Shown: positions 1-43,504 of the stretch, one piece after another | Layout of the letters: each line of letters begins with the position of its first letter | Position numbering within the stretch: position 1 is the first letter of the stretch | From: a virus | Taxonomy: Duplodnaviria > Heunggongvirae > Uroviricota > Caudoviricetes | Reading direction: 5' to 3' (one strand) | Virus record (IMG/VR): IMGVR_UViG_646862326_000012 | Span: 1-43,504 of that record | Length of the DNA: 43,504 nucleotides | The notes under the pieces: generated by a model | What the model saw: only the letters and a program-made list of their open reading frames with translations | The model's database searches: none | What the model was told of the DNA's origin: nothing | Position numbers and translations under genes: made by a program

Positions 1-1224
1 ATGGCGCTGTCTGATGCGTGGTTGCGTTCAGTCGTTGGAAAGGAACGTGATAAGGTTTTGGTTAAATCCGATCGTGATGGTCTGTCTGTCAGAGTATCAC
101 CGAAAGGTCGCGTAGTGTTCCAATATCGTTATCAATGGGCAGGGAAAGGTGAGCGCCTTGATATCGGAACTTACCCGGCAACTGGATTAAAAGAGGCCAG
201 AGAAGAGGTTATCCGTCTCCGTGGTGAACTCGAGTCAAACCGCAATCCACGATTAGTCAAGCAGGCTGAAAAACGAAAAGCTACTGAAGCCATGACGGTA
301 GAGTCTGTGATCCGTGCCTGGTATGAAGCATATTGTGTAAAAAATAAAAAAGGTTCTGAACAGATACTCCGCTCGTTTGAGCTGCACCTGTTCTCTAAAA
401 TCGGGAATATCCCTCACGATGCAGCTACATTGCATGATTGGTTAGAAGTCCTGGAGCCTCTTAGCACTAAGACTCCAGCAATAGCAGACCGATTGCTAAT
501 TAACGCAAAGCAGGCCCATGTCTGGGCGTATAAGAGAAAGCTCATTGAAACTCGCCCGCTGTCGGATATCACGGGTAAAGATATGGATATCCGTAAAGGT
601 CAGAAGAAACGGTTTCTGACACATGATGAAATTAAAATCCTTTATGCTGCGATCGATGGTTCTCGAATGGTTCCTAAATACCGGGCCTTCATTAAACTAT
701 TGCTGCATTTTGGCTGCCGTAGTTCAGAGCTAATTACCGCCAGGGTGGACGATTTTGATTTCATTAATAAAGTATGGACTGTACCACCAGAACGACATAA
801 GACTGGGGAGATAACAGGCGAACCGCTAAAGCGGCCCATTATTGAACCGGTTGAAGAGCTTATAAAGTACGCTATTTCTATGAACAATGGTTCCGATATG
901 CTTTTTACTAAGGAAGGAAGCAGGGAACCCGTTGGTCGGACATCATTGCAGTCGCTGCCTTACAATTTAATGCAGTACGCATGGCGGCGTTTGGGGTATC
1001 AATTCCCTCATTGGTCTCTTCATGATTTGAGGCGAACAGCACGAACAAACTTTTCTGATCTTACTGCGCCTCATATTGCAGAAATAATGCTAGGTCATAA
1101 ACTGCCAGGGGTATGGCAAGTTTATGACAAGAGCGATTATCTAGAAGAACAGCGTAAAGCCTACCAGGCATGGTGGGAGAGAGTTGAATCGATTGTTACT
1201 TGTTCTGGTTCAGACACCAACTGA
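1..1224 (+). CDS. int: Tyrosine site-specific integrase (P4-type)
   Basis: 407-aa ORF. N-terminus resembles P4-family integrases; C-terminal region has the catalytic-type residues (HDLRRT, final tyrosine region). Position at the prophage left end. ORF starts at window base 1, so attL is outside the window. Confidence 0.9.
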   Translation: MALSDAWLRSVVGKERDKVLVKSDRDGLSVRVSPKGRVVFQYRYQWAGKGERLDIGTYPATGLKEAREEVIRLRGELESNRNPRLVKQAEKRKATEAMTVESVIRAWYEAYCVKNKKGSEQILRSFELHLFSKIGNIPHDAATLHDWLEVLEPLSTKTPAIADRLLINAKQAHVWAYKRKLIETRPLSDITGKDMDIRKGQKKRFLTHDEIKILYAAIDGSRMVPKYRAFIKLLLHFGCRSSELITARVDDFDFINKVWTVPPERHKTGEITGEPLKRPIIEPVEELIKYAISMNNGSDMLFTKEGSREPVGRTSLQSLPYNLMQYAWRRLGYQFPHWSLHDLRRTARTNFSDLTAPHIAEIMLGHKLPGVWQVYDKSDYLEEQRKAYQAWWERVESIVTCSGSDTN

Positions 1225-1396
1225 CAGTTTGCATATTTTGAACGCAATAAAATATGACAGTCCGCTTTGAGCGAGGAGCTGATATATGATGTTTAGAAAA
1301 CGCGCGATTTGCAGTTAAGCAATCTAAGTTACTGATGTACTATACTGGAACTGCTGGCCAGTTTGTGTTGAACACCATCATTATCACAATAAGGAA

Positions 1397-2650
1397 ATGA
1401 AAGTCGAAATGAATACTAAACTTTTGGCCTATTTAAACAATGAGTTACATGGAGTGTGGATAGATAGTGAAAATCGTAATATCCACATAATACTTAAATC
1501 AAGCCTTCCTATAATTAAATCCGTCTGGTCAGGAGCACCTATCCACTTTTTGGTAGGTTTATCTACTAAAAATATACTAGTGATTGGGATGTTGATTGAA
1601 GATAATGTCGATAATCCATTTTTACTAGCCTATCCACCAAGAGAGGCAGATGAAATTAAAGGGCTGGATTTGTTATTGTCAGGCGCTTATGATGGTATTC
1701 TATTATCATTTTTTGACTCGCATACAATGCGTGTTATGGACCTGAAAATAAAAGTTTCGGAAAATTTACCGTGTGAATGTTTAAAAAAATTTTGTGCTAA
1801 TTCATATTCTCTCAATTCAGGATTTAGGGAAGGTAATGAAGCAATGGATGAATTCTGCAACAATGCTTTGACTGGTAACGAGAAAATAATTAGTCTGCCA
1901 CTAAGTGTAATCGATAAAAAATCTTACCTAGCAAGTGTTCATGAACCAAACGATACCGTATTAACATATGAATTTAGCGTCAGTGAAAACGGCTCTGAGG
2001 GATATGAGCAGGAAGCTCTTATATACCATGCTTTGCGGCAGGTCTTTTCACCGGAGGAAGTGTTTTTTTCTCCAGATATTATTGAGGGTAATAAAAAAAG
2101 AGAATTAGTTGATATTCTTATTGTAGAAAATGACTATGTATTATCTATACAGTCTAAAGCATCATCTTTGATTGAAATGGGTTTAAAATCTCATGAAAAG
2201 CTTTGTAGCATGTATAAGAAAAAAGCATTGCAAGGGATCGATCAGGTTAAAGGCGTTATCCCAATTCTAAATAATGATGTGGTTATTAATTATGACGGGA
2301 GGGAATGCTTAATAAAGCGCAGAAAGGGTATTTATCATTTAGTGATAATCTCAGATCTTGTTTTAGAGAAAGAAGGTGCTGAAAAGATTTATAACGAAAT
2401 TAGCAACCTTAAAGAGTCAAAAGGGGCGAAAGTTTTAGTTATGAGCCTTGAAGGTCTTGTAAATTTTATAAGACTATCAAGATTAAATAAAAGAATGTTT
2501 TGGGCAATGCTGGAGACTAAATACAAGTTCAGCATAAAAAACCGTACAATTTTAATTAGAGATATCGACTCTAGCCAAGAGAATAATCTACCATTACTTG
2601 CCACTGATCAATACCTATCACTTCTTCGAGGTGCGGGAAAAGTAAAATAA
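1397..2650 (+). CDS. Hypothetical AT-rich cargo protein (417 aa), possible nuclease-like core
   Basis: Long ORF in a markedly AT-rich island between int and xis. AAGGAA ribosome-binding site 7 nt upstream of the ATG. Residues 239-254 (VDILIVENDYVLSIQSK, nt 2111-2158) resemble a degenerate PD-(D/E)xK-type motif. No family recognised. Confidence 0.6.
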   Translation: MKVEMNTKLLAYLNNELHGVWIDSENRNIHIILKSSLPIIKSVWSGAPIHFLVGLSTKNILVIGMLIEDNVDNPFLLAYPPREADEIKGLDLLLSGAYDGILLSFFDSHTMRVMDLKIKVSENLPCECLKKFCANSYSLNSGFREGNEAMDEFCNNALTGNEKIISLPLSVIDKKSYLASVHEPNDTVLTYEFSVSENGSEGYEQEALIYHALRQVFSPEEVFFSPDIIEGNKKRELVDILIVENDYVLSIQSKASSLIEMGLKSHEKLCSMYKKKALQGIDQVKGVIPILNNDVVINYDGRECLIKRRKGIYHLVIISDLVLEKEGAEKIYNEISNLKESKGAKVLVMSLEGLVNFIRLSRLNKRMFWAMLETKYKFSIKNRTILIRDIDSSQENNLPLLATDQYLSLLRGAGKVK

Positions 2651-2862
2651 ATTGTATCAATGATACTGTTGCCACGTATCGAGACTGGCTTATGAACGGA
2701 AGGGTTTTCCAGCAGTTCAGCGACCGGAGCTGCACATCGATGCCGGATTGTGCCTGCAATTATGTACTTGGCTAAGAGGTGCTGCTGGCTCTGGATAGAA
2801 TAACCCTAACGTCCAAAGAGCGCGCATTTTCATGTAAAAAAATAAATAGCTTGTCTGCTCTT

Positions 2863-2886
2863 GATACAGAGCAGACAGTCAGATCT
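2863..2886 (-). terminator. Hairpin terminator at the end of the leftward early operon
   Basis: Inverted repeat gtctgctct/agagcagac with a T-run on the minus strand, downstream of xis. Confidence 0.45.
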
Positions 2887-2935
2887 GTTTGGCTTGTGCC
2901 ATAGATGTGCCAGCTCACATTTGAGCTAATGTTTG

Positions 2936-3130
2936 TTACTCAATTACTCCTGCAAACCTGTATATCTTACGTGATGCCCATTTATTTGGGCAGGATTTAA
3001 TATCAGGATCTGGAAAATCAGGCCGATATTTCTGACCAGTCCTCCGGTTTACACTGTTCCAGCGAAGCACCGTCGATATTGAAACGCCACAGAATTCGGC
3101 GACTTGTTTTGTTGTCATTAAGTTGTTCAT
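2936..3130 (-). CDS. xis: Excisionase / AlpA-like DNA-binding protein
   Basis: Internal start MNNLMTTKQVAEFCGVSISTVLRW (helix-turn-helix typical of phage excisionase/AlpA) preceded by GGAGGG. ATGA overlap with the upstream gene. The longer 92-aa ORF in the track is probably an over-extension. Confidence 0.7.
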   Translation of the reverse strand: MNNLMTTKQVAEFCGVSISTVLRWNSVNRRTGQKYRPDFPDPDIKSCPNKWASRKIYRFAGVIE

Positions 3131-3474
3131 TGTTGACCCTCCTGTGGTTGTGCAGTTGAAAGACTCATGCCCGCGCGTTGTTGCCAGACGACCCAGCCGA
3201 GAGCCATATCCCACGCCATGTACTCGTTATCACCGTTTTTTGCTCTCCGACGATCGACTGTTTTACCGAAACGCTTTTCCATAAATAATTCATAGGCTGC
3301 GCGTTCATCTGGCTCAACTTCCAGAGATGCCAGTGCAATCCGTGCCAGTTCTAAATCATCTTCAAGCTCAGCGCGAATCTCAGCGAATGCACTCTGTGTT
3401 AAGGCGAACTCAATGCTCTGCACTTTATTCCGTGCGCGCTCAAGCAGTGCATGGTAGTTAATTTCGGTTGTCAT
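3127..3474 (-). CDS. Hypothetical early-left protein (115 aa)
   Basis: ORF with AGAGG ribosome-binding site; translationally coupled within the leftward operon. No recognisable motif. Confidence 0.55.
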   Translation of the reverse strand: MTTEINYHALLERARNKVQSIEFALTQSAFAEIRAELEDDLELARIALASLEVEPDERAAYELFMEKRFGKTVDRRRAKNGDNEYMAWDMALGWVVWQQRAGMSLSTAQPQEGQQ

Positions 3475-4349
3475 ACCCCTACCTCTTCGAATTTCAATTC
3501 TAATTGATCACCCCAGATTTCACATGACTCTGAACACGAGCCGGTATCGAATCGCCTGGCCTGTACCATCGCCTGATACAAATTTCTGTAGTCGCTGTTG
3601 GCAGACATTCTGGCAATTCCGTCAAGCGTCAGGTGACCACGGTACATAACGTCTTTACCTGTTCTGCGATGACCATCCCTGACGTGTTTGCCTGTAACCA
3701 GCTCATTAAAAACTCGCATCAGACCAGGTTCGTCTTTACATGCAAGCCCCAGCTTTTGCGTTGACTTTTTGATGCAGAAAACACAGTTCCCGAGATGCTC
3801 CGGGATTTGCAAATCAAAAGGTTGTTTTCGCCACCACCGGATAACATCCGACTTATCAAAATCTGACAGTTCGGCAAGATACCGGACGCCCGATTTCGGT
3901 TTCAGCCTACGGGGTTCGTCTGCACGAATACCCAGCCATGTGATGTAATTACCTCGCCCGAAATGGTTATCGCAGTATTTCGTGAAAGGGATGAGTTTTA
4001 GCCTGTCAGTACAGAACGCGCCGCCGATGTATGGCGTGCCGTACTTTTTAACCATGTCCATAAACGGTTTAAGTACCGGCATTCGCGTCTGAATATCCTT
4101 TGGCTCCCATTCTGTATAACCATTTGGCTGCCCAAGCTCAGGATTGATATCGACCTGCAACACAGTTAGTGGTATGCCCCAGAACTTCACAACCTCCCGA
4201 ATAAAGCGGTATGTCAGCGGATGTTCGCAACCGGTATCCATAAAGATGTAGCAGACGTTATTGCCAGCCTTTCTTTGTTCTTCCATCAGGTGAACAAGAT
4301 ATGCAGATGTTCTCCCGCCGGAAAAACTAACTACATGAGTTATGCACAT
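3471..4349 (-). CDS. PAPS reductase-family PP-loop ATP pyrophosphatase-like protein
   Basis: 292 aa. N-terminal SFSGGRTS matches the PP-loop (SGGxxS) of the PAPS reductase / sulfate adenylyltransferase superfamily. GGAG ribosome-binding site; overlaps the stop of the upstream gene. Confidence 0.75.
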   Translation of the reverse strand: MCITHVVSFSGGRTSAYLVHLMEEQRKAGNNVCYIFMDTGCEHPLTYRFIREVVKFWGIPLTVLQVDINPELGQPNGYTEWEPKDIQTRMPVLKPFMDMVKKYGTPYIGGAFCTDRLKLIPFTKYCDNHFGRGNYITWLGIRADEPRRLKPKSGVRYLAELSDFDKSDVIRWWRKQPFDLQIPEHLGNCVFCIKKSTQKLGLACKDEPGLMRVFNELVTGKHVRDGHRRTGKDVMYRGHLTLDGIARMSANSDYRNLYQAMVQARRFDTGSCSESCEIWGDQLELKFEEVGV

Positions 4350-4876
4350 TTGCGTAACTCCGATAACTCGTTAAAACGTTCCATAAACATCCCGTAGGCA
4401 TGTCCTGGTGCCAGTGGAATCACTTTGAACATCTCTGTTGCCGGGATACCTTCCAGTACAGGCCAGAAAGAGCCATCATCAAGCCCGAGATCGCGGCGTT
4501 CGGTTGCCAGCATAATGAGATCGGCATATTTCACTGGCGTGCTCATAACAGGAGGTAACCCGTATTTCTCACGGATTACGGCGTCTATTTTTTCTTCCAT
4601 CTGTTTATAGTCAGGAAGAAGGCGTTTCAGTGGCGCGGGGATGTCCTGACAATACGCTTCTGTTGCATCATGCATTAACGCTTCAAAAGCAAACTCCTCC
4701 GGAACCAGTTTGCTGCAAAGCACCGCATGTTGGGCGACGCTGTAGAAGTGTGAAAGATGACCGGCAAAGCGACAGATATTTGAAAGGGAAACTGCGATAT
4801 CGTTAATCGCGATGTCGTCTTTATTTATCCTGTCATAATAAAAATGCTTCCCGGAAAAAGTTTTAATAAATGACAT
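4340..4876 (-). CDS. yfdR: HD-domain phosphohydrolase (5'-deoxynucleotidase YfdR-like)
   Basis: 178 aa from the internal Met MSFIKTF (GGAGAA ribosome-binding site). H..HD motif (LMHDATEAY). Length and architecture match the CPS-53 prophage YfdR as remembered; the symbol is tentative. Confidence 0.7.
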   Translation of the reverse strand: MSFIKTFSGKHFYYDRINKDDIAINDIAVSLSNICRFAGHLSHFYSVAQHAVLCSKLVPEEFAFEALMHDATEAYCQDIPAPLKRLLPDYKQMEEKIDAVIREKYGLPPVMSTPVKYADLIMLATERRDLGLDDGSFWPVLEGIPATEMFKVIPLAPGHAYGMFMERFNELSELRKCA

Positions 4877-5004
4877 TTTGTTCTCCACTTTATATGCGCT
4901 GCACCGCGCTGAATTTTGGTTAAAGAAAACCCTCGCCATCAGGCGATTATTGAGTTAATTACGTTTCCATAAATGCCCCCGCAGGGGCATTTGCAGTAAT
5001 GAAA

Positions 5005-5829
5005 TCAGGCGGTGAAAGTACCAATAAAGGTTTCTACTTTGCTGTCTTTGAATTTTTCAACAAGCAGATCACGAAATTCGTTAGCCATTTCTTCCTGCAC
5101 TGCTTCCAGCTGAATAATGCGCAGAACCAGTACAGGGCGATCACCAGTGATAATGCTGAGGCGTAATTTAAACGGACGTTCTTTCAGGCCTTCAAACGGA
5201 ACGCATTTAAACTCAAATGCTACTGGCATAATGTCTTTGGTTTTCGCTTCGACAGACTCCATCAGAGAGCGTTTGCCGCTGAAGTCATTGTCTTCAAAAT
5301 CAGCGGTCTGGTTTGCTTCAATCGTGATTTTACGGACCGCCGCAGCCGCTTTTGTTGCCTGAATGGCGTCACCATTAGCATCAAAGCCCACAAGGTAGTC
5401 GGCCCAGTCTTCAATCCATTCTGCCAGTGACTTCTGGGAGTTACGCTCGCCGTTAACAGACAACAGGGCAGAGAACGGTGCTGTCTTTTTCAGTTTGAGA
5501 GTGGCGGTGTTATCTGCGTGACCTGGTTCGTCAATAGTACCCAGGTTAAGCACACTGACGGCTCGCATATTATCAGCATCGATAAAGCAGCGGGTGCCTT
5601 CATCTGCAAGATCTTTAGAATAACGGGTAAAGTCATCGATGCTGGCAGTGGAAAGCGCACCACGGAAACGGAAGCGATTTAAATTAAATTTTTCCAGATC
5701 ATGAATGCGGAAATTCTCAGGCAATGCCACAGCATCGGCACCAATCTTACTGATAATTTCATTAACACCCTGAGCAGAAATAAGGGCATGGATTTGATTA
5801 ATTGCGGTTGCGTCTAAGTTCTGAGACAT
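5005..5829 (-). CDS. yfdQ: DUF2303 (YfdQ-like) prophage protein
   Basis: 274-aa ORF, same length and operon position as YfdQ of the K-12 CPS-53 prophage. Assignment is from memory of the family, not a search. Confidence 0.6.
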
Positions 5830-5894
5830 AATAAGTCCTCACTATATAAAGATATTCAGTGATGAGATAAATAATCAGTTTATTAAAAACGATA

Positions 5895-6257
5895 TTAACG
5901 ACCTGCTGCGCGGAGTTTTCCGTCAGGTTCACCGGCAAGAGTCAGTAATTGTCCCTGGTCTTCCTGCAGAATAGTCAGGCGACCACCGCGATTGACATAC
6001 ATCGGCGTTTCGGTGGTGTCTTCTTCGGAAATTTTCCCGCGGTTAGTCGGGCGAACATATGAGAGTTTGTGTTTGATTTTTACACGGTTCTCATCAAACG
6101 GTTCGATTTCCAGGTTGAGCGAGACCTTACCTTTGGTTTTCGTGTTCATCACACCGGAAGCGACTTCACTGAGAACAGCGCCGATTTTGGTTTCAAATAC
6201 GCCGCCGTCCAGCTCCCCGATAAATGCCTGCACATCAGTACTGCGTTCGCTAGCCAT
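5895..6257 (-). CDS. Hypothetical early-left protein (YfdP-like, 120 aa)
   Basis: Start at the internal Met MASERS, preceded by GAGGAG. The 182-aa ORF in the track is an upstream over-extension lacking a ribosome-binding site. Confidence 0.55.
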   Translation of the reverse strand: MASERSTDVQAFIGELDGGVFETKIGAVLSEVASGVMNTKTKGKVSLNLEIEPFDENRVKIKHKLSYVRPTNRGKISEEDTTETPMYVNRGGRLTILQEDQGQLLTLAGEPDGKLRAAGR

Positions 6258-6924
6258 TTTGCTGCTCCTCATCATATCGACCCTGCAAGGTCGGTTGGTT
6301 TCTCCACAAAACAGAGAAGAACACCTGCGGTGGCAGCCGCCCGGATGGATTGGGTTATGAGCCCGTCGTCCGGTGATGCCCTTCTCTGTTTTGTAAAAAG
6401 AGCGGTACCAGCCGGAAGCAAGTGTACAAACTGGTACCGCCAAAGCAGTGGCTGTTGTGGTGACCGGTGCTGATCTCCGGCTTGCGGTTATTTCAGACTC
6501 TCACGGGCGTTTAATTGCCCCGCCGAACAGCTCTTTTCCGCAATAGCTGCATGTCTTTCGCGCATCAGCCTGCGCATTCACCACAACGCTGAGAGCATTG
6601 CCGGTGTCCGAATCGAACGGACCTTTTCCCTGCCCAACCCTCCCATCTGAATGGGACTGTCTGGAATTGAACCAGCACTTATGCCTTGCTCGTCAATGCT
6701 CTCATCGTTGCGTCCTGGTCTCTTCCCAGGCGTCAAACCGGATCGCCACGCTGGTTAGGCGTCTTATCAGCATCCTCATTGACTTGCACATTCCGGCTAC
6801 CTGGTTTGTTTGCCCGAGCAAGGAGTGGATTATCCCCTTTAACGTCCCCAGACCGCTAACGACGCATGTGCCATACGCCGTGTTACAACCAAATTTTGTT
6901 TGAATCTTGCCTGTCTCATGTTTC

Positions 6925-6962
6925 TTTTGGATACATTATGTATCTCATAGGTACATTGTCAA
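6925..6962. promoter_or_regulatory. Candidate left operator / pL region
   Basis: Perfect 15-bp palindrome GATACATTATGTATC (6930-6944) plus an adjacent GGTACATTGT half-site. Lies just beyond the cI terminator, the expected OL/pL position. Confidence 0.4.
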
Positions 6963-6965
6963 GTA

Positions 6966-6990
6966 TAAAAAAACCTGCCGAAGCAGGTTC
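6966..6990 (-). terminator. Rho-independent terminator after cI
   Basis: Hairpin cctgc-cgaag-caggt followed by a T-run on the minus strand, immediately downstream of the cI stop. Confidence 0.55.
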
Positions 6991-7001
6991 ATAAATATTG
7001 A

Positions 7002-7676
7002 TTAGGCCTTTATTGTGTATCTTCTTGGTTTTCCCGAGAAAATCACTGTACCAATTATAGAGCAATTACCGTTAATCTTAATGTAAGGCTCAGGCCAGTT
7101 TGGGTTTAATGCTTTGAGATAACGCTGTGTTCCATCTTCTATCAACCGCTTGAAGGTGGTTTCGCCTGAATCGTGCATCAATGCAATAACGTCGTCACCG
7201 TGGCAGGCAGGGACTTCAGGATCAACAAAAATCATGTCTCCCGGGCGGTACTCATCAATCATTGAATCACCAATCACCCGCAAGATATAAGTCATTTCGC
7301 CACAGGGTACAGGGCAGGGATAAGTTTCTGCTGTGCTCAAATCAACCTCAGAATAGCCAACTTCTTTCCATGCTCCGGCCTGTACCCATGATATGACAGG
7401 GACTAACGTTATTTGTTTGTTAGTGATTGAAACATCAGGTTTTTTTGTGATGTTCGTGGTCTGGTGTTCTTGATCAAGCCATCCGACAGGCAGGTCGAAA
7501 CATTTTTCGATGTGCCTTGCCATGCTGTCACCGATATTTTTAGTAGCACCATCTCCCATAAACCTGCTGGTCTGGGTTGGCTCGCGATCAATCATGGTGG
7601 CAAAGGAAGAATTCCCGCCAACACCATCTCTCAGTTTTCTGGCGTTAGACCGCCGGATGTCATGGACTGTTTTCAT
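7002..7676 (-). CDS. cI: CI-type prophage repressor (HTH + S24 LexA-like peptidase domain)
   Basis: 224 aa. C-terminal RVIGDSM motif (S24 serine nucleophile context) and an Ala-Gly (QAGAW) candidate autocleavage site. Divergent from the cro-like gene. Confidence 0.9.
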   Translation of the reverse strand: MKTVHDIRRSNARKLRDGVGGNSSFATMIDREPTQTSRFMGDGATKNIGDSMARHIEKCFDLPVGWLDQEHQTTNITKKPDVSITNKQITLVPVISWVQAGAWKEVGYSEVDLSTAETYPCPVPCGEMTYILRVIGDSMIDEYRPGDMIFVDPEVPACHGDDVIALMHDSGETTFKRLIEDGTQRYLKALNPNWPEPYIKINGNCSIIGTVIFSGKPRRYTIKA

Positions 7677-7766
7677 AAAGAAATTAAAACCTTTGTACCG
7701 ATAAGGTACAAGTATCTTGAGGGTTCATCTCAATCATGTAATATGTATATCGGAGGTACATATTGT
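7677..7766. promoter_or_regulatory. OR / pRM-pR region between cI and cro
   Basis: 19-bp palindrome TTGTACCGATAAGGTACAA (7693-7711) and a second dyad ATGTA...TACAT (7743-7761) in the divergent intergenic region. Confidence 0.6.
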
Positions 7767-7967
7767 ATGAAAGCGTATTGGGACTCTTTAACCAAAGAAC
7801 AGCAGGGCGAGTTGGCCGGAAAAGTTGGCTCAACACCAGGCTACTTACGGCTGGTTTTCAATGGTTATAAAAAAGCCAGTTTTGTGCTGGCTAAAAAACT
7901 TGAGCAATGCACGTCAGGTGCAATTACGAAATCTGACTTAAGACCGGATATCTATCCGAAAGATTAA
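7767..7967 (+). CDS. cro: Cro-like HTH regulator
   Basis: 66 aa from MKAYWDSLTKEQQ, with GGAGG 10 nt upstream. Small helix-turn-helix protein divergent from cI. The 167-aa ORF in the track is an antisense over-extension into cI. Confidence 0.75.
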   Translation: MKAYWDSLTKEQQGELAGKVGSTPGYLRLVFNGYKKASFVLAKKLEQCTSGAITKSDLRPDIYPKD

Positions 7968-7998
7968 CAGAACACCTTCAATTTTTAACCACAGAACG

Positions 7999-8562
7999 AT
8001 GAGGCTAACCGTGGGTAAGCATCACTGGAAAGTAGAAAAACAGCCTGAGTGGTACGTGAAAGCTGTCAGAAAAACTATCGCGGCGTTGCCGGGAGGTTAC
8101 GCTGAAGCTGCTGAGTGGCTGGATGTAACAGAGAACGCTTTATTCAACCGCCTTCGTGCAGATGGCGATCAGATTTTCCCGCTGGGATGGGCAATGATTT
8201 TACAGCGCGCGGCTGGCACTCACTACATTGCGGATGCTGTCGCACAGTCTGCTGGTGGGGTGTTTGTATCGCTTCCTGAACTTGAGGAAGTAGAGAACGC
8301 CGATATAAACCAGCGCCTGCTGGAAGTCATCGAACAGATCGGGAGTTACTCAAAGCAGATTCGTTCGGCAATCGAAGATGGGGTAGTGGAGCCACACGAG
8401 CAGACAGCAATTAATGATGAGTTGTATCTGTCAATTTCGAAGCTCCAGGAGCATGCAGCACTGGTCTACAAAATCTTTTGCGCTCCAGAAAAGAGTGACG
8501 CCCGCGAGTGTGCAGCTCCGGGCGTCGTGGCGTTTTGTGTCTGTGGAGAAACTAACGCATGA
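7999..8562 (+). CDS. CII-like regulatory protein (tentative)
   Basis: 187-aa ORF directly after cro; N-terminal HTH-like stretch. ATGA overlap with the next gene. Confidence 0.45.
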   Translation: MRLTVGKHHWKVEKQPEWYVKAVRKTIAALPGGYAEAAEWLDVTENALFNRLRADGDQIFPLGWAMILQRAAGTHYIADAVAQSAGGVFVSLPELEEVENADINQRLLEVIEQIGSYSKQIRSAIEDGVVEPHEQTAINDELYLSISKLQEHAALVYKIFCAPEKSDARECAAPGVVAFCVCGETNA

Positions 8563-9395
8563 ACAGTTTAACGGCAAATAACCGTTTGTCGCAACAGCTG
8601 GTGGTCAGCGTCGCTGAACACCTGTTGTTACGGCATGAATGCAGATTACCAAATCACATGGCTGTAAGTAACCACAGAGAACTTTACCTGACTGTGGGGG
8701 GCGAGTTGTGCAGGAACTTAACCGCTGGTTTCGTGACGGAAGAGGGCTTTATGTCCATGTTATTCGTTGGGAGCCAGAAACACAGCGCGTTATCTATCTT
8801 CGCAAAGACTACCCGCATGAGTGCTTTAGTCCTTTGTGGAAATTCAGGCGTGATTTTGTTGAGTGTGAAGGACCACCAGCACATTGATTCTGCCATTCCG
8901 GGACGTTACACTGTTCAGGCACCTTATAAAGCGGGTGTCGGGATTGGCGTCCTGGAATTGCATACGGCGACAATTGGCGCGTTAGCGTCTTTTTTGTTGC
9001 TACAACTCAGCTATACCCAAATTATGGTGGGCTGGGTGGGGGCACCGAAAGGTGCGCCGGTTTCCGTATGCGCCGGTTACGCCAACCCTGCTCAGTTCAC
9101 CACCAGCGAAATTGGCGTTTCCGGTGGTGGAAGTTATCCATTGCATACGGAGGCTGCCATCATGGCTACTGTCCCAGCCCTCTCTCGTCTGAATGATGAA
9201 GACTTACATAAACTCAGTTATGTAACAACTGCACTACATGCTCTGCGCAAGGTAACTCTTTCGGATCCGCAGGCGCATCAGGTTTTGGTAGAAACCCTTC
9301 TTAACTTGCAGGCTGAACGTATTCGTCTGGCGGATAAGGCTAATTTTCATATTCACCGTCTCCTGAATATCAGCGGAGGGCATCGTCATGCTTAA
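8559..9395 (+). CDS. Hypothetical protein (278 aa)
   Basis: ORF translationally coupled to both neighbours (ATGA overlap upstream; the next gene's ribosome-binding site lies in its 3' end). No motif recognised; composition is unusual. Confidence 0.4.
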   Translation: MNSLTANNRLSQQLVVSVAEHLLLRHECRLPNHMAVSNHRELYLTVGGELCRNLTAGFVTEEGFMSMLFVGSQKHSALSIFAKTTRMSALVLCGNSGVILLSVKDHQHIDSAIPGRYTVQAPYKAGVGIGVLELHTATIGALASFLLLQLSYTQIMVGWVGAPKGAPVSVCAGYANPAQFTTSEIGVSGGGSYPLHTEAAIMATVPALSRLNDEDLHKLSYVTTALHALRKVTLSDPQAHQVLVETLLNLQAERIRLADKANFHIHRLLNISGGHRHA

Positions 9396-9624
9396 TCCGT
9401 TGATCCTCAATATTTGCCGTTTGCTTCAGCGTAAAAAAACATCAATTCCTACAGTTGGGCAGTGGTACACCACGCCTGCAGGGCATGTTCTACGTGTTAG
9501 CCTGGTTGACCGTGAATGCCAGAAGGTGATTTGTGAACCGCTGGGCCGTAATTACCGCGTCAGTATGCCGCTTATAGCCTTTCGCTCCGGAAAAAACATG
9601 AAGCATCTCGGAGGTGCAGCATGA
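9388..9624 (+). CDS. Hypothetical small protein (78 aa)
   Basis: GGAGGG ribosome-binding site 8 nt upstream; ATGA overlap with the downstream replication gene. Confidence 0.45.
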   Translation: MLNPLILNICRLLQRKKTSIPTVGQWYTTPAGHVLRVSLVDRECQKVICEPLGRNYRVSMPLIAFRSGKNMKHLGGAA

Positions 9625-10439
9625 GTATGGAGCTGATGGTTAAAGCGATGAAAATTCGAGTGGGTAATCCATTGCGAAAACTGGTTCTGATCAAGCTGGC
9701 TGATAATGCCAGCGATCAGGGTGAGTGCTGGCCCAGCTACCAGCATATTGCTGACCAGTGCGAGATTAGCAAACGTTCTGTGATGAATCATATTGCGGCC
9801 CTTTGTGAGTCCGGGCTGGTAAAAAAAGTCACCCGGAAAGGTGAAAAAGGTAACTCAAGTAATATCTATCTCCTTCATCTGGATGGTGCAGGAGATTCAC
9901 TAGGGGGTAGTGCAAATAATTCACTATCTGGTGCAGCAAATTCACTAGGTAGTGCAGGAGTTGCACCAGGGGGTAGTGCAGGAGATTCACCCAGAACCAG
10001 TCACTCTTTTGAACCAGTCAAAGAACCAGTCAATGAACCAATAGCTGTTGGTGCATCAGTTGATGAGCCCGTGCGAGTTCGTTCAAACCGACCGGAATAC
10101 TCTCCGGAGTTTGAGCAGGCATGGCTGGCATATCCCAAACGTGCTGGTGGCAATTCAAAATCTGCAGCCTTCAAAGCCTGGAAAGCCCGTTTGAATGAGG
10201 GAGTAAACCCCGAAACCATGCTGGAAGGTGTGAAACGCTACGCGGGCTGGGTATCTGCGATGGGTAACAGCGGCACACAATTTGTGAAACAGGCTGTCAC
10301 GTTCTTTGGTCCGGATCGTCATTTCGAAGAATTCTGGGAAGTTCCTGCGGTATCTGCAGCCAGACGCGAGGACCCGTACTTCAAAGCCAGTTACGACAAC
10401 GTGGACTACAGCCAGATCCCGGCAGGATTCAGGGGGTGA
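9621..10439 (+). CDS. Replication initiation protein (O-like, N-terminal HTH)
   Basis: 272 aa. N-terminal winged-helix/HTH region (LVLIKLADNASDQGECWPSYQHIADQ...) typical of phage replication-initiator N-domains. Central low-complexity linker encoded by iteron-like DNA repeats. Confidence 0.6.
   Translation: MSMELMVKAMKIRVGNPLRKLVLIKLADNASDQGECWPSYQHIADQCEISKRSVMNHIAALCESGLVKKVTRKGEKGNSSNIYLLHLDGAGDSLGGSANNSLSGAANSLGSAGVAPGGSAGDSPRTSHSFEPVKEPVNEPIAVGASVDEPVRVRSNRPEYSPEFEQAWLAYPKRAGGNSKSAAFKAWKARLNEGVNPETMLEGVKRYAGWVSAMGNSGTQFVKQAVTFFGPDRHFEEFWEVPAVSAARREDPYFKASYDNVDYSQIPAGFRG
9885..10045. repeat. Iteron-like direct repeats inside the O-like gene (candidate ori)
   Basis: About 4 copies of a ~24-bp unit (ATTCACTAGGGGGTAGTGCA-like), followed by 3-4 copies of GAACCAGTCA. 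Arrangement is analogous to lambda ori iterons embedded in gene O. Confidence 0.5.
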
Positions 10440-10441
10440 TC

Positions 10442-10930
10442 ATGAGTCTTTTGAATGAAGTTCAGAAATTCATTGAAGCCCATCCGGGGTGTACTTCCGG
10501 AGACATTGCGGATGCTTTTGCAGGTTACTCACGGCAGCGCGTTCTGCAGTCAGCAAGCAAGTTACGTCAGAGTGGGCGTGTGGCTCACCGTTGTGAAGGA
10601 GATACACGCAGACATTTCCCACGCCTGACTGAGAGAGCGCAGGAGCCGGAACCACAACCAGTTCGTGAAACCAGACCTGTGCGCAATTTCTATGTCGGCA
10701 CTAACGATCCCCGGGTGATTTTGTGCCTGACCCGCCAGGCGGAAGAACTGGAGTCCAGGGGCTTATACCGTCGTGCTGCAACGGTGTGGATGGCGGCATT
10801 CCGTGAAAGCCACTCCCAGCCAGAACGAAACAATTTTCTGGCGCGTCGTGAGCAGTGTTTACGGAAAAGCAGCAAGCGCGCTGTATCGGGTGATGAGTGG
10901 TATCTGTCAGGGAATTACGTGGGGGCTTAA
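10442..10930 (+). CDS. Hypothetical regulator, possibly PerC-family-like C-terminus
   Basis: Start at ATG 10442 with AGGGGG ribosome-binding site. N-terminal winged-helix-like segment; C-terminal LESRGLYRRAATVWMAAF resembles the PerC/Pch family motif as remembered. Weak. Confidence 0.4.
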   Translation: MSLLNEVQKFIEAHPGCTSGDIADAFAGYSRQRVLQSASKLRQSGRVAHRCEGDTRRHFPRLTERAQEPEPQPVRETRPVRNFYVGTNDPRVILCLTRQAEELESRGLYRRAATVWMAAFRESHSQPERNNFLARREQCLRKSSKRAVSGDEWYLSGNYVGA

Positions 10931-11583
10931 TGAGTAATAAATATTGCCAGGAGCTGGTGGAACTGCGGAACAAACCAGCCCATGAACTGAAGGAAGTGGG
11001 TGATCAGTGGCGCACGCCGGACAACATTTTCTGGGGAATTAACACCTTGTTTGGCCCGTTTGTTCGGGATCTGTTTACTGACGGTGATAACGCCAAATGT
11101 GCTGCGTATTACACGGCGGAAGACAACGCGCTGGCGCATGACTGGTCAGAACGTCTTGCGGAGCTTAAAGGTGCTGCCTTTGGTAATCCCCCATACAGCC
11201 GCGCCAGTCAGCATGAGGGGCAATACATCACCGGCATGCGTTACATCATGAAACATGCCAGTGCCATGCGTGATAAAGGTGGGCGCTATGTTTTCCTGAT
11301 CAAAGCTGCCACCAGCGAAGTTTGGTGGCCGGAAGATGCAGACCATATTGCTTTTATTCGCGGGCGTATTGGTTTTGAACTGCCAGCCTGGTTTATCCCG
11401 AAGGACGAGAAGCAGGTGCCGACAGGCGCTTTCTTCGCTGGTGCTATTGCTGTTTTCGACAAGACCTGGAAGGGACCGGCAATCAGCTACATCGGGCGCG
11501 ATGAACTTGAGGCATGTGGTGAGGCCTTTCTGGCGCAGGTTCGCCAGCAGGCGGAAAAACTGGTCAGGGAGATGGCGGCATGA
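10930..11583 (+). CDS. Phage N6-adenine DNA methyltransferase (Dam-like)
   Basis: 217 aa; NPPY catalytic motif (FGNPPYS) diagnostic of N6-adenine/N4-cytosine methyltransferases. TAATG overlap with the upstream gene. Confidence 0.85.
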   Translation: MSNKYCQELVELRNKPAHELKEVGDQWRTPDNIFWGINTLFGPFVRDLFTDGDNAKCAAYYTAEDNALAHDWSERLAELKGAAFGNPPYSRASQHEGQYITGMRYIMKHASAMRDKGGRYVFLIKAATSEVWWPEDADHIAFIRGRIGFELPAWFIPKDEKQVPTGAFFAGAIAVFDKTWKGPAISYIGRDELEACGEAFLAQVRQQAEKLVREMAA

Positions 11584-11906
11584 CGACATTAACTCAATGC
11601 CAGCAGCAGGTGCTGGATATGCTGATTTCTTACCAGAAAGAACGTGGCTTCCCGCCAACCAATCAGGAGGTGGCAACCATGCTGGGATACCGTTCAGTGA
11701 ATGCAGCGGTGGAGCATCTTCGCGCACTGGAGAAAAAAGGCGTCATCACGATAAAGCGTGGCGTGGCCCGGGGGATAACGCTTCATACCGCGGTGAAGGA
11801 CGACGACAGCGAGGCGGTCGGGATTATCCGCTCACTGCTTGCCGGTGAGGAAAACGCAAGGCTGCGTGCAACCCACTGGTTACATGAGAGGGGCCTGAAA
11901 GCATGA
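11580..11906 (+). CDS. LexA N-terminal DNA-binding-domain protein (no peptidase domain)
   Basis: 108 aa. Alignable by eye to the LexA winged-HTH domain (QQQVLDML...GFPPTNQEVATMLGYRSVNAAVEHLRALEKKGVI); ends before any S24 domain. Confidence 0.75.
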   Translation: MTTLTQCQQQVLDMLISYQKERGFPPTNQEVATMLGYRSVNAAVEHLRALEKKGVITIKRGVARGITLHTAVKDDDSEAVGIIRSLLAGEENARLRATHWLHERGLKA

Positions 11907-12292
11907 AGCTGATCCTGCCTTTTCCGCCCAGCGTGAACACGTACTGGCGACACCCCAACAAAGGGGCGTTTGCAGGTAAGAGCCTGATAAGCGCGGCGGG
12001 GCGCAAATTCCAGAGCGCGGCGTGTGCAGCAATAGTTGAGCAGTTACGTCGTCTGCCAAAACCAACGTCGGCACCTGCTTCAGTGGAGATCGTGTTGTTT
12101 CCTCCGGATAACCGGATCCGCGATCTGGACAACTATAACAAGGCGCTGTTTGACGCCCTGACCCACGCGGGTGTGTGGGAAGACGACAGTCAGGTGAAAA
12201 GAATGCTGGTGGAGTGGGGACCGGTTATCCCGGAAGGGAAGGTCGAGATCACTATCAGTAAGTACGAGAAAACGGCGGGTGCAGCCGCCTGA
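11903..12292 (+). CDS. rusA: RusA Holliday-junction resolvase
   Basis: 129 aa; MKLILPFPPSVNTYWR start and DLDNYNKALFDAL catalytic region typical of RusA. Confidence 0.9.
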   Translation: MKLILPFPPSVNTYWRHPNKGAFAGKSLISAAGRKFQSAACAAIVEQLRRLPKPTSAPASVEIVLFPPDNRIRDLDNYNKALFDALTHAGVWEDDSQVKRMLVEWGPVIPEGKVEITISKYEKTAGAAA

Positions 12293-12311
12293 TTAAGAGG
12301 AGAAACGAAGT

Positions 12312-13154
12312 ATGAATAATCTGATGGTCATTGATGGTATTGAAGTTCGTCGTGATGCTTATGGACGTTACAGCCTGAACGATCTGCATCGCGCAGCAGT
12401 AGCATCTGGTGCAAATGCCAGAACCAAGGAGCCGGGAAAGTTTCTTTCCAGCCAACAGATTACTGAGCTGGTTCAGGAATTGATCGATACCCAAAATCTG
12501 GGTGTCGGTTCATTCAATGAAACTACCCAAAATTTGGGTAGTAAACCTGTCAGTAAAATAGAAGGGCGGAATGGCGGAACATATGTCTGTAAGGAACTGG
12601 TGTATGCCTATGCAATGTGGATCAGCCCGTCATTCCATCTGAAGGTGATCCGCACTTTCGACATGGTAACCAGCGCACCGGAAAAATTATCCGGGCAGGC
12701 TGCTGACAAGATGCAGGCTGGCGTGATTCTGCTGGACTTTATGCGCCGGGAGTTAAATCTGTCTAACTCATCAGTGCTTGGTGCCTGTCAGAAACTTCAG
12801 GAGGCTGTTGGCTTACCGAATCTGGCACCGCGCTATGCCATTGATGCTCCTGCTGATGCACACGATGGCTCAAGTCGCCCGACACTGTCACTGAGTGCAC
12901 TGCTGAAACAGTATGGTATACGCCTGACGGCTAATCAGGCATATCACCAGATGGCGAAGCTGGGGATCGTTGAACAACGTGAACGATACAGCCGCACTGC
13001 GATTAACAACATCAAAAAATTCTGGTCGCTGACGGCGAAAGGCTGCATGTTCGGCAAAAACATCACCAGTCCCGCAAATCCGCGCGAGACGCAGCCGCAT
13101 TTCTTCGAATCCCGATTCCCTGAGCTGTTAAAGCTGCTCGATACCGTTCATTGA
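12312..13154 (+). CDS. KilA-N domain protein (antirepressor-like)
   Basis: 280 aa; N-terminal VIDGIEVRRDAYGRYSLNDLHRA matches the KilA-N domain signature. Confidence 0.75.
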   Translation: MNNLMVIDGIEVRRDAYGRYSLNDLHRAAVASGANARTKEPGKFLSSQQITELVQELIDTQNLGVGSFNETTQNLGSKPVSKIEGRNGGTYVCKELVYAYAMWISPSFHLKVIRTFDMVTSAPEKLSGQAADKMQAGVILLDFMRRELNLSNSSVLGACQKLQEAVGLPNLAPRYAIDAPADAHDGSSRPTLSLSALLKQYGIRLTANQAYHQMAKLGIVEQRERYSRTAINNIKKFWSLTAKGCMFGKNITSPANPRETQPHFFESRFPELLKLLDTVH

Positions 13155-13155
13155 G

Positions 13156-14151
13156 GTGACCGTGAGAGCACTACTGACCCCTGAAATTGCCCCGCGTATG
13201 GGGATCGTATTGTTCAGGCCCGGTTCAGAGCTGATGCCCCTGTTTATGCAGGGGCGTGTCCTGCTGGAGCCTGAGCCGGAACGTTATTCATCTTTCGCCA
13301 GTGGTGCCGTTCCGGCGGCATCACAACCGCTGGCGGATGATCCTGCCGTTCGGGCCGTGTTCCGCAATGAGGCAGTGATCCGTCGTGCTGGTGGCGTGGA
13401 ATGTCTTGAAAGCTGGTTACTTCGTGAAAAAGGCTGCCAGTGGCCTCATTCCGACTGGCACAGCGAGAACATGACAACAATGCGACACGCTCCGGGCGCA
13501 ATCCGTCTGTGCTGGCACTGCGATAACCAGCTGCGCGATCAGTTCACGGAACGGCTGGAATCAATGGCAACGGATAACTGTACCCGCTGGGTGTTGTCTG
13601 TTGTGCGTCGGGATCTCGGTTTTGATGACAGTCACGTTGTGACAATGCCGGAACTGTGCTGGTGGCTGATTCGTAATGACCTGGCGGATGCCTTACCGGA
13701 AAGTGCAGCCCGTAAGGCACTGAGATTACCGAAGCCTGTTGTGCCGTCTGTCACCCGGGAAAGTGACCTTGTGCCTTCGGTTCCCGCCACCAGCATCATC
13801 CAGAATAAAGCGAAAAAGGTGCTGGCGCTGAAAGTGGATCCGGAGTCGCCGGAGTCTTTTATGTTACGCCCAAAACGTCGCCGCTGGGTTAATGAAAAGT
13901 ACACGCGCTGGGTTAAGACACAGCCGTGTGCATGTTGTGGAAAGCCTGCTGATGATCCCCACCACCTGACAGGTCACGGTCAGGGTGGAATGGGAACAAA
14001 AGCGCATGACCTCTTTGTGTTGCCTTTGTGCAGAAAGCATCACGACGAGCTGCATGCGGATACCGTGGCATTTGAAGAGAAGTATGGCTCCCAGCTGGAG
14101 CTGATATTTCGTTTTATCGATCGTGCGCTGGCAATAGGCGTACTGGCGTAA
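13156..14151 (+). CDS. DUF968 family protein (Zn-binding/HNH-like C-terminus)
   Basis: 331 aa; apparent GTG start; C-terminal CxxC...HH cluster (QPCACCGKP...HHLTGHG...CRKHHDELH). Typical position between rusA and Q in lambdoid prophages. Confidence 0.65.
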   Translation: MTVRALLTPEIAPRMGIVLFRPGSELMPLFMQGRVLLEPEPERYSSFASGAVPAASQPLADDPAVRAVFRNEAVIRRAGGVECLESWLLREKGCQWPHSDWHSENMTTMRHAPGAIRLCWHCDNQLRDQFTERLESMATDNCTRWVLSVVRRDLGFDDSHVVTMPELCWWLIRNDLADALPESAARKALRLPKPVVPSVTRESDLVPSVPATSIIQNKAKKVLALKVDPESPESFMLRPKRRRWVNEKYTRWVKTQPCACCGKPADDPHHLTGHGQGGMGTKAHDLFVLPLCRKHHDELHADTVAFEEKYGSQLELIFRFIDRALAIGVLA

Positions 14152-14164
14152 GTGGAGAACGAGC

Positions 14165-14917
14165 ATGAACCTTGAATCCTTACCGAAATATTACTCCCCA
14201 AAATCTCCAAAATTGAGCGATGACGCACTGGCGACAGGCTCGGGTGGTTTAACAATTACGGATGTGATGGCTGCGCAGGGGATGGTGCAGTCGAAAGCAC
14301 CGCTTGGTTTTGCCTTATTCCTGGCAAAAGTTGGTGTTCAGGACCCTCAGTTTGCGATTGAAGGTCTGCTCAATTACGCGATGGCACTGGATAACCCGAC
14401 ATTGAACAAATTGAGTGAAGAAAACCGGTTACAGATCATCCCTTACCTTGTGAATTTTGCCTTTGCTGATTATTCCAGGTCTGCGGCAAGTAAGGCTCGC
14501 TGTGAGCATTGTGCAGGTACGGGATTTCATAATGTATTGCGCGAAGTGGTGAAACACTCCAGAAGCGGGGAGTCTGTTGTCAAGGAAGAGTGGGTGAAGG
14601 AACTATGTCAGCATTGTCATGGTAAGGGAGAAGTCAGCACAGCGTGCAGAGGGTGTAAGGGTAAAGGTATTGTACTGGATGAGAAAAGAACCCGGCTTCA
14701 TGGTGCGCCTGTTTATAAGATTTGTGGGCGTTGCAATGGAAACCGGTTTAGCCGTTTACCAACCACACTGGCGCGGCTTCATGTCCAGAAGCTGGTACCA
14801 GACCTGACGGATTATCAGTGGTACAAAGGATATGCAGATGTCATTGATAAACTGGTTACAAAGTGCTGGCAGGAAGAAGCATATGCAGAGATACAATTGA
14901 GAAAGGTGACAAGATAA
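14165..14917 (+). CDS. Late-gene antiterminator Q (Zn-finger type)
   Basis: 250 aa with repeated CxxCxGxG zinc-finger-like motifs. Located immediately upstream of a strong terminator and the lysis cassette. Confidence 0.75.
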   Translation: MNLESLPKYYSPKSPKLSDDALATGSGGLTITDVMAAQGMVQSKAPLGFALFLAKVGVQDPQFAIEGLLNYAMALDNPTLNKLSEENRLQIIPYLVNFAFADYSRSAASKARCEHCAGTGFHNVLREVVKHSRSGESVVKEEWVKELCQHCHGKGEVSTACRGCKGKGIVLDEKRTRLHGAPVYKICGRCNGNRFSRLPTTLARLHVQKLVPDLTDYQWYKGYADVIDKLVTKCWQEEAYAEIQLRKVTR

Positions 14918-15022
14918 ATGGTTTTCGCCGAAGATAACGACATGATGCTTGCATTTTTCAAAAAATATGGATAAGATTTTCCCAACGATGGGCTTTGTAT
15001 GTCTACCGTTGATAAGATTTAA

Positions 15023-15050
15023 GAACCCGCCGCTGAGCGGGTTTTTTTGT
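15023..15050 (+). terminator. Rho-independent terminator (tR'-like) downstream of Q
   Basis: ACCCGCCGCTGAGCGGGT hairpin followed by TTTTTTT. Confidence 0.65.
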
Positions 15051-15197
15051 GCCTGATGTCTCATGAAACTATGAAATGGATTGGTGCGTTAAACATTTTT
15101 TCTTATTATCTTTTAGATTTTGGAGAGATGGGTAACGTCTGTATTCCAGAAACTCGATGAATATTTAATAAATTAGTTTCAATGATGCTTCTAGGTT

Positions 15198-15623
15198 ATG
15201 AGTGTAATGAAAAAGGTATTAATAGCAGCGATAGGTTTTTGTTTAGTTGGTTGTGCAGGTATGAAATTACCTGAGTATTCGCAAGTTAAAGCAAGTCCGT
15301 ATTATACAGATTGCCGTGCGTTTGCCATGGATGTTTATAAAAATGATGGATACAGCAAAATTGCGAAAACCACTATCCTTAGCATGGATGATGTGAAGGC
15401 TAGATATATTGTGACAGGGTGTGTAGTTGCTATGGGGAAAAACACTGTAGAGGAAATTAAAGCTGATCTCTCTGCTAAAGGGAGTTCTTTTGGGCTTATC
15501 AGTGGTGCTTGTTCTAGTGCTGCATGTCGGGTTGATGTAGAGCAGCAAATGAACGCTTATATACTTGGTAGTTATTATGCTGCAAATAAAAAATTCCCGG
15601 ATAAAATGAAAGCAGAGTTTTAA
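15198..15623 (+). CDS. Lipoprotein moron (141 aa)
   Basis: Signal peptide with lipobox LVGC (Cys19). AT-rich. Flanked by two near-identical intrinsic terminators between Q and the tRNA cluster. Confidence 0.7.
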   Translation: MSVMKKVLIAAIGFCLVGCAGMKLPEYSQVKASPYYTDCRAFAMDVYKNDGYSKIAKTTILSMDDVKARYIVTGCVVAMGKNTVEEIKADLSAKGSSFGLISGACSSAACRVDVEQQMNAYILGSYYAANKKFPDKMKAEF

Positions 15624-15701
15624 GCAAACCTTGTTTTCGATTATATGCCGAAGATAAATGTTAGTAACGGCATAATAAGTAAATATATAGCTGTGATAGC
15701 A

Positions 15702-15726
15702 ACCCGCCACTGAGCGGGTTTTTTGT
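15702..15726 (+). terminator. Rho-independent terminator after the lipoprotein gene
   Basis: ACCCGCCACTGAGCGGGT hairpin plus T-run; near-duplicate of the terminator at 15023-15050. Confidence 0.65.
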
Positions 15727-15843
15727 ACCTGTAAACTTGGTGCAGTACAGTAAACACGCTGGTGGACAAGTGAAAAACAGCATTTAATCAGGCCTTCTGA
15801 AGATATTGCAGTATTAATTCCGTAACGTTATTATTCTGCGCGC

Positions 15844-15919
15844 GGCCCTTTAGCTCAGTGGTGAGAGCGAGCGACTCATAATCGCCAGGTCGCTGGTTCA
15901 AATCCAGCAAGGGCCACCA
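15844..15919 (+). tRNA. tRNA with CAU anticodon (Ile2/lysidine-type, ileX/ileZ-like; could be scored as Met)
   Basis: 76-nt cloverleaf folded by eye: acceptor GGCCCTT/AAGGGCC, anticodon loop CTCATAA, T-loop TTCAAAT, 3' CCA. Close to E. coli ileX as remembered. Confidence 0.8.
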
Positions 15920-15920
15920 A

Positions 15921-15990
15921 CTGCCACTAGCTCATCAGGAAGGAGCTTCAACCCTTTAAGTGCGAGGTTCGAGTCCCCGGTGGCGGTCCA
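15921..15990 (+). pseudogene. Degenerate tRNA-like element (possible tRNA-Arg remnant)
   Basis: Acceptor stem, D-arm, T-arm (GGTTCGAGTCC) and CCA are present, but the anticodon arm is too short to fold canonically. ACCCTTTAAGT resembles the argU anticodon region with deletions. Confidence 0.35.
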
Positions 15991-15992
15991 GT

Positions 15993-16068
<76 letters not shown>

Positions 16069-16071
16069 TAT

Positions 16072-16146
<75 letters not shown>

Positions 16147-16152
16147 GTTAGA

Positions 16153-16276
16153 GTCTTTCAGTCTGCGATGATGGGAAATCCCGGAGTGACTGAAAGACGT
16201 TTAAGTTATGAATGATCGCTTTTTTTGCAAAATTGCTGTGCAGAAATACTAACCTTCGGGCAGGCGATCATTCATA
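16153..16276 (+). other. Structured non-coding region with two long inverted repeats
   Basis: Inverted repeat 1: GTCTTTCAGTC (16153-16163) / GACTGAAAGAC (16188-16198). Inverted repeat 2: TATGAATGATCGC (16207-16219) / GCGATCATTCATA (16264-16276), with an internal T7 run. No ORF. Confidence 0.4.
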
Positions 16277-16437
16277 AGCACTCTGCTTTTATTCCGATTA
16301 ACTGTGGGTGGTTTGTTGGATAGAGTGCTTCCCTTACTGTATATATTGTTTCGCCCGTTTTTGCGGGTTTTTCTTTTCAAATCCCTTTCATTTCTCAGTG
16401 TAAAACTACGCCATCCGTTATTTGCGGAGGTGAGGCT

Positions 16438-16653
16438 ATGAAATCCATGGACAAAATTTCAACGGGCATTGCCTACGGCACCTCCGCAGGTAGTGCCGGG
16501 TACTGGTTTTTACAGTTGCTCGATAAAGTCACGCCCTCACAGTGGGCGGCAATAGGTGTGCTGGGTAGTCTGGTATTTGGCTTGCTGACGTATCTGACAA
16601 ACCTTTATTTCAAGATTAAAGAAGATAAGCGTAAGGCTGCGAGAGGTGAATAA
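16438..16653 (+). CDS. Class II holin (phage 21 S21-type)
   Basis: 71 aa; near-identical in pattern to S21 ([24 protein letters not shown]...), two TM segments, charged C-terminus. GGAGGTGAGG ribosome-binding site. Confidence 0.9.
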
Positions 16654-17150
16654 TGTCACCATCATTACGCAAGGCTGTTGCTGCTGCTATTGGTGGTGGG
16701 GCTGTTGCTATAGCGTCTGTGCTCATCACTGGTCCAAGTGGTGACGATGGTCTGGAAGGTGTCAGCTACATACCATACAAAGATATCGTTGGTGTATGGA
16801 CTGTATGTCACGGACACACCGGAAAAGATATCATTCCCGGTAAAACGTATACCGAAGCAGAATGCAAAGCCCTCCTGAATAAAGACCTTGCTACGGTCGC
16901 CAGACAAATTAACCCGTACATCAAAGCTGATATACCAGAAACAACACGCGGCGCTCTTTACTCGTTCGTTTACAACGTGGGCGCTGGCAATTTCAGAACA
17001 TCGACGCTTCTTCGCAAAATCAACCAGGGCGATATCAAAGGTGCATGTGATCAACTACGTCGCTGGACATATGCTGGCGGTAAGCAATGGAAAGGGCTGA
17101 TGACTCGCCGTGAGATTGAGCGTGAAGTCTGTTTGTGGGGGCAGCAATGA
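16653..17150 (+). CDS. SAR endolysin (R21-type lysozyme)
   Basis: 165 aa; N-terminal Gly/Ala-rich signal-anchor-release segment followed by a lysozyme-like domain. Overlaps the holin stop. Confidence 0.9.
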
Positions 17151-17584
17151 GCAGAGTAACCGCGATTATTTACGCTCTGGTTATCTGCATCATCGTCTGC
17201 CTGTCATGGGCTGTTAATCATTACCGTGATAACGCAATCGCCTACAAAGAGCAGCGCGATAAAGCCACATCCATCATCGCTGACATGCAGAAGCGTCAAC
17301 GTGATGTAGCAGAACTCGATGCCAGATATACAAAGGAGCTTGCTGATGCTAATGCGACTATCGAAAGTCTCCGTGCTGATGTTTCTGCTGGTCGTAAGCG
17401 CCTGCAAGTCTCCGCCACCTGTGCAAAGTCAACGACCGGAGCCAGCAGCATGGGCGATGGAGAAAGCCCAAGACTTACAGCAGATGCTGAACTCAATTAT
17501 TACCGTCTCCGAAGTGGAATAGACAGGATAACCGCGCAGGTTAACTACCTGCAGGAATACATCAGGACGCAATGCCTTCGATGA
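17147..17584 (+). CDS. Rz i-spanin
   Basis: ATGA overlap with the endolysin stop; N-terminal TM segment then coiled-coil-rich periplasmic domain. Confidence 0.8.
17319..17522 (+). CDS. Rz1 o-spanin (embedded in Rz, +1 frame)
   Basis: Lipobox VVSAC followed by a Pro-rich segment ([13 protein letters not shown]), fully inside Rz. True start is probably an internal Met (17346 or 17352). Confidence 0.65.
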
Positions 17585-17854
17585 TAGCGATAGTTTTACT
17601 CATCATCCTTCACATCTGGCTCTGTAGACAGGGTGGTGCTCACTTCTGGAGTGAATCCAGATTAAACATCTCATTGCTGATGCTTGATATTGAGCATCTG
17701 GCGCGCGGTAAGGGGCAGCGTTGAGATAAGAGTCAGTTCATTACAAAGCCTATCTACGGATGGGCTTGATAATGGTTTGTTAACCTCGCTTAGCACGAAC
17801 GGCATTACCGCAGGCATTCACTGAGTGCCTGCGATAATACTTTTGATAGTCAGA

Positions 17855-18046
17855 TTACAGGATAAAAATTAGATCGAAGTAATAACCTCCTTCCATTGTG
17901 ATTTTTCCTTCACGGTATAACTCGCAAAGAGAATCGAAAGTTTCTTCATGATTATCGTTCTCAGGGAACCATGCTGGCTGGAAAGCAACTTTTCCTTTTT
18001 CATTCATTACTTTTAACATATAAGGGATAATATATTGTTTCTTCAT
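17855..18046 (-). CDS. Hypothetical small protein (63 aa), AT-rich moron
   Basis: ORF on the opposite strand between Rz and cos. AAGAGG ribosome-binding site 7 nt upstream of the ATG. Local AT-rich composition. Confidence 0.5.
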   Translation of the reverse strand: MKKQYIIPYMLKVMNEKGKVAFQPAWFPENDNHEETFDSLCELYREGKITMEGGYYFDLIFIL

Positions 18047-18214
18047 AAAAAAACCTCTTATTGTGATTGAAAAGTTTTACGTGCCATTTAGAGTACTTGA
18101 AGTCACTTCTCATCTTTAACGACCTCCGCAAATACATCGAAAATAATATTCACTTTGTGATTTGTAGTTACCTTGGAAAGGTACATGACTAACGAGAATT
18201 ACTTCATCATTGAC

Positions 18215-18300
18215 GGGTCCTCCCGGTGGGGTGGCCTGCCACGGGGCGGGAGCGTCGCGGAAAAAGGCTAGTTTTTGAAATTTCATTCGTCATCACCACT
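18215..18300. other. cos site (cosN/cosB-like) upstream of the small terminase gene
   Basis: ACGGGGCGGGAGCGTCGCGG resembles the lambda cosN region (ACGGGGCGGCGACCTCGCGGG) as remembered; downstream TTCGTCAT element as in lambda cosB. Confidence 0.5.
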
Positions 18301-18429
18301 ACTGTAATGTGTTGATATTACTGTGGTTTTATTTTTATGGTGTCGATTTTGATTGTTTTTCGCTCATCACTAACACCGTTTGCCTAAAGTTGTTCGCAAG
18401 ATGCATGTTTAAAACATTCTGGAGCGGAT

Positions 18430-18924
18430 ATGGATCGAGAGTTAAAAAATCTGACGCTGAATATCAGTCAACTGGCGGCACTGTCAGGTGTACATCGCCA
18501 GACTGCTGCGGCAAGGCTGCAAAATCTACCCGTTGCAGGGGGGCATGAAAGCAACCTCAAGCTTTATCGGGTGGTTGATATTGTGTCGGCATTTCTGGCA
18601 TTACCACCGCCGGTTGCAGAAGGCGAAATGGACGCGCATGAGCGCAAAGCCTGGTATCAGTCTGAACGTGAGCGTCTTAAGTTCGAACAGGAAACGGCAC
18701 AACTCATTCCGGCCAGTGATGTCAGACGGGAGTTTGCCATCTGGGCAAAAGCTGTCGTGCAGGTGCTGGAGACATTACCGGATATTCTGGAACGTGACTG
18801 CGGTCTGCAGCCTGCCGCTGTGAGCCGTGTTCAGTCCATTATTGATGATCTGCGCGATCAGATAGCCCTGCGGGTGACTGAAGCAGGTGCGGATGATGAG
18901 GAGGAATTACAGCAGGAGGAGTAA
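18430..18924 (+). CDS. Terminase small subunit (Nu1-like)
   Basis: 164 aa; N-terminal HTH; acidic C-terminus; immediately upstream of and overlapping the large terminase (TAATG). Confidence 0.8.
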   Translation: MDRELKNLTLNISQLAALSGVHRQTAAARLQNLPVAGGHESNLKLYRVVDIVSAFLALPPPVAEGEMDAHERKAWYQSERERLKFEQETAQLIPASDVRREFAIWAKAVVQVLETLPDILERDCGLQPAAVSRVQSIIDDLRDQIALRVTEAGADDEEELQQEE

Positions 18925-21026
18925 TGCTGAATCAGGAAACCGCAAAGGCAGCACGAACCGATTCAGGTTATATCCTTCGCGCACCGAGACGAATGCGGGT
19001 TGCTGATGCCGTTGCTCAGTATATGCGGGTGCCCATGGGGGCAGGGAACTCAGTCCCGTGGGATCCGCTGGTGGCACCGTATGTTATTGAGCCGATGAAC
19101 TGCCTGGCCTCGCGTGAATACGACGCAGTGATATTTGTTGGCCCGGCACGAACCGGCAAGACTATCGGCCTGATTGACGGCTGGGTGATTTACAACGTGA
19201 TTTGCGACCCTGCGGATATGCTGATCATTCAGATGACGGAGGAAAAAGCCCGCGAACACTCCAAAAAACGACTCGCCAGAACGTTTCGCGTCAGCCCGGA
19301 AGTGGTCAGTCGCCTGAGTCCGAACAAAAATGACAACAACGTTTATGACAGAACATTCCTTGCTGGCAACTACCTGAAAATCGGCTGGCCGTCAGTCAAT
19401 ATCATGTCCTCATCAGATTATAAATGCGTCGCGCTGACGGATTATGACCGTTTTCCGGAAGATATTGATGGCGAGGGGGATGCTTTCTCTCTTGCCTCAA
19501 AACGTACCACAACATTTATGTCCAGTGGTATGACGCTGGTGGAGAGTTCCCCCGGCAGGGATGTGAAGGATGTGAAATGGCGACGGACTTCACCGCATGA
19601 GGCTCCACCAACCACTGGGATACTGTCGCTCTATAACCGTGGCGATCGCCGTCGCTGGTACTGGCCCTGTCCACACTGTGGTGAGTATTTTCAGCCCTGC
19701 GGCGATGTGGTTGCTGGTTTCCGTGATATTGCCGATCCCGTGCTGGCAAGTGAGGCGGCTTATATTCAGTGTCCTTCCTGTTCAGGACGGATTATGCCTG
19801 AACAAAAACGTGAGCTGAACGGACGTGGGGTCTGGCTGCGGGATGGTGAATCCATCAATGCGGATGGCAGTCGTTATGGTGATCCCCGACGCTCACGTAT
19901 TGCGTCATTCTGGATGGAGGGTCCGGCAGCTGCTTACCAGACACTCTCGCAACTCGTTTACAAACTGCTTACTGCAGAACAGGAATACGAGACAACCGGA
20001 AGTGAAGAAACACTCAAGACGGTTATCAATACCGACTGGGGATTACCTTATCTTCCCCGCGCCAGCATGGAGCAACGAAAAAGTGAACTGCTTGAGCAGC
20101 GGGCAGAGCCAGTTCCTTCCCGCAGTGTGCCGGATGGCGTTAATTTCCTTGTGGCGACAGTGGATGTGCAGGCGGGACGTCATCGCCGTTTTGTGGTTCA
20201 GGTAACGGGCTATGGCAGCCGTGGCGAACGCTGGATTATTGATCGTTACAACATCACGCAGTCATTGCGCGGTGACAGCGACGGGGAGAGCCAGCGAATT
20301 GATCCGGCCAGTTATCCGGAAGACTGGGATGTCCTGCTGACGGATGTTTTTCATAAAAGCTGGCCGCTGGCCTCCGATCCTTCTCAACAAATGCGACTGA
20401 TGGCAATGGCGGTGGACTCCGGCGGTGAAGACGGGGTCACTGATAATGCCTATAAATTCTGGCGTCGTTGCCGTCGTGATGGCCTTGGTAAACGTATTTA
20501 CCTGTTTAAGGGCGACAGCATCCGGCGCGCAAAACTGATCACCCGTACATTCCCTGATAACACCGGACGAACGGGCCGACGGGCGCAGGCCGCAGGTGAT
20601 GTACCGCTCTGGCTTCTTCAGACGGATGCCCTGAAAGACCGGGTGAATAACGCGTTATGGCGTGACTCGCCAGGTCCCGGCTATGTGCATTTCCCTGACT
20701 GGCTGGGGAGCTGGTTTTACGACGAACTGACGTATGAAGAGCGGAGCAGTGACGGGAAATGGAGTAAGCCGGGTCGCGGTGCCAACGAAGCTTTTGACCT
20801 GATGGTGTATGCCGAGGCTCTGGTCATTCTGCATGGATACGAAAAGATCCGCTGGCCGGATGCACCGGAGTGGGCGAGCCGGGAAACCTGGCTGGAGTGT
20901 GTCCCGGACAGTACCGAACTGTCACCCTCACCGGAACCGGTATCCACGCCTGTTAAAAAACAAAAACGGAAGAAAACAGTAACTGACGATGTTAACCCCT
21001 GGCTGACTTCCGGAGGATGGTTATGA
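18924..21026 (+). CDS. Terminase large subunit (lambda gpA-like)
   Basis: 700 aa; Walker A (VGPARTGKT) near the N-terminus; size and position typical of a gpA-family terminase. Confidence 0.9.
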   Translation: MLNQETAKAARTDSGYILRAPRRMRVADAVAQYMRVPMGAGNSVPWDPLVAPYVIEPMNCLASREYDAVIFVGPARTGKTIGLIDGWVIYNVICDPADMLIIQMTEEKAREHSKKRLARTFRVSPEVVSRLSPNKNDNNVYDRTFLAGNYLKIGWPSVNIMSSSDYKCVALTDYDRFPEDIDGEGDAFSLASKRTTTFMSSGMTLVESSPGRDVKDVKWRRTSPHEAPPTTGILSLYNRGDRRRWYWPCPHCGEYFQPCGDVVAGFRDIADPVLASEAAYIQCPSCSGRIMPEQKRELNGRGVWLRDGESINADGSRYGDPRRSRIASFWMEGPAAAYQTLSQLVYKLLTAEQEYETTGSEETLKTVINTDWGLPYLPRASMEQRKSELLEQRAEPVPSRSVPDGVNFLVATVDVQAGRHRRFVVQVTGYGSRGERWIIDRYNITQSLRGDSDGESQRIDPASYPEDWDVLLTDVFHKSWPLASDPSQQMRLMAMAVDSGGEDGVTDNAYKFWRRCRRDGLGKRIYLFKGDSIRRAKLITRTFPDNTGRTGRRAQAAGDVPLWLLQTDALKDRVNNALWRDSPGPGYVHFPDWLGSWFYDELTYEERSSDGKWSKPGRGANEAFDLMVYAEALVILHGYEKIRWPDAPEWASRETWLECVPDSTELSPSPEPVSTPVKKQKRKKTVTDDVNPWLTSGGWL

Positions 21027-21235
21027 ACCAGAATGATATCGAAGCCATGATTCAGCGTTATACGGAAGCTGAAATGGCGGTGCTGGACGGAAAATCCGTC
21101 ACCTTTAATGGTCAGCAGATGACCATGGAAAACTTATCTGAGATCCGGCAGGGACGGCAGGAGTGGGAGCGCCGCCTTGCGGCTCTGATTACACGACGAC
21201 GGGGGCATCCCGGGTACCGGCTGGCGAGGTTCTGA
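21023..21235 (+). CDS. Head-tail joining protein gpW-like
   Basis: About 70 aa between terminase and portal, ending ...RRRGHPGY like lambda W (...RRRGPAGF). GGAGG 6 nt upstream of the ATG at 21023. Confidence 0.7.
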   Translation: MNQNDIEAMIQRYTEAEMAVLDGKSVTFNGQQMTMENLSEIRQGRQEWERRLAALITRRRGHPGYRLARF

Positions 21236-22743
21236 TGGCAATTCTTGATGATGTGATTGGCGTTTTTTCACCAGGATGGAAAGCGGCAAGGCTGCGTTCC
21301 CGTGCGGTGATCCAGGCTTATGAGGCCGTAAAAACGACGCGGACACACAAAGCCCGGCGGGAGAACCGAACTGCCGACCAGTTAAGCCAGTACGGGGCCG
21401 TGTCGTTACGTGAGCAGGCCCGTTACCTTGATAACAACCACGATCTGGTTATTGGTGTATTTGACAAGCTGGAAGAACGGGTGGTGGGGAAAAACGGGAT
21501 TATTGTCGAGCCACATCCGGTATTACGCAATGGGGCCATTGCCCGTGATCTGGCAGCGGAGATACGCACCCGATGGAGTGAATGGTCTGTCAGTCCGGAA
21601 GTCACCGGGCAGTTTACCCGTCCGATGCTGGAACGTCTGATGCTGCGTACCTGGCTGCGCGATGGTGAGGTGTTTGCCCAGATGGTTTCCGGGCGCATAA
21701 ACAGCCTGACGCCTTCTGCCGGTGTTCATTTCTGGCTGGAGGCGCTCGAGCCGGACTTTATTCCCATGACCAGTGATGAGAGCAACAGGCTGAATCAGGG
21801 CGTGTTTGTTGATGACTGGGGGCGTCCCGAAAAATATCTGGTGTATAAAAGCCGTCCCGTATCCGGGCGGCAGATGGAAACCAAAGAAGTGGATGCAGAG
21901 CGAATGCTGCATCTTAAATTTGTTCGCCGTCTGCACCAGATGCGCGGGACGTCTTTGTTGTCCGGTGTGCTGATCCGCCTCAGTGCCCTGAAAGAGTATG
22001 AAGATTCTGAGCTGACTGCAGCAAGGATCGCCGCTGCTCTGGGGATGTACATCCGGAAAGGCGACGGGCAGAGCTATGAACCGGATGGTAATGGCAGCAA
22101 GGAGAATGAACGCGAGCTTACCATTCAGCCAGGCATTATTTACGACGATCTGAAACCCGGCGAAGAAATCGGAATGGTGAAGTCGGATCGTCCCAATCCT
22201 AACCTTGAAACTTTTCGTAATGGTCAGTTGCGTGCCGTGGCGGCGGGCAGTCGTCTGAGTTTTTCCAGTACGGCACGCAACTATAACGGCACTTACAGCG
22301 CCCAGCGTCAGGAACTGGTTGAGTCTACTGATGGCTACCTGATCCTGCAGGACTGGTTTATTGGTGCCGTCACCCGCCCGATGTATCGTGCCTGGCTGAA
22401 ACAGGCTGTGGCATCCGGTGTTATCAGGCTACCCCGCGATCTTGACCGTTCTTCACTGTATACCGCGGTGTATTCCGGACCAGTGATGCCGTGGATTGAC
22501 CCTGTTAAGGAGGCTGAGGCCTGGAAAATCCAGATTCGTGGTGGAGCGGCGACAGAATCAGACTGGGTACGTGCTGGTGGTCGTAATCCGGATGATGTCA
22601 AACGTCGGCGCAAGGCCGAAATTGATGAAAACCGCAAGCTGGATCTGGTATTTGATACCGATCCGGCCAGTGATAAAGGAGGCAGCAGTGCCGCAACGAA
22701 ACGACAGGAGCCGCAGCACACCGACGACCAGTCCGAAGAATAA
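21235..22743 (+). CDS. Portal protein (lambda gpB-like)
   Basis: 502 aa from MAILDDVIG (TGATG overlap with W). Position after terminase/W and general similarity to lambda B. Confidence 0.85.
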   Translation: MAILDDVIGVFSPGWKAARLRSRAVIQAYEAVKTTRTHKARRENRTADQLSQYGAVSLREQARYLDNNHDLVIGVFDKLEERVVGKNGIIVEPHPVLRNGAIARDLAAEIRTRWSEWSVSPEVTGQFTRPMLERLMLRTWLRDGEVFAQMVSGRINSLTPSAGVHFWLEALEPDFIPMTSDESNRLNQGVFVDDWGRPEKYLVYKSRPVSGRQMETKEVDAERMLHLKFVRRLHQMRGTSLLSGVLIRLSALKEYEDSELTAARIAAALGMYIRKGDGQSYEPDGNGSKENERELTIQPGIIYDDLKPGEEIGMVKSDRPNPNLETFRNGQLRAVAAGSRLSFSSTARNYNGTYSAQRQELVESTDGYLILQDWFIGAVTRPMYRAWLKQAVASGVIRLPRDLDRSSLYTAVYSGPVMPWIDPVKEAEAWKIQIRGGAATESDWVRAGGRNPDDVKRRRKAEIDENRKLDLVFDTDPASDKGGSSAATKRQEPQHTDDQSEE

Positions 22744-22756
22744 TTCCTGGTTCAGG

Positions 22757-24715
22757 ATGCAGGCTGGTCACCAGAGTGACGCGGATATTTATATTTATGA
22801 CGAGATTGGTTTCTGGGGTGTTACAGCGAAGCAGTTTATCAGTGATCTGAATGCACTGGGCGATATCACCCACATTAATCTCCATATCAATTCACCGGGT
22901 GGCGATGTCTTTGAAGGCATCGCCATTTTTAATGCGCTGAAAACACATGGTGCGTCCATTACCGTTTATGTCGACGGTGTGGCGGCGTCAATGGCGTCGG
23001 TCATTGCGATGGTGGGAAACCCGGTCATTATGCCGGAAAACACCTTCATGATGATTCATAAACCATTTGGCTTTACGGGCGGTGATGCGGAGGACATGCG
23101 CACCTATGCCGACCTGCTCGATAAGGTTGAGGCGGTTCTGTTACCCGCTTATGCACAGAAAACCGGGAAAACCACCGATGAAATTGCTGCCATGCTGGCG
23201 GATGAGACCTGGATGTCCGGTGCCGAATGTCTGGCACATGGATTTGCTGATCAGGTGACGCCAGCCGTTAAGGCAATGGCATGTATTCAGTCAAAACGTA
23301 CAGAGGAATTTAAAAAGATGCCGGAATCCATTCGAAACATGATTACTCCGCCACGCAACAGTGCTCCACGCGTACAGGATGATGAACCTGCAGCCTCCCG
23401 GACGCCAGTGCAGGCCGCAGCACCCGTGGTGGATGAAAACAGTATCCGTGCGCAGGTACTGGCAGAGCAAAAAGCGCGTGTAAACGGTATTAATGATCTG
23501 TTTGCCATGTTTGGCGGGCGTTATCAGACGCTGCAGGCTCAGTGTCTTGCCGATCCTGAATGTTCGCTGGAGCAGGCCCGCGAAAAGCTGTTGAACGAGA
23601 TGGGGCGCGAGTCCACGCCATCCAATAAAAATACCCCGGCTCATATTTATGCCGGTAACGGTAATTTTGTGGGGGACGGGATCCGCCAGGCGCTGATGGC
23701 GCGTGCCGGATTTGAAAAAACCGAACGTGATAATGTCTACAACGGGATGACCCTGCGTGAATATGCCCGTATGTCACTGACTGAACGGGGTATTGGGGTT
23801 TCCAGTTATAACCCGATGCAGATGGTCGGTGCGGCGTTCACACACAGTACGTCTGACTTCGGTAATATTCTGCTGGATGTTGCGAACAAAGCCATTCTGC
23901 AGGGCTGGGAAGATGCTCCTGAAACCTATGAACAGTGGACGCGGAAAGGTCAGTTGTCTGATTTTAAAATTGCCCATCGTGTGGGTATGGGGGGCTTCAG
24001 TGCTCTGCGTCAGGTGCGTGAAGGGGCGGAATATAAATACGTCACCACCGGAGATAAACAGGCCACTATTGCACTGGCGACCTATGGCGAGCTGTTCAGT
24101 ATCACCCGTCAGGCCATTATCAATGATGATCTGAATATGCTGACCGATGTCCCGATGAAACTGGGCCGTGCGGCGAAATCCACTATTGCCGATCTGGTTT
24201 ATGCCATTCTGACGTCTAACCCGAAAATCTCCACAGATAATGTAAGTCTGTTCGATAAAGCGAAACATGCAAACGTACTGGAGAGCGCTGCAATGGACGT
24301 GGCATCGCTGGATAAAGCCCGCCAGTTGATGCGCGTTCAGAAAGAGGGGGAGCGTCATCTGAATATTCGTCCTGCGTTCGTACTGGTACCGACGGCGATG
24401 GAGTCTGTTGCTAACCAGGTCATTCGCTCCTCAAGTGTCAAGGGGGCTGACATTAACGCCGGTATTATTAACCCGGTGAAAGATTTTGCGACCGTTATTG
24501 CAGAGCCTCGTCTTGATGATAACAGCCAGACCACCTTCTACCTGGCTGCGTCAAAAGGCTCCGATACGATTGAAGTGGCTTATCTCAACGGTGTGGATAC
24601 GCCATATATTGATCAGATGGAGGGCTTCAGTGTGGATGGCGTGACAACGAAAGTGCGTATTGACGCCGGTGTCGCGCCAGTTGATCACCGCGGTCTGGTG
24701 AAATGTACGGCGTAA
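22757..24715 (+). CDS. Head maturation protease (ClpP-like) / scaffold / major capsid fusion protein
   Basis: Single uninterrupted ORF. N-terminal ClpP-type protease region (INSPGGDVFEGIAIFNALK...MASVIAM...MIHKP), central Ala/Gln-rich linker, C-terminal approx. 330-aa capsid-like domain. Start assigned to the first ATG after the portal stop; ribosome-binding site is weak. Confidence 0.75.
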   Translation: MQAGHQSDADIYIYDEIGFWGVTAKQFISDLNALGDITHINLHINSPGGDVFEGIAIFNALKTHGASITVYVDGVAASMASVIAMVGNPVIMPENTFMMIHKPFGFTGGDAEDMRTYADLLDKVEAVLLPAYAQKTGKTTDEIAAMLADETWMSGAECLAHGFADQVTPAVKAMACIQSKRTEEFKKMPESIRNMITPPRNSAPRVQDDEPAASRTPVQAAAPVVDENSIRAQVLAEQKARVNGINDLFAMFGGRYQTLQAQCLADPECSLEQAREKLLNEMGRESTPSNKNTPAHIYAGNGNFVGDGIRQALMARAGFEKTERDNVYNGMTLREYARMSLTERGIGVSSYNPMQMVGAAFTHSTSDFGNILLDVANKAILQGWEDAPETYEQWTRKGQLSDFKIAHRVGMGGFSALRQVREGAEYKYVTTGDKQATIALATYGELFSITRQAIINDDLNMLTDVPMKLGRAAKSTIADLVYAILTSNPKISTDNVSLFDKAKHANVLESAAMDVASLDKARQLMRVQKEGERHLNIRPAFVLVPTAMESVANQVIRSSSVKGADINAGIINPVKDFATVIAEPRLDDNSQTTFYLAASKGSDTIEVAYLNGVDTPYIDQMEGFSVDGVTTKVRIDAGVAPVDHRGLVKCTA

Positions 24716-24738
24716 ACGTCGCAGACAACAACTCTGAT

Positions 24739-24759
24739 GGCCCGTAAGGGCTTTTTTTG
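24739..24759 (+). terminator. Hairpin plus T-run after the capsid gene
   Basis: GGCCCGTAAGGGC followed by TTTTTTT. Confidence 0.5.
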
Positions 24760-24801
24760 TACCTGAAATCAGCCCCTGAACGGGGCTGTGCGGAGACAGT
24801 T

Positions 24802-25125
24802 ATGGCAAAGAATTTTGTAGAAGAAGGAAAAACGGTGGCGATTGTTGCCAGTGCAGCCATCAGCAGCGGAGATCTGGTGCAGGTGGGTGATGTTTTTGCG
24901 GTGGCACTGACCGATATTCCACAGGGTGAAACAGGCGACGGCCTGACCGAAGGTGTGTTTATGCTGCCTAAGCTGAAAACGGATGATATGAAAACGGGTA
25001 AGAAGGTTTATCTGAAGTCCGGAAAAGTTCAGCTGACTAACAGCGGCTCTGATCCGCTGGTCGGGGTTGTCTGGGCAGATGCCGGAACCAGTGCAGAAGA
25101 AGTGCCGGTAAAACTCAATGTCTGA
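24802..25125 (+). CDS. Hypothetical head-associated protein (107 aa)
   Basis: Start MAKNFVEEGK with GGAGA ribosome-binding site. Position directly after the capsid gene suggests a decoration or connector protein. No firm family. Confidence 0.45.
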   Translation: MAKNFVEEGKTVAIVASAAISSGDLVQVGDVFAVALTDIPQGETGDGLTEGVFMLPKLKTDDMKTGKKVYLKSGKVQLTNSGSDPLVGVVWADAGTSAEEVPVKLNV

Positions 25126-25393
25126 TCCCTTTTCCCGGCTGGCAGCGCGTATGGATGCGATCACGGTCAGAAAGATGGGAAAGACAGCCTCGATTAATGA
25201 TGTCGATATGACTGTGATCCCGGGAGAAATACTGGCAGAGCTGAATGCTCTGTCCGGACCTGCGGTATCTCTGGTGGTGTTTTCTTCGGGATACCGCCCA
25301 CGTCGCGGGGATCGCGTTGTTTATGACGGACAACAATGGACGGTCACACGGCATGAACGCTTTAACGGTAAGCCAATGATCTTTATTGAGTAA
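25118..25393 (+). CDS. Head-tail connector, gpFII-like (tentative)
   Basis: 91 aa; C-terminal RRGDRVVYDGQQWTV resembles lambda FII (RRGDTLTIGEENFWV) as remembered. Confidence 0.5.
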   Translation: MSDPFSRLAARMDAITVRKMGKTASINDVDMTVIPGEILAELNALSGPAVSLVVFSSGYRPRRGDRVVYDGQQWTVTRHERFNGKPMIFIE

Positions 25394-25404
25394 AGAGGTG
25401 TGGG

Positions 25405-25995
25405 ATGAAGGGGCTTGAGAATGCCATCCGCAATCTGAACAGCCTTGATACCCGTATGGTGCCACAGGCCAGCGCATGGGCGATAAACCGTGTGGCACAG
25501 AAAGCGGTCTCGGTTGCCACCCGGCAGGTTGCCGGGAATACCGTTGCGGGAGATAACCAGGTGAAAGGGATCCCCCTGAAACTGGTACGTCAGCGTGTCC
25601 GGGTGTTTAAAGCCAGTCCGTCAGGAAAAATGACGGCCAGGATCCGCGTTAACCGGGGCAATCTGCCCGCCATCAAACTGAACACAACACGGCGGCGTGC
25701 TGGTGAAGGACTGAGAGTGGGAAAATACTTTTTCCGGGGGGCATTTGTTCAGCAACTGGCGAATGGCCGCTGGCATGTTCTGAGGCGTCTTCCTGAAGCG
25801 CGTTTTGCAACAGGGCATGACCATCAGGGCAGGCCAAGAAAAAATCGTCTTCCTGTGGAGGTAGTGAAAATCCCGCTGTCCGGACCGCTGACACAGGCAT
25901 TTGAAGATGCCCGCGATCGCATCATTGCTGCGGAAATGCCGAAACAGCTGGGGTATGCACTGAAACAACAACTGAGATTATGGCTGACCCGATGA
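25405..25995 (+). CDS. Z: Tail completion protein gpZ-like
   Basis: 196 aa; colinear similarity to lambda Z (MKGLE...AINRVA...RVNRGNLPAIKL...NGRWHV...VVKIP...ELGYAL). Confidence 0.8.
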   Translation: MKGLENAIRNLNSLDTRMVPQASAWAINRVAQKAVSVATRQVAGNTVAGDNQVKGIPLKLVRQRVRVFKASPSGKMTARIRVNRGNLPAIKLNTTRRRAGEGLRVGKYFFRGAFVQQLANGRWHVLRRLPEARFATGHDHQGRPRKNRLPVEVVKIPLSGPLTQAFEDARDRIIAAEMPKQLGYALKQQLRLWLTR

Positions 25996-26393
25996 ACCGA
26001 CATACACAAATCCGCCAGGTCGTACTGGCACGCCTTCGGGAACAGTGTGGAGACAGCGCCACGTTTTGTGACGGGCTTCCGGCATTTATTGATGCGCAGG
26101 AACTGCCTGCCGTGGCGGTGTGGCTGAGTGATGCTCAGTACACCGGAAAAATGACGGATGAAGATGACTGGCAGGCTGTTCTGCATATTGCCGTCTTCAT
26201 CCGGGCACAGGCACCGGATTCAGAGCTGGATATGTGGATGGAGAGCACCATTTTTCCTGCCCTGAATGATATACCGGCACTTTCCGGACTCATCGACACC
26301 CTGATCCCACTCGGTTTTAACTATCAACGTGATAATGAGATGGCCACCTGGGCGATGGCGGAAATCACGTACCAGATCACGTACACGAATTAA
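25992..26393 (+). CDS. U: Tail terminator gpU-like
   Basis: ATGA overlap with Z. Similar to lambda U throughout (AVAVWL...AQYTG...DSELDMWMES...IPALS...). Confidence 0.85.
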   Translation: MNRHTQIRQVVLARLREQCGDSATFCDGLPAFIDAQELPAVAVWLSDAQYTGKMTDEDDWQAVLHIAVFIRAQAPDSELDMWMESTIFPALNDIPALSGLIDTLIPLGFNYQRDNEMATWAMAEITYQITYTN

Positions 26394-26403
26394 GGAGGTG
26401 GTA

Positions 26404-27147
26404 ATGACCACACCAAATCCACTGGCAAAGACGAAAGGTGCGGGGACGACGTTCTGGATGTATACCGGCAACGGCGATGCGTTTGCGAATCCTTTGTCGG
26501 ACACTGACTGGCTGCGTCTTGCGATGGTGAAGGATCTGCAACCTGGCGAAATGACCGCTGATGCAGAAGATGACACTTATCTCGATGATGAAGATGCAGA
26601 CTGGAAAACGACAACCCAGGGGCAGAAATCCGTCGGTGATACTTCGGCGACGCTGGCCTGGCGTCCGGGTGACAGCGGGCAGAAAAAACTGGTTCAGTTG
26701 TTCGACTCCGGTGAAGTCTGCGCGTTTCGTATCAAATATCCCAACGGCACTGTTGATGTTTTCCGTGGCTGGCTGAGCTCACTGGGTAAAACCATTGCCT
26801 CAAAAGACGTGATGACCCGCACAGTGAAAATCAGCGGTGTGGGGCGTCCGTATCTGGCAGAGGAAGGCACTGAAACAGTGAGCGTTACCGGGCTGACGGT
26901 GGCACCGGCATCTGCCAGTGTAAAAGTGGGAGCAACCACCACGCTGACCTTTACAGTAAAACCTGACGGAGCCAGTGACAAAGCGATCAGTGTGCATTCG
27001 ACAGATCCACAGACTGCCACGGTGACCCTGAACGGGCTTGTGGCCACGGTGAAAGGCGTGAAGCAGGGCAGTGTCAGCATTGTGGGCATGACTTCTGACG
27101 GCGATTTTGTGGCAGTGGCTACGGTGGCTGTCAGCGCCGCAGGTTAA
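26404..27147 (+). CDS. V: Major tail protein gpV with C-terminal Ig-like domain
   Basis: GGAGG ribosome-binding site. Strong colinear similarity to lambda V (KGAGTT.W.Y.G.GD..ANPLSD.DW.RLA.VKDL.PGE.TA...DDSYLDDEDADW...RTVK...VGRP). Confidence 0.9.
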   Translation: MTTPNPLAKTKGAGTTFWMYTGNGDAFANPLSDTDWLRLAMVKDLQPGEMTADAEDDTYLDDEDADWKTTTQGQKSVGDTSATLAWRPGDSGQKKLVQLFDSGEVCAFRIKYPNGTVDVFRGWLSSLGKTIASKDVMTRTVKISGVGRPYLAEEGTETVSVTGLTVAPASASVKVGATTTLTFTVKPDGASDKAISVHSTDPQTATVTLNGLVATVKGVKQGSVSIVGMTSDGDFVAVATVAVSAAG

Positions 27148-27167
27148 CAGGACGATACTCATCATTT

Positions 27168-27192
27168 GCCCCGGTTATCCGGGGCTTTTTTG
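27168..27192 (+). terminator. Hairpin plus T-run after V
   Basis: GCCCCGGTTATCCGGGGC followed by TTTTTT. Confidence 0.5.
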
Positions 27193-27204
27193 CAGGTGGA
27201 GAAC

Positions 27205-27594
27205 ATGATGTTTCTGAAACAGGGCACGTTTAATTATGAAAAGCAGTCCGTGGTGCTCAGTGAGCTATCCGGGCTGCAGAGAATTGAATATCTGGCGTTT
27301 GTTCAGCAGCGAACGGCAAAGTTTGATGCCGAAGAGGGAGAACTGCCGGAGGCTGAACGACAGATTGCTTTTCTGCGGATGGGGATGGATATCAATGCCT
27401 GGCTGGTTTCCCGCTCACTGTGGAATGCGGAACAGTCTCAGGATGTTGAGACGCTTTGCGCATCCGTTATTACAACATGGTCGTATGATGCCCTGGGAGC
27501 GGGGGCGGAGATGGTTCTGTCGCTGAGCGGTATGGGAGCCATTGAGAATGCCGGGGATTTGGAGCATGAGGTGCTGACGCCGGAAAAGTCCTGA
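27205..27594 (+). CDS. G: Tail assembly chaperone gpG-like
   Basis: Start MMFLKQ (GGTGGAG ribosome-binding site); similar to the lambda G N-terminus (MFLK...TLSELSALQRIE). Stop at 27592-27594. Confidence 0.8.
   Translation: MMFLKQGTFNYEKQSVVLSELSGLQRIEYLAFVQQRTAKFDAEEGELPEAERQIAFLRMGMDINAWLVSRSLWNAEQSQDVETLCASVITTWSYDALGAGAEMVLSLSGMGAIENAGDLEHEVLTPEKS
27582..27588 (+). other. Putative -1 programmed frameshift site for the G-T fusion
   Basis: GGAAAAG lies 4 nt upstream of the G stop; the downstream T ORF is in the -1 frame relative to G. Not the canonical lambda GGGAAAG heptamer. Confidence 0.4.
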
Positions 27595-27602
27595 CGCGGG
27601 AA

Positions 27603-27932
27603 ATGCAGTTTGTCATGCGGCTTGCCCGGGAGTTCCGGCGGGCAGACTGGCGGCGGATGCTGTCGGAAATGTCGGCCACTGAGCTTGGTGAGTGGGGCGA
27701 TTATTTCCGGATGCAGAGCTTCAGTGATGTGTGGATGGATGCGCAGTTTGCCTCGCTGAAGGCATTGATCGTGAGAATGGTGTCCGGTAGCAGTGATGCT
27801 GCGGTGGCTGATTTCAGCCTTTTACCGGAAGAGAACGGGATACCGGAGCGAACGGACGAAGAACTGATGCATCTTGGGGAAGGTATTTCCGGAGGTGTGC
27901 GTTATGGACCAGATAGCCAACCTGGTCATTGA
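27603..27932 (+). CDS. T: gpT-like portion of the G-T tail assembly chaperone (expressed by frameshift)
   Basis: ORF in the -1 frame relative to G, immediately upstream of and overlapping the tape-measure gene, as in lambda. Coordinates are for the T-frame ORF only. Confidence 0.65.
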   Translation: MQFVMRLAREFRRADWRRMLSEMSATELGEWGDYFRMQSFSDVWMDAQFASLKALIVRMVSGSSDAAVADFSLLPEENGIPERTDEELMHLGEGISGGVRYGPDSQPGH

Positions 27933-30900
27933 TTTGGGGATTGATGCGGCAGAGTTTAAAAATGAAATTCCCCGTATCAAAAACCTTCTGAATGGTGCAG
28001 CCAGCGATGCAGAACGGTCTTCTGCCCGTATGCAGCGTTTTATGGAGCGTCAGACTCAGGCCGCCCGGCAGACAATGCAGGCGGCTTCTTCGGCTGCAAC
28101 AGCCGCATCCGTCCATGCGCAGACGGTGGAGAAGAGCGCACAGGCTCATGAACGCATGGCCCGCGAGGTGGAGCAAACCCGCCAGCGTATGGAGGCACTG
28201 AGCCAGAAAATGCGCGAGGAACAGGCGCAGGCCATGGCTCTGGCGGAGGCTCAGGATAAAGCGGCTGCTGCGTTTTATCGTCAGATTGACAGTGTAAAAC
28301 AGGCCAGTGCGGGGCTGCAGGAATTACAGCGTATTCAGCAGCAGATCCGACAGGCCAGAAACAGTGGCGGGATTGGTCAGCAGGATTATCTGGCGCTGAT
28401 TTCTGAGGTTACGGCGAAAACCCGTGTTCTTACACAGGCTGAGGAAGAGGCTACCCGACAGAAAGTGGCGTTTATCCGTCAGCTTAAAGAGCAGGCAACC
28501 CGCCAGAATCTTTCTTCTTCTGAGTTGCTTCGTGCTAAGGCTGCCCAGCTGGGGGTAAGCAGTGCTGCAGAAGTGTATATCCGCAAAATGGAGCAGGCAG
28601 GAAAAGCAACGCATTCGCTGGGTCTGAAAAGTGCAGCGGCCCGTCAGGAGATAGGCGTTCTGATAGGTGAACTGGCCCGCGGCAATTTAGGTGCGCTGAG
28701 GGGATCCGGAATAACGCTGGCTAACCGTGCCGGGTGGATAGACACATTGATGTCACCGAAAGGCATGATGCTTGGCGGGGTTATTGGCGGTATTGCCGCG
28801 GCTGTCTATGGTCTGGGTAAAGCCTGGTATGACGGTCAGAAGGAGGGGGAAGAATTTAACCGCCAGCTGTCGCTGACGGGGCATTATGCCGGAGTCACTG
28901 CCGGGCAGCTGTGGACGCTCAGTCGTGCTATTTCCGGGAATGGTATCACGCAACATGCTGCAGCCGGTGCGCTGGCTCAGGTGGTGGGGAGTGGTGCATT
29001 TCGTGGAAACGATATCGGTATGGTGGCGAGAGCTGCCGCACAGATGGAGCGATCGGTTGGCCAGTCGGTCAGCGATACCATAAATCAGTTTAAGCGGCTG
29101 AAGGATGATCCTGTAAATGCCGCGAAGGCTCTGGACAATGAGCTGCATTTTCTTACTGCCACTCAGCTTGAGCAGATACGCGTCCTTGGGGAACAGGGGC
29201 GGTCCAGTGATGCGGCACGGATAGCCATGTCTGCACTGGCAGAGGAAACCGGTCGGCGTACTGCGGATATTGATAATAACCTCAATGCGCTGGGCAGTAC
29301 GCTGAAGTATCTGTCTGATTTATGGAGTCGTTTCTGGGATGCGGCCATGAATATTGGTCGTGAAGACTCGCTGGATGAACAGATTTCCGCTTTACAGGAG
29401 AAAGTGTCGCGGGCGAAAAGACTCCCCTGGACGGCATCATCTTCTCAGGTTGAGTACGATCAGCAGCGTCTTAACGAGCTTCAGGAGAAAAAACGCCAGA
29501 AGGATTTGCAGGATGCAAAAGAGCAGGCAGAGCGGAATTATCAGGAGCAACAGAAACGCCGTAATGCTGAAAATGCTGCACTGAACCGGATGAATGAAAC
29601 GGAAGCAGCACGACATCAGCGTGAAATTGCGCGTATTAATGCCATGCAGTACGCCGATCAGGCTGTCAGGGATGCGGCGATACAACGTGAAAATGAACGT
29701 TACGAGAAAGCCCTGGCATCCGGTAAGAAAAAAACACGCGAAACCCGTAATGATGAGGCCACCCGGTTATTGCTGCAGTACAGTCAGCAACAGGCACAGG
29801 TGGAAGGACAGATTGCTGCTGCAAGACAGTCAGCAGGCATTGCCACTGACAGGATGACAGAAGCGCATAAACAGCTTCTGGCTCTGCAGCAGCGCATCAG
29901 CGATCTGGACGGGAAAAAACTGACGGCAGATGAAAAGAGTGTGCTGGCCCGTAAAGATGAACTGATTCAGGCACTGACGCTGCTGGATGTAAAACAGCAG
30001 GAGCTTCAGAAACAGACGGCACTCAACGATCTGAAGAAAAAAACAATTCAGCTGACCAGTCAACTGGCTGAAGAAGAGCGCGCTCAGCGCCAGCAACATG
30101 ACCTGGATATCGCCACGGTGGGTATGGGTGATCAGCAGCGGCAGCGATATCAGGTACAACTGAGTCTTCGCCAGAAATACCAGCAACAGCTGGAGCAGTT
30201 GAGGCGGGATAGTGAGCAGAAAGGGACATATAACACGGATGACTACAGAAAGGCTGAGCAGGCGCTGACGGAGAGCCTGAACCGACAACTGAATGAGAAT
30301 CGCCGTTACTGGCAACAGCTTGAAGTTGTGCAGGGTAACTGGAAAAACGGAGTCCTGCGTGCATTTCAGGATTTTACCGTGGATGCAGATAATACGGCAG
30401 GAACAGCAGAACAGGTGTTCTCGTCAGCCTTCAGCAACATGGGAAATGGCCTGGCAACTTTTGTCACTACCGGCAAACTCAACTTCAAATCCTTCACCTC
30501 TTCGGTGCTGTCAGATATGGCGAAAATCCTGGCGCAGGCAACCATGATGAAATCGATAAAAGGGATTGGCAGTGTACTGGGATTTGATCTCAGCAGCCTT
30601 TCCCTGAATGCCAATGGGGGGATTTATCAGTCTGCTGATTTGAGTCGCTACAGTGGCACGGTGGTTAACCGTCCGACGTTTTTTGCTTTTGCAAAAGGCG
30701 CGGGTGTGATGGGGGAAGCTGGACCTGAAGCCATTCTGCCACTGCGTCGTGGTGCTGACGGTAAGCTGGGGGTTGTGGCGGATATTGGTGGTTCAGGTAT
30801 GGCGATGTTTGCCCCGCAGTACAACATCGAGATCAATAACGATGGCACGAACGGGCAGATAGGTCCGGCTGCCCTGAAGGTGGTTTATGACCTTGGGAAA

Positions 30901-30969
30901 AAAGCGGCAGCGGACTTTATGCAACAGCAGGCCCGTGATGGTGGTCGGTTAAGTGGAGCATATCGGTAA
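27904..30969 (+). CDS. H: Tail tape measure protein (gpH-like)
   Basis: About 1020 aa; long Ala/Gln/Arg-rich coiled-coil region; GGAGGTG ribosome-binding site before MDQIANL. Confidence 0.9.
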   Translation: MDQIANLVIDLGIDAAEFKNEIPRIKNLLNGAASDAERSSARMQRFMERQTQAARQTMQAASSAATAASVHAQTVEKSAQAHERMAREVEQTRQRMEALSQKMREEQAQAMALAEAQDKAAAAFYRQIDSVKQASAGLQELQRIQQQIRQARNSGGIGQQDYLALISEVTAKTRVLTQAEEEATRQKVAFIRQLKEQATRQNLSSSELLRAKAAQLGVSSAAEVYIRKMEQAGKATHSLGLKSAAARQEIGVLIGELARGNLGALRGSGITLANRAGWIDTLMSPKGMMLGGVIGGIAAAVYGLGKAWYDGQKEGEEFNRQLSLTGHYAGVTAGQLWTLSRAISGNGITQHAAAGALAQVVGSGAFRGNDIGMVARAAAQMERSVGQSVSDTINQFKRLKDDPVNAAKALDNELHFLTATQLEQIRVLGEQGRSSDAARIAMSALAEETGRRTADIDNNLNALGSTLKYLSDLWSRFWDAAMNIGREDSLDEQISALQEKVSRAKRLPWTASSSQVEYDQQRLNELQEKKRQKDLQDAKEQAERNYQEQQKRRNAENAALNRMNETEAARHQREIARINAMQYADQAVRDAAIQRENERYEKALASGKKKTRETRNDEATRLLLQYSQQQAQVEGQIAAARQSAGIATDRMTEAHKQLLALQQRISDLDGKKLTADEKSVLARKDELIQALTLLDVKQQELQKQTALNDLKKKTIQLTSQLAEEERAQRQQHDLDIATVGMGDQQRQRYQVQLSLRQKYQQQLEQLRRDSEQKGTYNTDDYRKAEQALTESLNRQLNENRRYWQQLEVVQGNWKNGVLRAFQDFTVDADNTAGTAEQVFSSAFSNMGNGLATFVTTGKLNFKSFTSSVLSDMAKILAQATMMKSIKGIGSVLGFDLSSLSLNANGGIYQSADLSRYSGTVVNRPTFFAFAKGAGVMGEAGPEAILPLRRGADGKLGVVADIGGSGMAMFAPQYNIEINNDGTNGQIGPAALKVVYDLGKKAAADFMQQQARDGGRLSGAYR

Positions 30970-31298
30970 TGGAGACGTTTCACTGGAAAGTGCGCCCGGA
31001 TATGAATGTGGTATCAGAGCCGAAAGTGGTGACAGTGAAGCTGGGCGATGGTTATGAACAGCGTCGTGCGGCGGGACTGAATAACCAGTTGTCGACTTAC
31101 AGCGTGACGATACGTGTTCGTAAATGTGAACACCCATCTTTAAAAGCCTTTCTGGAACGGCACGGTGGCGTTCGCGCATTTCAGTGGACGCCACCTTATG
31201 ACTGGAAGCCGATCAGGGTGGTTTGTCGTAAATGGTCGGCAAGCGTGGGGGCGCTGTGGGTAACCATAACGGCAGATTTTGAACAGGTCGTGGCATAG
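30969..31298 (+). CDS. M: Minor tail protein gpM
   Basis: 109 aa; similar to lambda M (...FHWKV.P.M.V.S.P...V..GDGY.QR...GLN..L.TYSVT...). Confidence 0.9.
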   Translation: METFHWKVRPDMNVVSEPKVVTVKLGDGYEQRRAAGLNNQLSTYSVTIRVRKCEHPSLKAFLERHGGVRAFQWTPPYDWKPIRVVCRKWSASVGALWVTITADFEQVVA

Positions 31299-31307
31299 GA
31301 GGCCCTG

Positions 31308-32006
31308 ATGCAGGATATTCCACAGGAAACACATCATGAGACGACACGCCTCACTCAGTCAGCTCAGGTGGTGCTCTGGGAAATCGATCTGACAGAGGTC
31401 GGTGGTGAACGTTATTTTTTCTGTAATGAGCAGAACGAAAAAGGTGAGCCGGTCACCTGGCAGGGGCGGCAGTATCAGGCATACCCCATTCAGGGGACAG
31501 GATTTGAACTGAACGGCAAGGGCAGTGCTGCCCGTCCGACACTGACGGTTTCTAACCTGCACGGTATGGTCACCGGTATGGCGGAAGATCTGCAGAGTCT
31601 GGTCGGCGGAACGGTGGTCCGGCGTAAGGTTTACGCCCGTTTTCTGGATGCGGTGAACTTCGTCAACGGAAACAGTGATGCCGACCCGGAGCAGGAGGTG
31701 ATCAGCAGCTGGCGCATCGAGCAGTGCAGTGAACTGAGTGCGGTCAGTGCTTCTTTTGTACTGTCCACGCCGACGGAAACGGATGGCGCTGTTTTTCCGG
31801 GGCGTATCATGCTGGCCAACACCTGCACCTGGACCTATCGCGGTGATGAGTGCGGTTATAACGGTCCGGCTGTCGCGGATGAATATGACCAGCCGACGTC
31901 CGATATCACGAAGGATAAATGCAGCAAATGCCTGAGCGGCTGTAAGTTTCGCAATAACGTCGGCAACTTTGGCGGTTACCTTTCCATTAACAAACTTTCG
32001 CAGTAA
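31308..32006 (+). CDS. L: Minor tail protein gpL (Fe-S cluster Cys motif)
   Basis: 232 aa; near-colinear with lambda L including the C-terminal DKCSKCLSGCKF cysteine cluster. Confidence 0.9.
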   Translation: MQDIPQETHHETTRLTQSAQVVLWEIDLTEVGGERYFFCNEQNEKGEPVTWQGRQYQAYPIQGTGFELNGKGSAARPTLTVSNLHGMVTGMAEDLQSLVGGTVVRRKVYARFLDAVNFVNGNSDADPEQEVISSWRIEQCSELSAVSASFVLSTPTETDGAVFPGRIMLANTCTWTYRGDECGYNGPAVADEYDQPTSDITKDKCSKCLSGCKFRNNVGNFGGYLSINKLSQ

Positions 32007-32011
32007 ATCCC

Positions 32012-32755
32012 ATGACAGAGACAGAATCAGCGATTCTGGCGCACGCCCGGCGATGTGCGCCAGTGGAGTCGTGCGGCTTCGTGGTGAGAACGCCGGAGGG
32101 AGAAAGATATTTTCCCTGCGTGAATATCTCCGGTGAGCCGGAGGCGTATTTCCGGATGGCTCCGGAGGACTGGCTGCGGGCAGAAATGCAGGGTGAGATT
32201 GTGGCGCTGGTCCACAGTCACCCCGGTGGTCTGCCCTGGCTGAGTGAGGCCGATCGGCGGCTGCAGGTGCAGAGTGATTTGCCGTGGTGGCTGGTCTGCC
32301 GCGGGGCGATTCACAAGTTCCGCTGTGTGCCACATCTTACCGGGCGGCGCTTTGAGCACGGGGTGACGGACTGTTACACGCTGTTCCGGGATGCATACCA
32401 TCTGGCGGGAATTGAGATGCCGGATTTTCATCGCGGAGATGACTGGTGGCGTAACGGCCAGAATCTCTATCTTGACAATATGGAGGCGACTGGTTTTTAC
32501 CGTGTCGCACTGACAGAGGCGCAGCCGGGCGATGTGCTGCTGTGCTGTTTTGGTTCATCGGTGCCGAATCATGCCGCCATTTACTGTGGTGATGGCGAGC
32601 TGCTGCACCATATTCCTGAACAACTGAGCAAACGAGAGAGGTATACCGACAAATGGCAGCGACGCACACACTCCCTCTGGCGTCACCGGGCATGGCACGC
32701 ATCTGCCTTTACGGGGATTTACAACGATTTGGCCGCCGCATCGACCTTCGTGTGA
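32012..32755 (+). CDS. K: Tail assembly protein gpK (JAMM/MPN + NlpC/P60-like)
   Basis: HSHPGG JAMM motif and downstream Cys/His residues; similar to lambda K. An alternative start at the internal Met (about 32156) is possible. Confidence 0.85.
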   Translation: MTETESAILAHARRCAPVESCGFVVRTPEGERYFPCVNISGEPEAYFRMAPEDWLRAEMQGEIVALVHSHPGGLPWLSEADRRLQVQSDLPWWLVCRGAIHKFRCVPHLTGRRFEHGVTDCYTLFRDAYHLAGIEMPDFHRGDDWWRNGQNLYLDNMEATGFYRVALTEAQPGDVLLCCFGSSVPNHAAIYCGDGELLHHIPEQLSKRERYTDKWQRRTHSLWRHRAWHASAFTGIYNDLAAASTFV

Positions 32756-33300
32756 AAACGGGGGCTGAAGCCATCCGGGCGCTGGCCACGCAGCTTCCGT
32801 CGTTTCGCCAGAAACTGAATGAGGGCTGGTATCAGGTGCGCATTGCCGGGCGTGATGCAGGCGAAAATGAATTATCTGCCCGTCTTAATGAGCCGCTGGA
32901 AAATGGTGCCGTGATTCACATCGTGCCGCGTCTGGCGGGAGCTAAAAGTGGCGGTGTGTTTCAGGTGGTGCTGGGGGCGGCGCTGATTGCGGTGGCATGG
33001 TGGAACCCTGTGGGCTGGCTGGGTGCTGCGGCTGTATCGGGCATGTATGCGGCAGGGGCCAGTATGATTCTGGGTGGTGTGGCCCAGATGCTGGCACCGA
33101 AAGCCAGGACGCCCACGGCAGCCAGTACAGATAACGGCAAACAGAACACCTATTTCTCCTCACTGGATAACATGGTTGCTCAGGGCAATGTTCTGCCTGT
33201 TCTGTACGGTGAAATGCGTGTGGGGTCGCGGGTGGTTTCTCAGGAGATCAGCACGGCAGACGAAGGTGACGGTGGTCAGGTTGTGGTGATTGGTCGCTGA
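32653..33300 (+). CDS. I: Tail assembly protein gpI
   Basis: 215-aa ORF, Gly/Ala-rich hydrophobic central segment, similar to lambda I. Start uncertain because it overlaps the K 3' end (alternative Met at 32692). Confidence 0.8.
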   Translation: MAATHTLPLASPGMARICLYGDLQRFGRRIDLRVKTGAEAIRALATQLPSFRQKLNEGWYQVRIAGRDAGENELSARLNEPLENGAVIHIVPRLAGAKSGGVFQVVLGAALIAVAWWNPVGWLGAAAVSGMYAAGASMILGGVAQMLAPKARTPTAASTDNGKQNTYFSSLDNMVAQGNVLPVLYGEMRVGSRVVSQEISTADEGDGGQVVVIGR

Positions 33301-33315
33301 TGCAAAATGTTTTAT

Positions 33316-33345
33316 GTGAAACCGCCTGCGGGCGGTTTTGTCGTT
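33316..33345 (+). terminator. Hairpin after gpI
   Basis: AAACCGCCTGCGGGCGGTTTT hairpin followed by a T-run, just upstream of J. Confidence 0.4.
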
Positions 33346-33360
33346 TATGGAGCATGACGA

Positions 33361-36300
33361 ATGGGTAAAGGCAGCAGTAAGGGGCATACCCCGCGCGAAG
33401 CGAAGGACAACCTGAAGTCCACGCAGTTGCTGAGTGTGATCGATGCCATCAGCGAAGGGCCGGTTGAAGGTCCGGTGGATGGGTTAAAAAGCGTGCTGCT
33501 GAACAGTACGCCGGTGCTGGACAGTGAGGGGAATACCAATATCTCCGGTGTCACGGTGGTGTTCCGGGCAGGTGAGCAGGAGCAGACACCGCCGGAGGGG
33601 TTTGAATCCTCCGGTTCCGAGACGGTGCTGGGTACGGAAGTGAAATATGACACGCCGATCACCCGCACCATTACGTCGGCAAACATCGACCGACTGCGCT
33701 TTACCTTCGGTGTGCAGGCACTGGTGGAAACCACTTCAAAGGGTGACCGGAATCCGTCGGAAGTCCGCCTGCTGGTTCAGATACAGCGTAACGGTGGCTG
33801 GGTGACGGAAAAAGACATCACCATTAAGGGCAAAACCACCTCGCAGTATCTGGCCTCGGTGGTGGTGGATAACCTGCCGCCGCGCCCGTTTAATATCCGG
33901 ATGCGCAGGATGACGCCGGACAGCACCACAGACCAGCTGCAGAACAAAACGCTCTGGTCGTCATACACCGAAATCATCGATGTGAAACAGTGCTACCCGA
34001 ACACGGCACTGGTCGGCGTGCAGGTGGATTCGGAGCAGTTCGGCAGCCAGCAGGTGAGCCGTAATTATCATCTTCGCGGGCGCATTCTGCAGGTGCCGTC
34101 GAATTATAACCCGCAGACGCGGCAATACAGCGGTATCTGGGACGGAACGTTAAAACCGGCATACAGCAACAACATGGCCTGGTGTCTGTGGGATATGCTG
34201 ACCCACCCGCGCTACGGCATGGGGAAACGTCTTGGTGCGGCAGATGTGGATAAATGGGCGCTGTATGTCATCGGCCAGAATTGCGACCAGTCAGTGCCGG
34301 ACGGCTTTGGCGGCACGGAGCCGCGCATCACCTGTAATGCCTGGCTGACCACACAGCGCAAGGCGTGGGATGTGCTCAGTGATTTCTGCTCGGCGATGCG
34401 CTGTATGCCGGTATGGAACGGGCAGACGCTGACGTTCGTGCAGGACCGACCGTCGGATAAGGTGTGGACCTATAACCGCAGTAATGTGGTGATGCCGGAT
34501 GATGGCGCGCCGTTCCGCTACAGCTTCAGCGCCCTGAAGGACCGCCATAATGCCGTTGAGGTGAACTGGATTGACCCGGACAACGGCTGGGAGACGGCGA
34601 CAGAGCTTGTGGAGGACACGCAGGCCATTGCCCGTTACGGTCGTAACGTCACGAAGATGGATGCCTTTGGCTGTACCAGTCGGGGGCAGGCACACCGCGC
34701 CGGGCTGTGGCTGATTAAAACAGAACTGCTGGAAACGCAGACCGTGGACTTCAGCGTGGGTGCAGAAGGGCTTCGCCATGTACCGGGCGATGTCATTGAA
34801 ATCTGCGATGATGACTATGCGGGTATCAGCACCGGCGGGCGCGTGCTGGCGGTGAACAGCCAGACGCGGACACTGACGCTCGACCGTGAAATCACGCTGC
34901 CATCCTCCGGCACCACGCTGATAAGCCTGGTTGACGGACAGGGGAATCCGGTCAGCGTGGAGGTCCAGTCCGTCACCGACGGCGTGAAGGTAAAAGTGAG
35001 CCGGGTTCCTGATGGCGTTGCCGAGTACAGCGTGTGGGGGCTGAAGCTGCCGACGCTGCGCCAGCGCCTGTTCCGCTGCGTGAGTATCCGTGAGAATGAC
35101 GACGGCACGTATGCCATCACCGCTGTGCAGCATGTGCCGGAGAAAGAGGCCATCGTGGATAACGGGGCGCACTTTGACGGCGACCAGAGCGGCACGGTGA
35201 ATGGTGTCACGCCGCCAGCAGTGCAGCACCTGACCGCAGAAGTCACCGCAGACAGCGGGGAATACCAGGTGCTGGCGCGCTGGGATACGCCGAAGGTGGT
35301 GAAGGGTGTGAGCTTTATGCTTCGCCTGACCGTGGCAGCGGATGACGGCAGTGAGCGGCTGGTCAGCACGGCCCGGACGACGGAAACCACATACCGATTC
35401 ACGCAACTGGCGCTGGGAAACTACAGGCTGACAGTCCGGGCGGTAAATGCGTGGGGACAGCAGGGCGATCCGGCGTCGGTATCGTTCCGGATTGCCGCAC
35501 CGTCAGCGCCGTCGCGGATTGAGCTGACGCCGGGCTATTTTCAGATCACCGCCACGCCGCATCTTGCCGTTTATGATCCGACGGTACAGTTTGAGTTCTG
35601 GTTCTCGGAAAAGCGGATTGCGGATATCAGGCAGGTTGAAACCACAGCCCGCTATCTTGGCACGGCGCTGTACTGGATAGCTGCCAGTATCAATATCAGG
35701 CCGGGCCATGATTATTATTTTTACGTTCGCAGTGTGAACACCGTTGGCAAATCGGCATTCGTGGAGGCTGTCGGTCGGGCGAGCGATGATGCGGAAGGTT
35801 ACCTGGATTTTTTCAAAGGCCAGATAACTGAATCCCATCTCGGCAAGGAGCTGCTGGAAAAAGTCGAGCTGACGGAGGATAACGCCAGCAAACTGGAGGA
35901 GTTTTCGAAAGAGTGGAAAGACGCCAACGATAAATGGAATGCCATGTGGGGCGTCAAAATTGAGCAGACCGAAGACGGCAGGCATTATGTCGCGGGGCTT
36001 GGCCTCAGCATGGAGGATACGGAGGAAGGCAAACTGAGCCAGTTCCTGGTTGCCGCTAACCGTATCGCGTTTATTGATCCGTCTAATGGCAACACAAGAC
36101 CAATGTTTGTTGGTCAGGGCGATCAGATATTCATGAACGACGTGTTCCTGAAACGCCTGACGGCTCCGACCATTACCAGCGGCGGTAATCCTCCGGCATT
36201 TTCCCTGACACCGGACGGGCGGCTGACGGCGAAAAATGCCGATATCAGCGGTAGCGTGAATGCGAACTCCGGGACGCTCAACAACGTCACGATTAACGAG

Positions 36301-36756
36301 AACTGTCGGGTTCTGGGAAAACTGTCCGCGAACCAGATTGAAGGCGATCTCGTTAAAACAGTGGGCAAAGCTTTCCCCCGGGACTCCCGTGCACCGGAGC
36401 GGTGGCCATCAGGGACCATTACCGTCAGGGTTTATGACGATCAGTCGTTTGACCGGCAAATTGTTATTCCAGCGGTGGCTTTCTGCGGTGCCAGACATGA
36501 GCGGGAGAATAGCGATACTTATTCGTCATGCCGCCTGATAGTGAAGAAAAACGGGGCTGAAATTTATAACCGAACGGCTCTGGATAATACTCTGATTTAC
36601 ACGGGTGTTATTGATATGCCTGCAGGCAGTGGCGTAATGACACTGGAGTTTTCTGTATCAGCATGGTGGGTAAATGGTTGGTATCCCACAGCAAGTATCA
36701 GCGATTTGCTGGTTGTTGTGATGAAGAAAGCCACTGCAGGCATCACGATTAGCTGA
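33361..36756 (+). CDS. J: Host specificity / central tail fibre protein gpJ
   Basis: 1131 aa; strong colinear similarity to lambda J over most of its length; the C-terminal approx. 150 aa appear divergent. Confidence 0.9.
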
Positions 36757-36774
36757 ATTTTATAACCCAGATAC

Positions 36775-36800
36775 GGGCGCCAGAAATGGCGCCTTTTTTA
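36775..36800 (+). terminator. Rho-independent terminator after J
   Basis: GGGCGCCAGAAATGGCGCC followed by TTTTTT. Confidence 0.6.
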
Positions 36801-36823
36801 TTGCAGAAAAGCGAGAGGTAATT

Positions 36824-37423
36824 ATGCGTAAATTATGTGCTGTTATTCTGTCCGCAGTAGTCTGGCTGGTTGCCGCTGGTACGCCAGCGAGCGCAGCAGA
36901 GCATCAGTCCACACTAAGCGCCGGGTATCTTCAGACCCATACTGATATGCCAGGCAGCGATGACCTGAAGGGCATTAACGTGAAATACCGTTATGAATTT
37001 ACGGACACGCTGGGGCTGGTGACGTCATTCAGCTATGCAGGAGACAAGAATCGCCAGCTTACCCGTTACAGCGATACCCGCTGGCATGAAGATTCCGTTC
37101 GTAACCGCTGGTTCAGCGTGATGGCGGGGCCGTCTGTGCGCGTGAATGAATGGTTCAGCGCGTATGCGATCGCGGGTGTGGCTTACAGCCGTGTGTCGAC
37201 TTTTTCCGGGGATTATCTTCAGGTGACCGACAACAAGGGGGATACGCACGATGTGCTGACCGGAAGTGATGACGGTCGCCACAGCAACACGTCTCTGGCG
37301 TGGGGGGCTGGCGTGCAGTTTAACCCGACCGAATTCGTGGCCATTGATATTGCTTATGAAGGTTCCGGCAGTGGCGACTGGCGCACTGACGGTTTCATCG
37401 TGGGTGTCGGTTATAAATTCTGA
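36824..37423 (+). CDS. lom: Lom-like outer membrane beta-barrel protein (Ail/Lom/OmpX family)
   Basis: 199 aa; signal peptide (AAGTPASA); alternating amphipathic beta-strand pattern ending in ...VGVGYKF, typical of the Ail/Lom family; same position as lambda lom. Confidence 0.85.
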
Positions 37424-37450
37424 TTAGCCAGGTAACACAGTGTTATGACA

Positions 37451-37477
37451 GCCCGCCGGTTCAGGCGGGCTTTTTTG
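37451..37477 (+). terminator. Rho-independent terminator after lom
   Basis: GCCCGCCGGTTCAGGCGGGC followed by TTTTTT. Confidence 0.6.
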
Positions 37478-37481
37478 TGGA

Positions 37482-39845
37482 GTGGATATGGCAGCAGTAA
37501 AAATCTCAGGTGTGCTGAAAGATGGTGCGGGTAAACCAATACAGAACTGCACTATTCAACTGAAGGCAAAGCGTAACAGCACCACGGTACTGGTGAACAC
37601 GGTGGCCTCTGAAAATCCGGATGAAGCCGGGCGTTACAGCATGGATGTTGAGTATGGCCAGTACAGCGTCATCCTGCTGGTTGAAGGTTTTCCGCCTTCA
37701 CATGCCGGGACCATTACCGTCTATGAAGGCTCCAGACCAGGTACGCTGAATGATTTTCTCGGTGCCATGACGGAAGATGATGTCATGCCGGAGGCATTGC
37801 GTCGTTTTGAGGCAATGGTGGAAGAAGCGGCACGCAACGCCGAAGCCGCCTCTCAGAGCGCAGCGGCGGCAAAGAAATCCGAAACTGCAGCGGCATCATC
37901 GAAGAACGCGGCGAAAACCTCAGAAACGAATGCAGCTAACAGCGCACAGGCGGCAGCGACCTCACAGACTGCATCGGCAAACTCCGCGACAGCAGCCAAA
38001 AAATCAGAAACCAACGCGAAAAACAGTGAGACAGCCGCAAAGACGAGCGAAACCAACGCAAAGTCCAGCCAGACGGCAGCGAAAACAAGCGAAACGAATG
38101 CCAAAGCCAGTGAAACTGCGGCGAAAAGCAGTCAGGATGCAGCAGCCGAAAGCGAGAGTGCTGCAGCTGGTTCTGCGACTTCAGCAGCTGGATCAGCAAC
38201 TGCTGCGGCTAACAGCCAGAAAGCCGCGAAGACGAGCGAAACTAACGCAAAGTCCAGCCAGACGGCAGCGAAGACCAGCGAAACGAATGCCAAAGCCAGC
38301 GAAACTGCGGCGAAAAACAGTCAGGATGCAGCAGCCCAAAGCGAGAGTGCCGCAGCTGGTTCTGCAACAGCGGCAGCTAATAGCCAAAAAGCTGCAAAAA
38401 CCAGTGAAACTAACGCAAAGACGAGTGAAACAAAAGCAGCAGCCAGCGAGACAGAAGCAACGTCAGCCGCAACAAGAGCAGAGAATGCAGCCCGGATTGC
38501 AGAAGATGCCGCTGATCCTGCTTCTGTCCCTCCGCTTCCTGATATCTGGCTACCTTTGAATGATTCTCTGGAAGCGATAACAGGGTATGCCCCGGGCTAT
38601 AAAACAATAACCATCGGCAGTGATGAAATAACAATGCCTGTTAATGGCATATGCCAATTTAGCCGGGCTTCATCTGCAACGTATATTGATAAGTCCGGGC
38701 ATATTACCGTGGCAGGCAATAACGTTCCTCGTTTTGAAAAATATGGTTTGCTGATAGAGAATCAGCGAACAAACATGTTCGTAAATAGTTTTAATCCTGA
38801 TGCGTGGAATAAAAGCGGTGGTATATCTGTAACATCATCAACAGATGAATTTGAGTTTAAATATGGACGTTTCACAGTAGGAAGTGAGATAGCAGGAACG
38901 ACAACAGGGAGAAATATATGCACAGTTGCTGGTAATAAAGGCATAGATGTGACTGGCGATGATCAGTACAGTAAAGGTCCGTATGTTACCGCGTCGTTCA
39001 GGGTAAGAAGTGATCTCAATGTTCGCGCACGTATCCGTTTTGAACGGTATAACTCGGAAGGATACACTTTCCTTTGTGACGCCTATTTGTCATTACAGAC
39101 TCATGAACTACAAATTACGGGTGGTAATGCCCAGCTATTAACAGCAAACTTTGAAATCGACCCTGGTAGTGGATGGATATATTTTCAGGCAACACTGAAA
39201 TGTCTGCCAGAATGGGGAATGGTTGGTACGCAGCTGCAAATTGCAGCCGACAGAGCAGTGGGGGCTTTTGCAACAGGTGACTGGATAGAAGTAACCACCC
39301 CGCAATTCGAGTATGGTGCTTGTGCAACTTCCTTCATCATAACGACAACAGAGCCAGCGACTCGTGCATCAGATTTATGTAAATTTCCGCTGATGAAAAA
39401 TATGTATACCATGCCTTTTACGTTCATGGCGGAAGTCCATAAAAACTGGTTTATTTCTCATAATGCAGCACCGCGTGTCATTGATTCAGAAAATCACCAG
39501 TCCGGAGGCCCATTTATTATGGGGTTTGGTTCTTCTGGAACTATCAGTCAGGACGGTTATTCGTATTGCGATATAGGCGGGGCTAACCGACGTGTATATG
39601 AATCATGCGGAGTAAGGGATCTCGTTATGGGATTCAGGGTTAAGGCTGACGGCATGACATGCTCATTTGCAAATAAGCATATAAGCACTGAAACAAAAAC
39701 AGTATGGAAATATATTCGTGAAGCAGCCGTGATTCGTATCGGGGGGCAAACGACGACAGGATTACGACACCTTAATGGTCATATAAAAAACCTCCGTTTC
39801 TGGAACAGAGCATTGTCAGATACGCAGCTTAAGGAATACGTATAA
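37482..39845 (+). CDS. stf: Side tail fibre protein (Stf-like N-terminus, Ala/Ser/Thr-rich repeat collar, AT-rich C-terminal lectin-like domain)
   Basis: 787 aa. N-terminus MAVKISGVLKDGAGKPIQNCTIQLKA resembles lambda Stf. Central tandem repeats (AAKTSETNAKSSQTAAK...). C-terminus ends ...NLRFWNRALSDTQLKEYV, reminiscent of LamG/ConA-like lectin domains. Confidence 0.85.
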   Translation: MDMAAVKISGVLKDGAGKPIQNCTIQLKAKRNSTTVLVNTVASENPDEAGRYSMDVEYGQYSVILLVEGFPPSHAGTITVYEGSRPGTLNDFLGAMTEDDVMPEALRRFEAMVEEAARNAEAASQSAAAAKKSETAAASSKNAAKTSETNAANSAQAAATSQTASANSATAAKKSETNAKNSETAAKTSETNAKSSQTAAKTSETNAKASETAAKSSQDAAAESESAAAGSATSAAGSATAAANSQKAAKTSETNAKSSQTAAKTSETNAKASETAAKNSQDAAAQSESAAAGSATAAANSQKAAKTSETNAKTSETKAAASETEATSAATRAENAARIAEDAADPASVPPLPDIWLPLNDSLEAITGYAPGYKTITIGSDEITMPVNGICQFSRASSATYIDKSGHITVAGNNVPRFEKYGLLIENQRTNMFVNSFNPDAWNKSGGISVTSSTDEFEFKYGRFTVGSEIAGTTTGRNICTVAGNKGIDVTGDDQYSKGPYVTASFRVRSDLNVRARIRFERYNSEGYTFLCDAYLSLQTHELQITGGNAQLLTANFEIDPGSGWIYFQATLKCLPEWGMVGTQLQIAADRAVGAFATGDWIEVTTPQFEYGACATSFIITTTEPATRASDLCKFPLMKNMYTMPFTFMAEVHKNWFISHNAAPRVIDSENHQSGGPFIMGFGSSGTISQDGYSYCDIGGANRRVYESCGVRDLVMGFRVKADGMTCSFANKHISTETKTVWKYIREAAVIRIGGQTTTGLRHLNGHIKNLRFWNRALSDTQLKEYV
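38041..38369. repeat. In-frame tandem duplication (approx. 189-bp unit, two near-identical copies) inside the tail fibre gene
   Basis: 38041-38180 and 38230-38369 are near-identical (for example AGACGAGCGAAAC[C/T]AACGCAAAGTCCAGCCAGACGGCAGCGAA...); the 189-bp offset preserves the reading frame. Confidence 0.8.
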
Positions 39846-40114
39846 TGCGGGATATAACATTACGATTCGATAACAGAGAACAGTTTAACGCAATTGTATA
39901 TGACAGTGGCCTGTTCAGTCTTGAAGAAGAAAATGGGATTCTTGTTGATGTTATTGGTTGCATTATCGATTACGAGGAGCCAGAAAACGAAAGATGTACA
40001 GGCATTGATCGCGGTGGTTTTTTCGTAAACATGAGGATTGTTGATAGCAGTAAAAACATATCTTCTTTAATGCCTTTCATTACGACAGATCAGCATGTAA
40101 GGACATGGGCTTAA
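39845..40114 (+). CDS. Hypothetical protein (89 aa), possible fibre accessory/assembly factor
   Basis: TAATG overlap with the stf stop; AT-rich; no recognised motif. Confidence 0.45.
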   Translation: MRDITLRFDNREQFNAIVYDSGLFSLEEENGILVDVIGCIIDYEEPENERCTGIDRGGFFVNMRIVDSSKNISSLMPFITTDQHVRTWA

Positions 40115-40126
40115 TGGAGTAAGACA

Positions 40127-41167
40127 ATGGTTACAAAAACAGTAATTCCTGATGACATCAAAACGCTAAAATCGGATGTTAGTAAATTAAAAACCGATCA
40201 AGGAAACTACGCAACAAAATCTTATGTAGACAATAAAACAACATGGAATGGTTATTGCAATGTAATCTATGATCAAAAAACATTGCCAACAACTGGAACT
40301 ATATTCAGCGGTAAGCTGCATTTGTCAAATAAGACTGGTGAAACGGAAAACGCTTATAGTGACATATATACCAGAAAAAATATTGATGGTACTAAAGATA
40401 CAATGACGAGGATCGTCACACATAACGGGAAAAAAGGTATCTTTTGGGACTTTAGTGATCTTTACGGAGGAACTTTAATTTTTCCAGGCAGTGATGGTTA
40501 CCTTAAGATGGGGAACTGTCTCATGTCGTATGGTGTGCGGGGAAGTAACGCGCTTATTAAGTTTGATAATACAGACTCATTGCAGATCAAATATGCTAAT
40601 CACGGGTCGACCATGACACTAAACACGCAAGGTACGGCGTATTCTGGTGTGTCGACGTTATTATGGGGAAATTCCAGTCGTCCAGTTGTTTATGAAATTA
40701 GGGATGATGGCGGGCTTTTTTTGTTTTATGCACAAAGGAACCCAGATAAAACCTATCAGCTTGAGATAAACGGGCCATGCAAGGCTACATCATTCGACCA
40801 GGTGTCGGACAGAGATCTTAAAGAAAACATTCAGGTTATTGATAATGCCACTGAGCGCATCAGATTAATGAATGGGTATACTTACCGTCTCAAGTCTAAT
40901 GGTATGCCTTATGCTGGCGTTATTGCGCAAGAGGCACTTAATGCAATCCCTGAATCAGTTGGTAGCACAATAAAGTACAAGAGCGGGGACAATGGGTCTG
41001 ATGGAGAAGAGGGAGAAAGATACTATACCGTCGATTACTCAGGCGTAACGGGTTTGCTTGTTCAGGTAGCCAGAGAGTCAGACGACAGGATAACAGCACT
41101 GGAAGAAGAAAACGCAGAATTAAGACAAAGATTATCTGCAATTGAGGCGGCGCTTGCGTCTAAATAA
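40127..41167 (+). CDS. Tail fibre / tailspike-like protein with C-terminal S74 intramolecular chaperone (autoproteolytic) domain
   Basis: 346 aa. C-terminal SDRDLKENIQVIDNA...LMNGYTYRLKSNG...AGVIAQEA...YTVDYSGVTGLLVQ then coiled coil: the signature of the peptidase S74 / endosialidase chaperone domain. AT-rich. Confidence 0.7.
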   Translation: MVTKTVIPDDIKTLKSDVSKLKTDQGNYATKSYVDNKTTWNGYCNVIYDQKTLPTTGTIFSGKLHLSNKTGETENAYSDIYTRKNIDGTKDTMTRIVTHNGKKGIFWDFSDLYGGTLIFPGSDGYLKMGNCLMSYGVRGSNALIKFDNTDSLQIKYANHGSTMTLNTQGTAYSGVSTLLWGNSSRPVVYEIRDDGGLFLFYAQRNPDKTYQLEINGPCKATSFDQVSDRDLKENIQVIDNATERIRLMNGYTYRLKSNGMPYAGVIAQEALNAIPESVGSTIKYKSGDNGSDGEEGERYYTVDYSGVTGLLVQVARESDDRITALEEENAELRQRLSAIEAALASK

Positions 41168-41173
41168 TATTAA

Positions 41174-41194
41174 GGGGCCGAGCGCCCCGTTTTA
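41174..41194 (+). terminator. Hairpin plus T-run after the S74-domain fibre gene
   Basis: GGGGCCGAGCGCCCCG followed by TTTTATT. Confidence 0.45.
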
Positions 41195-41497
41195 TTGAGT
41201 AGGATGAAAATGGATATAACACCTTTCCTTCATGCGCTTTGTGCTGTGGCTGCGCAGCTACTGATTGGTCTTTTTACCGGGAACTGGGCTTACGGGGCGA
41301 TAGCCGGTTGTACGTTCTTCATTGCGCGTGAACACACCCAGGCAGAATATCGCTGGATTGAAATGTTCGGGCATGGCAAGCGAATGAATATGCCGTGGTG
41401 GGGCGGTTTTGATCCGCGCGCGTGGGATGTGGCAAGCCTGATGGATTTTGCTGTGCCGGTGGTGGCGTGTCTGCTGATCTGGCTGTTGATCCGTTAA
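41195..41497 (+). CDS. Hypothetical small membrane protein (100 aa)
   Basis: Two hydrophobic segments (LHALCAVAAQLLIGLF; FAVPVVACLLIWLLI); last rightward gene before the convergent RT module. Confidence 0.5.
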   Translation: MSRMKMDITPFLHALCAVAAQLLIGLFTGNWAYGAIAGCTFFIAREHTQAEYRWIEMFGHGKRMNMPWWGGFDPRAWDVASLMDFAVPVVACLLIWLLIR

Positions 41498-41505
41498 ATA
41501 TAAAA

Positions 41506-41541
41506 AGCCGCAGTAACTTGCCATGGCAGGATACTGCGGCT
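41506..41541. terminator. 36-bp near-perfect palindrome: bidirectional terminator between the phage late genes and the RT module
   Basis: AGCCGCAGTAACTTGCCATGGCAGGATACTGCGGCT is nearly its own reverse complement, with A/T runs on both sides; sits between convergent genes. Confidence 0.6.
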
Positions 41542-41604
41542 GGTTTGTGAGTTTAAATAGTGTGTTTATTGCGGTATATTTAAAGGACTTAATGGATTAC
41601 ATAT

Positions 41605-42981
41605 CTATGATATTCCTGAGATATCCTCTTCAAGCTCTTTTACTGATTTCGCAATTTTAAATTTAAACTTCCTCTCTATTTCACTATTGCTAAGTTTTTT
41701 TTCCTTCTCTTTACCTATCCACATAGAAACAAGTTCTCGTTTCTGAGATATATGTAAATTATCAAAGTTAGGTATGTATTTAAAAGTCTCCGCTCTACCT
41801 CTGCGGAGTTCATAGAAAGTTTTAATTAAAGACTTTGGTTTTATTTCTGATGAAAGGCCGAATCGGCGGATAAGATTATTGATAGTATGATTAACAGAGC
41901 GAAGTTGAGCTGTTGAGGTTATTTGTGAGAAGTACGATACCCATCCCAATCGTTTACCTTCAAACACACATCCCGTAATTCTGAGATTTAGTTTCCACTG
42001 ACAATATGCAACAGCTCGTTCTTTATCACGCTTACTTTTAGCTTGTAGTAGAGCGTGCCTGTATGCAGTAAAAATCCTTGCTAAAGATGACTCAAATCTA
42101 AGAATGCTCTCATGTTTTATCAATAATTCTCGATTTTCTATGTGGTATCCCAAAAAGTTAAAACTTTCATCCAAGCTGCCTACTTTGGATTTTGAGTTCT
42201 CTTCATTTAATGGATGTGGGTTTAAATTTAATGATTGAAGCTTATCAATGATATGAGAAGCTATTTTTGTTGCTTGATATTTTGGTGTTAAAATAAGAAT
42301 GTCATCAACGTATCGCATGTACCATATGTCATGCATTTTATTGATTTCATCATCAAAATTAGATAGTGATATTTCAGCTAAAATGTTTGATATCGCTAAT
42401 CCCTGAGGTACTCCTCTGGTATTATTCGGGATACCTTTGCTTCCTGTTGTTCCACTTACAGTAGGCACGATTAATGATGATGTTATTAACTGTCTAATTT
42501 CTTTTTTTCTAATTTTATTTTTTATTGCATTAATTATCAATTTATGTTCAATTGAAGGATAGAAACTTTTAAGATCTATTTTTGCATATTCAGCATAAAG
42601 ACTGCTGTTTAATGCTTCTTTCAATGAGTCAATTACTGTATGTGGTAGTTTTAATCTGGAGTTAGGATATATTTCCGTAAGGCATTCACAGAGAGCTCTA
42701 AGAGTAATTCTGTCCCTAGCAGTTGGTATGGAAATCTGTCTGGGTGTAGAGTTAGCGCCTTTAGATATTAATTTTTCTTTATATGCTGTAAATTTGTAAT
42801 TGCCAGAGTTAACCTTTTCAAAAATGAAAGCGATCTCATTTTTTATTGTCAAATCAAGTTTTGATGGGCGAATCCGATCTATGCCAATCGCTCCTGATTC
42901 TTTGATTTTTTCAGTGTATACTTTTAGAAGGTTTTTTTTCGAGAATGACTTTTTAAAAATTCTGCTTGCAGTCATAGTCAA
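41605..42981 (-). CDS. Reverse transcriptase (defence-associated / Abi- or retron-like RT) with approx. 200-aa C-terminal extension
   Basis: 458 aa, AT-rich. RT motifs readable in order: IPTARDRITLRAL (motif 1/2), IDLKSFYPSI (motif A aspartate), GVPQGLAISNILAEISL (motif B), YVDD at residues 224-227 (nt 42301-42312, motif C), FLGYHI (motif E-like). Unclassified C-terminal region. Confidence 0.85.
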   Translation of the reverse strand: MTMTASRIFKKSFSKKNLLKVYTEKIKESGAIGIDRIRPSKLDLTIKNEIAFIFEKVNSGNYKFTAYKEKLISKGANSTPRQISIPTARDRITLRALCECLTEIYPNSRLKLPHTVIDSLKEALNSSLYAEYAKIDLKSFYPSIEHKLIINAIKNKIRKKEIRQLITSSLIVPTVSGTTGSKGIPNNTRGVPQGLAISNILAEISLSNFDDEINKMHDIWYMRYVDDILILTPKYQATKIASHIIDKLQSLNLNPHPLNEENSKSKVGSLDESFNFLGYHIENRELLIKHESILRFESSLARIFTAYRHALLQAKSKRDKERAVAYCQWKLNLRITGCVFEGKRLGWVSYFSQITSTAQLRSVNHTINNLIRRFGLSSEIKPKSLIKTFYELRRGRAETFKYIPNFDNLHISQKRELVSMWIGKEKEKKLSNSEIERKFKFKIAKSVKELEEDISGIS

Positions 42982-43504
42982 TCCAAAGATATATTAATGG
43001 GAGTATATAAAGGGCGGCAGTAGTAAATATTCGAAGTAATATCCATAAAATAACAATTATTTTTTCTTTTTGTGTGGGGATCCTCGTCGTAAGTCCAACT
43101 TGAGTTACCCTTGAAATTTTATCATCTATGTCACGGTGATTCTCAACCTCATTGAGCAAATTAAAATATTTTTCTTTCTGTTCAAGAGTTAACTGTTGAC
43201 TGGTGGTAATGTCAAAATAGAGTCGCTGTAGTGCAATATAATTCCTTCTCATGGCTATTGCTCGACCACGAAAATCTAGGTTAGATACGATCAGCGAAAT
43301 ACCCAGTAGGGCCACCGAAAGTATTGCCGCAACGATATCTGTGTTATCTCCTAGAACTTTTGGAAATCGCAACGTTACAATTGAAAGTACCGCACTCAAT
43401 ATAGCATACCAAACGAGGATAAATTGAGAGTGCTTTTCAAGCCATTCTAGTCGATGGTGCGCTTGGATACGGGCTTTATATGTAAACCAAATATTGTCAT
43501 GCAT
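42953..43504 (-). CDS. Multi-pass membrane protein upstream of and overlapping the RT (possibly truncated at the window edge)
   Basis: At least 183 aa, with 3-4 predicted TM helices (FILVWYAILSAVLSIVTL; IVAAILSVALLGISLIVS; IIVILWILLRIFTTAALYILPLIYLWI). Its 3' end overlaps the RT start by 29 nt, so co-transcription is likely. The ORF reaches the last base of the window, so the true start may lie beyond it. Confidence 0.6.
   Translation of the reverse strand: MHDNIWFTYKARIQAHHRLEWLEKHSQFILVWYAILSAVLSIVTLRFPKVLGDNTDIVAAILSVALLGISLIVSNLDFRGRAIAMRRNYIALQRLYFDITTSQQLTLEQKEKYFNLLNEVENHRDIDDKISRVTQVGLTTRIPTQKEKIIVILWILLRIFTTAALYILPLIYLWIDYDCKQNF

Follow-up and report, generated by a model that had tools for sequence, protein, structure and literature searches.

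The int-xis interval and its cargo gene

Near the left end of the window, by which we mean the whole stretch of 43,504 nucleotides of viral DNA that was analysed, a single AT-rich open reading frame (ORF) lies between the genes for a tyrosine integrase (int) and an excisionase (xis). In E. coli genomes the prophage adjoins yjjG/prfC. The interval and its flanks contain the following features.

1..1224, plus strand: int, a tyrosine integrase of 407 aa that bounds the cargo slot on the left (ORF list and RefSeq annotation of identical loci)
1260..2863, no strand: mobile AT-rich cassette of 1.6 kb with 36% GC, made up of a leader of ~140 nt, the ORF and a trailer of ~210 nt
1260..1279, no strand: left junction motif GTCCGCTTTGAGCGAGGAGC, from the comparison of junction sequences; partly an inverted repeat in other copies
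1397..2650, plus strand: cargo ORF of 417 aa (ORF list), with a probable start at ATG 1409 that gives 413 aa
2651..2851, no strand: non-coding trailer, conserved together with the ORF in other backbones
2838..2877, minus strand: intrinsic terminator of the leftward xis operon, with a 10-bp stem and a T-run and the hairpin at 2852-2877 (terminator scan and RNA fold)
2936..3130, minus strand: xis, an excisionase of 64 aa with its ATG at 3130, which bounds the slot on the right and is oriented convergently to int and the cargo gene

The ORF between int and xis, which a preliminary description of this DNA had pointed out, is present at 1397..2650 with a GC content of 33.9%, compared to 50.2% elsewhere in the window. 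At the local base composition, the chance of 417 stop-free codons is ~4e-15. The start at ATG 1409 is favoured: M5 is conserved without exception, it is the first residue of most homologues, and the RefSeq protein has 413 aa. WP_014639524.1 / ADE92061.1 is identical to this 413-aa form. Compared with copies that are ~92% identical, both halves of the gene showed a dN/dS of ~0.25, and the cargo gene is therefore functional and under purifying selection. It was described as having its own upstream region, and this region is indeed non-coding over 172-184 nt; however, no promoter with a sigma-70 consensus was detected in this leader. Transcription from a non-consensus promoter and read-through from int are both left open.

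Downstream of the gene, the hairpin that had been noted is real and strong, as the RNA fold of 2852-2877 gave -21.9 kcal/mol with z = -3.95. However, it does not serve as the terminator of the cargo gene: it lies 200 nt beyond the stop codon, it has its T-run on the minus strand, and sister phages that do not carry the ORF have a hairpin at the equal place, with arms that are different yet self-complementary. In view of the strand of its T-run and of its presence in these ORF-less phages, we assign the hairpin as the terminator of the operon of which xis is the last gene, and at the same time as the right border of the slot. The xis region itself shows 84-86% nucleotide identity to that of sister phages, among them phage 2H10, in which this gene is annotated as an excisionase.

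Comparison of loci revealed that positions ~1260-2863 of the window are the sole part common to six loci with unrelated backbones, which are IMG/VR prophages and a Kluyvera chromosome, at ~92% nucleotide identity. The Kluyvera copy has ~1.2 kb of extra DNA inserted in the trailer, and a Salmonella SSU5-like phage-plasmid carries a copy that encodes a 91%-identical protein and adjoins an IS110 element. In sister phages with the same int, homology ends at 1266-1280 and resumes at 2853-2866. The phages PhiR63_1 and 2H10 and the Stx2c phages have, in place of the ORF, a different AT-rich cargo between ~1270 and ~2853. The gene sits on a discrete mobile cassette. No Rfam match to a small RNA or riboswitch was obtained in the cassette, and a search for related loci with a close alignment found one species-representative genome.

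Domain structure and predicted active site

Two domains and a short tail were distinguished in the cargo protein, as listed here.

1397..1981, plus strand: N-terminal domain, residues 1-195, rich in beta-hairpins in the structure model (pLDDT 92)
1982..2566, plus strand: predicted C-terminal PD-(D/E)xK nuclease domain of the FokI/NERD type, residues ~196-390
2012..2245, plus strand: predicted catalytic core with E206 (2012-2014), D239 (2111-2113), Q252-S-K254 (2150-2158) and Q283 (2243-2245)
2567..2581, plus strand: C-terminal tail motif DSS(Q/L)(E/P), in which S392 and S393 are invariant among the closer relatives and D391 nearly so

Based on an alignment of 124 relatives, with identity down to ~17%, an AlphaFold model with a pLDDT of 92.2 and a pTM of 0.91 was obtained, which superseded an earlier and mediocre model from 14 close sequences (pLDDT 67). 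The model is less confident over the DSS(Q/L)(E/P) tail. In the model, the C-terminal half has the fold of restriction-enzyme-type PD-(D/E)xK nucleases, with a helix, three strands, a helix and a strand, an acid at the start of strand 2 and the motif on strand 3. E206 is located on the helix 201-214, D239 starts the strand 240-244 and Q252-x-K254 lies on the strand 247-254, and the catalytic residues hence occupy helix 1, strand 2 and strand 3, the arrangement of canonical PD-(D/E)xK enzymes. The ranking of structure matches also lists Can2, Card1, NucC, SduA, HamA and type II enzymes, and Foldseek, the search that had been suggested for a predicted structure, agrees and supports the nuclease fold. 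In the viral structure library BFVD only weak matches to the nuclease domain were seen.

A degenerate PD-(D/E)xK core had been suspected in the segment from D239 to K254 (nt 2111-2158), which is part of VDILIVENDYVLSIQSK (residues 238-254, nt 2108-2158). This assignment is borne out by the structure model, by the invariance of the residues throughout the family and by matches of relatives to NERD. Just four residues are invariant in the alignment of 124 relatives, namely E206, D239, K254 and Q283. Position 252 is E in 101 relatives, Q in 21, among them the clade of the window protein, and S in 2, and the family consensus at this motif, RELTD...LIESK, is a canonical D...ExK. The Pfam NERD model was matched by 39 out of 100 distant relatives over residues ~205-300 (E <= 0.1, best 8.8e-6). 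Most relatives are below the Pfam gathering cut-off of 22.1 bits, with 14-17 bits for the four NERD matches that are listed individually, and the window protein itself gave no match to Pfam NERD even at E = 10.

Three acids that are conserved in the family have been replaced in the Enterobacterales clade (E108 to S, E252 to Q and D350 to S). Judged by these replacements, catalysis in the clade with Q252, S350 and S108 could be weakened or altered. Q252 recurs, however, in 13 other scattered distant lineages, and the exchange of E and Q at this position is therefore tolerated in the family. We infer that the window protein with its QxK motif is catalytically competent.

The same preliminary description had considered an Rx4H motif of the HEPN type in the stretch RRKGIYH (residues 308-314), and this proposal was rejected. 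Across the family, position 309 is D, S, N, K, E or T, and H314 is present in only 8 of the 124 relatives. Moreover, HEPN domains are all-alpha bundles, and residues 311-318 are modelled as a beta-strand within the nuclease domain.

Residues 1-195 were modelled with confidence, and no structural or profile match covers them. K34 and D69 are nearly invariant in this domain, which is presumably a specificity or sensor module. A duplication between the N- and C-terminal halves was considered and discarded (hhalign probability 0.9%), and a match of residues 42-116 to a repeat protein of 2283 aa (P0050) was set aside as uninformative, the latter being a surface protein of the T9SS type.

Distribution and genomic neighbourhood of the family

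The same integrase type was found in 698 of 5426 complete E. coli genomes, and the cargo gene in 74 of these 698, which corresponds to ~1.4% of the complete E. coli genomes (74/5426). With its variable content the integrase-proximal slot thus harbours accessory cargo, as had been proposed. The cargo gene was absent from 50,697 phage records. Members of the family are also present in Salmonella, Kluyvera, Serratia, Yersinia and Morganella, and distant ones occur in genomes of Rhodanobacter (Xanthomonadales) and in metagenomes. A word-indexed search retrieved 13 clusters, and every cluster that carried an organism name belonged to the Enterobacterales; an exhaustive profile search (E <= 1e-3) retrieved 225 representative clusters, defined at 50% identity and consisting mostly of full-length proteins of ~400 aa.

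The sole library match of the cargo protein was to phrog_30399, a family of unknown function, over the full length. Pfam, NCBIfam and PADLOC (2023) contained no match for the window protein, and a profile search of PDB sequences returned chance-level matches only (E > 1) with alignment A1 and none with alignment A2. No paper that names the family was found with the accessions WP_014639524, WP_015364392, WP_016240718 and ADE92061 and the PHROG identifier, earlier experimental coverage being possible, nor did the gene turn up in the DefensePredictor supplements. The kind of gene is familiar, namely a single-gene nuclease cargo in a prophage hotspot, and the family itself is without annotation in the libraries searched.

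In other strains, the slot behind the same integrase is occupied by Dsr1, by a protein of the AIPR family (AIPR/Abi) or by a dGTPase (PADLOC, 6.4e-105), and it also holds at least six other AT-rich occupants of unknown function. The int-xis interval of this common group of lambdoid prophages that integrate at prfC/yjjG is a defence hotspot. Homologues at other loci have similar company. One adjoins PD-T7-1 (1.6e-156) at the end of a Morganella prophage, and others adjoin Gabija, TIR effectors and AbiGi. Damona-like DUF6602 genes accompany homologues at two places, a P2-like tail slot and a metagenomic island; DUF6602 is the domain found in the validated Damona system, and a hotspot in the P2 tail region has been described. 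Another homologue lies within Tn7-like cargo, and on a Yersinia plasmid a restriction endonuclease and a PLD protein are found alongside. By its slot-mates and by the neighbours of its homologues the gene is thus enriched near known systems and in mobile-element hotspots, and a role in defence or exclusion, as first suggested, is the best-supported reading.

A conserved partner gene was sought and rejected. The neighbours vary by locus, and the proteins of ~430-450 aa that are encoded next to the gene in three loci are unrelated. Likewise, no linked cognate methyltransferase was found, as the cassette at 1260-2863 has this ORF only and the neighbours differ everywhere.

Relation to known nucleases and proposed function

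Several known systems resemble the cargo protein in part. FokI, N.BspD6I and the small subunit of R.BspD6I are just 11-12% identical to the window protein, with no sequence-profile relation detected. The recognition domains of FokI-type enzymes are not matched by its N-terminal domain, and these enzymes have a DxK motif, whereas the window protein has QxK and is not accompanied by a cognate methyltransferase. The spacing of the catalytic residues is nearly identical to that of the NERD protein ZwsA, with E206-x32-D239-x12-Q252-x-K254 in the window protein and E535-x31-D567-x12-E580-x-K582 in ZwsA. However, ZwsA is larger, with its catalytic K at position 582, and contains VHS, DUF647 and S4 domains, whereas the window protein has ~400 aa and a different N-terminal domain. 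ZwsA cuts the RNA of RNA phages and demonstrates that a single NERD protein can serve as a stand-alone defence effector.

The relation to Shedu (SduA, DUF4263) is more distant. Neither the PADLOC Shedu models nor Pfam SduA_C matched the window protein, weak matches to SduA_C were seen in only 2 of 100 relatives, and the structural similarity is far below that of FokI-type domains. Mrr-type (type IV) enzymes are likewise orphan nucleases that come without a methyltransferase, and in Mrr an N-terminal DNA-recognition domain is followed by a C-terminal PD-(D/E)xK domain, similar to the order seen here. These enzymes have D...QxK as a natural variant of the motif. However, there was no match to Mrr_cat in the window protein, and its N-terminal domain was not identified as a winged helix or as a known reader of modified bases. 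Can2 and Card1 differ in that the window protein is devoid of a CARF (Rossmann-like) domain and has a beta-hairpin-rich N-terminal half instead, and its gene is not associated with CRISPR or a cyclase.

The explanation that we favour, with a probability of roughly 0.6, is that the cargo is a stand-alone, single-gene anti-phage nuclease of an undescribed family with ~225 representative clusters. As prophage cargo (a moron) it would guard the lysogen against other phages, and the single protein would act as the nuclease. The N-terminal domain would give specificity, for either a feature of the invading nucleic acid or a cue made by the phage, and the C-terminal FokI/NERD-type domain would cut the target by means of E206, D239, Q252-x-K254 and Q283, probably as a dimer by analogy with FokI-type domains. 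The host would be spared by target specificity, for instance for modified or structured nucleic acid, or by activation that depends on a trigger. Since the cassette moves alone and brings along neither a methyltransferase nor an immunity gene, sparing would come from specificity or triggering and not from linked modification. We infer the nuclease activity with its substrate and trigger, and the protective phenotype, and as a substrate DNA appears more likely than RNA.

Guilt by association is also compatible with the role of a toxin or of a selfish nuclease. A toxin, abortive-infection killer or addiction module would attack host nucleic acid upon activation or upon loss of the prophage, and would thereby stabilise the element instead of acting on phage DNA in particular. 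Such a role would suit an orphan nuclease that has no linked modification enzyme and has homologues adjoining Fic/Phd and zeta-toxin genes, and many effectors that combine a sensor with a PD-(D/E)xK domain, such as Can2, Card1 and NucC, cleave indiscriminately. However, the cassette contains no conserved ORF or RNA of the size of an antitoxin and there is no conserved neighbour, and we regard this role as unlikely; if phage infection is what activates the nuclease, it becomes the abortive-infection version of the explanation that we favour. Less probable still is a selfish cassette of the homing-endonuclease type, in which the N-terminal domain would find a site, alleles free of the cassette would be cut and repair would copy the cassette, so that its spread would be self-driven and would not come from a benefit to the host. 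The type IIS-like architecture, with a recognition domain and a non-specific cleavage domain, would be in line with homing, as would the missing methyltransferase partner, the sharp cassette boundaries with ~92% identity across unrelated backbones and the short conserved or hairpin-forming motifs at both junctions. Homing, however, needs one conserved target, and the insertion sites are mutually non-homologous: the int-xis slot, the P2 tail slot, a site beyond int in another prophage, sites near IS110, IS and Tn3 elements, and chromosomal islets. In addition, distant members reside in classical defence islands, and the slot swaps many unrelated cargo genes, so that the mobility is explained by ordinary recombination at conserved flanks.

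We consider it equally improbable that the protein is a catalytically dead or re-purposed fold, with Q252, S350 and S108, that would only bind nucleic acid and act as a regulator, decoy or anti-defence factor. The replacement of three family-conserved acidic positions specifically in the Enterobacterales clade points in that direction, and so does the lack of a NERD match for the window protein, unlike its 39 distant relatives. Against it, E206, D239, K254 and Q283 have all been kept under purifying selection, Q252 has recurred in the 13 other lineages, and active Mrr-type enzymes naturally have QxK. A nuclease of the phage life cycle, active in recombination, replication or degradation of host DNA, might be expected from the position of the gene beside the int/xis recombination module and from the frequency of PD-(D/E)xK enzymes in phage recombination. 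However, sister phages that share int, xis and the early genes do not carry the gene, nor do the 50,697 deposited phage genomes, and it is present in contexts other than phages (Tn7-like cargo, plasmids and chromosomal islands), which makes a life-cycle function very improbable.

Taken as an anti-phage nuclease, the cargo protein may tentatively be placed in a wider frame. It would then represent the Enterobacterales branch of a widespread family of single-protein immune systems, in which a new N-terminal fold licenses a FokI-type nuclease on a phage cue, with no linked methyltransferase. We hold this extended version to be possible but rather doubtful. If it is true, the logic that couples sensor and effector would be new, and the family might yield cleavage modules that are programmable and separable. 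The anti-phage function itself, if confirmed, would add a compact defence family of one gene in 1.6 kb that has been missed by Pfam, NCBIfam and PADLOC 2023. Mechanistically, the combination of an unmatched N-terminal domain with a FokI-like cleavage domain is of interest, and it may be useful as a tool; the int-xis slot, with its at least six further AT-rich occupants, could be mined for more.

Gene order and borders of the int-xis slot

Within positions 1-3130 of the window the integrase gene and the cargo gene are directed rightward and are convergent with the leftward xis operon. The 64-aa xis ORF (2936-3130) carries no RefSeq annotation in the E. coli genomes examined. Just past xis lies a second variable block (3170-4342), encoding a protein of 115 aa, whose annotation in one genome is DNA-binding, together with a 292-aa protein of the PAPS-reductase family. 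The sister phages showed no nucleotide homology to 3170-4342 and have different genes in that place, with homology picking up again at yfdR (4342).

A terminator hairpin, retained by the sister phages, bounds the cargo slot on its right side.

Terminator hairpin at the right slot border
Window, 2838-2877
Sister phage L003, ~2727-2750
Sister phage L004, ~3395-3420
Sister phage L005, ~3285-3312

When these four loci were compared, the hairpin arms were found to differ in sequence, yet they stay mutually complementary (for example TGTCTGCTCT/AGAGCAGACA, TGTCCGCTT/AAGCGGACA and CGTCCGCTCTT/AAGAGTGGACG). Such covariation of the arms among sister phages suggests a functional role for the hairpin, which may also act as a recombination joint in cargo swapping. 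Similar short sequences were also present at both ends of the cassette, GTCCGCTTTGA on the left (1260-1279) and GTCTGCTCTTGA on the right (2853-2867). In the cassette copies of Kluyvera (L018) and of another locus (L026) the left flank sequence belongs to an inverted repeat, TCCGCT...AGCGGA. The similarity of the flanks could be due to chance or could represent a recombination signal.

Variation among copies and relatives of the cargo gene

The Enterobacterales clade has S108, Q252 and S350 (window codons 1718-1720, 2150-2152 and 2444-2446) in place of the acidic residues E108, E252 and D350 that are conserved by most of the family. Replacement of these three acidic residues could mean that the metal site or the regulation has changed.

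In Kluyvera sichuanensis approximately 1.2 kb of extra DNA, holding ORFs of 94 and 270 aa, has been inserted between the end of the ORF and the conserved cassette trailer (L018 ~9283-10501). Some distant relatives (P0070, P0107, P0108 and P0155; ~534-542 aa) share the N-terminal and nuclease domains and have in addition a C-terminal extension of ~140 aa, for which no match was found in Pfam. P0050 is a T9SS-type surface repeat protein (CHU_C) of 2283 aa in which 23 separate stretches match profile positions 42-116, probably as an artefact of composition or of beta-repeats.

Defence-related genes beside family members, and other occupants of the int-xis slot

In a P2-like prophage and in a metagenomic island, two contexts with no relation to each other, the gene directly downstream of the family member encodes a DUF6602 protein (Damona-like, PD_DExK). 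Such adjacency may be a coincidental co-location in islands or a functional pairing. In a lambdoid prophage of Morganella, at the end proximal to icd, the integrase and the family member flank a full-length homologue of PD-T7-1 (PADLOC, 1.6e-156).

Defence-related genes adjoining family members
L006, 9351-10667, DUF6602
L032, 9412-10176, DUF6602
L007 (Morganella prophage), 6401-7759, PD-T7-1 homologue

In other strains, the same int-xis slot is occupied by at least six further AT-rich genes that are unannotated.

AT-rich unannotated genes in the int-xis slot
L002, 1627-2760
L003, 1810-2529
L004, 1696-3243
L038, 4392-5387
L040, 4126-5102
L042, 4301-5329

Since their slot-mates include known defence genes, these genes are further candidate defence genes.

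Follow-up and report, generated by a model that had tools for sequence, protein, structure and literature searches.

Two catalogued phage gene cassettes adjoin in the early-left operon of an Escherichia coli lambdoid prophage

The window (the whole stretch of DNA analysed, 43,504 nucleotides) is an Escherichia coli lambdoid prophage, apparently complete and with lambda-like head, tail and lysis genes, and its early-left operon holds two unrelated, already catalogued phage cassettes rather than a new three-enzyme DNA-modification pathway. The three genes at issue, yfdQ, yfdR and an ortholog of lambda ninC, form a block that is 100% identical to RefSeq-annotated E. coli chromosomes, and the finding is an ordinary one: all three have annotated copies across thousands of E. 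coli genomes; two were studied earlier in K-12, and the remaining one is ninC of lambda. On balance, and with a little more confidence than doubt, we read the locus as two independent accessory cassettes that meet at a mosaic junction in the early-left operon, the prophage being lambdoid and of the CPS-53/KpLE1 type, and not as one pathway. A preliminary description of this DNA had grouped the three genes as a single nucleotide-chemistry trio; the evidence below separates yfdP-yfdQ-(yfdR), as a module of its own, from ninC.

Gene order and signals in the early-left operon

Profile matches confirmed three minus-strand open reading frames of the families previously proposed (3471-4349, 4340-4939 and 5005-5829), and the SFSGGRTS motif reported for the first of these is present at its residues 8-15 (see Table 1 for all features). 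The middle frame is longer than its gene: yfdR begins not at 4939 but at an ATG at 4876, which has a GGAG ribosome-binding site and is used both in K-12 and in RefSeq. The conserved unit also takes in yfdP, which lies beyond the stretch first delimited. The pL-like promoter is located just downstream of a cI-like repressor gene and a terminator-like hairpin (6971-6990). All three genes had been described as translationally coupled, but the yfdQ stop (5005) and the yfdR start are 128 nt apart, and the gap contains two hairpins, one of the form GCCCC-TGCG-GGGGC (4975-4988) and the other (4933-4946) a stem that resembles a terminator and has a T-rich tail. Among the three, the only overlap is that of yfdR with ninC (10 nt); further along, the ninC stop and the yfdT-like start share an ATGA, as do the yfdT-like stop and the xis start. 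Coupling by overlap is confined to yfdR-ninC-yfdT-xis, with yfdQ outside it.

Table 1. Features of the early-left operon and the right-operon methyltransferase gene, in window coordinates.
Feature	Coordinates	Strand	Basis
pL-like sigma-70 promoter, TTGACA-16-CATAAT	6935..6962	-	Consensus scan, 11/12 matches; function inferred from position only
yfdP, 120 aa	5895..6257	-	99% identical to K-12 YfdP; phrog_204
yfdQ, 274 aa, DUF2303	5005..5829	-	Pfam DUF2303 E=2e-92; 99% identical to K-12 YfdQ
yfdQ-yfdR intergenic hairpins, two	4933..4988	-	Direct sequence reading and terminator scan
yfdR, 178 aa, HD-domain 5'-deoxynucleotidase / DnaA-binding protein by K-12 homology	4340..4876	-	96% identical to K-12 YfdR; phrog_318 E=2e-110
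Lambda NinC ortholog, 292 aa, PP-loop / PAPS-reductase fold, six invariant cysteines	3471..4349	-	phrog_424 E=8e-92
yfdT-like gene, 115 aa	3127..3474	-	73% identical to K-12 YfdT over 79 aa; phrog_660
Excisionase, xis/torI-like, 64 aa	2936..3130	-	phrog_1553 excisionase E=8e-35
Phage Dam (PF05869), right operon	10930..11583	+	Pfam Dam E=2.5e-44

The yfdP-yfdQ-yfdR module and its K-12 counterpart

YfdQ matches the PF10065 profile over its full length (positions 2-269 of 269), and the identity of YfdR to its K-12 counterpart extends over 178 of 178 residues, with intact HD residues (an H...HD...D pattern, in AQH, MHD and QDIP) and, as the closest solved relative, the HD protein Atu1052 (PDB 2gz4, E=1e-13). 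An AlphaFold2 model of YfdQ (pLDDT 77) gave no informative match to a solved fold; by sequence, YfdQ matches PDB 9o7m ('YfdQ Protein', 36 chains). When YfdR, YfdP and the ORF38, ORF36 and major capsid protein of Xanthomonas phage CP2 were compared with PDB sequences, none was present as a further chain of this entry, and we found no papers citing 9O7M. The yfdP-yfdQ pair is kept from Enterobacterales to phages of Xanthomonas, Pseudomonas and Vibrio (for example, CP2 ORF38, the YfdP homolog, is 39% identical to YfdP and likewise stands upstream of the CP2 yfdQ). Across yfdQ loci from 80 species, YfdP, the obligate partner encoded upstream, was found in 79 and YfdR in 57, counted on all ORFs, as greedy gene calls undercounted both; NinC-clade genes were found in none. 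The gene that follows yfdR is hypervariable (an Rv2179c-like exonuclease, an integrase, DUF1482, DUF551 or SSB, among others), and 333 phage records contain a YfdR homolog, those of virulent jumbo phages among them. PADLOC returned no match for YfdQ, YfdR, YfdP, the yfdT-like ORF or orf417. A link between YfdR and T5 Dmp was considered and dropped: a spread sample of 40 records listed from the 333 contained no T5-group record, a result that is not decisive.

In K-12, yfdP-yfdQ-yfdR-yfdS-yfdT of CPS-53 (KpLE1) matches the window in gene order, at the protein identities given in Table 1; CPS-53 is a remnant that carries yfdS, whereas the window prophage is apparently complete and has ninC instead. 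K-12 YfdM is, in turn, a truncated remnant of the window Dam (98% identical). Because the window YfdQ and YfdR are near-identical to those of K-12, the published data on DnaA binding and inhibition of initiation apply to essentially these proteins. The K-12 YfdR binds DnaA domain I at the Phe46 patch, a site shared by DiaA and DnaB, and moderately inhibits the interactions of DnaA with both; oriC no longer initiates when yfdQ and yfdR, along with either yfdS or yfdT, are supplied in extra copies, an effect limited to raised copy number, with no initiation phenotype upon deletion of yfdQRST (PMC4776307). The genes had been presented as occupying the place of host-takeover genes, but these documented activities are themselves host takeover. 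The proposed reshaping of dNTP pools is likewise unsupported: YfdR is an HD-type phosphatase that, in the account of Zimmerman 2008 cited in PMC4776307, acts with low affinity and on dNMPs rather than dNTP pools. The housekeeping HD phosphohydrolase YfbR of E. coli has the same reported dNMP phosphatase activity (cited there from the same source) but is only distantly similar to YfdR (Pfam YfbR-like, 25.2 bits against a cut-off of 25.9; NCBIfam, 20.7 against 122; PDB 2paq, E=0.4), and YfdR differs in its far lower nucleotide affinity and in binding DnaA (PMC4776307).

The NinC family and its methyltransferase partners

The window NinC aligns with lambda NinC (nin290, lambdap64) over 285 of 290 residues without gaps, at 79% identity, and resembles it in length, PP-loop, DTGxEH motif and six-cysteine pattern. 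The PP-loop gene had been offered as a contrast with lambda gene content, but lambda itself encodes this protein, in its nin region, whereas the window gene belongs to the leftward operon, flanked by yfdR on one side and by the yfdT-like gene and xis on the other. In an alignment of 33 sequences including the window protein, the SxSGGRxS loop, DTGxEH, C113, C126, CxxC (189-192) and CxxxC (272-276) were invariant, and the six cysteines and motifs are kept among homologs down to 51% identity. With its PP-loop/PAPS-reductase fold, near-canonical ATP-pyrophosphatase loop and conserved cysteines, NinC has features in common with DndC and SspD; the cysteines and ATP-type loop are compatible with, and not proof of, a DndC-like [4Fe-4S]/ATP pyrophosphatase. 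The best-scoring specific PADLOC model was SspD (E=3.4e-15, 54.5 bits), although only its N-terminal half is matched (profile positions 2-125 of 277). Matches to the PADLOC DndC profiles were at noise level (E=0.0065 and 0.0076, approximately 13 bits, with no stretch passing alone), and these profiles span 468-481 positions compared with approximately 290 residues in NinC.

Co-occurrence with Dnd- or DpdA-like genes, suggested earlier as a check, was not seen: among the best 25 of 87 PADLOC families for the 50 largest window ORFs there was no DndD/E, SspB/C or DpdA-like partner. More broadly, dndA (or iscS) and dndB/D/E were missing from the strong PADLOC and Pfam matches of those ORFs (weak matches beyond the best 25 PADLOC families being possible), sspA/B/C and sspE were missing from the same 25 families, and neither a DpdA transglycosylase nor preQ0 synthesis genes were found in the phage; nothing ties any of the three genes to 7-deazaguanine, as had been suggested. 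The window also contains no ninB, and its ninC, after yfdR, is outside a nin region. This placement away from ninB reflects gene context rather than the protein itself.

NinC relatives were collected as 215 unique loci in 49 clusters, the first viral-contig scan having yielded only loci at least 93% identical and divergent queries having then been added. NinB was adjacent in 5 of the 49 clusters and Dam in 11, and Dam was fused in 8, although one query (P0201) enriches for Dam fusions, such that fusion frequencies are not population estimates. Overall, DNA methyltransferases from three families (PF05869, PF02086 and PF00145) recurrently accompany NinC-type PAPS-reductase domains as fusion partners or neighbours, with D12-class and C5 enzymes fused in addition to Dam. 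One such case is p0018 of Vibrio phages 44E38.1 and 44E38.2, the N-terminal 280 residues of which are 55% identical to the window NinC and which has the Dam family PF05869 in common with the window; in p0018 both domains form one polypeptide next to a DUF6475 gene, whereas in the window NinC and Dam are separate and in opposite operons. The fusion and its neighbour allowed an engineered phage to grow on a Dnd+ host, in a transfer that moved p0018 together with p0019 (DUF6475), leaving the share of the PAPS domain not isolated (Piel et al. 2022, preprint). The anti-Dnd effect is that of the cassette with the fused 44E38 form, to which stand-alone NinC is likened by homology. By the same analogy, the window Dam is a possible functional partner of NinC, its family being fused to NinC-type domains elsewhere; lambda, however, does not itself encode a methyltransferase, so NinC cannot depend strictly on one.

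The DNA-modification or anti-defence role first proposed for the trio is left with partial support: the methyltransferase fusions and the Vibrio anti-Dnd cassette speak for it in NinC alone, and for the three genes together it is not supported. An anti-restriction role for NinC alone is plausible, and the idea is already published, phage PAPS reductases having been proposed as anti-restriction-modification or anti-phosphorothioation factors (PMC13551039, a 2026 paper). Against an anti-Dnd NinC, lambda is somewhat restricted by DndBCDE-DndI and carries ninC unless the stock is nin-deleted. The anti-Dnd protein JSS1_004 was considered as a NinC relative and rejected; it is an unrelated kinase/shutoff protein.

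The mosaic junction and competing readings

DNA homology to K-12 (96.7%) extends as far as the stop codon of yfdR, at window position 4342, beyond which K-12 has yfdS (DUF551) with the same 10-nt overlap with yfdR. On this alignment, ninC takes the place of yfdS, the two reading as alternative inserts with their junction exactly at the yfdR stop; a DUF551-PAPS_reduct hybrid protein also exists (P0141). Of 5,426 complete E. coli genomes, 2,453 have yfdQR, 422 have this ninC allele and 271 have the block in full. Within the species yfdR often adjoins ninC, with YfdR at 60 of the 86 unique loci and at least three immunity types represented, which would speak for a functional link between the two genes.

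A single early nucleotide- or DNA-modification pathway of YfdQ, YfdR and NinC (with YfdR, say, providing or removing a nucleotide intermediate, NinC adenylating or thiolating it and YfdQ serving as the scaffold) might be read from the yfdR/ninC overlap, from the recurrence of the yfdPQR-ninC block across several immunity types and from an Atlantibacter prophage with a remote phrog_424 member directly after a truncated yfdR. We consider it distinctly improbable: none of the 80 species' yfdQ loci had NinC-clade genes; 47 of the 49 NinC clusters lacked YfdQ and YfdR, the other two being the window's own and a one-member cluster that represents the same allele in truncated form; lambda has NinC with neither; only approximately 11% of yfdQR-bearing E. 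coli genomes carry the whole block; hairpins part yfdQ from yfdR; and the overlap, which yfdS reproduces, sits where K-12 homology ends, exactly at a gene boundary. The genes could instead be largely neutral mosaic passengers, with the multicopy yfdQRST phenotype an overexpression artefact, in keeping with the dispensability of lambda ninC and the entire nin region (ninC is unneeded for plaque formation), the silent yfdQRST deletion as regards replication and the cryptic state of CPS-53. This, too, is unlikely, if the least so of the alternatives, given the invariant cysteines and motifs of NinC homologs, the conservation of yfdP-yfdQ between distant phage groups and the spread of YfdR into virulent jumbo phages.

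Other alternatives concern the chemistry of NinC. An auxiliary metabolic role, as a true CysH-like PAPS/APS reductase boosting sulfate assimilation during infection, matches the database name 'phosphoadenosine phosphosulfate reductase' but is very hard to reconcile with the protein: the Pfam PAPS_reduct match (PF01507, E=1e-8) covers only profile positions 2-65 of 175 and the N-terminal 65 residues, the NCBIfam CysH model (PRK02090) reaches 20.2 bits where its cut-off is 154, the catalytic C-terminal ECGLH of CysH is absent from the 292 residues (the C-terminus being CSESCE) and the glycine loop is of the ATP type, SGGRTS, versus SSSFGIQ in CysH. The invariant CxxC and CxxxC pairs would suit an RNA-modifying enzyme that thiolates or otherwise alters tRNA, as do NcsA, TtuA and TilS, and so tunes translation or resists tRNA-targeting defences; repeated fusions to three DNA methyltransferase families, homologs beside NinB in the nin region (a DNA-transaction region), the genetic anti-Dnd link and the SspD profile match make this unlikely.

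Under the two-cassette reading that we prefer, yfdP-yfdQ-yfdR (with yfdT) is a conserved early module that would, on induction, damp initiation on the host chromosome to the benefit of the phage, and the NinC ortholog, in the K-12 yfdS position and coupled to yfdR, yfdT and xis, would be an adenylating or sulfur-transfer enzyme that depends on ATP and probably contains Fe-S. Its target may be DNA or the host phosphorothioation machinery, with the effect of shielding the DNA of the phage from modification-dependent restriction; as no DndD/E or SspB/C partners are seen among its strong PADLOC matches, NinC would borrow host factors such as IscS. A bolder extension, to which we assign a low probability, is that the NinC family, lambda NinC included, consists of stand-alone DNA-directed PP-loop/Fe-S enzymes that either place a sparse, unnoticed mark on DNA (phosphorothioate-like, or a thio or amino base change) or hijack the IscS-Dnd/Ssp machinery of the host, disarming modification-dependent restriction. 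If so, a nin gene held for 40 years to be 'non-essential' in the best-studied phage would serve in anti-defence, and the DNA of lambda would be chemically less plain than assumed. The recurrent fusions to three unrelated families of DNA methyltransferase, the anti-Dnd effect in Vibrio and the near-canonical ATP loop with six invariant cysteines make NinC a lead that is testable by lambda genetics. The yfdP-yfdQ pair, with or without yfdR, is an under-studied early phage module that reaches virulent-type Xanthomonas phages and has a solved structure; with the large assembly of the unpublished entry 9o7m, it might conceivably form a new machine for early host takeover or for anti-defence.

The prophage and its early-left operon

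The window is an E. coli prophage of the lambdoid type, with terminase, head, tail and lysis genes like those of lambda, and the 3.6 kb surrounding the trio recurs at 100% identity in several complete E. coli chromosomes, in which RefSeq names the genes YfdP, YfdQ family protein, yfdR 5'-deoxynucleotidase and 'phosphoadenosine phosphosulfate reductase domain-containing protein'. All three minus-strand ORFs of the preliminary description (PP-loop, HD and DUF2303 genes) are present and belong to the families assigned to them, as judged by Pfam and PHROG matches, and their placement in an early-left operon fits with a strong pL-like promoter. The translational coupling claimed for the trio held in part. 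The frames of yfdR and ninC overlap by 10 nt and belong to an overlap-coupled chain that includes ninC/yfdT-like (ATGA) and yfdT-like/xis (ATGA); yfdQ and yfdR, however, are not coupled, because a 128-nt gap with two hairpins lies between the end of yfdQ at 5005 and the true yfdR start (an ATG at 4876 with GGAG upstream, giving a product of 178 aa, the K-12 and RefSeq length).

Features of the prophage, by position in the window
Feature	Position	Strand	Match or remark
Integrase	1-1224		
417-aa ORF	1397-2650	+	phrog_30399 (unknown function)
ninC ORF	3471-4349	-	Pfam PAPS_reduct E=1e-8 (N-terminal part only); phrog_424 E=8e-92
yfdR ORF as first read	4340-4939	-	phrog_318 E=2e-110; Pfam YfbR-like slightly below cut-off
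Terminator-like hairpin, T-rich tail	4933-4946		yfdQ-yfdR gap
GC hairpin	4975-4988		yfdQ-yfdR gap
yfdQ ORF	5005-5829	-	DUF2303 E=2e-92
pL-like promoter	6935-6962		TTGACA-16-CATAAT; immediately beyond repressor gene
cI-like repressor	7002-7676		
PF05869 Dam	about 10930-11583	+	opposite operon from ninC
Ail/Lom-family gene (probable)	36824-37423	+	assigned by position
Reverse-transcriptase cassette	41605-43504	-	second gene crosses window end

Three further loci stood out. The 417-aa ORF between integrase and xis (37% GC), which matched only its PHROG and gave no match in searches of Pfam, NCBIfam and PADLOC, looks like a moron (an inserted accessory gene). At the low-GC right end, a defence-associated cassette encodes first RT_UG17 (458 aa, PADLOC E=5.9e-159 over the whole protein) and then an RT-associated SLATT protein (E=7.9e-57), and is probably a prophage-borne anti-phage system. 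As in lambda, an Ail/Lom-family outer-membrane protein (Pfam E=4.7e-121) is encoded among the tail genes.

Identity of the three proteins

The PP-loop gene of the window is lambda ninC. Searched against phage genomes, its protein matched, at 79% identity, a phage O276 gene annotated 'Lambda gp NinC' between ninB and ninD, and aligned directly with lambda NinC it was 79% identical across 285 gap-free residues. The trio had been described as replacing lambda gene content, which was wrong for this gene: the lambda nin region carries ninC, and plaque formation does not need it. Across a 33-sequence alignment (identity down to 51%), the SxSGGRxS loop, the DTGxEH motif and six cysteines (C113, C126, C189, C192, C272 and C276) were invariant, and a confident AlphaFold2 model (pLDDT 87) had the adenine-nucleotide alpha-hydrolase fold. 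A CysH-type reductase was rejected on the score of the curated CysH model (20 bits versus a cut-off of 154), the missing catalytic ECGLH motif and an ATP-type glycine loop (SGGRTS versus SSSFGIQ in CysH). The best defence-system profile was SspD (E=3e-15, over the N-terminal half of SspD only), and DndC profiles in that search gave noise-level scores only.

The HD and DUF2303 proteins, by sequence identity, are YfdR and YfdQ of CPS-53, the cryptic K-12 prophage: identities to K-12 proteins were 99% for YfdP, 99% for YfdQ and 96% for YfdR, and the ORF after ninC was 73% identical to YfdT. Extra copies of yfdQ and yfdR plus yfdS or yfdT inhibit oriC initiation and suppress over-initiation (Noguchi and Katayama, PMC4776307); purified YfdR binds DnaA, with domain I Phe46 important for binding, and has far lower nucleotide affinity than YfbR, and deletion of yfdQRST has no initiation phenotype (PMC4776307). 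YfdQ production is also described as setting off plaque formation by a resident phage (Wood-laboratory preprint). Given the DnaA and oriC reports, the documented biology of YfdQ and YfdR is thus interference with host replication, not DNA modification.

In a survey of yfdQ loci from 80 bacterial species (one locus each), yfdP and yfdQ formed a near-obligate pair (79 of the 80). In Xanthomonas phage CP2 and Xylella phage Usme, the early operon starts with this pair (39% identity to the window for the YfdP homolog and, by alignment, roughly 35% for CP2-group YfdQ), and Erf, exonuclease and SSB come shortly after it; Stx-type phages have the pair behind a YqaJ exonuclease and an SSB-like protein. 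Structure comparison with the YfdQ model (pLDDT 77) gave no informative neighbour. PDB entry 9o7m ('YfdQ Protein') comprises 36 identical chains with 98.8% identity to a Xanthomonas phage MET23-P3 protein; its source is a Xanthomonas phage of the CP2/MET23-P3 group (CP2 counterpart ORF37, L375:3068-3892). PDB searches with YfdR, YfdP, CP2 ORF38, ORF36 and major capsid protein found none of them in the entry, and a literature search found no publication for this apparently unpublished structure.

A mosaic joint after yfdR

The trio does not form a unit, and four lines of evidence concur on this. Homology to K-12 DNA (96.7%) extends from a point upstream of yfdP as far as the yfdR stop codon (4342) and stops there, and in K-12 yfdR is followed by yfdS (DUF551) with the identical 10-nt overlap, so that ninC and yfdS occupy a single mosaic joint as alternative inserts. 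The yfdQ loci included YfdR in 57 of 80, strongly variable gene content directly after yfdR, and a NinC-clade gene in 0 of 80. Conversely, when 215 unique viral-contig loci of NinC were grouped into 49 clusters (90% identity), YfdQ and YfdR occurred in only two, the window's E. coli cluster and a one-member cluster in which the same allele is truncated. NinB lay beside NinC in 5 other clusters, and PF05869 Dam was adjacent in 11 and fused in 8, a fusion count enriched by the Dam fusion among the queries. Of the complete E. coli genomes, 5426 in all, 2453 had yfdQR, 422 the window ninC allele and 271 the whole block; the allele was plasmid-borne at 72 of 460 matching places, and without yfdR in the two plasmid records listed.

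Three observations point instead towards a functional link of yfdR with ninC: their joint is frequent within E. coli, with at least three immunity types; the yfdR and ninC frames overlap; and in one Atlantibacter prophage a truncated yfdR precedes a distant member of NinC's PHROG. In that prophage (L098:7744-9569, from a MAG), YfdR has lost its HD motif and the next gene, with a 4-nt overlap, encodes a 414-aa PP-loop (FSAGKDS) protein outside the NinC clade. Across the surveyed loci, separate cassettes remain the reading that we adopt; the preliminary observation was real but misframed as a single module. The locus is already known; the testable remainder is the roles of lambda NinC and the yfdP-yfdQ pair. 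A 294-aa protein (cluster P0141) combines DUF551 with PAPS_reduct, aligns to window NinC at 86% identity along 88% of its length, and looks like a recombinant of both alternative cassettes from the slot after yfdR.

Possible functions of NinC

The proposed role in DNA modification or anti-defence is plausible for NinC alone, and there the idea is already published: PAPS reductases of phages may be DndC/SspD homologs put to a new use, evasion of restriction-modification or phosphorothioation systems, a suggestion citing a Vibrio experiment (2026, PMC13551039). In that experiment the NinC-Dam fusion of Vibrio phage 44E38, which shares 55% identity with the window protein, and its upstream neighbour mark out phages that kill a Dnd-carrying Vibrio, and recombining both genes into a sensitive phage allowed growth on the Dnd+ host. 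NinC would then catalyse an ATP-dependent adenylation or sulfur transfer, probably as an Fe-S enzyme; it would use host factors, and its target would be DNA or the phosphorothioation machinery of the host, in the service of anti-restriction. This reading is unproven: the two Vibrio genes were moved together, leaving the share of the PAPS domain unseparated, a Dnd system still restricts lambda to some degree, and lambda is not known to encode a methyltransferase. The main rival is an RNA-modifying role, because tRNA thiolases are equally near in fold. As for co-occurring systems, the best 25 of 87 PADLOC families over the window's 50 largest ORFs contained no strong DndD/E, SspB/C or DpdA-like hits.

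NinC-type domains are fused to three unrelated DNA methyltransferase families (phage Dam PF05869, D12-class PF02086 and C5 PF00145), some in three-domain C5-MTase-NinC-Dam proteins. Two IMG/VR contigs encode a C5 methyltransferase, a NinC-type PAPS-reductase and a Dam or D12 adenine methyltransferase in one ORF (L244:2582-5488, 968 aa; L284:2402-5701, 1099 aa). What K-12 annotation calls 'putative methyltransferase YfdM' (91 aa, L377:6113-6388) corresponds to the truncated N-terminus of the PF05869 Dam that is intact in the window (98% identity over 89 aa).

Follow-up and report, generated by a model that had tools for sequence, protein, structure and literature searches.

Genetic Organization of the Early-Left Leader

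The stretch of viral DNA analysed here (43,504 nt, referred to below as the window) contains a CDS-free interval of 744 bp (6258–7001), which extends from a repressor-like CDS to the ATG of the first early-left gene. The upstream boundary is formed by a cI-like repressor CDS from the ORF list (7002–7676, minus strand, 224 aa), annotated as repressor/cI in Ayreon and SfV, while the gene that follows (5895–6257, minus strand) encodes a 120-aa protein of the YfdP family (PF27127), for which 282 homologues were found. Its ATG (6255–6257) is preceded by a ribosome-binding site, GAGGAG, at 6265–6270 of the minus strand, and a start at this codon fits the length of the homologues (120–123 aa). This interval forms the pL-operon leader of a lambdoid prophage of the SfV/ST64B/cdtI/mEp460 type.

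A sigma-70 promoter resembling pL (TTGACA-16-CATAAT; 6935–6962, minus strand) was revealed by the promoter scan with 11/12 matches, and the annotation of Ayreon has a promoter at this position. Just upstream of it, at 6971–6990 of the minus strand, lies the intrinsic terminator of the repressor transcript, GAACCTGC-TTCG-GCAGGTTT followed by a T-run, which was found by the terminator scan and is annotated in Ayreon and SfV. An operator-like palindrome (an inverted repeat at 6918–6956) overlaps the −10 hexamer of pL. Transcription from pL is inferred to start at about position 6928. From pL down to 6258, no further promoter-like site was detected by the scan of the same strand. Counted from the inferred start, the untranslated leader is about 670 nt long (~6928 to 6258); the gap itself is borne out, and the length of approximately 640 bp originally given for it is slightly short. 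In Enterobacterales, the distance between the repressor gene and yfdP is typically 450–1700 nt.

No credible coding sequence was found in 6258–7001. According to the ORF list, the leftward ORFs that lie wholly within the gap do not exceed 52 aa. The statement that the leftward strand has no ORF of 60 aa or more holds for frames wholly inside the gap, and has to be amended for a 182-aa frame with a TTG start (5895–6443) that reaches into it. This entry of the mechanical ORF list is the yfdP frame left open upstream, and it was rejected as a gene, as the homologues begin at the ATG and measure 120–123 aa. Its upstream extension is regarded as non-coding because RNA hairpins with compensatory changes lie beneath it and because the interior of one hairpin varies in length among relatives. 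Comparison of the gap ORFs of both strands with Pfam yielded no match, and comparison with PHROG yielded matches solely to unnamed families of unknown function. Of 5426 complete E. coli genomes, 2661 contain pieces of the gap DNA, and no RefSeq annotation was found under those E. coli matches that extend past the yfdP-proximal ~185 nt.

A small protein hidden in the gap, either an analogue of N or a leader peptide, is highly improbable. Several ORFs of 26–52 aa exist, including an arginine-rich one of 26 aa (MRQARFKQNLVVTRRMAHASLAVWGR) that begins at 6919, 9 nt after the predicted transcript start. Judged by reading the sequence, however, this ORF has no Shine–Dalgarno sequence, its ATG is missing from a related locus with the same pL (L070), and a block homologous to the leader stands straight after a tRNA gene in P1. 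Further downstream, a 1-nt indel between 96% identical copies of block B (see below) shifts the frame and argues against coding, and the ORFs overlapping the conserved RNA element E3 conflict with the covariation of that element. A mini-ORF carried by the leader terminator hairpin of relatives (GGAGG-N8-11-AUG-UUC) could couple translation to read-through, but it is absent from the window, and its start codon is replaced by AAG or ACG in some of the relatives. The earlier suggestion of short unannotated peptides was accordingly abandoned.

Predicted Leader Terminator and the yfdP-Proximal Cassette

Folding analysis of the leader revealed an intrinsic-terminator-like hairpin, designated tL0, at 6395–6441 of the minus strand. 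It consists of a 13-bp stem (GGCGGUACCAGUU/GGCUGGUACCGCU) with a 15-nt loop, followed by UCUUUUU, and has a predicted folding energy of −21.2 kcal/mol (z-score, −3.7). It has the sequence features of a Rho-independent terminator, namely a GC-rich hairpin and, directly behind it on the transcribed strand, a U-tract. The default terminator scan omitted tL0, because loops were limited to 3–8 nt in that search; a loop of 15 nt would weaken the predicted terminator. Most Enterobacterales relatives have a GGCGG...CCGCC hairpin with a U-run at this place, with energies ranging from −14 to −34 kcal/mol where the hairpin is complete. In many relatives, the hairpin contains an elaborate apical domain conserved in sequence (UCUUCAAC...GGAGG...GAAGAUAAUGUUCUGA), which the version in the window lacks; an attenuator of the kind proposed below has no need of it.

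Two resemblances to known sequence elements were rejected at this site. The similarity of the RfaH ops element (GGCGGTAGnnTG) to the terminator stem (GGCGGUAC) was dismissed by inspection, given that the bases after GGCGG vary with their pairing partner in relatives. A boxA-like sequence, CGCUCUUUUUAC, at about 6392–6403 is made up of the end of the terminator stem and the U-tract; relatives have CCGCCCUUUUU in its place.

The last bases of the tL0 U-tract form the 5′ start of a 93-nt long hairpin (6304–6396, minus strand), which can pair them. As predicted by folding, this hairpin has a lower stem of at least 18 bp, a three-way junction and a CUCAUAA loop that resembles a CAU anticodon loop, and reaches −46.8 kcal/mol (z-score, −5.7). 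Among 35 distinct sequences of the long stem, 92.5% of the cells are paired, in comparison with 28–62% in shifted registers and 53% after permuting the arms among the sequences. The excess of G–U over A–C combinations (30 versus 7) favours a leftward RNA.

Between the long hairpin and the start codon, two more conserved features are found. The single-stranded motif GGAGAAAC (6298–6305, minus strand; family consensus, UGUGGAGWAAC) is found in most Enterobacterales loci, where it lies some 50 nt ahead of the start codon. Just upstream of the ribosome-binding site, a short GC hairpin, CGACCU-UGCA-GGGUCG, was predicted by folding (6278–6293, minus strand); its position is kept in relatives with different stems (e.g., CGGCGG/CCGCCG, CCGCGG/CCGCGG, CUGCAG/CUGCAG and GCGGCC/GGCCGC). 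The order of terminator hairpin, long hairpin, GGAGAAAC, short hairpin and ribosome-binding site is found upstream of yfdP in dozens of Enterobacterales prophages, and is kept although the YfdP proteins of those prophages are only 55–75% identical. The same cassette also stands ahead of a different, rdgC-like, first gene.

Element E3 and the Upstream Modules

Upstream of the terminator, the leader is composed of a series of conserved modules. The most elaborate of these is E3, a 130-nt four-way-junction RNA (6582–6711, minus strand) defined by an alignment (A4), pair counts and a covariance model (R2). E3 comprises a 20-bp closing stem, P1, which encloses a T-loop hairpin (CUGG-UUCAAUU-CCAG), a variable hairpin and a second T-loop hairpin (GUCCG-UUCGAUU-CGGAC), while the joining strands (ACGAGCAAGGCAU and UGGGCA..GAAA) are invariant. 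The two hairpins answer to the T-arm pattern of a tRNA, a 5-bp stem with a UUCRANY loop (here UUCAAUU and UUCGAUU); the loops are near-invariant, and the stems covary. In alignment A4, 90.6% of the cells are paired, versus 33–55% in slid controls. Fourteen covarying pairs are changed on both sides, and none of 500 shuffles matched the observed values. With model R2, the minus strand scores 148.9 bits and the plus strand 29.8 bits. E3 was detected in at least 119 viral contigs of IMG/VR; the window contains one full copy, and the covariance model found no second one in it. Many leaders of the same family lack E3, and many relatives have a terminator-like hairpin immediately before it.

Block A, recognized by sequence comparison and folding, is a conserved non-coding segment (6783–6894, minus strand) with a 10-bp hairpin, ACGGCGUAUG-GCA-CAUGCGUCGU. 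It is 89% identical to the DNA directly 3′ of the tRNA-Ile gene in a P1-like plasmid and about 78% identical to the P1 DNA between trnI and ban, and parts of it are 97% identical in Kosakonia prophages. A small hairpin read from the sequence, CCUGG-GAAGAGA-CCAGG (6714–6730, minus strand), precedes E3; it occupies the same position, with a changed stem, in many relatives and in P1. On the other side of E3, folding predicted block B (6454–6587, minus strand), a module in which GUUGUGGUGA/UCACCACAAC form the closing stem and GCGCA-GGCUGA-UGCGC an inner hairpin; the 5′ arm of the module overlaps the P1 stem of E3 at the 3′ end of the latter. Copies of block B with 96% identity occur in the Klebsiella siphovirus IME207 and in a P1-like plasmid, in the plasmid upstream of tRNA-Ser, and both ends of the block are 93–100% identical in other genera. 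When the leader blocks were compared with the rest of the window by BLAST, none of them recurred.

In comparisons across genera, both E3 and the long hairpin show compensatory base changes, which support them as RNA structures. The proposal that the leader carries structured RNA is upheld by the folds and by the covariation of these two elements. It is very unlikely that the leader is non-functional debris, i.e., decayed tRNA genes and recombination scars that look alike only through recent horizontal exchange. Mosaicism is indeed strong, and block boundaries fall within modules (only the 3′ half of the E3 P1 stem is present in P1-like plasmids and IME207), no intact tRNA is present in the leader, and the repeated junction motifs ACAAC and GUUGUG could be recombination linkers. 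Against this, helices are kept by compensatory changes, the loops and joining strands are invariant, the element order is constant, and across genera the leader blocks share 83–100% DNA identity, compared with 55–62% amino-acid identity of the adjacent protein.

Similarity to tRNAs and Other Structured RNAs

Several of the modules resemble, or are linked to, tRNA genes. Like phage tRNA arrays and tRNA-like pseudogenes, the leader has T-loop hairpins, acceptor-like stems and a loop resembling a CAU anticodon loop, and its modules adjoin genuine tRNA genes in P1, in epsilon15-like phages and in Klebsiella lambdoid phages. In epsilon15-like phages, E3 is located between structural genes, immediately 5′ of tRNA-Arg, and in several phages it ends 0–2 nt ahead of the 5′ end of the intact tRNA-Arg, which implies that RNase P would release E3. 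In its interior, the long hairpin shows homology to a tRNA-like element of Klebsiella phage GZ7 that ends in CCA, has a GGCCUG/CAGGCC stem and is situated 3′ of tRNA-Arg; the long hairpin also gives a weak match (19 bits) to the E3 model. In contrast to a tRNA, E3 has two T-arms and a 20-bp closing stem, with neither a D-arm nor an anticodon arm. ARAGORN identified only three tRNAs in the window (15844–16146), none of them in the leader, and the Rfam tRNA model had no match over 6100–7100 at E-values up to 10. Among the leaders of 59 related loci, only that of Phytobacter contains a detectable, odd tRNA. The terminator-like hairpin within the leader and the tRNA-like, tRNA-linked modules go beyond what the first-pass annotation had described.

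At gathering thresholds, a search of the whole window with Rfam 15 identified nothing in the gap. With E-values up to 10, the search of 6100–7100 returned matches of chance level (up to 25 bits) on the cI terminator and none on E3, block B or the long hairpin. Two known RNA families are represented in the pR operon of the window. A C4 homologue (RF01695) is located at 9020–9107 of the plus strand, and the C4 model has no match in the gap. C4 RNA is matured by RNase P, and the P1 C4 and P4 CI RNAs are tRNA-like enough for such processing. These RNAs and the P4 leader resemble the leader described here in that a long closing stem encloses two or three hairpins, and in their link to leader terminators. 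No complementary target sites for antisense action of the C4/CI type were found, and the energy of the C4–leader duplex was unremarkable in comparison with random windows, by a method that is weak for long sequences.

The second RNA, of the isrK type, has its own terminator and lies at 8919–8995; the Rfam isrK model matches only there. It provides a precedent, in the same window, for an attenuator. Like IsrK of Gifsy-1 and the lambda 6S RNA at tR′, the leader has an intrinsic terminator ahead of the first gene of an operon, an arrangement in which a short structured RNA would be the default product and an mRNA would result from read-through. Two RNA forms have been demonstrated experimentally for the IsrK and lambda 6S loci, and the Gifsy-1 locus reportedly yields a short RNA together with a read-through mRNA. 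The leader of the window differs in that it has no sequence relation to either of them, and its two RNA forms are predicted. Prophage small RNAs described in the literature did not account for the leader: svsR sits in the 3′ end of cI (PMC12803456), and the neighbourhoods of the Pas sRNAs differ.

According to one reading, which we consider unlikely, the modules are discrete, stable tRNA mimics that RNase P, RNase III or RNase E would cut from the first products of pL, and that would act in trans, for example as decoys for, or inhibitors of, anti-phage tRNA nucleases or tRNA-directed enzymes of the host, or serve as processing "punctuation" of the operon. The two canonical T-loop hairpins and the long acceptor-like stem of E3, its position against the 5′ end of tRNA-Arg, the GZ7 element beside tRNA-Arg and the location of blocks A and B next to tRNA genes in P1-type elements are consistent with this reading; an abundant immediate-early RNA would be well placed at the very head of the early-left operon and directly before a terminator, and the C4 RNA of the window shares the design with a long closing stem. 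On the other hand, ARAGORN and the Rfam tRNA model recognize none of the modules, and the complementarity searches gave no specific result.

The invariant joining strands and the two T-loops suggest that E3 has a specific partner and is not mere folded spacer RNA. More broadly, E3, perhaps together with paralogous long-stem modules, may tentatively be viewed as a new family of phage tRNA-mimic RNAs that have a specific macromolecular partner. This view can take two shapes: E3 could be a cis element that reprograms RNA polymerase, or an immediate-early decoy for host tRNA-directed enzymes or anti-phage tRNA nucleases. The former, if true, would explain how lambdoid phages with neither N nor put pass early terminators.

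Search for Antitermination Systems

The leader of lambda pL, with nutL and an RNase III-sensitive hairpin before N, is likewise a long untranslated leader with a large hairpin near the ribosome-binding site and terminators to pass. The leader of the window, however, has no boxA/boxB and no N, its first gene is yfdP, and it is about three times longer, with tRNA-like modules and a terminator of its own. The absence of an N-like gene, reported earlier, was confirmed: the gap ORFs of up to 52 aa have no Pfam match, and the AlphaFold model of YfdP (pLDDT 72.8, moderate confidence) combines helix with beta-sheet and is not N-like, with no PDB fold matching it at an E-value below 0.01. A search of the interval for a small N-like ORF with a boxA/boxB nut site found neither of the two. 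The boxA pattern (YGCTCTTWA) occurs twice in the whole window, which is at chance level, and not in the leader. The sole antiterminator-type protein found is Q-like (14165–14917).

A put-like RNA, as in HK022, had also been considered. HK022 and HK639 are N-less lambdoid phages as well and have a structured RNA soon after pL. Antitermination by put depends on the β′ zinc-binding domain of RNA polymerase. The put sites, however, are two-stem elements of about 70 nt at the very 5′ end of the transcript, whereas the modules described here are multi-helix junctions of 90–130 nt, exchangeable between phages and often located behind a terminator-like hairpin. A covariance model of put (R1), built from eight putL/putR sequences of HK022, HK639, CobraSix, phiEt88, S9-5 and PdC23 and run with filters off, matched nothing in the leader or downstream of pR; its best match (E-value, 0.38) was at the unrelated positions 13540–13635, and the only one in the leader had an E-value of 5.8. 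The put signature, GAACGGC...GUCGG...GGCGGGUUCAGGAUGAACGGCAAU in a two-stem structure, is absent. Since R1 gave no match, the resemblances of ACCGGCAAUGCUCUC to the put sequence GGCAAUGCUGCUC, and of CAUGCGUCG in block A, were treated as chance. No put-like copies were found downstream of both pL and pR, in keeping with the lack of any repeated leader block in the window. Membership in the put family is thus not borne out. Paired copies at pL and pR are not strictly required for put: the HK639 record has a single annotated putL-like site, and King et al. (2011) reportedly described this phage with only a putL.

A cis-acting RNA antiterminator that is put-like in action and non-homologous to put is doubtful. 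Such an element, either E3 or the terminator together with the long hairpin, would bind RNA polymerase and render it resistant to the terminators of the leader and beyond. It is favoured by the absence of N, nut or any other early antiterminator protein, by the terminator between pL and the first gene with conserved structured RNA upstream of it, and by HK639, which manages with one annotated putL-like site. In addition, Casjens, Smith and colleagues have suggested a put-type mechanism for the N-less phage LLS, which has an early-left operon of the same type (PMC12315714). Apart from the negative put search and the lack of a second copy in the pR operon, the distribution of E3 speaks against it: the element is missing from many leaders of the same family and stands among structural genes in epsilon15-like phages, and the terminator-like hairpin that relatives have upstream of E3 would be beyond its suppression. 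Feasibility is further weakened by the related locus L076, in which about 55 nt separate pL from the terminator hairpin and no module precedes the latter.

Proposed Mechanism and Significance

We consider the leader to be a modular chain of structured RNAs built around a putative leaky attenuator of an N-less prophage of the SfV/ST64B type, a reading to which we assign a probability of about 0.5. RNA polymerase would start at pL (~6928) and produce about 490 nt of tightly folded, G-rich RNA comprising block A, the tRNA-like E3 and block B, before reaching the GC-rich hairpin and U-tract at 6395–6441. Some transcripts would stop there and be released as a structured leader RNA of about 535 nt, and the remaining ones would read through. 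On the read-through RNA, the 93-nt hairpin would fold straight after the U-tract and, together with the hairpin preceding the ribosome-binding site, form the 5′UTR of the yfdP mRNA, possibly as a processing or stabilizing structure. As an attenuator or insulator, the terminator may restrict early-left expression and stop the co-oriented repressor transcript from reading through. The upstream modules would be accessory, exchangeable cassettes that are derived from, or linked to, phage tRNA genes. The C/G ratio of the leader transcript is 0.5–0.85 over its first ~400 nt, and an RNA that is both folded and poor in C is expected to be a poor substrate for Rho.

The invariant joining strands and the two T-loops of E3 are left unexplained by the attenuator model. 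Strong early-left expression, if required, would still call for dedicated antitermination.

Lambdoid phages are the textbook case of early-gene control by antitermination. SfV, ST64B, cdtI, mEp460 and the Stx2c phages form a group with neither N nor put, relatives of which are found in about half of the complete E. coli genomes. How the early operons of this group are expressed is an open point in the literature (PMC12315714). The analysis presented here suggests that the answer should be sought in a conserved modular leader with an internal terminator, and provides exact coordinates, structures and covariance models for it, including those of E3, a previously undescribed tRNA-like RNA element. 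As some members of the group carry Shiga toxin genes or O-antigen-converting genes, the control of early transcription bears on induction and virulence.

Gene Neighbourhood and Coding Potential of the Gap

The window is a lambdoid prophage of the SfV/ST64B/cdtI/mEp460/Ayreon/Stx2c-phage type. Its repressor-like gene (7002–7676, minus strand) is flanked by plus-strand cro-like (7768–7967) and CII-like (7999–8562) genes on one side, and by the leftward genes yfdP (5895–6257), yfdQ-like (5005–5829) and HD-domain yfdR-like (4340–4939) on the other. The gap between the repressor gene and yfdP (6258–7001) is ordinary for SfV/ST64B-type phages. In total, 102 phage records match positions 6200–7060, and pieces of the gap are matched by 2661 of the 5426 complete E. 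coli genomes, with RefSeq annotation absent under those E. coli matches that reach beyond the yfdP-proximal ~185 nt. Many phage records leave the gap unannotated, and the ORFs annotated inside it in the Ayreon and mEp460 records are unnamed hypothetical proteins, which we take to be filler.

The promoter scan revealed one strong sigma-70 site (pL, 6962–6935, minus strand; TTGACA-16-CATAAT), with a palindrome overlapping its −10 hexamer, and no second promoter on the minus strand between this site and the yfdP start. Therefore, the leftward transcript is expected to start near position 6928, which gives an untranslated leader of about 670 nt up to the GAGGAG ribosome-binding site (RBS) and ATG 6257. 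The terminator scan placed the repressor terminator at 6990–6971 (minus strand); this terminator is symmetrical, and weak Rfam matches to STnc50 and STnc370 (E-values, 0.1–0.8) lie on the plus strand at 6926–7000. In the lambdoid prophage NC-SV, a previously published sRNA, svsR, is located at the 3′ end of cI (PMC12803456).

The CDS-free gap reported in the first-pass annotation proved to be real: leftward of pL, the next CDS on that strand begins at ATG 6257, and the longest ORF inside the gap has 52 aa. A 182-aa "ORF" from TTG 6443 is merely the yfdP frame open upstream, as homologues begin at the ATG. No Pfam families were found among the gap ORFs of either strand, and their PHROG matches were solely to unnamed families of unknown function. 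A hidden peptide encoded in the gap is disfavoured because no reading frame is conserved, and the earlier suggestion of short unannotated peptides is likewise not supported.

Search for N, nut and put

The reported lack of an N-like gene was borne out, the gap ORFs having no Pfam family. The structural model of YfdP consists of a helix and a three-stranded sheet with no significant PDB neighbour; as modelled, the protein is not N-like. Among the scanned window proteins, the only antiterminator-type protein is Q-like (14165–14917, plus strand), and the pattern scan of the leader found no boxA. The covariance model of the put family, rebuilt from HK022, HK639, CobraSix, phiEt88, S9-5 and PdC23, gave nothing credible in the whole window with filters off (best E-value, 0.38, at an unrelated place), and the proposed HK022 put-like assignment was abandoned.

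Adjoining the Q-like gene on its upstream side is an HNH endonuclease gene (331 aa; 13156–14151, plus strand). Two further ORFs appear related to PAPS reductase: the ORF at 10897–11583 (plus strand) has PAPS-reductase and DNA-methyltransferase PHROG matches, and the ORF at 3471–4349 (minus strand) was judged PAPS-reductase-like by eye only.

Structured Modules of the Leader

Read on the minus strand, the leader is a string of folded modules (−256.8 kcal/mol; z-score, −3.6), and the proposal of a structured leader RNA was upheld by covariation in two of them, E3 and the long hairpin. The first ~400 nt are G-rich (C/G 0.5–0.85) and tightly folded. The first module, block A (6783–6894), resembles the sequence immediately 3′ of tRNA-Ile in a P1-like plasmid (89% identity) and, at ~78% identity, the trnI-ban spacer of phage P1.

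E3 (6582–6711, minus strand) is a 130-nt four-way-junction RNA in which a 20-bp closing stem surrounds three hairpins, two of them with canonical T-loops (UUCAAUU and UUCGAUU). In an alignment of 20 diverse copies, 90.6% of all cells are paired, compared with 33–55% when partners are slid; 14 pairs show changes on both sides, and the observed covariation was reached in none of 500 column shuffles. The joining strands (ACGAGCAAGGCAU and UGGGCA..GAAA) are nearly invariant. The window copy scores 148.9 bits on the minus strand versus 29.8 bits on the plus strand, and the next match of the E3 model in the window is the long hairpin (6305–6394; 19 bits). This match fits a closing-stem design shared by the modules, ACAAC..GAGAGCAU/AUGCUCUC..GUUGUG.

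An exact 18-nt pattern from E3 was found in at least 119 viral contigs. Among the matches listed, yfdP follows 176–770 nt after E3 in 67; in others the first downstream gene is rdgC-like, yfdR-like or another early-left-type gene, and three epsilon15-type contigs have an intact tRNA-Arg starting 2 nt after E3. Neither ARAGORN nor the Rfam tRNA model called a tRNA on E3 or any other leader part. E3 is a widespread structured RNA without an Rfam family, apparently undescribed; that it represents a new functional RNA class is a genuine, though unproven, possibility. The three-tRNA array of the window (Met-CAT, Thr-TGT, Gly-TCC; 15844–16146, plus strand) comes after the Q-like late antiterminator gene, an arrangement also seen in Stx phages, and gave only weak partial matches to the E3 model, located on T-arms.

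Block B (6454–6587, minus strand) folds with a closing stem GUUGUGGUGA/UCACCACAAC. Copies with 96% identity occur in two elements that share nothing else with the prophage: a P1-like plasmid, where the copy lies upstream of tRNA-Ser, and the unrelated Klebsiella siphovirus IME207 (window 6454–6600 compared with loci L005:3403–3549 and L012:2501–2649). A 1-nt indel between these copies excludes coding by the 27-aa ORF of block B. Prophages of other genera and ~160-kb Klebsiella phages carry its 28–31-nt core (CGUUGUGGUGAAUGCGCAGGCUGAUGCG) at 100% identity; this short stretch, which is non-coding, is transferred horizontally.

At every module, ACAAC on the 5′ side and GUUGUG(G) on the 3′ side form boundary motifs common to neighbouring modules (e.g., 6707–6711, 6582–6587 and 6454–6459), likewise in relatives. 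The sharing makes pairings of the E3 closing-stem base and the block B closing stem mutually exclusive, and the motifs may be linker sequence for module shuffling.

Downstream, a 13-bp GC-rich hairpin followed by UCUUUUU (6395–6441, minus strand; −21.2 kcal/mol; z-score, −3.7) is predicted to be an intrinsic-terminator-like signal; the default scan, limited to loops of 3–8 nt, omitted it because of its 15-nt loop. Directly at the U-tract begins the 93-nt long hairpin (6304–6396; −46.8 kcal/mol; z-score, −5.7), with an interior three-way junction and a CUCAUAA loop, followed by GGAGAAAC, a short GC hairpin (6278–6293) and the RBS.

Conservation of the yfdP-Proximal Cassette

Among 80 loci with YfdP relatives, one genome per species, the repressor-to-yfdP distance in Enterobacterales is usually 450–1700 nt, and leader blocks retain 83–100% DNA identity where YfdP is only 55–62% identical. 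Most Enterobacterales loci repeat the order GGCGG...CCGCC hairpin, U-run, long hairpin, UGUGGAGWAAC, short hairpin and RBS. The terminator hairpins, where complete, range from −14 to −34 kcal/mol. In the long hairpin, the lower stem (18 bp) is 92.5% paired across 35 distinct sequences, against 28–62% in shifted registers and 53% with arms permuted among sequences. The excess of G-U pairs over A-C mismatches (30 versus 7) indicates that selection acts on the leftward RNA and not on the DNA. That the modules are pure debris is disfavoured, since covariation speaks against it. In locus L099, the same cassette stands ahead of an rdgC-like first gene, so it is a feature of the operon leader and not of yfdP.

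The window has the plain form of the terminator hairpin, whereas the hairpin of many relatives has a conserved apical domain (UCUUCAAC...GGAGG...GAAGAUAAUGUUCUGA) with a possible two-codon mini-ORF. This elaborate form lies upstream of the long hairpin in L016, L047, L051, L056, L058, L065, L076, L077 and L099. Its upper stem and loops are conserved (UCUUCAAC...CAACACCAGGGGGA...GAAGAUAAUGUUCUGA) and include an SD-like GGAGG together with an AUG-UUC(-UGA) mini-ORF; it may function as a translation-coupled attenuator or as a site for protein binding. The only related leaders with an ARAGORN tRNA are those of Phytobacter ursingii prophages (L030:3222–3300 and L038:1186–1264); this unusual 79-nt tRNA-Ile (anticodon AAT) may be an intermediate between true tRNA and tRNA-like modules.

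Possible Function of the Leader

With no promoter-like site beyond pL, transcription of yfdP and the remaining early-left genes has to pass the hairpin and U-tract. Leader anatomy, conservation and RNA-level covariation are shown by the analysis; the simplest mechanism, to which we assign a probability of about one half, is a leaky attenuator. Partial termination at the hairpin would yield a ~535-nt leader RNA and read-through mRNA, the terminator would in addition shield the operon against read-through from the repressor gene, which is transcribed in the same direction, and the G-rich, tightly folded first ~400 nt would keep Rho off the long untranslated RNA. A parallel case is the isrK-type RNA of the window's pR operon, which has its own terminator inside the operon.

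The Hfq-binding isrK RNA (8919–8995, plus strand; 58.9 bits, Rfam) lies back to back with a C4 antisense RNA (9020–9107, plus strand; 80.7 bits, Rfam), and this part of the pR operon resembles an RNA-based immI-type module. Both are enclosed by a probably spurious 278-aa ORF (8559–9395), annotated as an "immunity region" protein in related records.

It is unlikely that the leader is instead a cis-acting antiterminator, put-like in function and unrelated to put, as already raised for the N-less phage LLS with the same operon type (PMC12315714): E3 does not occur in all leaders, the terminator of some follows pL by only ~55 nt (L076), a terminator-like hairpin is often upstream of E3, and E3 also turns up in tRNA arrays that lie outside early operons. 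A processed tRNA-mimic RNA that would act in trans, as a decoy or processing signal, is compatible with the T-loops, the exact tRNA-gene junctions and a CCA-ended homologue in phage GZ7, a reading we consider improbable to a similar degree. The conserved modular architecture and internal terminator are apparently undescribed; the leader as such belongs with the structured early leaders of lambdoid phages that contain a terminator.

Follow-up and report, generated by a model that had tools for sequence, protein, structure and literature searches.

Organization of the initiator locus

The sole recognisable replication gene of this prophage, which we analysed over a stretch of 43,504 nucleotides (IMG/VR record IMGVR_UViG_646862326_000012; hereafter the window), is a replication initiator gene at 9621-10439 on the plus strand, coding for 272 aa. 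It is found downstream of cI (7002-7676, minus strand), with the early genes on the plus strand. The assignment follows from the ORF, from the Pfam HTH_36 domain (aa 17-67, E=1.8e-11), which is the one match above a curated cut-off, and from PHROG 270 ‘replication initiation protein’ (E=2.9e-87). Below threshold, Pfam matches were recovered to DnaD_N (24.3 bits, cut-off 27), B-block_TFIIIC and HTH_20; at E<=0.01 neither Phage_rep_O nor a RepA_N family was among the Pfam hits. The initiator is O-like in function and layout only: its family is HTH_36, whereas the lambda initiator belongs to Phage_rep_O.

AlphaFold modelling predicts an N-terminal winged-helix DNA-binding domain (aa 1-88; 9621-9884, plus strand) comprising helices 3-11, 17-29, 40-47, 51-64 and then a wing in the form of a beta-hairpin (67-85), all at pLDDT 80-92; the recognition helix, at about aa 51-64, reads KRSVMNHIAALCES. 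Residues 91-157, between this winged helix and a helical C-terminal domain, are predicted to be disordered. For the N-domain, a Foldseek search with the full model yielded nothing beyond generic winged-helix proteins (E about 1e-2), including the DnaD N-domain (2v79) and the N-terminal domain of pSK41 RepA (4pql/4pt7) at E 0.02-0.07. Fold matches of this generic kind are too weak for placing the initiator in the DnaD or RepA_N families.

The segment 9300-10700 shows 98-99% identity to phage Ayreon, Stx2c phages, SfV orf39, mEp460 and the Eru6 reference AP012537, the last at 98.3% over 88% of a 1.4-kb query from the window. In the Eru6 Stx-phage region an HTH_36 protein follows a Rha/Ash protein (Fagerlund et al. 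2022, PMC8951638), and the window has this same Rha/Ash-to-HTH_36 order downstream of cI.

Dyad iterons and a block of 12-bp words in the linker-coding segment

Five 15-bp imperfect palindromes of the form GTGCA-N5-T(T/G)CAC lie within 9886-9990 of the initiator gene. These are iteron 1 (GTGCAGGAGATTCAC, 9886-9900), iteron 2 (GTGCAAATAATTCAC, 9910-9924), iteron 3 (GTGCAGCAAATTCAC, 9931-9945), iteron 4 (GTGCAGGAGTTGCAC, 9952-9966), which has perfect 5-bp arms and is matched on both strands, and iteron 5 (again GTGCAGGAGATTCAC, 9976-9990); none of the five is assigned to a strand. Their starts at 9886, 9910, 9931, 9952 and 9976 are 24, 21, 21 and 24 bp apart. The five sites are the only matches in the window to the pattern GTGCANNNNNTKCAC, against 0.31 expected, and none of 100 shuffles reached the observed count. 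The first-pass annotation had described four overlapping copies of a unit of about 24 bp and had proposed a tandem-repeat check. Tandem Repeats Finder indeed returned arrays of period 24/21 at 9886-9990 (scores 72 and 62) and of period 12 at 10011-10040 (score 53), and a second repeat search gave the same repeat families. The repeats are therefore real, but the count and unit had to be revised: once re-phased, the unit is a 15-bp dyad present five times, and the four ATTCACTAGGGGGTAGTGCA copies are the four junctions between the five dyads. A further near-consensus dyad site is seen at 10593-10607, about 600 bp downstream.

Directly adjoining iteron 5 is a conserved block without strand assignment at 9993-10044, AGAACCAGTCAC-TCTTTT-GAACCAGTCAAA-GAACCAGTCAAT-GAACCAATAG. 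It holds exact copies of the 10-mer GAACCAGTCA at 9994, 10011 and 10023, with none elsewhere in the window (about 0.08 expected window-wide), and at 10035 a fourth, degenerate one, GAACCAATAG. The array of 12-bp words has about 45% GC. The same word is read in two frames: in word 1 the codons are aGA-ACC-AGT-CAc (RTSH), and in words 2 and 3 they are GAA-CCA-GTC-Aaw (EPVK/N). All the repeats, dyads and 12-bp array alike, are inside the gene and correspond to residues 89-141. The early placement of the repeats in the linker-coding part of the HTH gene thus stands: they fall in the linker predicted to be disordered, between the DNA-binding and the presumed partner-binding parts of the protein. 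Codon usage also sets the array apart, for all three of its Leu codons are CTA, against 0 of 13 in the remainder of the gene.

Composition and the nearest-neighbour free-energy profile of the window revealed no marked AT-rich tract beside the repeats, in line with the first-pass remark that no such element was obvious. The least stable 40-bp duplex near the repeats is immediately left of iteron 1 (9840-9879, 35% GC, no strand); at -46.3 kcal/mol it is only at the 96th percentile of instability in the window, and an unwinding function is questionable for it because the conserved wing is also encoded there. To the right of the iterons GC is 42-50%, and instability in the block region reaches no more than the 81st percentile; A/T-rich runs follow the block in several relatives. 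DnaA boxes are common, albeit not universal, in or beside iteron-type theta origins. Here none was found within several kb, the nearest matches to TTATNCACA being at 4340 and 23149, and by-eye comparison found no fit of the block to the IHF or DnaA consensus. No sigma-70-like promoter was detected between 9300 and 10700, and around the repeats a single terminator-like hairpin occurs, which is at chance level.

Conservation and covariation across relatives

The comparative sets were gathered via N-domain or block patterns and hence speak to association within the family, not to function. For divergence we used 80 prophages from different gammaproteobacterial species obtained through a GTDB scan, with N-domains 66-86% identical; the IMG/VR scan, with N-domains 99-100% identical to that of the window, served for polymorphism and not for divergence. 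At least three dyads (mostly 4-5), spaced by 21-24 bp and situated just past the N-domain, are present in 69 of the 80 prophages, as against 1 of 1553 background 230-nt segments. Dyads are likewise present in 10/10 phage relatives inspected directly, and in relatives with a homologous N-domain the dyads number 3-7 and occupy the equivalent position. The iterons occupy differing reading frames at 45 of 63 loci, and at 26 loci both dyad orientations occur within the locus; GTGAATCTCCTGCAC, for instance, is the exact reverse complement of the window’s GTGCAGGAGATTCAC. The site class as a whole encodes 122 different hexapeptides. By these comparisons, selection on the repeats acts on the DNA rather than on the peptide. 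Among 54 haplotypes with identical N-domains, polymorphic positions number 4/75 in the dyads versus 7/30 between them (Fisher p=0.012). The copy number of both iterons and 12-mers varies between strains, as is to be expected where a tolerated linker overlies a repeat array.

Moreover, the half-site co-varies with the recognition helix in at least seven pairings across about 200 loci. Helix S(K/R)RSV(M/I)NH goes with half-site GTG(C/A)A, and an otherwise similar helix with Arg for Asn56 (N56R) goes with GTGAC, the Erwinia and Izhakiella relatives having GTGAC-N5-GTCAC sites; the other pairings are SKSAVRNH with TGCCA, (S/G)RSTVKxH with GGGCA, DRSTVR(K/R)H with CTACA, TRxTAIxH with GTGTA and SKSTAMRA with GTGTC.

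The block comes after the last iteron in nearly all of the 80 diverse prophages. Over two runs, synonymous-codon identity is 0.89-0.94 in the block versus 0.39-0.40 in the N-domain. One run located the block by a regular expression that biases some columns; a rerun with a purely positional anchor, several placements of which were off, kept the contrast (0.886 versus 0.391). Third codon positions of the block are nearly invariant, and the sites that do vary are a second position (ACC/ATC) and a first position (CCA/TCA), which are the same base of the DNA word in its two frames. The rare codon AGA is first in the block in 41/41 family members found with a block pattern in which the three bases of this codon are fixed, and in 25/35 with position-only placement, in which several placements are off, at loci of 36-60% GC. 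In Aliivibrio and Morganella relatives the words are kept, but their spacings and peptides differ. On comparative grounds, the GAACCAGTCA array is thus a separate, family-wide invariant block, independent of iteron specificity and not a second type of iteron. Array and block together keep the same position throughout the family, whatever the C-domain or loader.

The C-terminal domain and its presumed part in helicase loading

The C-terminal domain (aa 158-272; 10092-10436, plus strand; helical core at about 162-225) is presumed, from PHROG matches and the gene neighbourhood in relatives, to recruit a helicase loader. PHROGs 26426, 3729 and 1701, named ‘replication protein’ and ‘DnaD-like helicase loader’, match aa 137-272. 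No match to the domain was found in Pfam (E up to 10) or NCBIfam, and sequence searches against the PDB gave only spurious proteinase K matches on the low-complexity linker. An AlphaFold model of the domain alone had a low mean pLDDT of 55.8 and no fold match in the PDB by Foldseek (best E 4.7). Its partner is hence proposed solely from the gene neighbourhood in relatives, with the PHROG names as an additional pointer to its role.

In the window the initiator gene is followed by a PerC-like gene and then by Dam, a LexA-DBD protein and RusA. The early region has no P, DnaC-like or DnaB-like gene, which bears out the earlier statement that no DnaC/DnaB-like loader is recognisable downstream. Among 74 relatives the gene after the initiator is DnaC/IstB-like in 28, lambda-P-like in 15 and DnaB-like in 1, so that 44/74 have a loader or helicase there. 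Window-type C-domains followed by a DnaC-like loader occur in AsXd-1, 75/02, ST846 and DC1 and in prophages of Rahnella, Phytobacter and Kosakonia. Given that the same C-domain is paired with DnaC-like loaders in these relatives, the initiator of the window probably recruits the host DnaC-DnaB. Phages with the single-gene module, namely Ayreon (K12), mEp460 and PhiR47_1 (ECOR13), have E. coli isolation hosts according to database records, and their annotation lists no second replication gene. The suggestion that initiation may differ from lambda accordingly survives in that P is absent, but the neighbours of this C-domain in relatives point to the ordinary DnaC-DnaB route.

A probable phage origin within its own initiator gene

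We propose that 9886-10044 is the phage origin of replication, located where the phage's own initiator gene codes for the linker, and from the comparative sequence evidence put the probability of this at about 0.85. The existence and placement of the repeats, their conservation at the DNA level and the covariation of initiator and iteron are all evident from comparison of the sequences. The first-pass reading of iterons inside an O-like gene as a probable origin is strengthened by the dyad position, the covariation with the helix, the variety of frames and orientations and the loader neighbours. In the mechanism that we envisage, dimers of the N-domain (aa 1-88) would bind the five dyads GTG(C/A)A-N5-T(G/T)CAC, and, as these are 21-24 bp, or about two helical turns, apart, the dimers would form an O-some-like nucleoprotein array. 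The GAACCAGTCA 12-mer block, in the place of lambda’s AT-rich tract, would serve as the site of duplex opening and helicase delivery, making it the candidate unwinding or helicase-loading part of the origin. The C-domain would recruit the DnaC-DnaB complex; since the phage lineage lacks a loader of its own, this would be that of the host. Early rightward transcription would proceed from the immunity region as in lambda, and the early transcript would read through the initiator gene and therefore through the origin.

The arrangement resembles that of lambda and is of an ordinary kind. Lambda iterons show dyad symmetry and follow one another at about two helical turns, O has an N-terminal DNA-binding and a C-terminal partner-recruiting domain, and early rightward transcription crosses the origin; among lambdoid phages the iteron/N-domain specificities differ and the rest is exchangeable. 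As in lambda and the lambdoid Stx phages 933W and P27, the iterons of the window are within the middle of the initiator gene; against the four or more of a lambda-type origin, the window has five dyads with internal symmetry and about two-turn spacing. The differences are that the five dyads are of 15 bp (5+5+5), against four iterons in lambda and six in Stx phages, that a conserved array of 12-bp words replaces the AT-rich tract, and that P (Phage_lambda_P), which adjoins O in lambda, is absent here. The mid-gene position of the lambda origin and its several initiator-binding iterons are documented (PMC7466680). A comparable arrangement is that of pSK41 Rep, of the RepA_N plasmids of Firmicutes, with four Rep boxes central in rep, a DnaD-like N-terminal winged helix that binds them and a host-specific C-terminal domain (PMC5703833). 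However, pSK41 is a plasmid of Gram-positive bacteria and its C-terminal domain binds DnaG primase, whereas the neighbourhood in relatives of the window points to DnaC-type loaders.

For the block, the iteron plasmids RK2 and F offer a possible parallel, having repeated 13-mers in their unwinding elements that are bound sequence-specifically as ssDNA by Rep (PMC4081077). The GAACCAGTCA 12-mers may be a candidate analogue, as short direct repeats beside iterons; we offer this as an idea only, since the 13-mer elements are AT-rich and the 12-mers are not, and the two have no sequence similarity.

We found no earlier description of this origin for the SfV/Stx ‘Eru6’ group. Fagerlund et al. 2022 (PMC8951638) define gene-content classes only and no origin, iterons or mechanism; the Eru papers and the phi24B genome paper do not mention iterons or an origin. 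The iteron string and the longer block string were absent from the literature searched, in which the bare GAACCAGTCA matches were unrelated and a brief mention of an SfV orf39 repeat is possible. Searchable literature yielded no experiments on binding or origin function for this initiator family.

Alternative explanations

Plasmid iterons also have control roles (reviewed in PMC4980987). They may be purely for control, through handcuffing or autorepression, so that binding sites by themselves are no proof of initiation there. By analogy, the repeats of the window could bind the protein for autorepression, as a roadblock or for handcuffing in copy or immunity control, with replication starting elsewhere in the genome; the lack of an AT-rich tract or DnaA boxes beside them and the extra near-consensus site at 10593-10607 would fit. 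We nonetheless regard this as improbable, as the window has no other match to the dyad pattern, array and block hold an exact position regardless of C-domain and loader, and the layout copies the proven origins-in-gene of lambda and pSK41 (PMC7466680, PMC5703833). Still harder to sustain, and already contradicted by the comparative sequence data, is the notion that a low-complexity Gly/Ser/Ala linker prone to slippage gave rise to the repeats as a by-product, with no function at the DNA level. The G/S/A-rich peptide, predicted to be disordered, and the strain-to-strain variation in copy number are what slippage would give; it would hardly make every unit palindromic, place the same 15-mer class in different frames and orientations encoding 122 peptides, couple the half-site to the recognition helix, leave the arms less polymorphic than the spacers or confine the rare CTA codon to the array.

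A separate alternative, which concerns the block only and which we consider unlikely, though less so than either of the above, is that its conservation reflects the peptide motif RTSHSFEPVNEP (e.g., a partner-binding or degradation signal) or a recombination junction between N- and C-modules instead of origin opening. The block peptide is conserved as well, and the block lies where a single N-domain family gives way to many types of C-domain; indeed, the chimeras P0061, P0069 and P0072 join other N-domain/iteron types to a window-type C-domain exactly at the block. A peptide motif, however, would not keep third codon positions near-invariant while first- and second-position sites vary at the same word base in two frames, nor retain the rare AGA codon (41/41 with the pattern that fixes its bases; 25/35 by position, several being off), and in Aliivibrio and Morganella the words are retained despite different spacings and peptides. 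Nor would a junction by itself impose direct selection of the strength needed to preserve 36 nt all the way from Pseudomonas to Aggregatibacter.

Implications of the proposed origin and its block

More speculatively, and at somewhat less than even odds, the block may be a portable, sequence-specific ‘origin core’ that sets duplex opening and helicase loading and is recognised, possibly as ssDNA, either by a host replication protein that is conserved or by the near-invariant N-domain stretch GNPLRKLVLxKLADNAxD...CWPS, with the helix/half-site pairs forming a readable recognition code. About 36 nt of it are alike nearly base for base in prophages of Pseudomonas, Shewanella, Vibrio-related and Xenorhabdus hosts, E. 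coli and Aggregatibacter, and it is common to initiators of at least seven iteron specificities, with many C-domains and with DnaC-like, lambda-P-like or no loaders. If true, this would be a non-AT-rich, sequence-specific unwinding or loading element, unlike lambda’s AT-rich tract, and the code (e.g., N56R with GTGAC) could be used for building orthogonal origins.

The proposed origin makes concrete predictions: there should be five binding sites, one residue should switch specificity, and synonymous recoding of the block should kill the origin. It also suggests an annotation rule for HTH_36 ‘O-like’ genes in gammaproteobacterial prophages, whereby the dyad array, together with AGAAYCAGTCAC...GAAYCAGTCA after it, would be annotated as the origin. 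Compatible replicon parts could be drawn from the several initiator/iteron specificities that occur naturally. The module is carried by SfV-type serotype-converting Shigella phages, Salmonella phage ST64B and the ‘Eru6’ Stx2-converting phages, so that its function would bear on their replication and hence on toxin gene dosage after induction; thus far, work on the replication of these phages has gone no further than cataloguing their gene content. The origin would thereby be placed for a widespread module, the 90%-identity cluster of the initiator (P0010) comprising 2852 member sequences.

Two repeat arrays within the initiator gene

In the 272-aa initiator (gene 9621-10439, plus strand), aa 17-67 form a Pfam HTH_36 domain. 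PHROG "replication initiation protein" families are matched too, different ones by the N half and the C half. Its AlphaFold model comprises a confident winged helix (aa 1-88), a disordered stretch (aa 91-157) and, from about aa 158, a small helical domain for which no match was found in Pfam, PDB or by fold. Both direct-repeat arrays that the first-pass annotation had seen in this gene were recovered by Tandem Repeats Finder and by a separate repeat search; given the predicted disorder between the winged helix and the helical domain, they indeed sit in linker-coding DNA. The repeats of the first array had been counted as four copies of about 24 bp; in the most informative phase, 9886-9990 consists of five units of 21-24 bp each, and the earlier 20-mer core joins the right arm of one unit to the left arm of the next. 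Each unit holds a 15-bp imperfect palindrome, GTGCA-N5-T(T/G)CAC, with perfect arms in unit 4, and these five dyads are the only matches in 43.5 kb (0.31 expected; no shuffle as high). The three or four further repeats reported to their right are three exact copies of GAACCAGTCA (9994, 10011 and 10023) and a degenerate fourth at 10035; the window has no further exact copy, with about 0.08 expected by chance.

About 600 bp to the right of the array, the PerC-like gene contains a sixth, near-consensus dyad, GTGAAGGAGATACAC (10593-10607), whose center is again GGAGA and whose arms show a single mismatch. It is kept in most close relatives, is missing in ST64B, and could be a chance occurrence or a remote control site. 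Just left of the iterons, a terminator-like hairpin with a T-run occupies the minus strand at 9829-9844, in the AT-rich stretch coding for the wing; the count of such hairpins there is no higher than chance for the region.

Conservation of the dyads across relatives

We collected relatives of the N-domain from annotated phages, from 80 IMG/VR contigs (N-domains 99-100% identical to that of the window) and from 80 prophages of different GTDB species (66-86% identical) in hosts such as Pseudomonas, Enterobacter, Aeromonas, Shewanella, Marinomonas and Xenorhabdus. All ten phage relatives read by eye carry 3-5 arm5-N5-arm5 dyads, 21-24 bp apart, just past the conserved "...GNSSNxYxL" wing. At least three dyads occur within 230 nt after the N-domain in 69 of the 80 diverse prophages, against 1 of 1553 segments of equal length taken elsewhere in these loci.

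Where the sites are of the GTG(C/A)A type (63 loci), successive sites fall in different reading frames in 45 (e.g., spacings of 23, 22, 21 and 24), the asymmetric site occurs in both orientations in 26, and 122 different hexapeptides are encoded over the sites; Pseudomonas prophages have GTGAATCTCCTGCAC, the exact reverse complement of GTGCAGGAGATTCAC of the window. CTA, a rare codon in E. coli, accounts for 3/3 leucine codons inside the array and 0/13 elsewhere in the window's initiator gene. Among 54 haplotypes with identical N-domains, 4/75 positions are polymorphic in the dyads versus 7/30 between them (p=0.012). Such patterns of frame, orientation, codon usage and polymorphism would be expected if selection acted on a symmetric DNA site over a tolerant linker, but not if it acted on a peptide repeat.

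Iteron and 12-mer numbers are polymorphic in E. coli, Shigella and Salmonella prophages that are otherwise nearly identical. Read directly, the 80 IMG/VR loci (L017-L096) have 5-7 iterons and one to four 12-mer words after the first, with gene lengths of 807-861 nt; the homologous proteins (P0001-P0120) are 242-302 aa long and differ in the repeat-encoded linker.

Covariation of recognition helix and half-site

Half-site and recognition helix (aa 50-57, numbered as in the window) vary in step. Helices of the type S(K/R)RSV(M/I)NH go with GTG(C/A)A, and the same type with Arg at 56 (Erwinia, Izhakiella, Vibrio D290, Psychrobacter Y8A, Aliivibrio) with GTGAC; the Erwinia locus L145 has ISKRSVMRHI where the window has ISKRSVMNHI, and its sites read GTGAC-ACAGA-GTCAC. 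The remaining pairings are SKSAVRNH with TGCCA (Klebsiella RothD, Aggregatibacter S1249), (S/G)RSTVKxH with GGGCA (phi24B), DRSTVR(K/R)H with CTACA (Pseudomonas), TRxTAIxH with GTGTA, and SKSTAMRA with GTGTC (mEp554). Matched divergence of initiator and iterons is known for lambdoid O proteins, and the covariation here is the strongest sequence-based argument that the N-domain would be the reader of the dyads.

A conserved 12-mer block

The GAACCAGTCA block is distinct in kind from the iterons. In nearly all relatives, whatever their iteron type, C-domain or host, and at a locus GC of 36-60%, the last iteron is directly followed by CCAGAAYCAGTCACTCTYYTGAAYCAGTCAWWGAACC. We compared synonymous codons in 35-41 family members with N-domain DNA below 85% identity, locating the block first by pattern and then by a positional anchor to avoid pattern bias. 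Identical amino acids use identical codons at a frequency of 0.89-0.94 in the block versus 0.39-0.40 in the N-domain, whose highest 12-codon window reaches at most 0.46. Third codon positions of the block are nearly invariant; the base that often varies is the word's Y, which occupies the second position of a codon in word 1 (ACC/ATC, Thr/Ile) and the first position in word 2 (CCA/TCA, Pro/Ser). Word 1 is read aGA-ACC-AGT-CAc (RTSH) and words 2-3 GAA-CCA-GTC-Aaw (EPVK/N). Aliivibrio and Morganella relatives keep the words with changed spacings and peptides. An exact 23-nt piece of the block occurs in at least 120 IMG/VR contigs; of these, 112 extend far enough upstream to show what precedes it, and in 104 this is a KLAD(N/Q)A N-domain. 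Together, the synonymous identity, the use of two frames and the association with the N-domain indicate that the block is constrained as DNA and belongs to the N-domain/iteron module.

Three Aliivibrio prophages (L154, L167 and L170) have a rearranged block, AGAACCAGTCAT-AGAACCAGTCAAT-TAGAACCAGTAAAA, which encodes a different peptide, RTSHRTSQLEPVK, and has a long A-rich run behind it.

As to function, the block may be the site of duplex opening and helicase delivery, replacing the AT-rich tract of lambda; the first-pass annotation found no obvious AT-rich unwinding element, and such a tract is indeed missing from the window. In several relatives, A/T-rich runs come immediately after the block. 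A competing or additional role would be that of a recombination joint between modules: the natural chimeras P0061, P0069 and P0072 (alignment A2) combine a phi24B-type or RothD-type N-domain and its own iteron-encoded peptide with a window-type C-domain, switching exactly at the RTSHSFEPVKEP block, which thus also behaves as a module-exchange junction.

Relation to known origins and predicted helicase loading

The comparative data support the earlier reading of a probable iteron origin placed, as in lambda, within the initiator gene. The arrangement would work like lambda ori, which lies in gene O (PMC7466680), and like the origin that pSK41-type RepA_N plasmids carry within rep (PMC5703833). 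By sequence, the initiator lies outside the lambda O family, with HTH_36 instead of Phage_rep_O, and two features of lambda, its AT-rich tract and P, are missing from the window. With respect to the DnaD and RepA_N groups, the N-domain shows a DnaD_N score below the Pfam cut-off (24.3 bits against 27) and fold hits to 2v79, 4pql and 4pt7 at E of 0.02-0.07, amid many generic winged helices. The repeats are a computationally well-supported candidate for a new example of a known origin type. Two things go beyond expectation: a 12-mer block that runs through the whole family and is not AT-rich, and a pairing of helix and half-site that can be read. The searchable literature, which did not include the SfV genome paper, contains no description of the dyad iterons or the block.

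As the first-pass annotation noted for a DnaC/DnaB-like loader, no gene for P, a DnaC-like or DnaB-like protein or a primase is present in the early region of the window, and "DNA replication protein O" is the sole replication entry of the close relative PhiR47_1. The 1.4 kb surrounding the repeats are 98-99% identical to Ayreon, Stx2c-converting phages, SfV (initiator counterpart orf39, "replication protein"), mEp460 and Stx2a_WGPS2, the phage that serves as reference for the Stx-phage replication type "Eru6" (PMC8951638). C-domains are very diverse among relatives. Out of 74 relatives, the gene after the initiator is IstB/DnaC-like in 28, lambda-P-like in 15 and DnaB-like in 1. The window-type C-domain (EFEQAW..YPKRAGGNSK...TQFVKQA.TFFGP..HF) is followed by a DnaC-like loader in Aeromonas phage AsXd-1 (plus a DnaB-like helicase), Shigella phage 75/02, Klebsiella ST846-OXA48phi9.2, Burkholderia DC1, and Rahnella, Phytobacter and Kosakonia prophages. 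Gene neighborhood most simply suggests that this C-domain would partner a DnaC-DnaB complex, which the SfV/ST64B/Eru6 lineage would take from the host.

Gene neighborhood

The window is a lambdoid prophage, with cI on the minus strand (7002-7676); a CII-like gene (7999-8562) is the first of the early genes on the plus strand. An Ash-domain protein (8559-9395; counterpart annotated as Rha protein in PhiR47_1) and a 78-aa protein of unknown function (PHROG 1153; 9388-9624) precede the initiator. The latter is conserved together with the initiator, as is the following 164-aa PerC-like regulator (10436-10930), which has a PerC domain and, at its N terminus, weakly matches a MarR-family PHROG. Next come a Dam-like methylase (10897-11583), also matching a "PAPS reductase" PHROG via a fused family, and a 108-aa protein (11580-11906) that is in essence a LexA DNA-binding domain (Pfam LexA_DNA_bind, aa 1-65), with no peptidase family among its Pfam matches, which may be a phage-encoded SOS-box binding factor. 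RusA and, later, Q follow. At the left end, the integrase gene is already open at the window start (ORF 1-1224), a 417-aa protein of unknown function (PHROG 30399) follows it within 1-2650, and a PAPS-reductase-like gene lies on the minus strand at 3471-4349.

Follow-up and report, generated by a model that had tools for sequence, protein, structure and literature searches.

The window, that is, the whole 43,504-nt stretch of DNA analysed here (IMG/VR record IMGVR_UViG_646862326_000012; all positions are in window numbering), carries on its plus strand a gene for a stand-alone LexA-type DNA-binding protein of 108 aa, for which the name LexD is coined here (11580..11906, from the ATG start through the stop codon). 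Upstream of it lies a gene for a Dam-type N6-adenine methyltransferase (10930..11583, plus strand; PF05869, 2.5e-44), whose likely start is the ATG at 10930 and whose longest ORF begins at GTG 10897. The ORF that follows LexD, in another frame, encodes a RusA Holliday-junction resolvase (11903..12292, plus strand; PF05866, 6e-15). At each junction the sequence GCATGA provides an ATGA overlap on the plus strand, of the Dam stop with the LexD start (11580..11583) and of the LexD stop with the rusA start (11903..11906), and these two overlaps bear out the description in the first-pass annotation of a gene set between methylase and RusA and translationally coupled to both.

The genes around it run in the order CI-like repressor with an S24 domain (7002..7676, minus strand), CII-like, replication, PerC, Dam, LexD, RusA, KilA-N, DUF968 and a Q-like antiterminator (14165..14917, plus strand), which closes the nin region. 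This order places LexD in a lambdoid rightward delayed-early (nin) region, in agreement with the early-right operon to which the gene had been assigned. Its position suggests that LexD would be expressed, once the prophage is induced or a cell infected, as part of the delayed-early (PR, nin) transcript. As the CI-like repressor has its own S24 domain, the switch of the phage can do without LexA.

The assignment of LexD to the LexA fold was supported by several comparisons. Residues 1-65 matched all 65 of 65 model positions of Pfam LexA_DNA_bind (PF01726) at E=2.9e-19 and 69 bits, against a cutoff of 23.7 bits, and a phmmer search of the PDB aligned residues 2-69 with 1lea, the DNA-binding domain of E. 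coli LexA (E=6.9e-16). The AlphaFold2 (AF2) monomer model (mean pLDDT 82) has LexA topology, with helices at residues 6-22, 28-35 and 40-52 and wing strands at 56-58 and 66-68; superposed by Foldseek on the LexA-DNA complex 3jso, it aligned over 68 residues with an rmsd of 1.0 Å and 50% identity. The winged helix-turn-helix (wHTH) delimited by Pfam, AF2 and Foldseek occupies residues 1-68 (11580..11783, plus strand). The protein stops at residue 108, and Pfam yielded no Peptidase_S24 match in it, so that both halves of the original description, a lone LexA DNA-binding domain and an end before any autoprotease, are upheld. Since S24 is missing, and with it Ser119 and Lys156, LexD has neither LexA-type autocleavage nor the LexA-type dimer interface.

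SOS-box-like sites in the phage, which had been proposed for a search, were not found above chance in the 43.5-kb window. The exact pattern CTGT-N8-ACAG occurred once, inside an ORF (expected, 0.54), and a position weight matrix (PWM) of E. coli SOS boxes peaked at 13.6 bits, as compared with a mean maximum of 11.6 and a largest value of 18.1 among shuffled sequences. Any SOS target of LexD must therefore be in trans. An inverted-repeat scan of 6400-18300 revealed ordinary short palindromes only, with no LexA-like dyad near a promoter and no candidate site near Q or PR'.

Recognition helix and C-terminal hairpin

The recognition helix of LexD, located by alignment to E. coli LexA, is SVNAAVEHLRALEK (residues 39-52; 11694..11735, plus strand). 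The residues with which E. coli LexA contacts DNA are Ser39, Asn41, Ala42, Glu44 and Glu45 (PMC3091678); LexD has Ser39, Asn41, Ala42, Val44 and Glu45 at these positions, four of the five being identical and Glu44 being replaced by Val (helix RSVNAAVEHL; RSVNAAVEHLRAL in LexD versus RSPNAAEEHLKAL in E. coli LexA). The wing residues Arg64-Gly65-Ile66 are the same as in LexA and invariant across the LexD alignment. Glu44 is kept in no member of the short family, whose helix is variable at position 44 as well as elsewhere (V, A, F, T, L, Y, G and R), one member (P0242) having NTVFIH. Given this variation, specificity is not uniform across the short family, and some members may not read CTGT.

The replacement at position 44 was at one stage taken as a sign against SOS-box reading, a view that was dropped on the evidence of full-length LexAs. 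A degenerate DNA pattern excluding Glu at position 44, scanned over one genome per bacterial species, returned 56 loci, and the non-enterobacterial hits among them encode full-length LexAs, about 200-330 aa long and bearing the S24 GxSM motif. In about 20 of these LexAs, mostly belonging to Chromatiales, Acidiferrobacterales and Betaproteobacteria, the helix is RSVNAAVDHLKAL (RSVNAAVDHL), with Val40 and Val44 as in LexD. Upstream of 30 of the 33 full-length lexA genes from the scan, within about 110 bp, lies a CTGT-N8-ACAG or CTG-N10-CAG box (chance expectation, about 0.004 per 260 bp), in most cases 20-60 bp from the estimated start, as is predicted for an autoregulated lexA. Because the same helix is found in full-length LexAs with upstream boxes, Val44 is compatible with canonical SOS-box reading. 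By its sequence the LexD helix is thus SOS-box competent; conservation of the recognition helix, one of the points raised for checking, holds true at Ser39, Asn41, Ala42 and Glu45, and the suggestion that an uncleavable domain could occupy SOS boxes is consistent with the new comparison.

Behind the wHTH, a flexible linker modelled at low confidence (residues 69-74; 11784..11801, plus strand; AF2 pLDDT <50 at residues 71-74) leads into a family-specific C-terminal helical hairpin, absent from the first description (residues 75-108; 11802..11903, plus strand), delimited by conservation, AF2 and dN/dS. In the AF2 model the hairpin consists of helices 75-88 and 93-103, and it is conserved in homologues down to 38% identity, which measure about 105-135 aa and carry both linker and hairpin; its consensus across LexD homologues is EAVxxIRALLAGEENARxRAxxWLxxRG. 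A structure search of the PDB with the hairpin gave no match. Pairwise dN/dS among LexD relatives is 0.10-0.44, in domain and tail alike, and the gene is under purifying selection. From this range, and from the conserved tail and the uniform length of about 106-112 aa across the family, it follows that LexD is a maintained gene and no decayed lexA or lexA remnant.

The origin of the protein may still be legible in the tail. The ‘AGE' at residues 88-90 aligns with the Ala84-Gly85 cleavage region of LexA (‘LLAGEE' versus LexA ‘VAAGEP' in the E. coli lineage), an alignment that suggests descent of LexD from a truncated LexA. In the alignment the ‘LLAGEE' motif is not maintained among distant family members, and no catalytic domain is present in cis.

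The AF2 modelling covered the LexD monomer. The hairpin is proposed as a dimerisation element, by means of which LexD would form dimers. Some such element is needed to explain dimeric binding by a lone domain.

Distribution, operon context and RusA linkage

Identity of the LexD region is 98-99% with phage mEp460 and with several Stx2a and Stx2c phages, and 95-99% with the rest of the matching phage records (50 in all), SfV, SfII, SfIV and cdtI among them. In complete E. coli genomes the 327-bp gene was found in 2232 of 5426 (about 41%), with up to four copies per genome. The protein is 100% identical to WP_000210169.1, which PGAP names ‘LexA family transcriptional regulator', and corresponds to orf42 of SfV. 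It matches phrog_362 (‘transcriptional repressor') at E=1.5e-59, with residues 1-107 on profile positions 1-105/106; the match is thus full length and includes the tail, and the location in the nin region directly upstream of rusA is likewise a feature of PHROG 362. Phage records annotate the protein as ‘LexA DNA binding domain protein', ‘repressor, lexA family' or ‘LexA-like protein', and some mislabel it ‘SOS-response repressor and protease LexA'. Being already annotated, assigned to PHROG 362 and common, the gene is not new in its existence. Full-text literature searches found no functional study of the family; the term ‘LexA-like' in the mEp phage paper, considered as a possible mention, was rejected, as it refers to the S24 domain of CI. 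To our belief, four features are unreported in the searchable literature: a LexA-competent helix that full-length LexAs share, conservation of the tail, operons that begin with an SOS box, and the linkage and fusions to RusA. A phage-encoded truncated LexA homologue as such already has a characterised precedent, GIL01 gp6.

Among the relatives, one distant lineage of 118-165 aa, most of whose members have an N-terminal extension, is encoded in an operon headed by a canonical SOS box. The box is located at position 4561 in locus L009 (TACTGTTTATATATACAGTG), at 4560 in L008, where it abuts a promoter-like site (TTGCAA-17-AATAAT), at 3242 in L154, followed by a gene for a RecA_C fragment, and at 513 in L157, followed by dinI. 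Among the distant relatives at large, L151 also has a canonical SOS box at the head of the operon (position 1231). The order in the 118-165-aa lineage is SOS box, dinI or RecA_C fragment or nothing, phrog_1813, LexD relative, phrog_1212, RusA in some, DUF968 and Q; Q is seen where the locus extends far enough. Klebsiella phage ST846-OXA48phi9.1 shows the same dinI-led order, the upstream region being cut by the start of the record. Relatives of LexD share an operon with dinI twice (ST846-OXA48phi9.1 and L157). Edwardsiella phage EPP-1 provides an independent case, in the order SOS box, Rha/Ant antirepressor, 71-aa LexA-domain protein and DUF968. A LexA-controlled promoter beside dinI is what would be expected of a feedback regulator of the SOS circuit, although it is no proof of one.

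A near-invariant neighbour is rusA, which starts at the LexD stop codon in all 80 of 80 close IMG/VR loci. Dam was rejected as a functional partner, its gene being absent from about 18 of the 80 and also from several distant loci. Adjacency of LexD and rusA, either direct or with one small ORF between, was also found in L002-L009, mEp390, L154, L158 and L159; it extends to most of the distant lineages at 38-51% identity and to all Enterobacteriaceae scan hits with downstream DNA present. The association is not without exceptions: a RusA of the same lineage (60-80% identical) occurs without a LexD gene in ST64B, Klebsiella phage ST101-KPC2phi6.3 and YeP2, and a LexD gene without adjacent rusA occurs in Klebsiella phage ST846-OXA48phi9.1 (L150), L157 and EPP-1. 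In a Proteus phage, a LexA-domain protein is encoded directly upstream of NinG, an analogous nuclease.

Three architectures can be distinguished: (i) wHTH plus hairpin, as in the window; (ii) wHTH followed by another type of C-terminal domain, about 80 aa long, in Enterobacter pulveris and Citrobacter; (iii) in-frame wHTH-linker-RusA fusions of 202-212 aa that harbour both Pfam domains, in Kluyvera and Klebsiella, with at least 24 protein clusters that are 73-97% identical. In the AF2 model of a wHTH-RusA fusion a disordered linker connects the two domains, which are not confidently packed against each other (pTM 0.49). An apparent E. coli fusion (P0331) was discounted as a single-member deletion product in which RusA has lost about 37 N-terminal residues.

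Candidate roles of LexD

The reading preferred here is that LexD is a RecA-insensitive mimic of LexA that would bind SOS boxes and act in trans; we hold it tentatively, with somewhat less than even confidence. With nothing but the DNA-reading half of LexA and a small helical tail, LexD may well occupy SOS operators and escape inactivation upon DNA damage. According to this scheme, the LexA-type wHTH would keep the CTGT-reading helix and the hairpin would substitute for the S24 dimerisation and autocleavage domain; LexD, dimerised via the hairpin, would bind CTGT-N8-ACAG operators in the host SOS regulon and in the SOS-box promoters of co-resident prophages (antirepressors and dinI), to which the relatives might add the promoter of their own operon. 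The target promoters would then be held repressed, or be re-repressed, while RecA* destroys host LexA. Repression is the outcome assumed here, activation or competition with LexA being other conceivable outcomes, and the benefit to the phage is likewise presumed. A possible reason for the rusA neighbour is that host ruvAB, itself under LexA control, would be repressed to the advantage of RusA.

The half-site spacing of LexA on DNA is reportedly set by wing-wing contacts of the DNA-binding domains and not by the C-terminal domain (Zhang et al. in 2010). In the LexA-based two-hybrid system, sulA is left unrepressed by the bare LexA DNA-binding domain and becomes repressed once this domain is fused to any dimerising protein (PMC7595419, citing Dmitrova 1998). 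In the light of the wing-wing contacts and this two-hybrid result, the three architectures can be viewed as a LexA-type domain plus some dimerising module, each of which would be an uncleavable binder of SOS operators; a tail that can be exchanged for another domain or for the homodimeric RusA fits a C-terminal part whose sole task is dimerisation. One reading would thereby account for the recognition helix and the tail, for the operons with SOS boxes and the vicinity of dinI, and even for the fusions; it is preferred, if still with slightly less than even confidence. Against it counts that an SOS role by itself leaves the near-invariant RusA adjacency and the fusion unexplained, and that the one characterised phage LexA-domain protein, GIL01 gp6, binds a non-LexA site and activates transcription (PMC6182141). 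The absence of a cis target from the window and the variable helix of the short family also count against it.

The RusA linkage lends itself to a different interpretation, in which LexD is primarily no transcription factor but a DNA-binding accessory subunit of the resolvase, the wHTH tethering or targeting RusA or modulating its cutting, non-covalently via the tail and covalently in the fusions. The junction of rusA with the LexD stop in 80 of 80 close loci while Dam is dispensable, the adjacency persisting in most distant lineages (38-51% identity) and in every Enterobacteriaceae scan hit with downstream DNA, the at least 24 clusters of in-frame fusions and the Proteus protein upstream of NinG all speak for such a subunit. 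The same adjacency may, however, only reflect the conserved backbone order of such nin regions; each partner is found without the other (RusA in ST64B, ST101-KPC2phi6.3 and YeP2; LexD in ST846-OXA48phi9.1, L157 and EPP-1), the fusion model lacks confident domain packing, and the base-specific LexA contact residues are conserved, which is unexpected for a cofactor of structure-specific junction cutting. We consider an accessory subunit unlikely. Improbable to a similar degree is a phage-specific regulator that, like gp6, has an operator of its own outside the SOS set and acts, for example, on a late or nin-region promoter. The precedent is GIL01 gp6, which recognises GaCACAnnTGTGaC and is an activator of late promoter P3 (PMC6182141), and the label ‘transcriptional repressor' of PHROG 362, the loss of Glu44 throughout the short family and the variation of the helix between lineages are in line with it. 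Yet no candidate operator emerged from the inverted-repeat scan of 6400-18300, LexD lies inside a translationally coupled operon and has no intergenic region beside it, its helix is that of full-length LexAs that use canonical boxes, and a tblastn search of 50,697 phage records with LexD gave no Bacillus phage match at E<=1e-5.

The idea of a passive decoy or vestigial fragment devoid of any DNA-regulatory role, carried along in a mosaic nin region, appeals to the frameshifted and truncated LexD copies that are common in databases and to the report that a lone LexA N-terminal domain binds operators poorly and does not repress sulA in the two-hybrid setting (PMC7595419). It is very improbable in view of the dN/dS of 0.10-0.44 in domain and tail, the length and tail conserved down to 38% identity, and the fact that active phages as well as 41% of complete E. 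coli genomes carry the gene.

Known LexA-domain systems and significance

As compared with E. coli LexA (1lea/3jso), LexD has the same fold, about 50% identity over residues 1-68, the contact residues Ser39, Asn41, Ala42 and Glu45, and Arg64-Gly65-Ile66; unlike it, LexD is a phage nin-region gene product that lacks S24, has Val in place of Glu44, ends in a hairpin of its own, and has no nearby SOS boxes in the window through which to autoregulate. The Bacillus thuringiensis tectivirus GIL01 encodes gp6, a truncated homologue of LexA and an activator of late promoter P3 (PMC6182141). Like LexD, gp6 is phage encoded, consists essentially of a LexA wHTH without the protease, is early, and belongs to a phage biology tied to the SOS response. 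The two differ, in a comparison that takes gp6 by its description, in that gp6 is a bare domain and an activator that has diverged and reads GaCACAnnTGTGaC through Lys38 (PMC6182141), whereas LexD has a LexA-like helix (SVNAAVEH) and a conserved tail and belongs to a lambdoid phage with its own CI. As the tblastn search of the phage collection gave no Bacillus or tectivirus match at E<=1e-5, LexD is not detectably a relative of gp6.

A parallel in layout is offered by the engineered hybrids of LexA(1-87) with dimerisation domains (Dmitrova et al. 1998, as presented in PMC7595419), which are non-cleavable repressors of sulA-type SOS operators. The natural hairpin-tailed, alternative-domain and RusA-fused forms share this layout; the hybrids are laboratory constructs with the E. 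coli LexA domain, whereas for LexD both dimerisation and operator binding are predicted. Non-cleavable LexA(Ind-) mutants and the phage-encoded SOS dampers (DinI-like proteins and GIL01 gp7) have the same expected outcome, an SOS regulon that is repressed despite RecA activation, but LexA(Ind-) is full length, and DinI and gp7 act on the RecA or LexA protein and not on DNA.

In its most specific form the proposal reads that LexD is a natural RecA-proof SOS repressor that re-silences the LexA regulon after induction of a lambdoid prophage and is coupled to RusA, a combination that we regard as rather unlikely. If it were true, ruvAB, recA and sulA of the host would be shut down together with those antirepressors of rival prophages that LexA controls, junction resolution would be left to the co-translated and sometimes fused RusA, and the phage would possess an off-switch for the SOS response. 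If instead the link with RusA proved to be the real function, LexD would be the first protein described as a DNA-binding accessory of any RusA resolvase.

Should LexD bind SOS operators, nearly half of sequenced E. coli would carry a damage-insensitive SOS repressor that is turned on during prophage induction. It would be a natural counterpart of the two-hybrid LexA fusions and, beside gp6, a second and mechanistically different reuse of the LexA domain, and it could shape the competition of phage recombination (RusA) with host RuvABC. The question bears on Stx phages and on antibiotic-induced SOS responses: such a repressor could affect the length and strength of the SOS response after antibiotics, and with it mutagenesis, filamentation, colicin production and Stx output, and it could decide which of several co-resident prophages wins after induction.

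Gene linkage in the window and the tail of LexD

From 10436 to 12292 of the window, consecutive genes are linked by overlapping stop and start codons: the TGA of the replication gene (10437-10439) overlaps the listed PerC GTG start at 10436, PerC and Dam share a TAATG overlap, and ATGA overlaps join Dam to LexD (the 108-aa stand-alone LexA-type DNA-binding protein) and LexD to RusA. In agreement with RefSeq, translation of Dam probably begins at ATG 10930 rather than at GTG 10897, where the longest open reading frame starts. Within the C-terminal tail of LexD, Ala-Gly-Glu at residues 88-90 (window 11841-11849) aligns with the LexA cleavage site Ala84-Gly85-Glu86, and this motif is probably a vestige.

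LexA-RusA fusions and other domain architectures

In Kluyvera and Klebsiella, the LexA winged-HTH is found in frame with a full RusA resolvase in single proteins of 202-212 aa (P0253-P0276), which are devoid of the hairpin tail, form at least 24 clusters (identity 73-97%) and carry only the database labels 'RusA family' or 'hypothetical'. For example, such fusion genes are located at 1307-1945 (+) of locus L125 in Kluyvera sp. STS39-E and at 5826-6452 (-) of locus L145 in K. cryocrescens NBRC 102467. Furthermore, because RusA aligns only to positions 75-201 of the 259-position PHROG RusA profile phrog_34, the alignment suggests that this family was built with N-terminally extended, possibly fused, RusA members included.

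In a third architecture, the winged-HTH is followed by a distinct C-terminal domain of ~80 aa (pattern …DSDGxxxMxLWxVMxxFG…FEL…LE), which matched phrog_29443 and had no Pfam match in the three loci L099 (5173-5661, -), L118 (4174-4626, -) and L132 (4766-5239, +); these genes likewise lie directly upstream of rusA. Separately, tandem pairs of LexA_DNA_bind stretches were observed in P0131, P0132, P0149, P0152, P0153, P0156 and P0159, and these proteins look like covalent pseudo-dimers of the winged-HTH.

Downstream neighbours and the ninG parallel

After rusA, the window encodes a KilA-N domain, antirepressor-like protein (12312-13154) and a DUF968/HNH-like protein (13156-14151). Among relatives with long enough downstream DNA, nearly all carry DUF968 after the LexA-domain gene, rusA-less ones included; the exception is Proteus phage vB_BPM-V3 (L153). 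There, the gene for a 159-aa LexA-type-domain protein (1878-2357; 37% identity over 65 residues) immediately precedes ninG (rap) and overlaps it; ninG, encoding the other lambdoid branched-DNA nuclease, sits where rusA sits in the window.

SOS boxes ahead of the relatives' operons

Operons with LexD relatives are headed by canonical SOS boxes in five loci, where the leading gene is dinI (L157, box at 513-532), a 95-aa RecA_C-domain fragment (L154, 3242-3261), a small phrog_1813 protein (L009, 4561-4580, and L008, 4560-4579) or a Rha/Ant antirepressor (Edwardsiella phage EPP-1, L151, 1231-1250); dinI also leads the operon of Klebsiella phage ST846-OXA48phi9.1. In L008, L009 and L157, Q is located downstream of the SOS box, and therefore late-gene activation in these three loci may be under direct LexA control.

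Follow-up and report, generated by a model that had tools for sequence, protein, structure and literature searches.

An AT-rich gene for a small lipoprotein lies immediately downstream of the antiterminator gene Q in a viral genome of 43,504 nt (IMGVR_UViG_646862326_000012; the whole of this stretch of DNA is referred to below as the window), and it is bracketed by two almost identical transcription terminators. The locus raises the question of how a single gene came to stand between two copies of the same terminator, from which promoter it would be expressed, and whether its product serves the phage or the cell that carries it. The window is a lambda-like Escherichia coli prophage. The 951-bp stretch from 14900 to 15850 is 100% identical to sequences of strains N1, N21, and N44 and 99.2% identical to phage PhiR47_1. 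Genes encoding RusA, KilA-N, and DUF968 proteins precede Q, which is followed by the lipoprotein cassette, three tRNA genes, and the genes for a P21-type holin, a lysozyme, and Rz. The features of the locus are as follows.

14165-14917, plus strand: Q antiterminator gene, 250 aa, Q-lambda family (PF03589, E=4e-53; phrog_127; 33% identity to lambda Q by tblastn)
14949-14992, plus strand: putative late promoter, homolog of pR' (-35 TTGCAT at 14949-14954 and -10 TAAGAT at 14972-14977, from alignment with lambda pR')
15024-15048, plus strand: terminator 1, predicted tR' equivalent and left cassette boundary (hairpin of -14.1 kcal/mol, then U7)
15049-15197, plus strand: AT-rich cassette leader, ~150 to 165 nt, alignable with the Salmonella and Hafnia cassettes
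15081-15109, plus strand: candidate promoter in the leader (TTGGTG at 15081-15086, 17-nt spacer, TATTAT at 15104-15109)
15198-15623, plus strand: gene for a predicted prolipoprotein of 141 aa (alternative start at 15207; lipobox Cys19 at 15252-15254; phrog_4748)
15624-15700, plus strand: 3' untranslated trailer, 77 nt, containing GCCGAAGATAA
15701-15724, plus strand: terminator 2, copy of terminator 1 and right cassette boundary (consensus terminator scan; hairpin of -12.0 kcal/mol)
15725-15765, plus strand: right flank common to empty-site alleles (in SfV and at least 196 E. coli genomes, the only terminator is immediately followed by matching sequence)
15844-16146, plus strand: tRNA cluster (a CAT-anticodon tRNA, a tRNA-Lys pseudogene, Thr[TGT], and Gly[TCC])
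16353-16376, plus strand: third terminator-like hairpin, upstream of the holin gene (consensus terminator scan)
16438-17584, plus strand: lysis cassette, S (P21-type holin), R (lysozyme), and Rz (PF04971, PF00959, and PF03245)

The GC content is 0.33 to 0.40 over positions 15000 to 15700, compared to 0.46 to 0.56 in Q and 0.48 to 0.53 in the tRNA region. An initial annotation had described an AT-rich lipoprotein gene between Q and the tRNA cluster, and both the gene and its surroundings are as described, with coordinates right to within 1 to 2 nt. The same annotation placed the gene exactly where Shiga toxin genes sit, which is wrong. Phage phiSTEC1575-Stx2k has the order Q, terminator, lipoprotein gene, terminator, two open reading frames (ORFs), tRNA-Met/Arg/Arg, stx2A, and stx2B, so that the cassette lies upstream of the tRNAs and stx lies after them, ~1.6 kb downstream of the cassette. 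The stx slot, between the phage tRNAs and the holin gene, corresponds in the window to ~290 nt of noncoding sequence that includes the third terminator-like hairpin at 16353, and the cassette lies outside it. The cassette was also found in mEp460, in Ayreon, and in all 15 Stx2c phages found. Since cassette and stx2 are present in the same phages, the two coexist, and the cassette is no Shiga toxin substitute.

Several other features of the prophage were recorded. The tRNA gene at 15844 is labeled Ile in RefSeq, versus an ARAGORN anticodon reading of CAT (Met). Between it and tRNA-Thr, at ~15921-15991 on the plus strand, lies the tRNA-Lys pseudogene, which differs from the annotated tRNA-Lys of PhiR47_1 by a 7-nt deletion and two substitutions and is called by neither ARAGORN nor Rfam. 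The early region contains Rfam matches to isrK (58.9 bits) and C4 antisense RNA (80.7 bits) side by side at 8919-9107 (plus strand), both above the gathering score. A second AT-rich island (17850-18140; GC content, 0.30 to 0.33) between Rz and the small terminase subunit gene holds a minus-strand ORF of 63 aa with no Pfam or PADLOC match and resembles a moron insert. With an Ail/Lom-family outer membrane protein gene (36824-37423, plus strand; PF06316, E=5e-121) between J and the side tail fiber gene, the prophage also carries a conversion gene of classical type. At the right end of the prophage, past the tail fiber genes, a defense-associated reverse transcriptase of class UG17 (41605-43504, minus strand; PADLOC RT_UG17, E=6e-159) adjoins a partial SLATT-domain partner (RTasSLATT, E=8e-57).

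The two terminators that the initial annotation had noticed on either side of the gene are true duplicates. Terminator 1 (15024-15047, AACCCGCCGCTGAGCGGGTTTTTT) and terminator 2 (15701-15724, AACCCGCCACTGAGCGGGTTTTTT) share 23 of 24 bases at a distance of 677 bp, and each is predicted to fold as an intrinsic terminator, with a 7-bp G+C-rich stem, a 6-nt loop, and a tract of six to seven U residues. The counterpart of terminator 1 is already annotated as a terminator in SfV and Ayreon. Of the two cassette copies, only terminator 2 was reported by the consensus terminator scan, which probably missed terminator 1 because the stem of the latter is extended by A-U and G-U pairs that consume the T-tract. 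The resemblance might be ascribed to chance or convergence, with the ORF being a spurious AT-rich frame. Terminators with CCCGC stems are indeed common, and the exact 22-mer core is present in at least 120 IMG/VR contigs, about half of them with unrelated flanks. However, the core is present in exactly two copies in the window, where none is expected (100 shuffles, up to three mismatches allowed), and the identity of the copies extends through the loop. The existence of empty-site alleles, an 80-nt repeat at 94% identity in Hafnia, and a dN/dS ratio of 0.09 to 0.22 (all described below) likewise speak against coincidence, and we regard this explanation as refuted.

The sequence from the Q stop codon to terminator 1 (106 nt) was aligned with lambda. 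The lambda pR' counterparts of the two hexamers are TTGACT and TAAATT, followed by CAACGATGGG, with equal spacing. In the window, the -35 and -10 hexamers are separated by a 17-nt spacer, and six bases after the -10 there follows a pause element, AACGATGGG, at 14984-14992, which has the form AACGAT-GGG. Lambda transcription starts at the first A of AACGAT, and this -10-like element induces the promoter-proximal sigma-70 pause where Q loads. From the homology with lambda pR', the start of the putative promoter would fall near 14984. Terminator 1 lies ~40 nt past the pause element, and a PF03589 Q gene, a pR' homolog, and a terminator thus follow one another in the arrangement of lambda-type late control. 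We infer that terminator 1 is the tR' equivalent, at which, without Q, the pR' transcript would stop after ~65 nt. The position of the cassette downstream of a lambda-like pR' makes Q-dependent read-through its natural route of late expression, which agrees with the Q-controlled expression originally proposed.

Comparison of the Q-to-S interval across related phages, a check named in the initial annotation, revealed gain and loss of the cassette. Its interior was found in 214 of 5,426 complete E. coli genomes (~4%), always on the chromosome and always at 95 to 100% identity. At least 196 complete E. coli genomes, as well as SfV, have an exact empty site with one terminator. The genomes were counted by searching with a synthetic precise-deletion junction (full length, 99 to 99.5% identity), and a shorter junction gave an upper bound of 603. 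SfV has the same Q and pR' (96% identity) and a single terminator, which is flanked on the left by the sequence next to terminator 1 and on the right, beyond ~12 nt, by the sequence next to terminator 2. IMG/VR was scanned for the 22-mer, yielding at least 120 loci. Among the matches listed, 22 contigs have the pR' left flank, one terminator, and the right flank that follows terminator 2, while cassette-bearing contigs are represented by nine that join the pR' left flank to the cassette start and 12 that join the cassette end to the flank following terminator 2. In the same set, the variable loop base is always A in terminator 2 and either G or A in terminator 1, and six empty sites combine the G loop, a terminator 1 allele, with the right flank of terminator 2, as expected if crossovers fall inside the hairpin. 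The cassette is a unit of gain and loss with breakpoints inside the repeated terminator, in line with the recombination between terminator copies that had been suggested.

The same hairpin serves as a joint for other sequences. At the terminator, a right-hand module consisting of an orf47-like gene and a DNA methylase gene adjoins at least six further left flanks, among them other Q types, a 214-aa ORF (locus L102), and an ORF6N-like protein gene. Because one right module is joined to many left flanks, the terminator is a recurrent mosaic joint and the Q-to-S interval a cargo hotspot. Other cargo at this site, e.g., the 214-aa ORF, is not bracketed by terminators. In E. coli IAI39 (locus L132, 3762-5519), a ClbS/DfsB-family gene and an ISEc53 transposase gene lie downstream of the cassette and before the DNA methyltransferase gene; these inserts are further cargo in the interval.

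Homologs of the gene were found in diverse settings. It lies directly behind Q genes of three different Pfam families, PF03589 in E. coli, PF06530/DUF1133 in Salmonella enterica (L004 and eight IMG/VR contigs), and PF06323 in Hafnia alvei (L138 and L139), which we take to be the Q-lambda, Q21, and Q82 families, respectively. The Salmonella cassette has the same terminator on its upstream side and a diverged one downstream, and the Hafnia cassette is flanked by an 80-nt direct repeat (94% identity) that includes identical terminators, AAACCCGCCTTTTGAGCGGGTTT. In S. enterica subsp. diarizonae (L007 and L008) and the related locus L006, the gene occupies a Rac-like early region between vapBC and kilR/recE, and homology is limited to the coding sequence. 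The gene is also carried by SSU5-like phage-plasmids of ~110 kb from Citrobacter, Klebsiella, Cronobacter, and Buttiauxella and by Edwardsiella plasmids. In four phage-plasmid contigs (including L191), a gene pair is flanked by a 35-nt repeat at 94% identity that contains the hairpin AACCCGCCAAATGGCGGGTT. The partner in these elements is a 99-aa ORF that starts ~10 nt after the lipoprotein homolog (L011, 4441-4740; L005, 5446-5745; L135, 5466-5765). It has no Pfam match in these three loci, it is conserved in the phage-plasmids and Edwardsiella plasmids and absent from the lambdoid versions, and the one copy inspected, from Buttiauxella (L005), has a lipoprotein-type signal and Cys residues.

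In Serratia, the gene is found at two ordinary chromosomal sites with no phage genes nearby, and at one of these loci it is fixed in several genomes. A scan of genome contigs for homologs returned three Serratia loci only. The initial annotation had conceded that its reading would suffer if homologs were core periplasmic proteins with no exclusion or virulence phenotype; the chromosomal, nonphage homologs of Serratia go part of the way toward this.

Hairpin-containing repeats thus bracket the gene in four lineages, and the duplications are lineage specific, with lengths of 24, 35, and 80 nt. Two routes by which the cassette arrived can be envisaged. It may have been gained and lost by recombination at the terminator repeat, and the precise empty sites are what homologous exchange at this repeat would produce. 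Alternatively, it may have entered by staggered duplicative insertion, with selection for a terminator on each side; the different repeat lengths and the presence of resident leader sequence in the Hafnia repeat fit such an insertion. A third conceivable route is that a self-contained cassette is mobilized in circular form and integrates at the terminator, which would be its attachment site, through hairpin-targeted or integron-like recombination instead of general homologous recombination. The near-identity of the repeats within each lineage and the precise single-copy empty sites would be expected of such an element, but no recombinase gene was found beside the cassette in any locus examined, and the combination of IntI and attC that characterizes integrons was not seen. 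The hairpins are, moreover, ordinary terminators of a very common type, the varying repeat lengths are less in keeping with a fixed site than with homologous exchange or with staggered or duplicative insertion, and other cargo at the site lacks the bracketing. We consider this third route very improbable.

The leader that separates terminator 1 from the lipoprotein gene is alignable across E. coli, Salmonella, and Hafnia despite saturated synonymous sites. No strong promoter was reported in it by the promoter scan. The candidate at 15081-15109 matches the sigma-70 consensus at only 8 of 12 positions in the window, below the scan threshold, and its Salmonella version at 9 of 12. The hexamers are kept in the Salmonella and Hafnia cassettes (TTGGTA-18-TATCAT in one, CTGGTG and TATGAT in the other with a spacer of ~18 nt judged by eye), giving a consensus of (T/C)TGGT(G/A), a 17- to 18-nt spacer, and TAT(T/C/G)AT, while the spacer sequences are not conserved. 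Conserved hexamers around variable spacers suggest that the leader carries a weak sigma-70 promoter at 15081-15109. A 37-aa ORF in the same interval (15047-15160; phrog_37626) was rejected as a gene because the Salmonella and Hafnia sequences do not preserve its start codons.

In the trailer, the 11-mer GCCGAAGATAA at 15646-15656, after the lipoprotein stop codon, also occurs at 14927-14937, after the Q stop codon; 16 of 1,000 shuffles match this score. The pair may be what is left of an ancestral duplication in which more of the post-Q region was copied. Evidence for a longer E. coli duplication, from comparison of the post-Q and post-lipoprotein regions, was marginal, with the gapped score reached in 59 of 2,000 shuffles in addition to the frequency of the shared 11-mer, and this duplication was not accepted. 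A published small RNA was considered as a cassette product as well. sRNA-17, 193 nt long and modulated by ArcA, was reported as a prophage "intergenic" sRNA of E. coli K1 RS218, where it stems from an mEp460-like prophage; its full 193 bp are present in 60 of 1,676 genomes, and genes annotated as hypothetical proteins were removed before "intergenic" regions were defined in that study (PMC7719688). The frequency of 60/1,676 is close to that of the cassette. The start of sRNA-17 has an exact match at 6402-6431 (plus strand), in the early region of the window and outside the cassette, which rules it out as a cassette product.

The lipoprotein begins MSVMKKVLIAAIGFCLVGC. Its signal consists of a basic n-region (MSVMKK), a hydrophobic core (VLIAAIGFC), and the lipobox LVGC, in agreement with the pattern [LVI][ASTVI][GAS]C. 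The lipobox and several Cys residues had been pointed out in the initial annotation, and both are present, the Cys residues including Cys19 and, in addition, Cys39, Cys75, Cys105, and Cys110. The lipobox Cys is kept in every homolog, including the most distant one (P0015), where it lies in LSGC and was misplaced by the aligner; the four further Cys residues are invariant, even in a relative with 32% identity. Among the E. coli, Salmonella, Citrobacter, and Buttiauxella homologs, dN/dS is 0.09 to 0.22 with synonymous sites near saturation, and by this measure the gene is real and under strong purifying selection. An antisense ORF of 147 aa (15267-15710) was rejected because the substitution pattern fits the plus-strand frame. 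The product would be exported and lipidated at Cys19, and sorting to the outer membrane is predicted because residue +2 is Ala (Lol rule); in close homologs, this residue is Ala or Ser and not Asp. The AlphaFold model is all-alpha (pLDDT 72), and the invariance of the four further Cys residues fits an exported protein with two disulfide bonds. The product is probably a periplasmic six-helix protein stabilized by these bonds.

Searches of Pfam, NCBIfam, and PADLOC gave no match for the lipoprotein, and PHROGs gave only phrog_4748, which is labeled "unknown function." Fold searches revealed no match to any known exclusion, serum resistance, or defense protein among the matches listed, and across Pfam, NCBIfam, PADLOC, and fold searches no sequence or fold similarity to Bor/Iss, Cor, Llp, TraT, or PADLOC systems was found. 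In a collection of 5.8 billion proteins and, by profile search, among 1.84 billion representative proteins, the family comprises only ~35 clusters, all annotated as hypothetical and all from Enterobacterales. By these comparisons, the lipoprotein is a small orphan family confined to Enterobacterales, outside characterized lipoprotein, exclusion, and defense families. Our literature search found nothing specific on the lipoprotein or on bracketing by duplicated terminators.

What the lipoprotein does can be narrowed down to some extent from where its gene occurs. It might be a purely late, Q-dependent helper of the lytic cycle that masks a receptor for the benefit of progeny or modulates lysis, with terminator 2 being a by-product of its arrival. 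T5 Llp masks its receptor in this way so that progeny are not lost on cell debris. The gene is the first ORF after pR'-tR' behind three Q families, it stands just upstream of the lysis genes, and no strong promoter was detected by the scan of its leader, all of which would suit such a helper. On the other hand, homologs exist outside late transcription, namely in the Rac-like early region by vapBC/kilR, in phage-plasmid replication regions, on Edwardsiella plasmids, and at the two Serratia sites. The prophage also has an Rz gene (17135-17584), next to which a further lysis-related lipoprotein might be redundant. A link to the receptor-binding type of J was also sought and rejected: most phages that share the J C terminus are devoid of the cassette, and the phages that carry it differ in their tails. 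Since the cassette does not follow the J C-terminal type, it is unlikely that the lipoprotein masks the receptor used by its own phage, and we consider the lytic helper as a whole an unlikely explanation.

Another possibility is a conversion factor that improves host fitness or virulence, e.g., by serum or envelope stress resistance in the manner of Bor/Iss, with no bearing on conflict between phages. A predicted outer membrane lipoprotein whose gene is found in prophages of pathogenic E. coli, among them Stx2c and Stx2k phages and prophages of strains named APEC, would be a plausible candidate for such a factor, and the fixation of the chromosomal copies in Serratia points in the same direction. 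The lipoprotein has, however, no similarity to Bor/Iss or to another Pfam family, and this interpretation appears decidedly unlikely. A role that benefits the carrier cell is likelier than a lysis function because the gene behaves as a stand-alone accessory envelope gene in phages, phage-plasmids, plasmids, and a chromosome. We tentatively propose an envelope-level role of this kind, possibly superinfection exclusion, immunity, or protection of the envelope.

Taken as a whole, the locus is best explained, in our view and with moderate confidence, as an accessory moron cassette of 677 bp inserted behind pR' and the first terminator. The cassette would consist of the AT-rich leader, the orphan lipoprotein gene, and the 77-nt trailer, and it would end in a duplicate of the resident terminator. 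In a lysogen, constitutive transcripts from pR' would stop at terminator 1, and the lipoprotein would be made at a low level from the weak conserved leader promoter, by leakage through terminator 1, or both. Terminator 2 would keep cassette transcripts out of the tRNA and holin/endolysin genes. A constitutive promoter upstream of the holin and endolysin genes needs a downstream terminator, which would be the reason that late-region copies keep terminators on both sides. After induction, Q-modified RNA polymerase would read through both terminators, and the lipoprotein would become the first late ORF. A more ambitious extension of this model, which we regard as a long shot, holds that the terminator hairpin is at once an insulator and a recombination joint that has moved one gene among the late leaders of all three Q families and into phage-plasmids, and that the cargo, which in Stx2c and Stx2k phages lies between pR' and stx2 as well, founds a new family of envelope exclusion or immunity lipoproteins.

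The gene is common, conserved, and uncharacterized: ~4% of complete E. coli genomes have it, as do an Stx2k phage and every one of the 15 Stx2c phages found. Its position as the first element of the late transcript, between pR' and stx2 in these toxin phages, makes the two terminators and any promoter between them part of the toxin and lysis control region. The recurrence of two-sided terminators behind three unrelated antiterminator families indirectly suggests that insulation is required of cargo placed ahead of lysis genes. Should the lipoprotein turn out to be an exclusion or immunity factor, it would define a new family.

Among known systems, morons are the closest. They are described, in the review "The moron comes of age" (PMC3594210), as independent transcription units that are spread by horizontal transfer. 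Three of the four moron hallmarks that were tested were found in the cassette, i.e., presence and absence between collinear phages, atypical GC content, and a downstream terminator, and the cassette is a moron in the well-known Q-to-S cargo region. It shares with classical morons of the HK97/HK022 type a single accessory gene of atypical composition, present or absent in collinear genomes, with a terminator of its own. It differs in that its downstream terminator copies the resident tR' just upstream, a bracketing that recurs in other lineages, and a promoter of its own is weakly indicated. Cargo in the Q-to-S region of lambdoid phages includes the porin gene lc/nmpC of PA-2/DLP12 and the csp genes of Qin. 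Unlike stx1/stx2, which lie after the tRNAs, the cassette occupies a slot between tR' and the tRNAs, and both kinds of cargo coexist in Stx2c and Stx2k phages.

With lambda Bor and plasmid Iss the product shares the character of a prophage-encoded, predicted outer membrane lipoprotein near the lysis genes and a candidate conversion factor, but there is no sequence similarity (no Pfam match); bor lies downstream of Rz on the opposite strand and has its own promoter. T5 Llp, Cor, TP-J34 Ltp, and T4 Spackle, the latter two of which are all-helical, are small exported phage proteins that counter incoming phage in the envelope. The cassette product is likewise small and predicted to be exported, and its model is all-helical like Ltp and Spackle; however, none of the four is among its listed fold matches, it has no PADLOC match, and the cassette is unlinked to the J receptor-binding domain. 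Integron gene cassettes, bounded by attC, resemble the cassette as single-gene units with hairpin-forming repeat bounds and precise gain and loss, but no integron integrase accompanies the cassette, its hairpins look like functional terminators, and the length of its repeats differs from lineage to lineage. The locus is an unusually clear example of moron gain and loss at a short repeated terminator, and the bracketing by duplicated terminators is an interesting architectural twist on the moron, a known kind of unit.

Follow-up and report, generated by a model that had tools for sequence, protein, structure and literature searches.

In E. coli, maturation of the glyW-cysT-leuZ tRNA operon frees 3'ETS-leuZ, an RNA that sponges RyhB and RybB. 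3'ETS-leuZ is short and chromosomal. The tRNA gene region of phage T4 gives rise to RNAC and RNAD, two small stable RNAs whose roles are unknown (PMC3014915; PMC9697503). GOLLD and ROOL are structured RNAs of phages and prophages that often lie near tRNA islands and are possibly co-transcribed (PMC12286853; PMC5737381), and members of GOLLD are often longer than 800 nt (PMC12286853). In lambdoid prophages, PasA, PasC and PasD1 adjoin the holin-lysozyme operon, between Q and the holin gene, and all Pas sRNAs end in an intrinsic terminator. Phages HK022 and HK639 have put antiterminator RNAs, which are structured and lie upstream of terminators.

The window analysed here, the whole stretch of DNA at its full length of 43,504 nt, is a lambdoid prophage. 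Directly 3' of its tRNA array lies a structured element that, like 3'ETS-leuZ, would be RNA placed between the last tRNA of a polycistronic transcript and the terminator; in the window, and at most of 98 distinct family loci, it is found on the tRNA strand between these two features. In contrast to 3'ETS-leuZ, it is ~185 nt long plus a terminator, is prophage-borne and consists of three covarying hairpins, and the two have no sequence in common. T4 RNAC and RNAD, compared by description, resemble it as phage-encoded RNAs at tRNA genes, although T4 is virulent and the element is carried by temperate lambdoid phages, in their late leader. GOLLD and ROOL form multimeric cages, whereas the element, with its ~185 nt, occurs in Enterobacteriaceae only. 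PasA, PasC, PasD, STnc100, AgvB, AsxR and Esr41 occupy the same Q-to-holin slot of lambdoid prophages as the element, PasA on the opposite strand. The put RNAs share with it the position upstream of a terminator, and HK639 carries both; its putL-like RNA (34187-34312) belongs to the early left operon just past pL, whereas the element follows the tRNAs in the Q-controlled late region.

Rfam 15, which covers STnc100, AgvB, AsxR, Esr41, IsrK, GOLLD, ROOL, riboswitches and thermometers, returned for 16147-16437 at E ≤ 10 only a chance hit to CRISPR-DR62 on the - strand, with 24 bits against a gathering score of 45. In the element region a gathering score was reached by tRNA families only, with no hit to GOLLD or ROOL, and STnc100, AgvB, AsxR and Esr41 had no Rfam match at 14800-16800 of the window. 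At permissive E-values, a search of the window region and of the flanks in HK639, Fels-1 and E2348/69 left the element unmatched and returned tRNAs and STnc100 nearby. Comparison with the Pas sRNAs by blastn (word size 7, three E2348/69 loci) gave just 11-19-nt chance matches, and the covariance model found nothing better than E ~3 at the E2348/69 loci. Run with filters off, the model had no match at the putL-like RNA of HK639 (L399 9188-9313). A full-text literature search with three characteristic 14-15-mers, in their DNA and RNA forms, found no paper in the library searched that contains them. STnc100 (RF02076) copies lie beside the element in Fels-1 (L225 1897-2110, 2311-2433 and 3434-3652) and in HK639 (L001 2754-2959); the late leader of phages of this type is a hotspot of structured RNAs, and the window has no STnc100.

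Setting and fold of the element

The element lies in the late region of the prophage, downstream of the antiterminator gene Q and directly upstream of the lysis cassette (Table 1), and its flanks are, as the preliminary description had stated, a tRNA-Gly and a holin gene, here tRNA-Gly(TCC) and a holin of P21 type. Among relatives, the holin 5' leader varies with the holin type. The 141-aa ORF 5' of the array has a lipoprotein-like N-terminus (MKKVLIAAIGFCLVGC) and the typical layout of a moron. The Chi octamer is found at the same place in many relatives despite differing surroundings.

Table 1. Features around the tRNA array and the structured RNA, in window positions.
Feature	Position	Strand	Remarks
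DUF968 protein	13156-14151		Upstream of Q
Antiterminator Q	14165-14917		PF03589, E = 4e-53
Late promoter 3' of Q (pR')	14949-14954, 14972-14977		TTGCAT, 17 nt, TAAGAT; found by eye
Terminator of late promoter (tR')	~15024-15049		pR'/tR' stretch 14949-15049
141-aa ORF	15198-15623		No family (no Pfam match); between tR' and terminator 15701-15720
Second terminator	15701-15720		3' of 141-aa ORF
Chi octamer GCTGGTGG	15758-15765		Between moron terminator and tRNA promoter
Putative sigma-70 promoter of prophage tRNA operon	15806-15834	+	From sequence; TTGCAG 15806-15811, 17 nt, TATTAT 15829-15834; motif kept in relatives
tRNA, anticodon CAT	15844-15919	+	ARAGORN: Met; PGAP on identical gene: tRNA-Ile
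tRNA-Thr(TGT)	15993-16068	+	
tRNA-Gly(TCC)	16072-16146	+	Last of array; structured RNA begins at its 3' end
HP1	16153-16198	+	Arms 16153-16163 / 16188-16198, 11 nt, 100% complementary
HP2	16206-16277	+	Arms 16206-16219 / 16264-16277, 14 nt, 100% complementary, 44 nt between
HP3	16276-16330	+	Arms 16276-16284 / 16322-16330, 9 nt, 37 nt between
Intrinsic terminator	16353-16378	+	GCCCG..CGGGU hairpin (16353-16368) and T-run UUUUUCUUUU
Holin 5' leader	16381-16437	+	Shine-Dalgarno GGAGGTGAGG (~16426-16435); outside conserved RNA
Holin, phage P21-type	16438-16653	+	First lysis-cassette gene; Pfam PF04971, E = 8.7e-36
Lysozyme	16653-17150		
Rz protein	17135-17584		

Between the hexamers of the putative tRNA promoter and the first tRNA lies the GC-rich stretch TCTGCGCGC. 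Many relatives carry TTGCAx, a 17-nt spacing, TATyAT and a GC-rich discriminator, 9 nt 5' of the first tRNA, and the spacer sequence differs between lineages while hexamers and spacing stay. Kept hexamers around a variable spacer are the pattern of a real sigma-70 promoter, and on this sequence evidence we regard the promoter as putatively active. It was not listed in a consensus promoter scan, because that scan demands at least 4/6 matches in each hexamer. Its place directly before the array suggests that the prophage tRNAs may be expressed in the lysogen independently of Q. Within the array, 15920-15992, between tRNA-CAT and tRNA-Thr, is a degenerate tRNA-like remnant that neither ARAGORN nor Rfam calls. 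Relatives have tRNA-Lys(TTT), Arg(TCT) or Phe in this slot, and odd calls there include a tRNA-Stop(TTA) in locus L103 and undetermined anticodons in L018, L021, L034 and L041. It is a hypervariable slot in which suppressor-like tRNAs may occur.

On the + strand, 16147-16380 folds into three hairpins, HP1, HP2 and HP3 (together ~185 nt), and a terminator. The minimum free energy of this RNA is -78.8 kcal/mol, compared with -54.9 +/- 4.2 for shuffles (z = -5.76); 0 of 200 shuffles folded as stably, and the - strand reaches just -57.7 kcal/mol. The preliminary description had proposed RNA folding and a covariance search across related phages as checks, and a fold far stabler than shuffles was found, as were covariation and conservation in related phages. 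An inverted-repeat search recovered both repeats that it had reported at their positions, including the 11-nt arms and 24-nt loop of HP1 (TGCGATGATGGGAAATCCCGGAGT, which includes GGGAAATCCC). HP1 starts 6 nt past the 3' end of tRNA-Gly, and its internal loop (UGCGAUGAU ... GGAGU), which surrounds a small GGG/CCC hairpin, is conserved; a K-turn or C/D-box-like motif in this loop was rejected for consensus mismatch. For HP2, the reported 44-nt span and T7 run (16220-16226, directly after the first arm, that is, inside HP2) were found again, and the arms had to be corrected from 13 to 14 nt. HP2 forms a three-way junction: the outer stem has 14 bp, loop AAAUUGCUG is closed by the inner stem UUUUUGCA/UGCAGAAA, and CC-UUCG-GG makes up a small hairpin. 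A promoter within the HP2 loop (TTGCAA ... TGTAAAAAT) was considered and rejected: its motifs lie too close together for a -35/-10 pair, TGCAGAAAT in the window is without the key A at position 2, and the outer stem that spans it covaries.

The third repeat and the terminator-like site with its T-run had been absent from the preliminary description. HP3 is a long irregular hairpin with an outer stem of 8-9 bp and the inner helices UCCGA/UUGGA and AACU/GGUU. Its 3' strand, GGGUGGUUUGUUGGAU, is nearly invariant in relatives, an invariance that is partly built in, as the family was fetched via exact HP2 or HP3 motifs; the HP2 loop of Fels-1 is a variant. Within the RNA, a GC-rich hairpin followed by a U-run is found at 16353-16378 only, and in the lysogen the transcript of the tRNA operon presumably ends at this terminator. 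A terminator scan of the window found no U-run directly after HP1, HP2 or HP3, indicating that these hairpins are not terminators themselves. A pairing of HP3 with the terminator, as in an antiterminator, looked plausible by eye in HK639; it is absent in the window and was rejected. From the end of HP3, it is ~95 nt to the Shine-Dalgarno sequence of the holin gene and 108 nt to its start codon. The region had been described as free of ORFs; it has mechanical ORFs of 31-45 aa only and no conserved one. As these ORFs are without counterpart in the HK639 homologue and the family alignments carry 1-2-nt indels, the element is not protein-coding.

Covariation, strand and modular distribution

Base-pairing was analysed in three alignments: HP2 and HP3 together (A2, 25 distinct sequences fetched through a motif inside HP2), HP1 (A3, 24 distinct sequences) and HP2 (A4, 30 sequences retrieved with a motif of HP3). 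The last served to re-test HP2, because A2 had been fetched through the HP2 motif. RNAalifold on A2 gave HP2 as a three-way junction and HP3 as a long irregular hairpin. In A2, 97.2% of cells were paired, compared with 32-50% for slid partners, and eight pairs showed compensatory change; A3 had 95.7% of cells paired (slid partners 38-59%) with four such pairs, and A4 94.2% (slid partners 26-54%), likewise with four. Cells changed on both sides numbered 46 in A2 against 16 +/- 4.5 in column shuffles, with 0 of 500 shuffles reaching 46; as the sequences are related, the shuffle control overstates significance, a weakness from which the independent stem versions and the slid-partner control are free. 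The outer stem of HP3 was 98.5% paired in A2, with four pairs changed on both sides, and it occurs in at least five versions, all of them pairing: CACUCUG/UAGAGUG, CAUCUCG/UGAGGUG, CAUCUCG/UGAGAUG, CACUCCG/UGGAGUG and CACCCCG/UGGGGUG. One HP1 pair in A3 is AU in 11 sequences, GU in 8 and GC in 3. Pair 24:40 of the HP2 inner stem in A4 is UA in 17, CG in 9 and UG in 3.

The HP2+HP3 alignment contains 132 G-U cells and 10 A-C cells, and reading it on the - strand lowers pairing to 85% versus 97%. A covariance model built from the alignment scored 157 bits on the + strand of HK639 and 66 bits on that of Fels-1, whereas the - strands scored 14 and 21 bits. Together, the excess of G-U over A-C and the model scores indicate, at the level of sequence, that the selected molecule is the + strand RNA, in the sense of the tRNAs and late genes, and not duplex DNA.

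The 291-base region matches 539 of 5426 complete E. coli genomes, always in the chromosome and mostly at 95-100% identity, and the carriers include ST131 as well as avian and urinary pathogenic E. coli. Four E. coli phages match at 97.6-99.3% identity, and phage HK639 at 76.6% over the hairpins. In HK639, the element again lies between Q and the lysis genes, with a truncated tRNA-Gly 5' and an annotated terminator 3' of it; there and in Salmonella phage Fels-1, which has HP1 and HP2 and lacks HP3, only a remnant of the 3' part of tRNA-Gly is left in front of the element. Exact-motif scans added well over 100 further phage contigs and also reached Shigella flexneri, Citrobacter sedlakii, Enterobacter hormaechei, Phytobacter ursingii and Yokenella regensburgei. 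In 40 E. coli records among the matches listed, nothing was annotated at the element, and the sampled records had no annotation of it other than, in two phage records, an ORF for a 'hypothetical protein' that is not conserved. One of these, on the minus strand of ON470583.1 (L003 2603-2734), covers HP2 and HP3 as well as the terminator; it lacks conservation and was probably miscalled.

At the 98 distinct family loci, the element is nearly always directly 3' of a tRNA array. Typical arrays consist of CAT; Lys, Arg or Phe; Thr(TGT); and Gly(TCC), and the last tRNA is usually Gly(TCC), with Glu, Val, Met or Lys as alternatives. No recognisable upstream tRNA was found at L005/L030, L064, L085/Fels-1 (where a moron is inserted), L121, L130 and L236/L248/L277, the last three of which have a protein-coding gene before the element. 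The linkage to tRNAs is strong and, given these few relatives, not obligatory. On the 3' side, an intrinsic terminator starts no more than 40 nt past HP3 in 65 of 93 distinct downstream contexts, and about a quarter of the contexts are without a terminator in the consensus-rule scan. Most relatives have one or two such terminators, which are non-homologous between lineages, and the holins encoded by the first ORF downstream are of several dissimilar types. Stx-type arrays (CAT/Met-Arg-Arg) have just one terminator ~12 nt past the last tRNA and no element, in line with the earlier remark that the region has more structure than a simple terminator needs. A covariance-model search of 99 phage loci fetched via the first tRNA gave no match other than the window's own copy. 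Together with the Stx-type arrays, this indicates that the element is an optional module of some arrays and is not needed for tRNA expression. In the Met-Lys-Thr-Gly arrays at L378, L329, L330, L326, L397 and L342, tRNA-Gly is followed by a different, unrelated trailer longer than 200 nt (GCAGAGGACG... or GCAAAACAAATG...), which may be another uncharacterised element.

The element is itself modular. HP1 is optional and missing where the last tRNA abuts HP2. In L257 and L236/L248/L277 the interior of HP2 is swapped for unrelated sequence while its outer stem and HP3 are kept, and Fels-1 is one of a few relatives without HP3. As any of HP1, the HP2 interior and HP3 may be lost or replaced, one rigid function for all 185 nt is doubtful. 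In one contig an IS element parts HP2 from HP3, and in Fels-1 the gene of a small secreted protein has a fragment of the 5' arm of HP2 on one side and a complete HP2 on the other. This inserted moron is ORF STM0906.1n (L225 2504-3200), and it also precedes HP2 in L085.

Candidate functions of the RNA

The element is real, conserved and supported by covariation, and of the kind of a non-coding RNA on a tRNA operon or a small RNA in a phage late leader. We lean towards the reading that the product of 16147-16380 is a structured non-coding RNA and constitutes the 3' trailer of the tRNA operon that the prophage itself carries. Transcription would start at the conserved sigma-70 promoter 9 nt 5' of the first tRNA, and polymerase would pass tRNA-CAT, tRNA-Thr and tRNA-Gly and then HP1, HP2 and HP3. 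In the lysogen, the transcript would be ~535 nt long and end at the terminator 16353-16378, at position 16378. Maturation of the tRNAs, which by analogy with host tRNA operons may involve cleavage by RNase E, would free an RNA of ~230 nt made up of the three hairpins and the terminator hairpin, presumably as a stable product. During lytic growth, Q-modified polymerase from pR' would read through all three terminators into the holin gene, and after induction the same RNA could be cut from the late transcript. Of the possibilities named in the preliminary description, a processed small RNA fits the anatomy best, given the position between the last tRNA of a promoter-bearing array and a terminator and the strand-specific covariation.

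Selection acts on the fold of the RNA and on its invariant stretches, namely the HP2 inner loop AAAUUGCUG, the HP3 strand GGGUGGUUUGUUGGAU and the internal loop of HP1. The likeliest mode of action is therefore that of a free RNA with a protein or a second RNA as its partner, which the fold and a few invariant stretches, single-stranded or G/U-rich, would contact; control of the adjacent holin gene is less likely. Within the window, no + strand site complementary to the HP3 strand or the HP2 loop was found beyond chance. A further, tentative proposal is that phages have a so far undescribed class of RNA dedicated to their tRNA arrays and that the element belongs to it; as a small equivalent, in enterobacteria, of T4 RNAC/RNAD or of GOLLD and ROOL, it would bind a host or phage factor through its invariant loops.

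The RNA could instead act in cis on the Q-antiterminated late transcript, where the hairpins would, after excision of the tRNAs, form the 5' terminus of the mRNA for lysis and structural genes, as protection against 5'-end-dependent decay or as a processing site. The location agrees with such a role: the element is on the late strand between pR'/tR' and the holin gene, always upstream of the lysis cassette and at a constant position regardless of holin type, and HP1 begins 6 nt past the tRNA 3' end. However, Stx-type arrays have a single terminator hairpin at that position, a mere stabiliser needs no nearly invariant loop and strand sequences, and the element has a terminator of its own 3' of it, so that we consider the cis role unlikely. 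Still less probable is that hairpins and terminator act as an insulator, slowing and stopping polymerase from the constitutive tRNA promoter so that the holin is not expressed in the lysogen. A stable-RNA-type promoter 600 nt 5' of a lethal lysis cassette might call for insulation, and most relatives have one or two terminators 3' of HP3; but HP1-HP3 have no U-tract after them, related arrays insulate with a single terminator, and neither the conserved loops nor covariation in 15-bp stems would be explained.

Control of the lysis genes by a riboswitch, thermosensor or attenuator, as the preliminary description had suggested with its thermosensor or riboregulator, seems very unlikely. Although attenuators classically show this order of structured leader, terminator and genes, the terminator and 5' leader are non-homologous among lineages that share HP2 and HP3, and the same RNA stands upstream of holins of unrelated types. 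In addition, no conserved alternative pairing with the terminator was seen by eye, the 108 nt from the hairpins to the holin start codon include the terminator, the Shine-Dalgarno sequence lies ~95 nt beyond HP3, and no Rfam model of a riboswitch or thermometer scores. Nor do we give much credence to a feature of the DNA, either a recombination linker or scar at a lambdoid module boundary, which had also been suggested, or a remnant of tRNA duplication. Some observations agree with it: junctions to unrelated sequence coincide with module edges, the Fels-1 moron sits between an HP2-arm fragment and a full HP2, IS insertions and swapped HP2 interiors occur, and varied tRNAs precede and varied holins follow the element. 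The conserved islands thus double as recombination junctions, but this leaves the covariation unexplained. A scar would not keep its pairing through compensatory and G-U changes, whereas compensatory substitutions are present in every helix and the 132:10 excess of G-U over A-C is specific to one strand, which indicates RNA. Both the riboswitch and the DNA-scar models conflict with the data.

This RNA, for which Rfam has no model, is present in about a tenth of complete E. coli genomes, and masking it as an RNA gene would stop spurious ORF calls there. The interval between Q and the holin gene of lambdoid prophages is already a source of regulators of host genes, namely the Pas sRNAs, AgvB, AsxR and STnc100, and the tRNA clusters of other phages hold enigmatic RNAs such as T4 RNAC/RNAD, GOLLD and ROOL. 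If the element is indeed an RNA dedicated to tRNA arrays, it might sponge host sRNAs or serve as a decoy or partner of enzymes that process or attack tRNAs, and it would then affect the physiology of the lysogen or the success of the phage. Being small and genetically tractable in E. coli phages such as HK639, the element would make the role of tRNA-linked phage RNAs directly testable.
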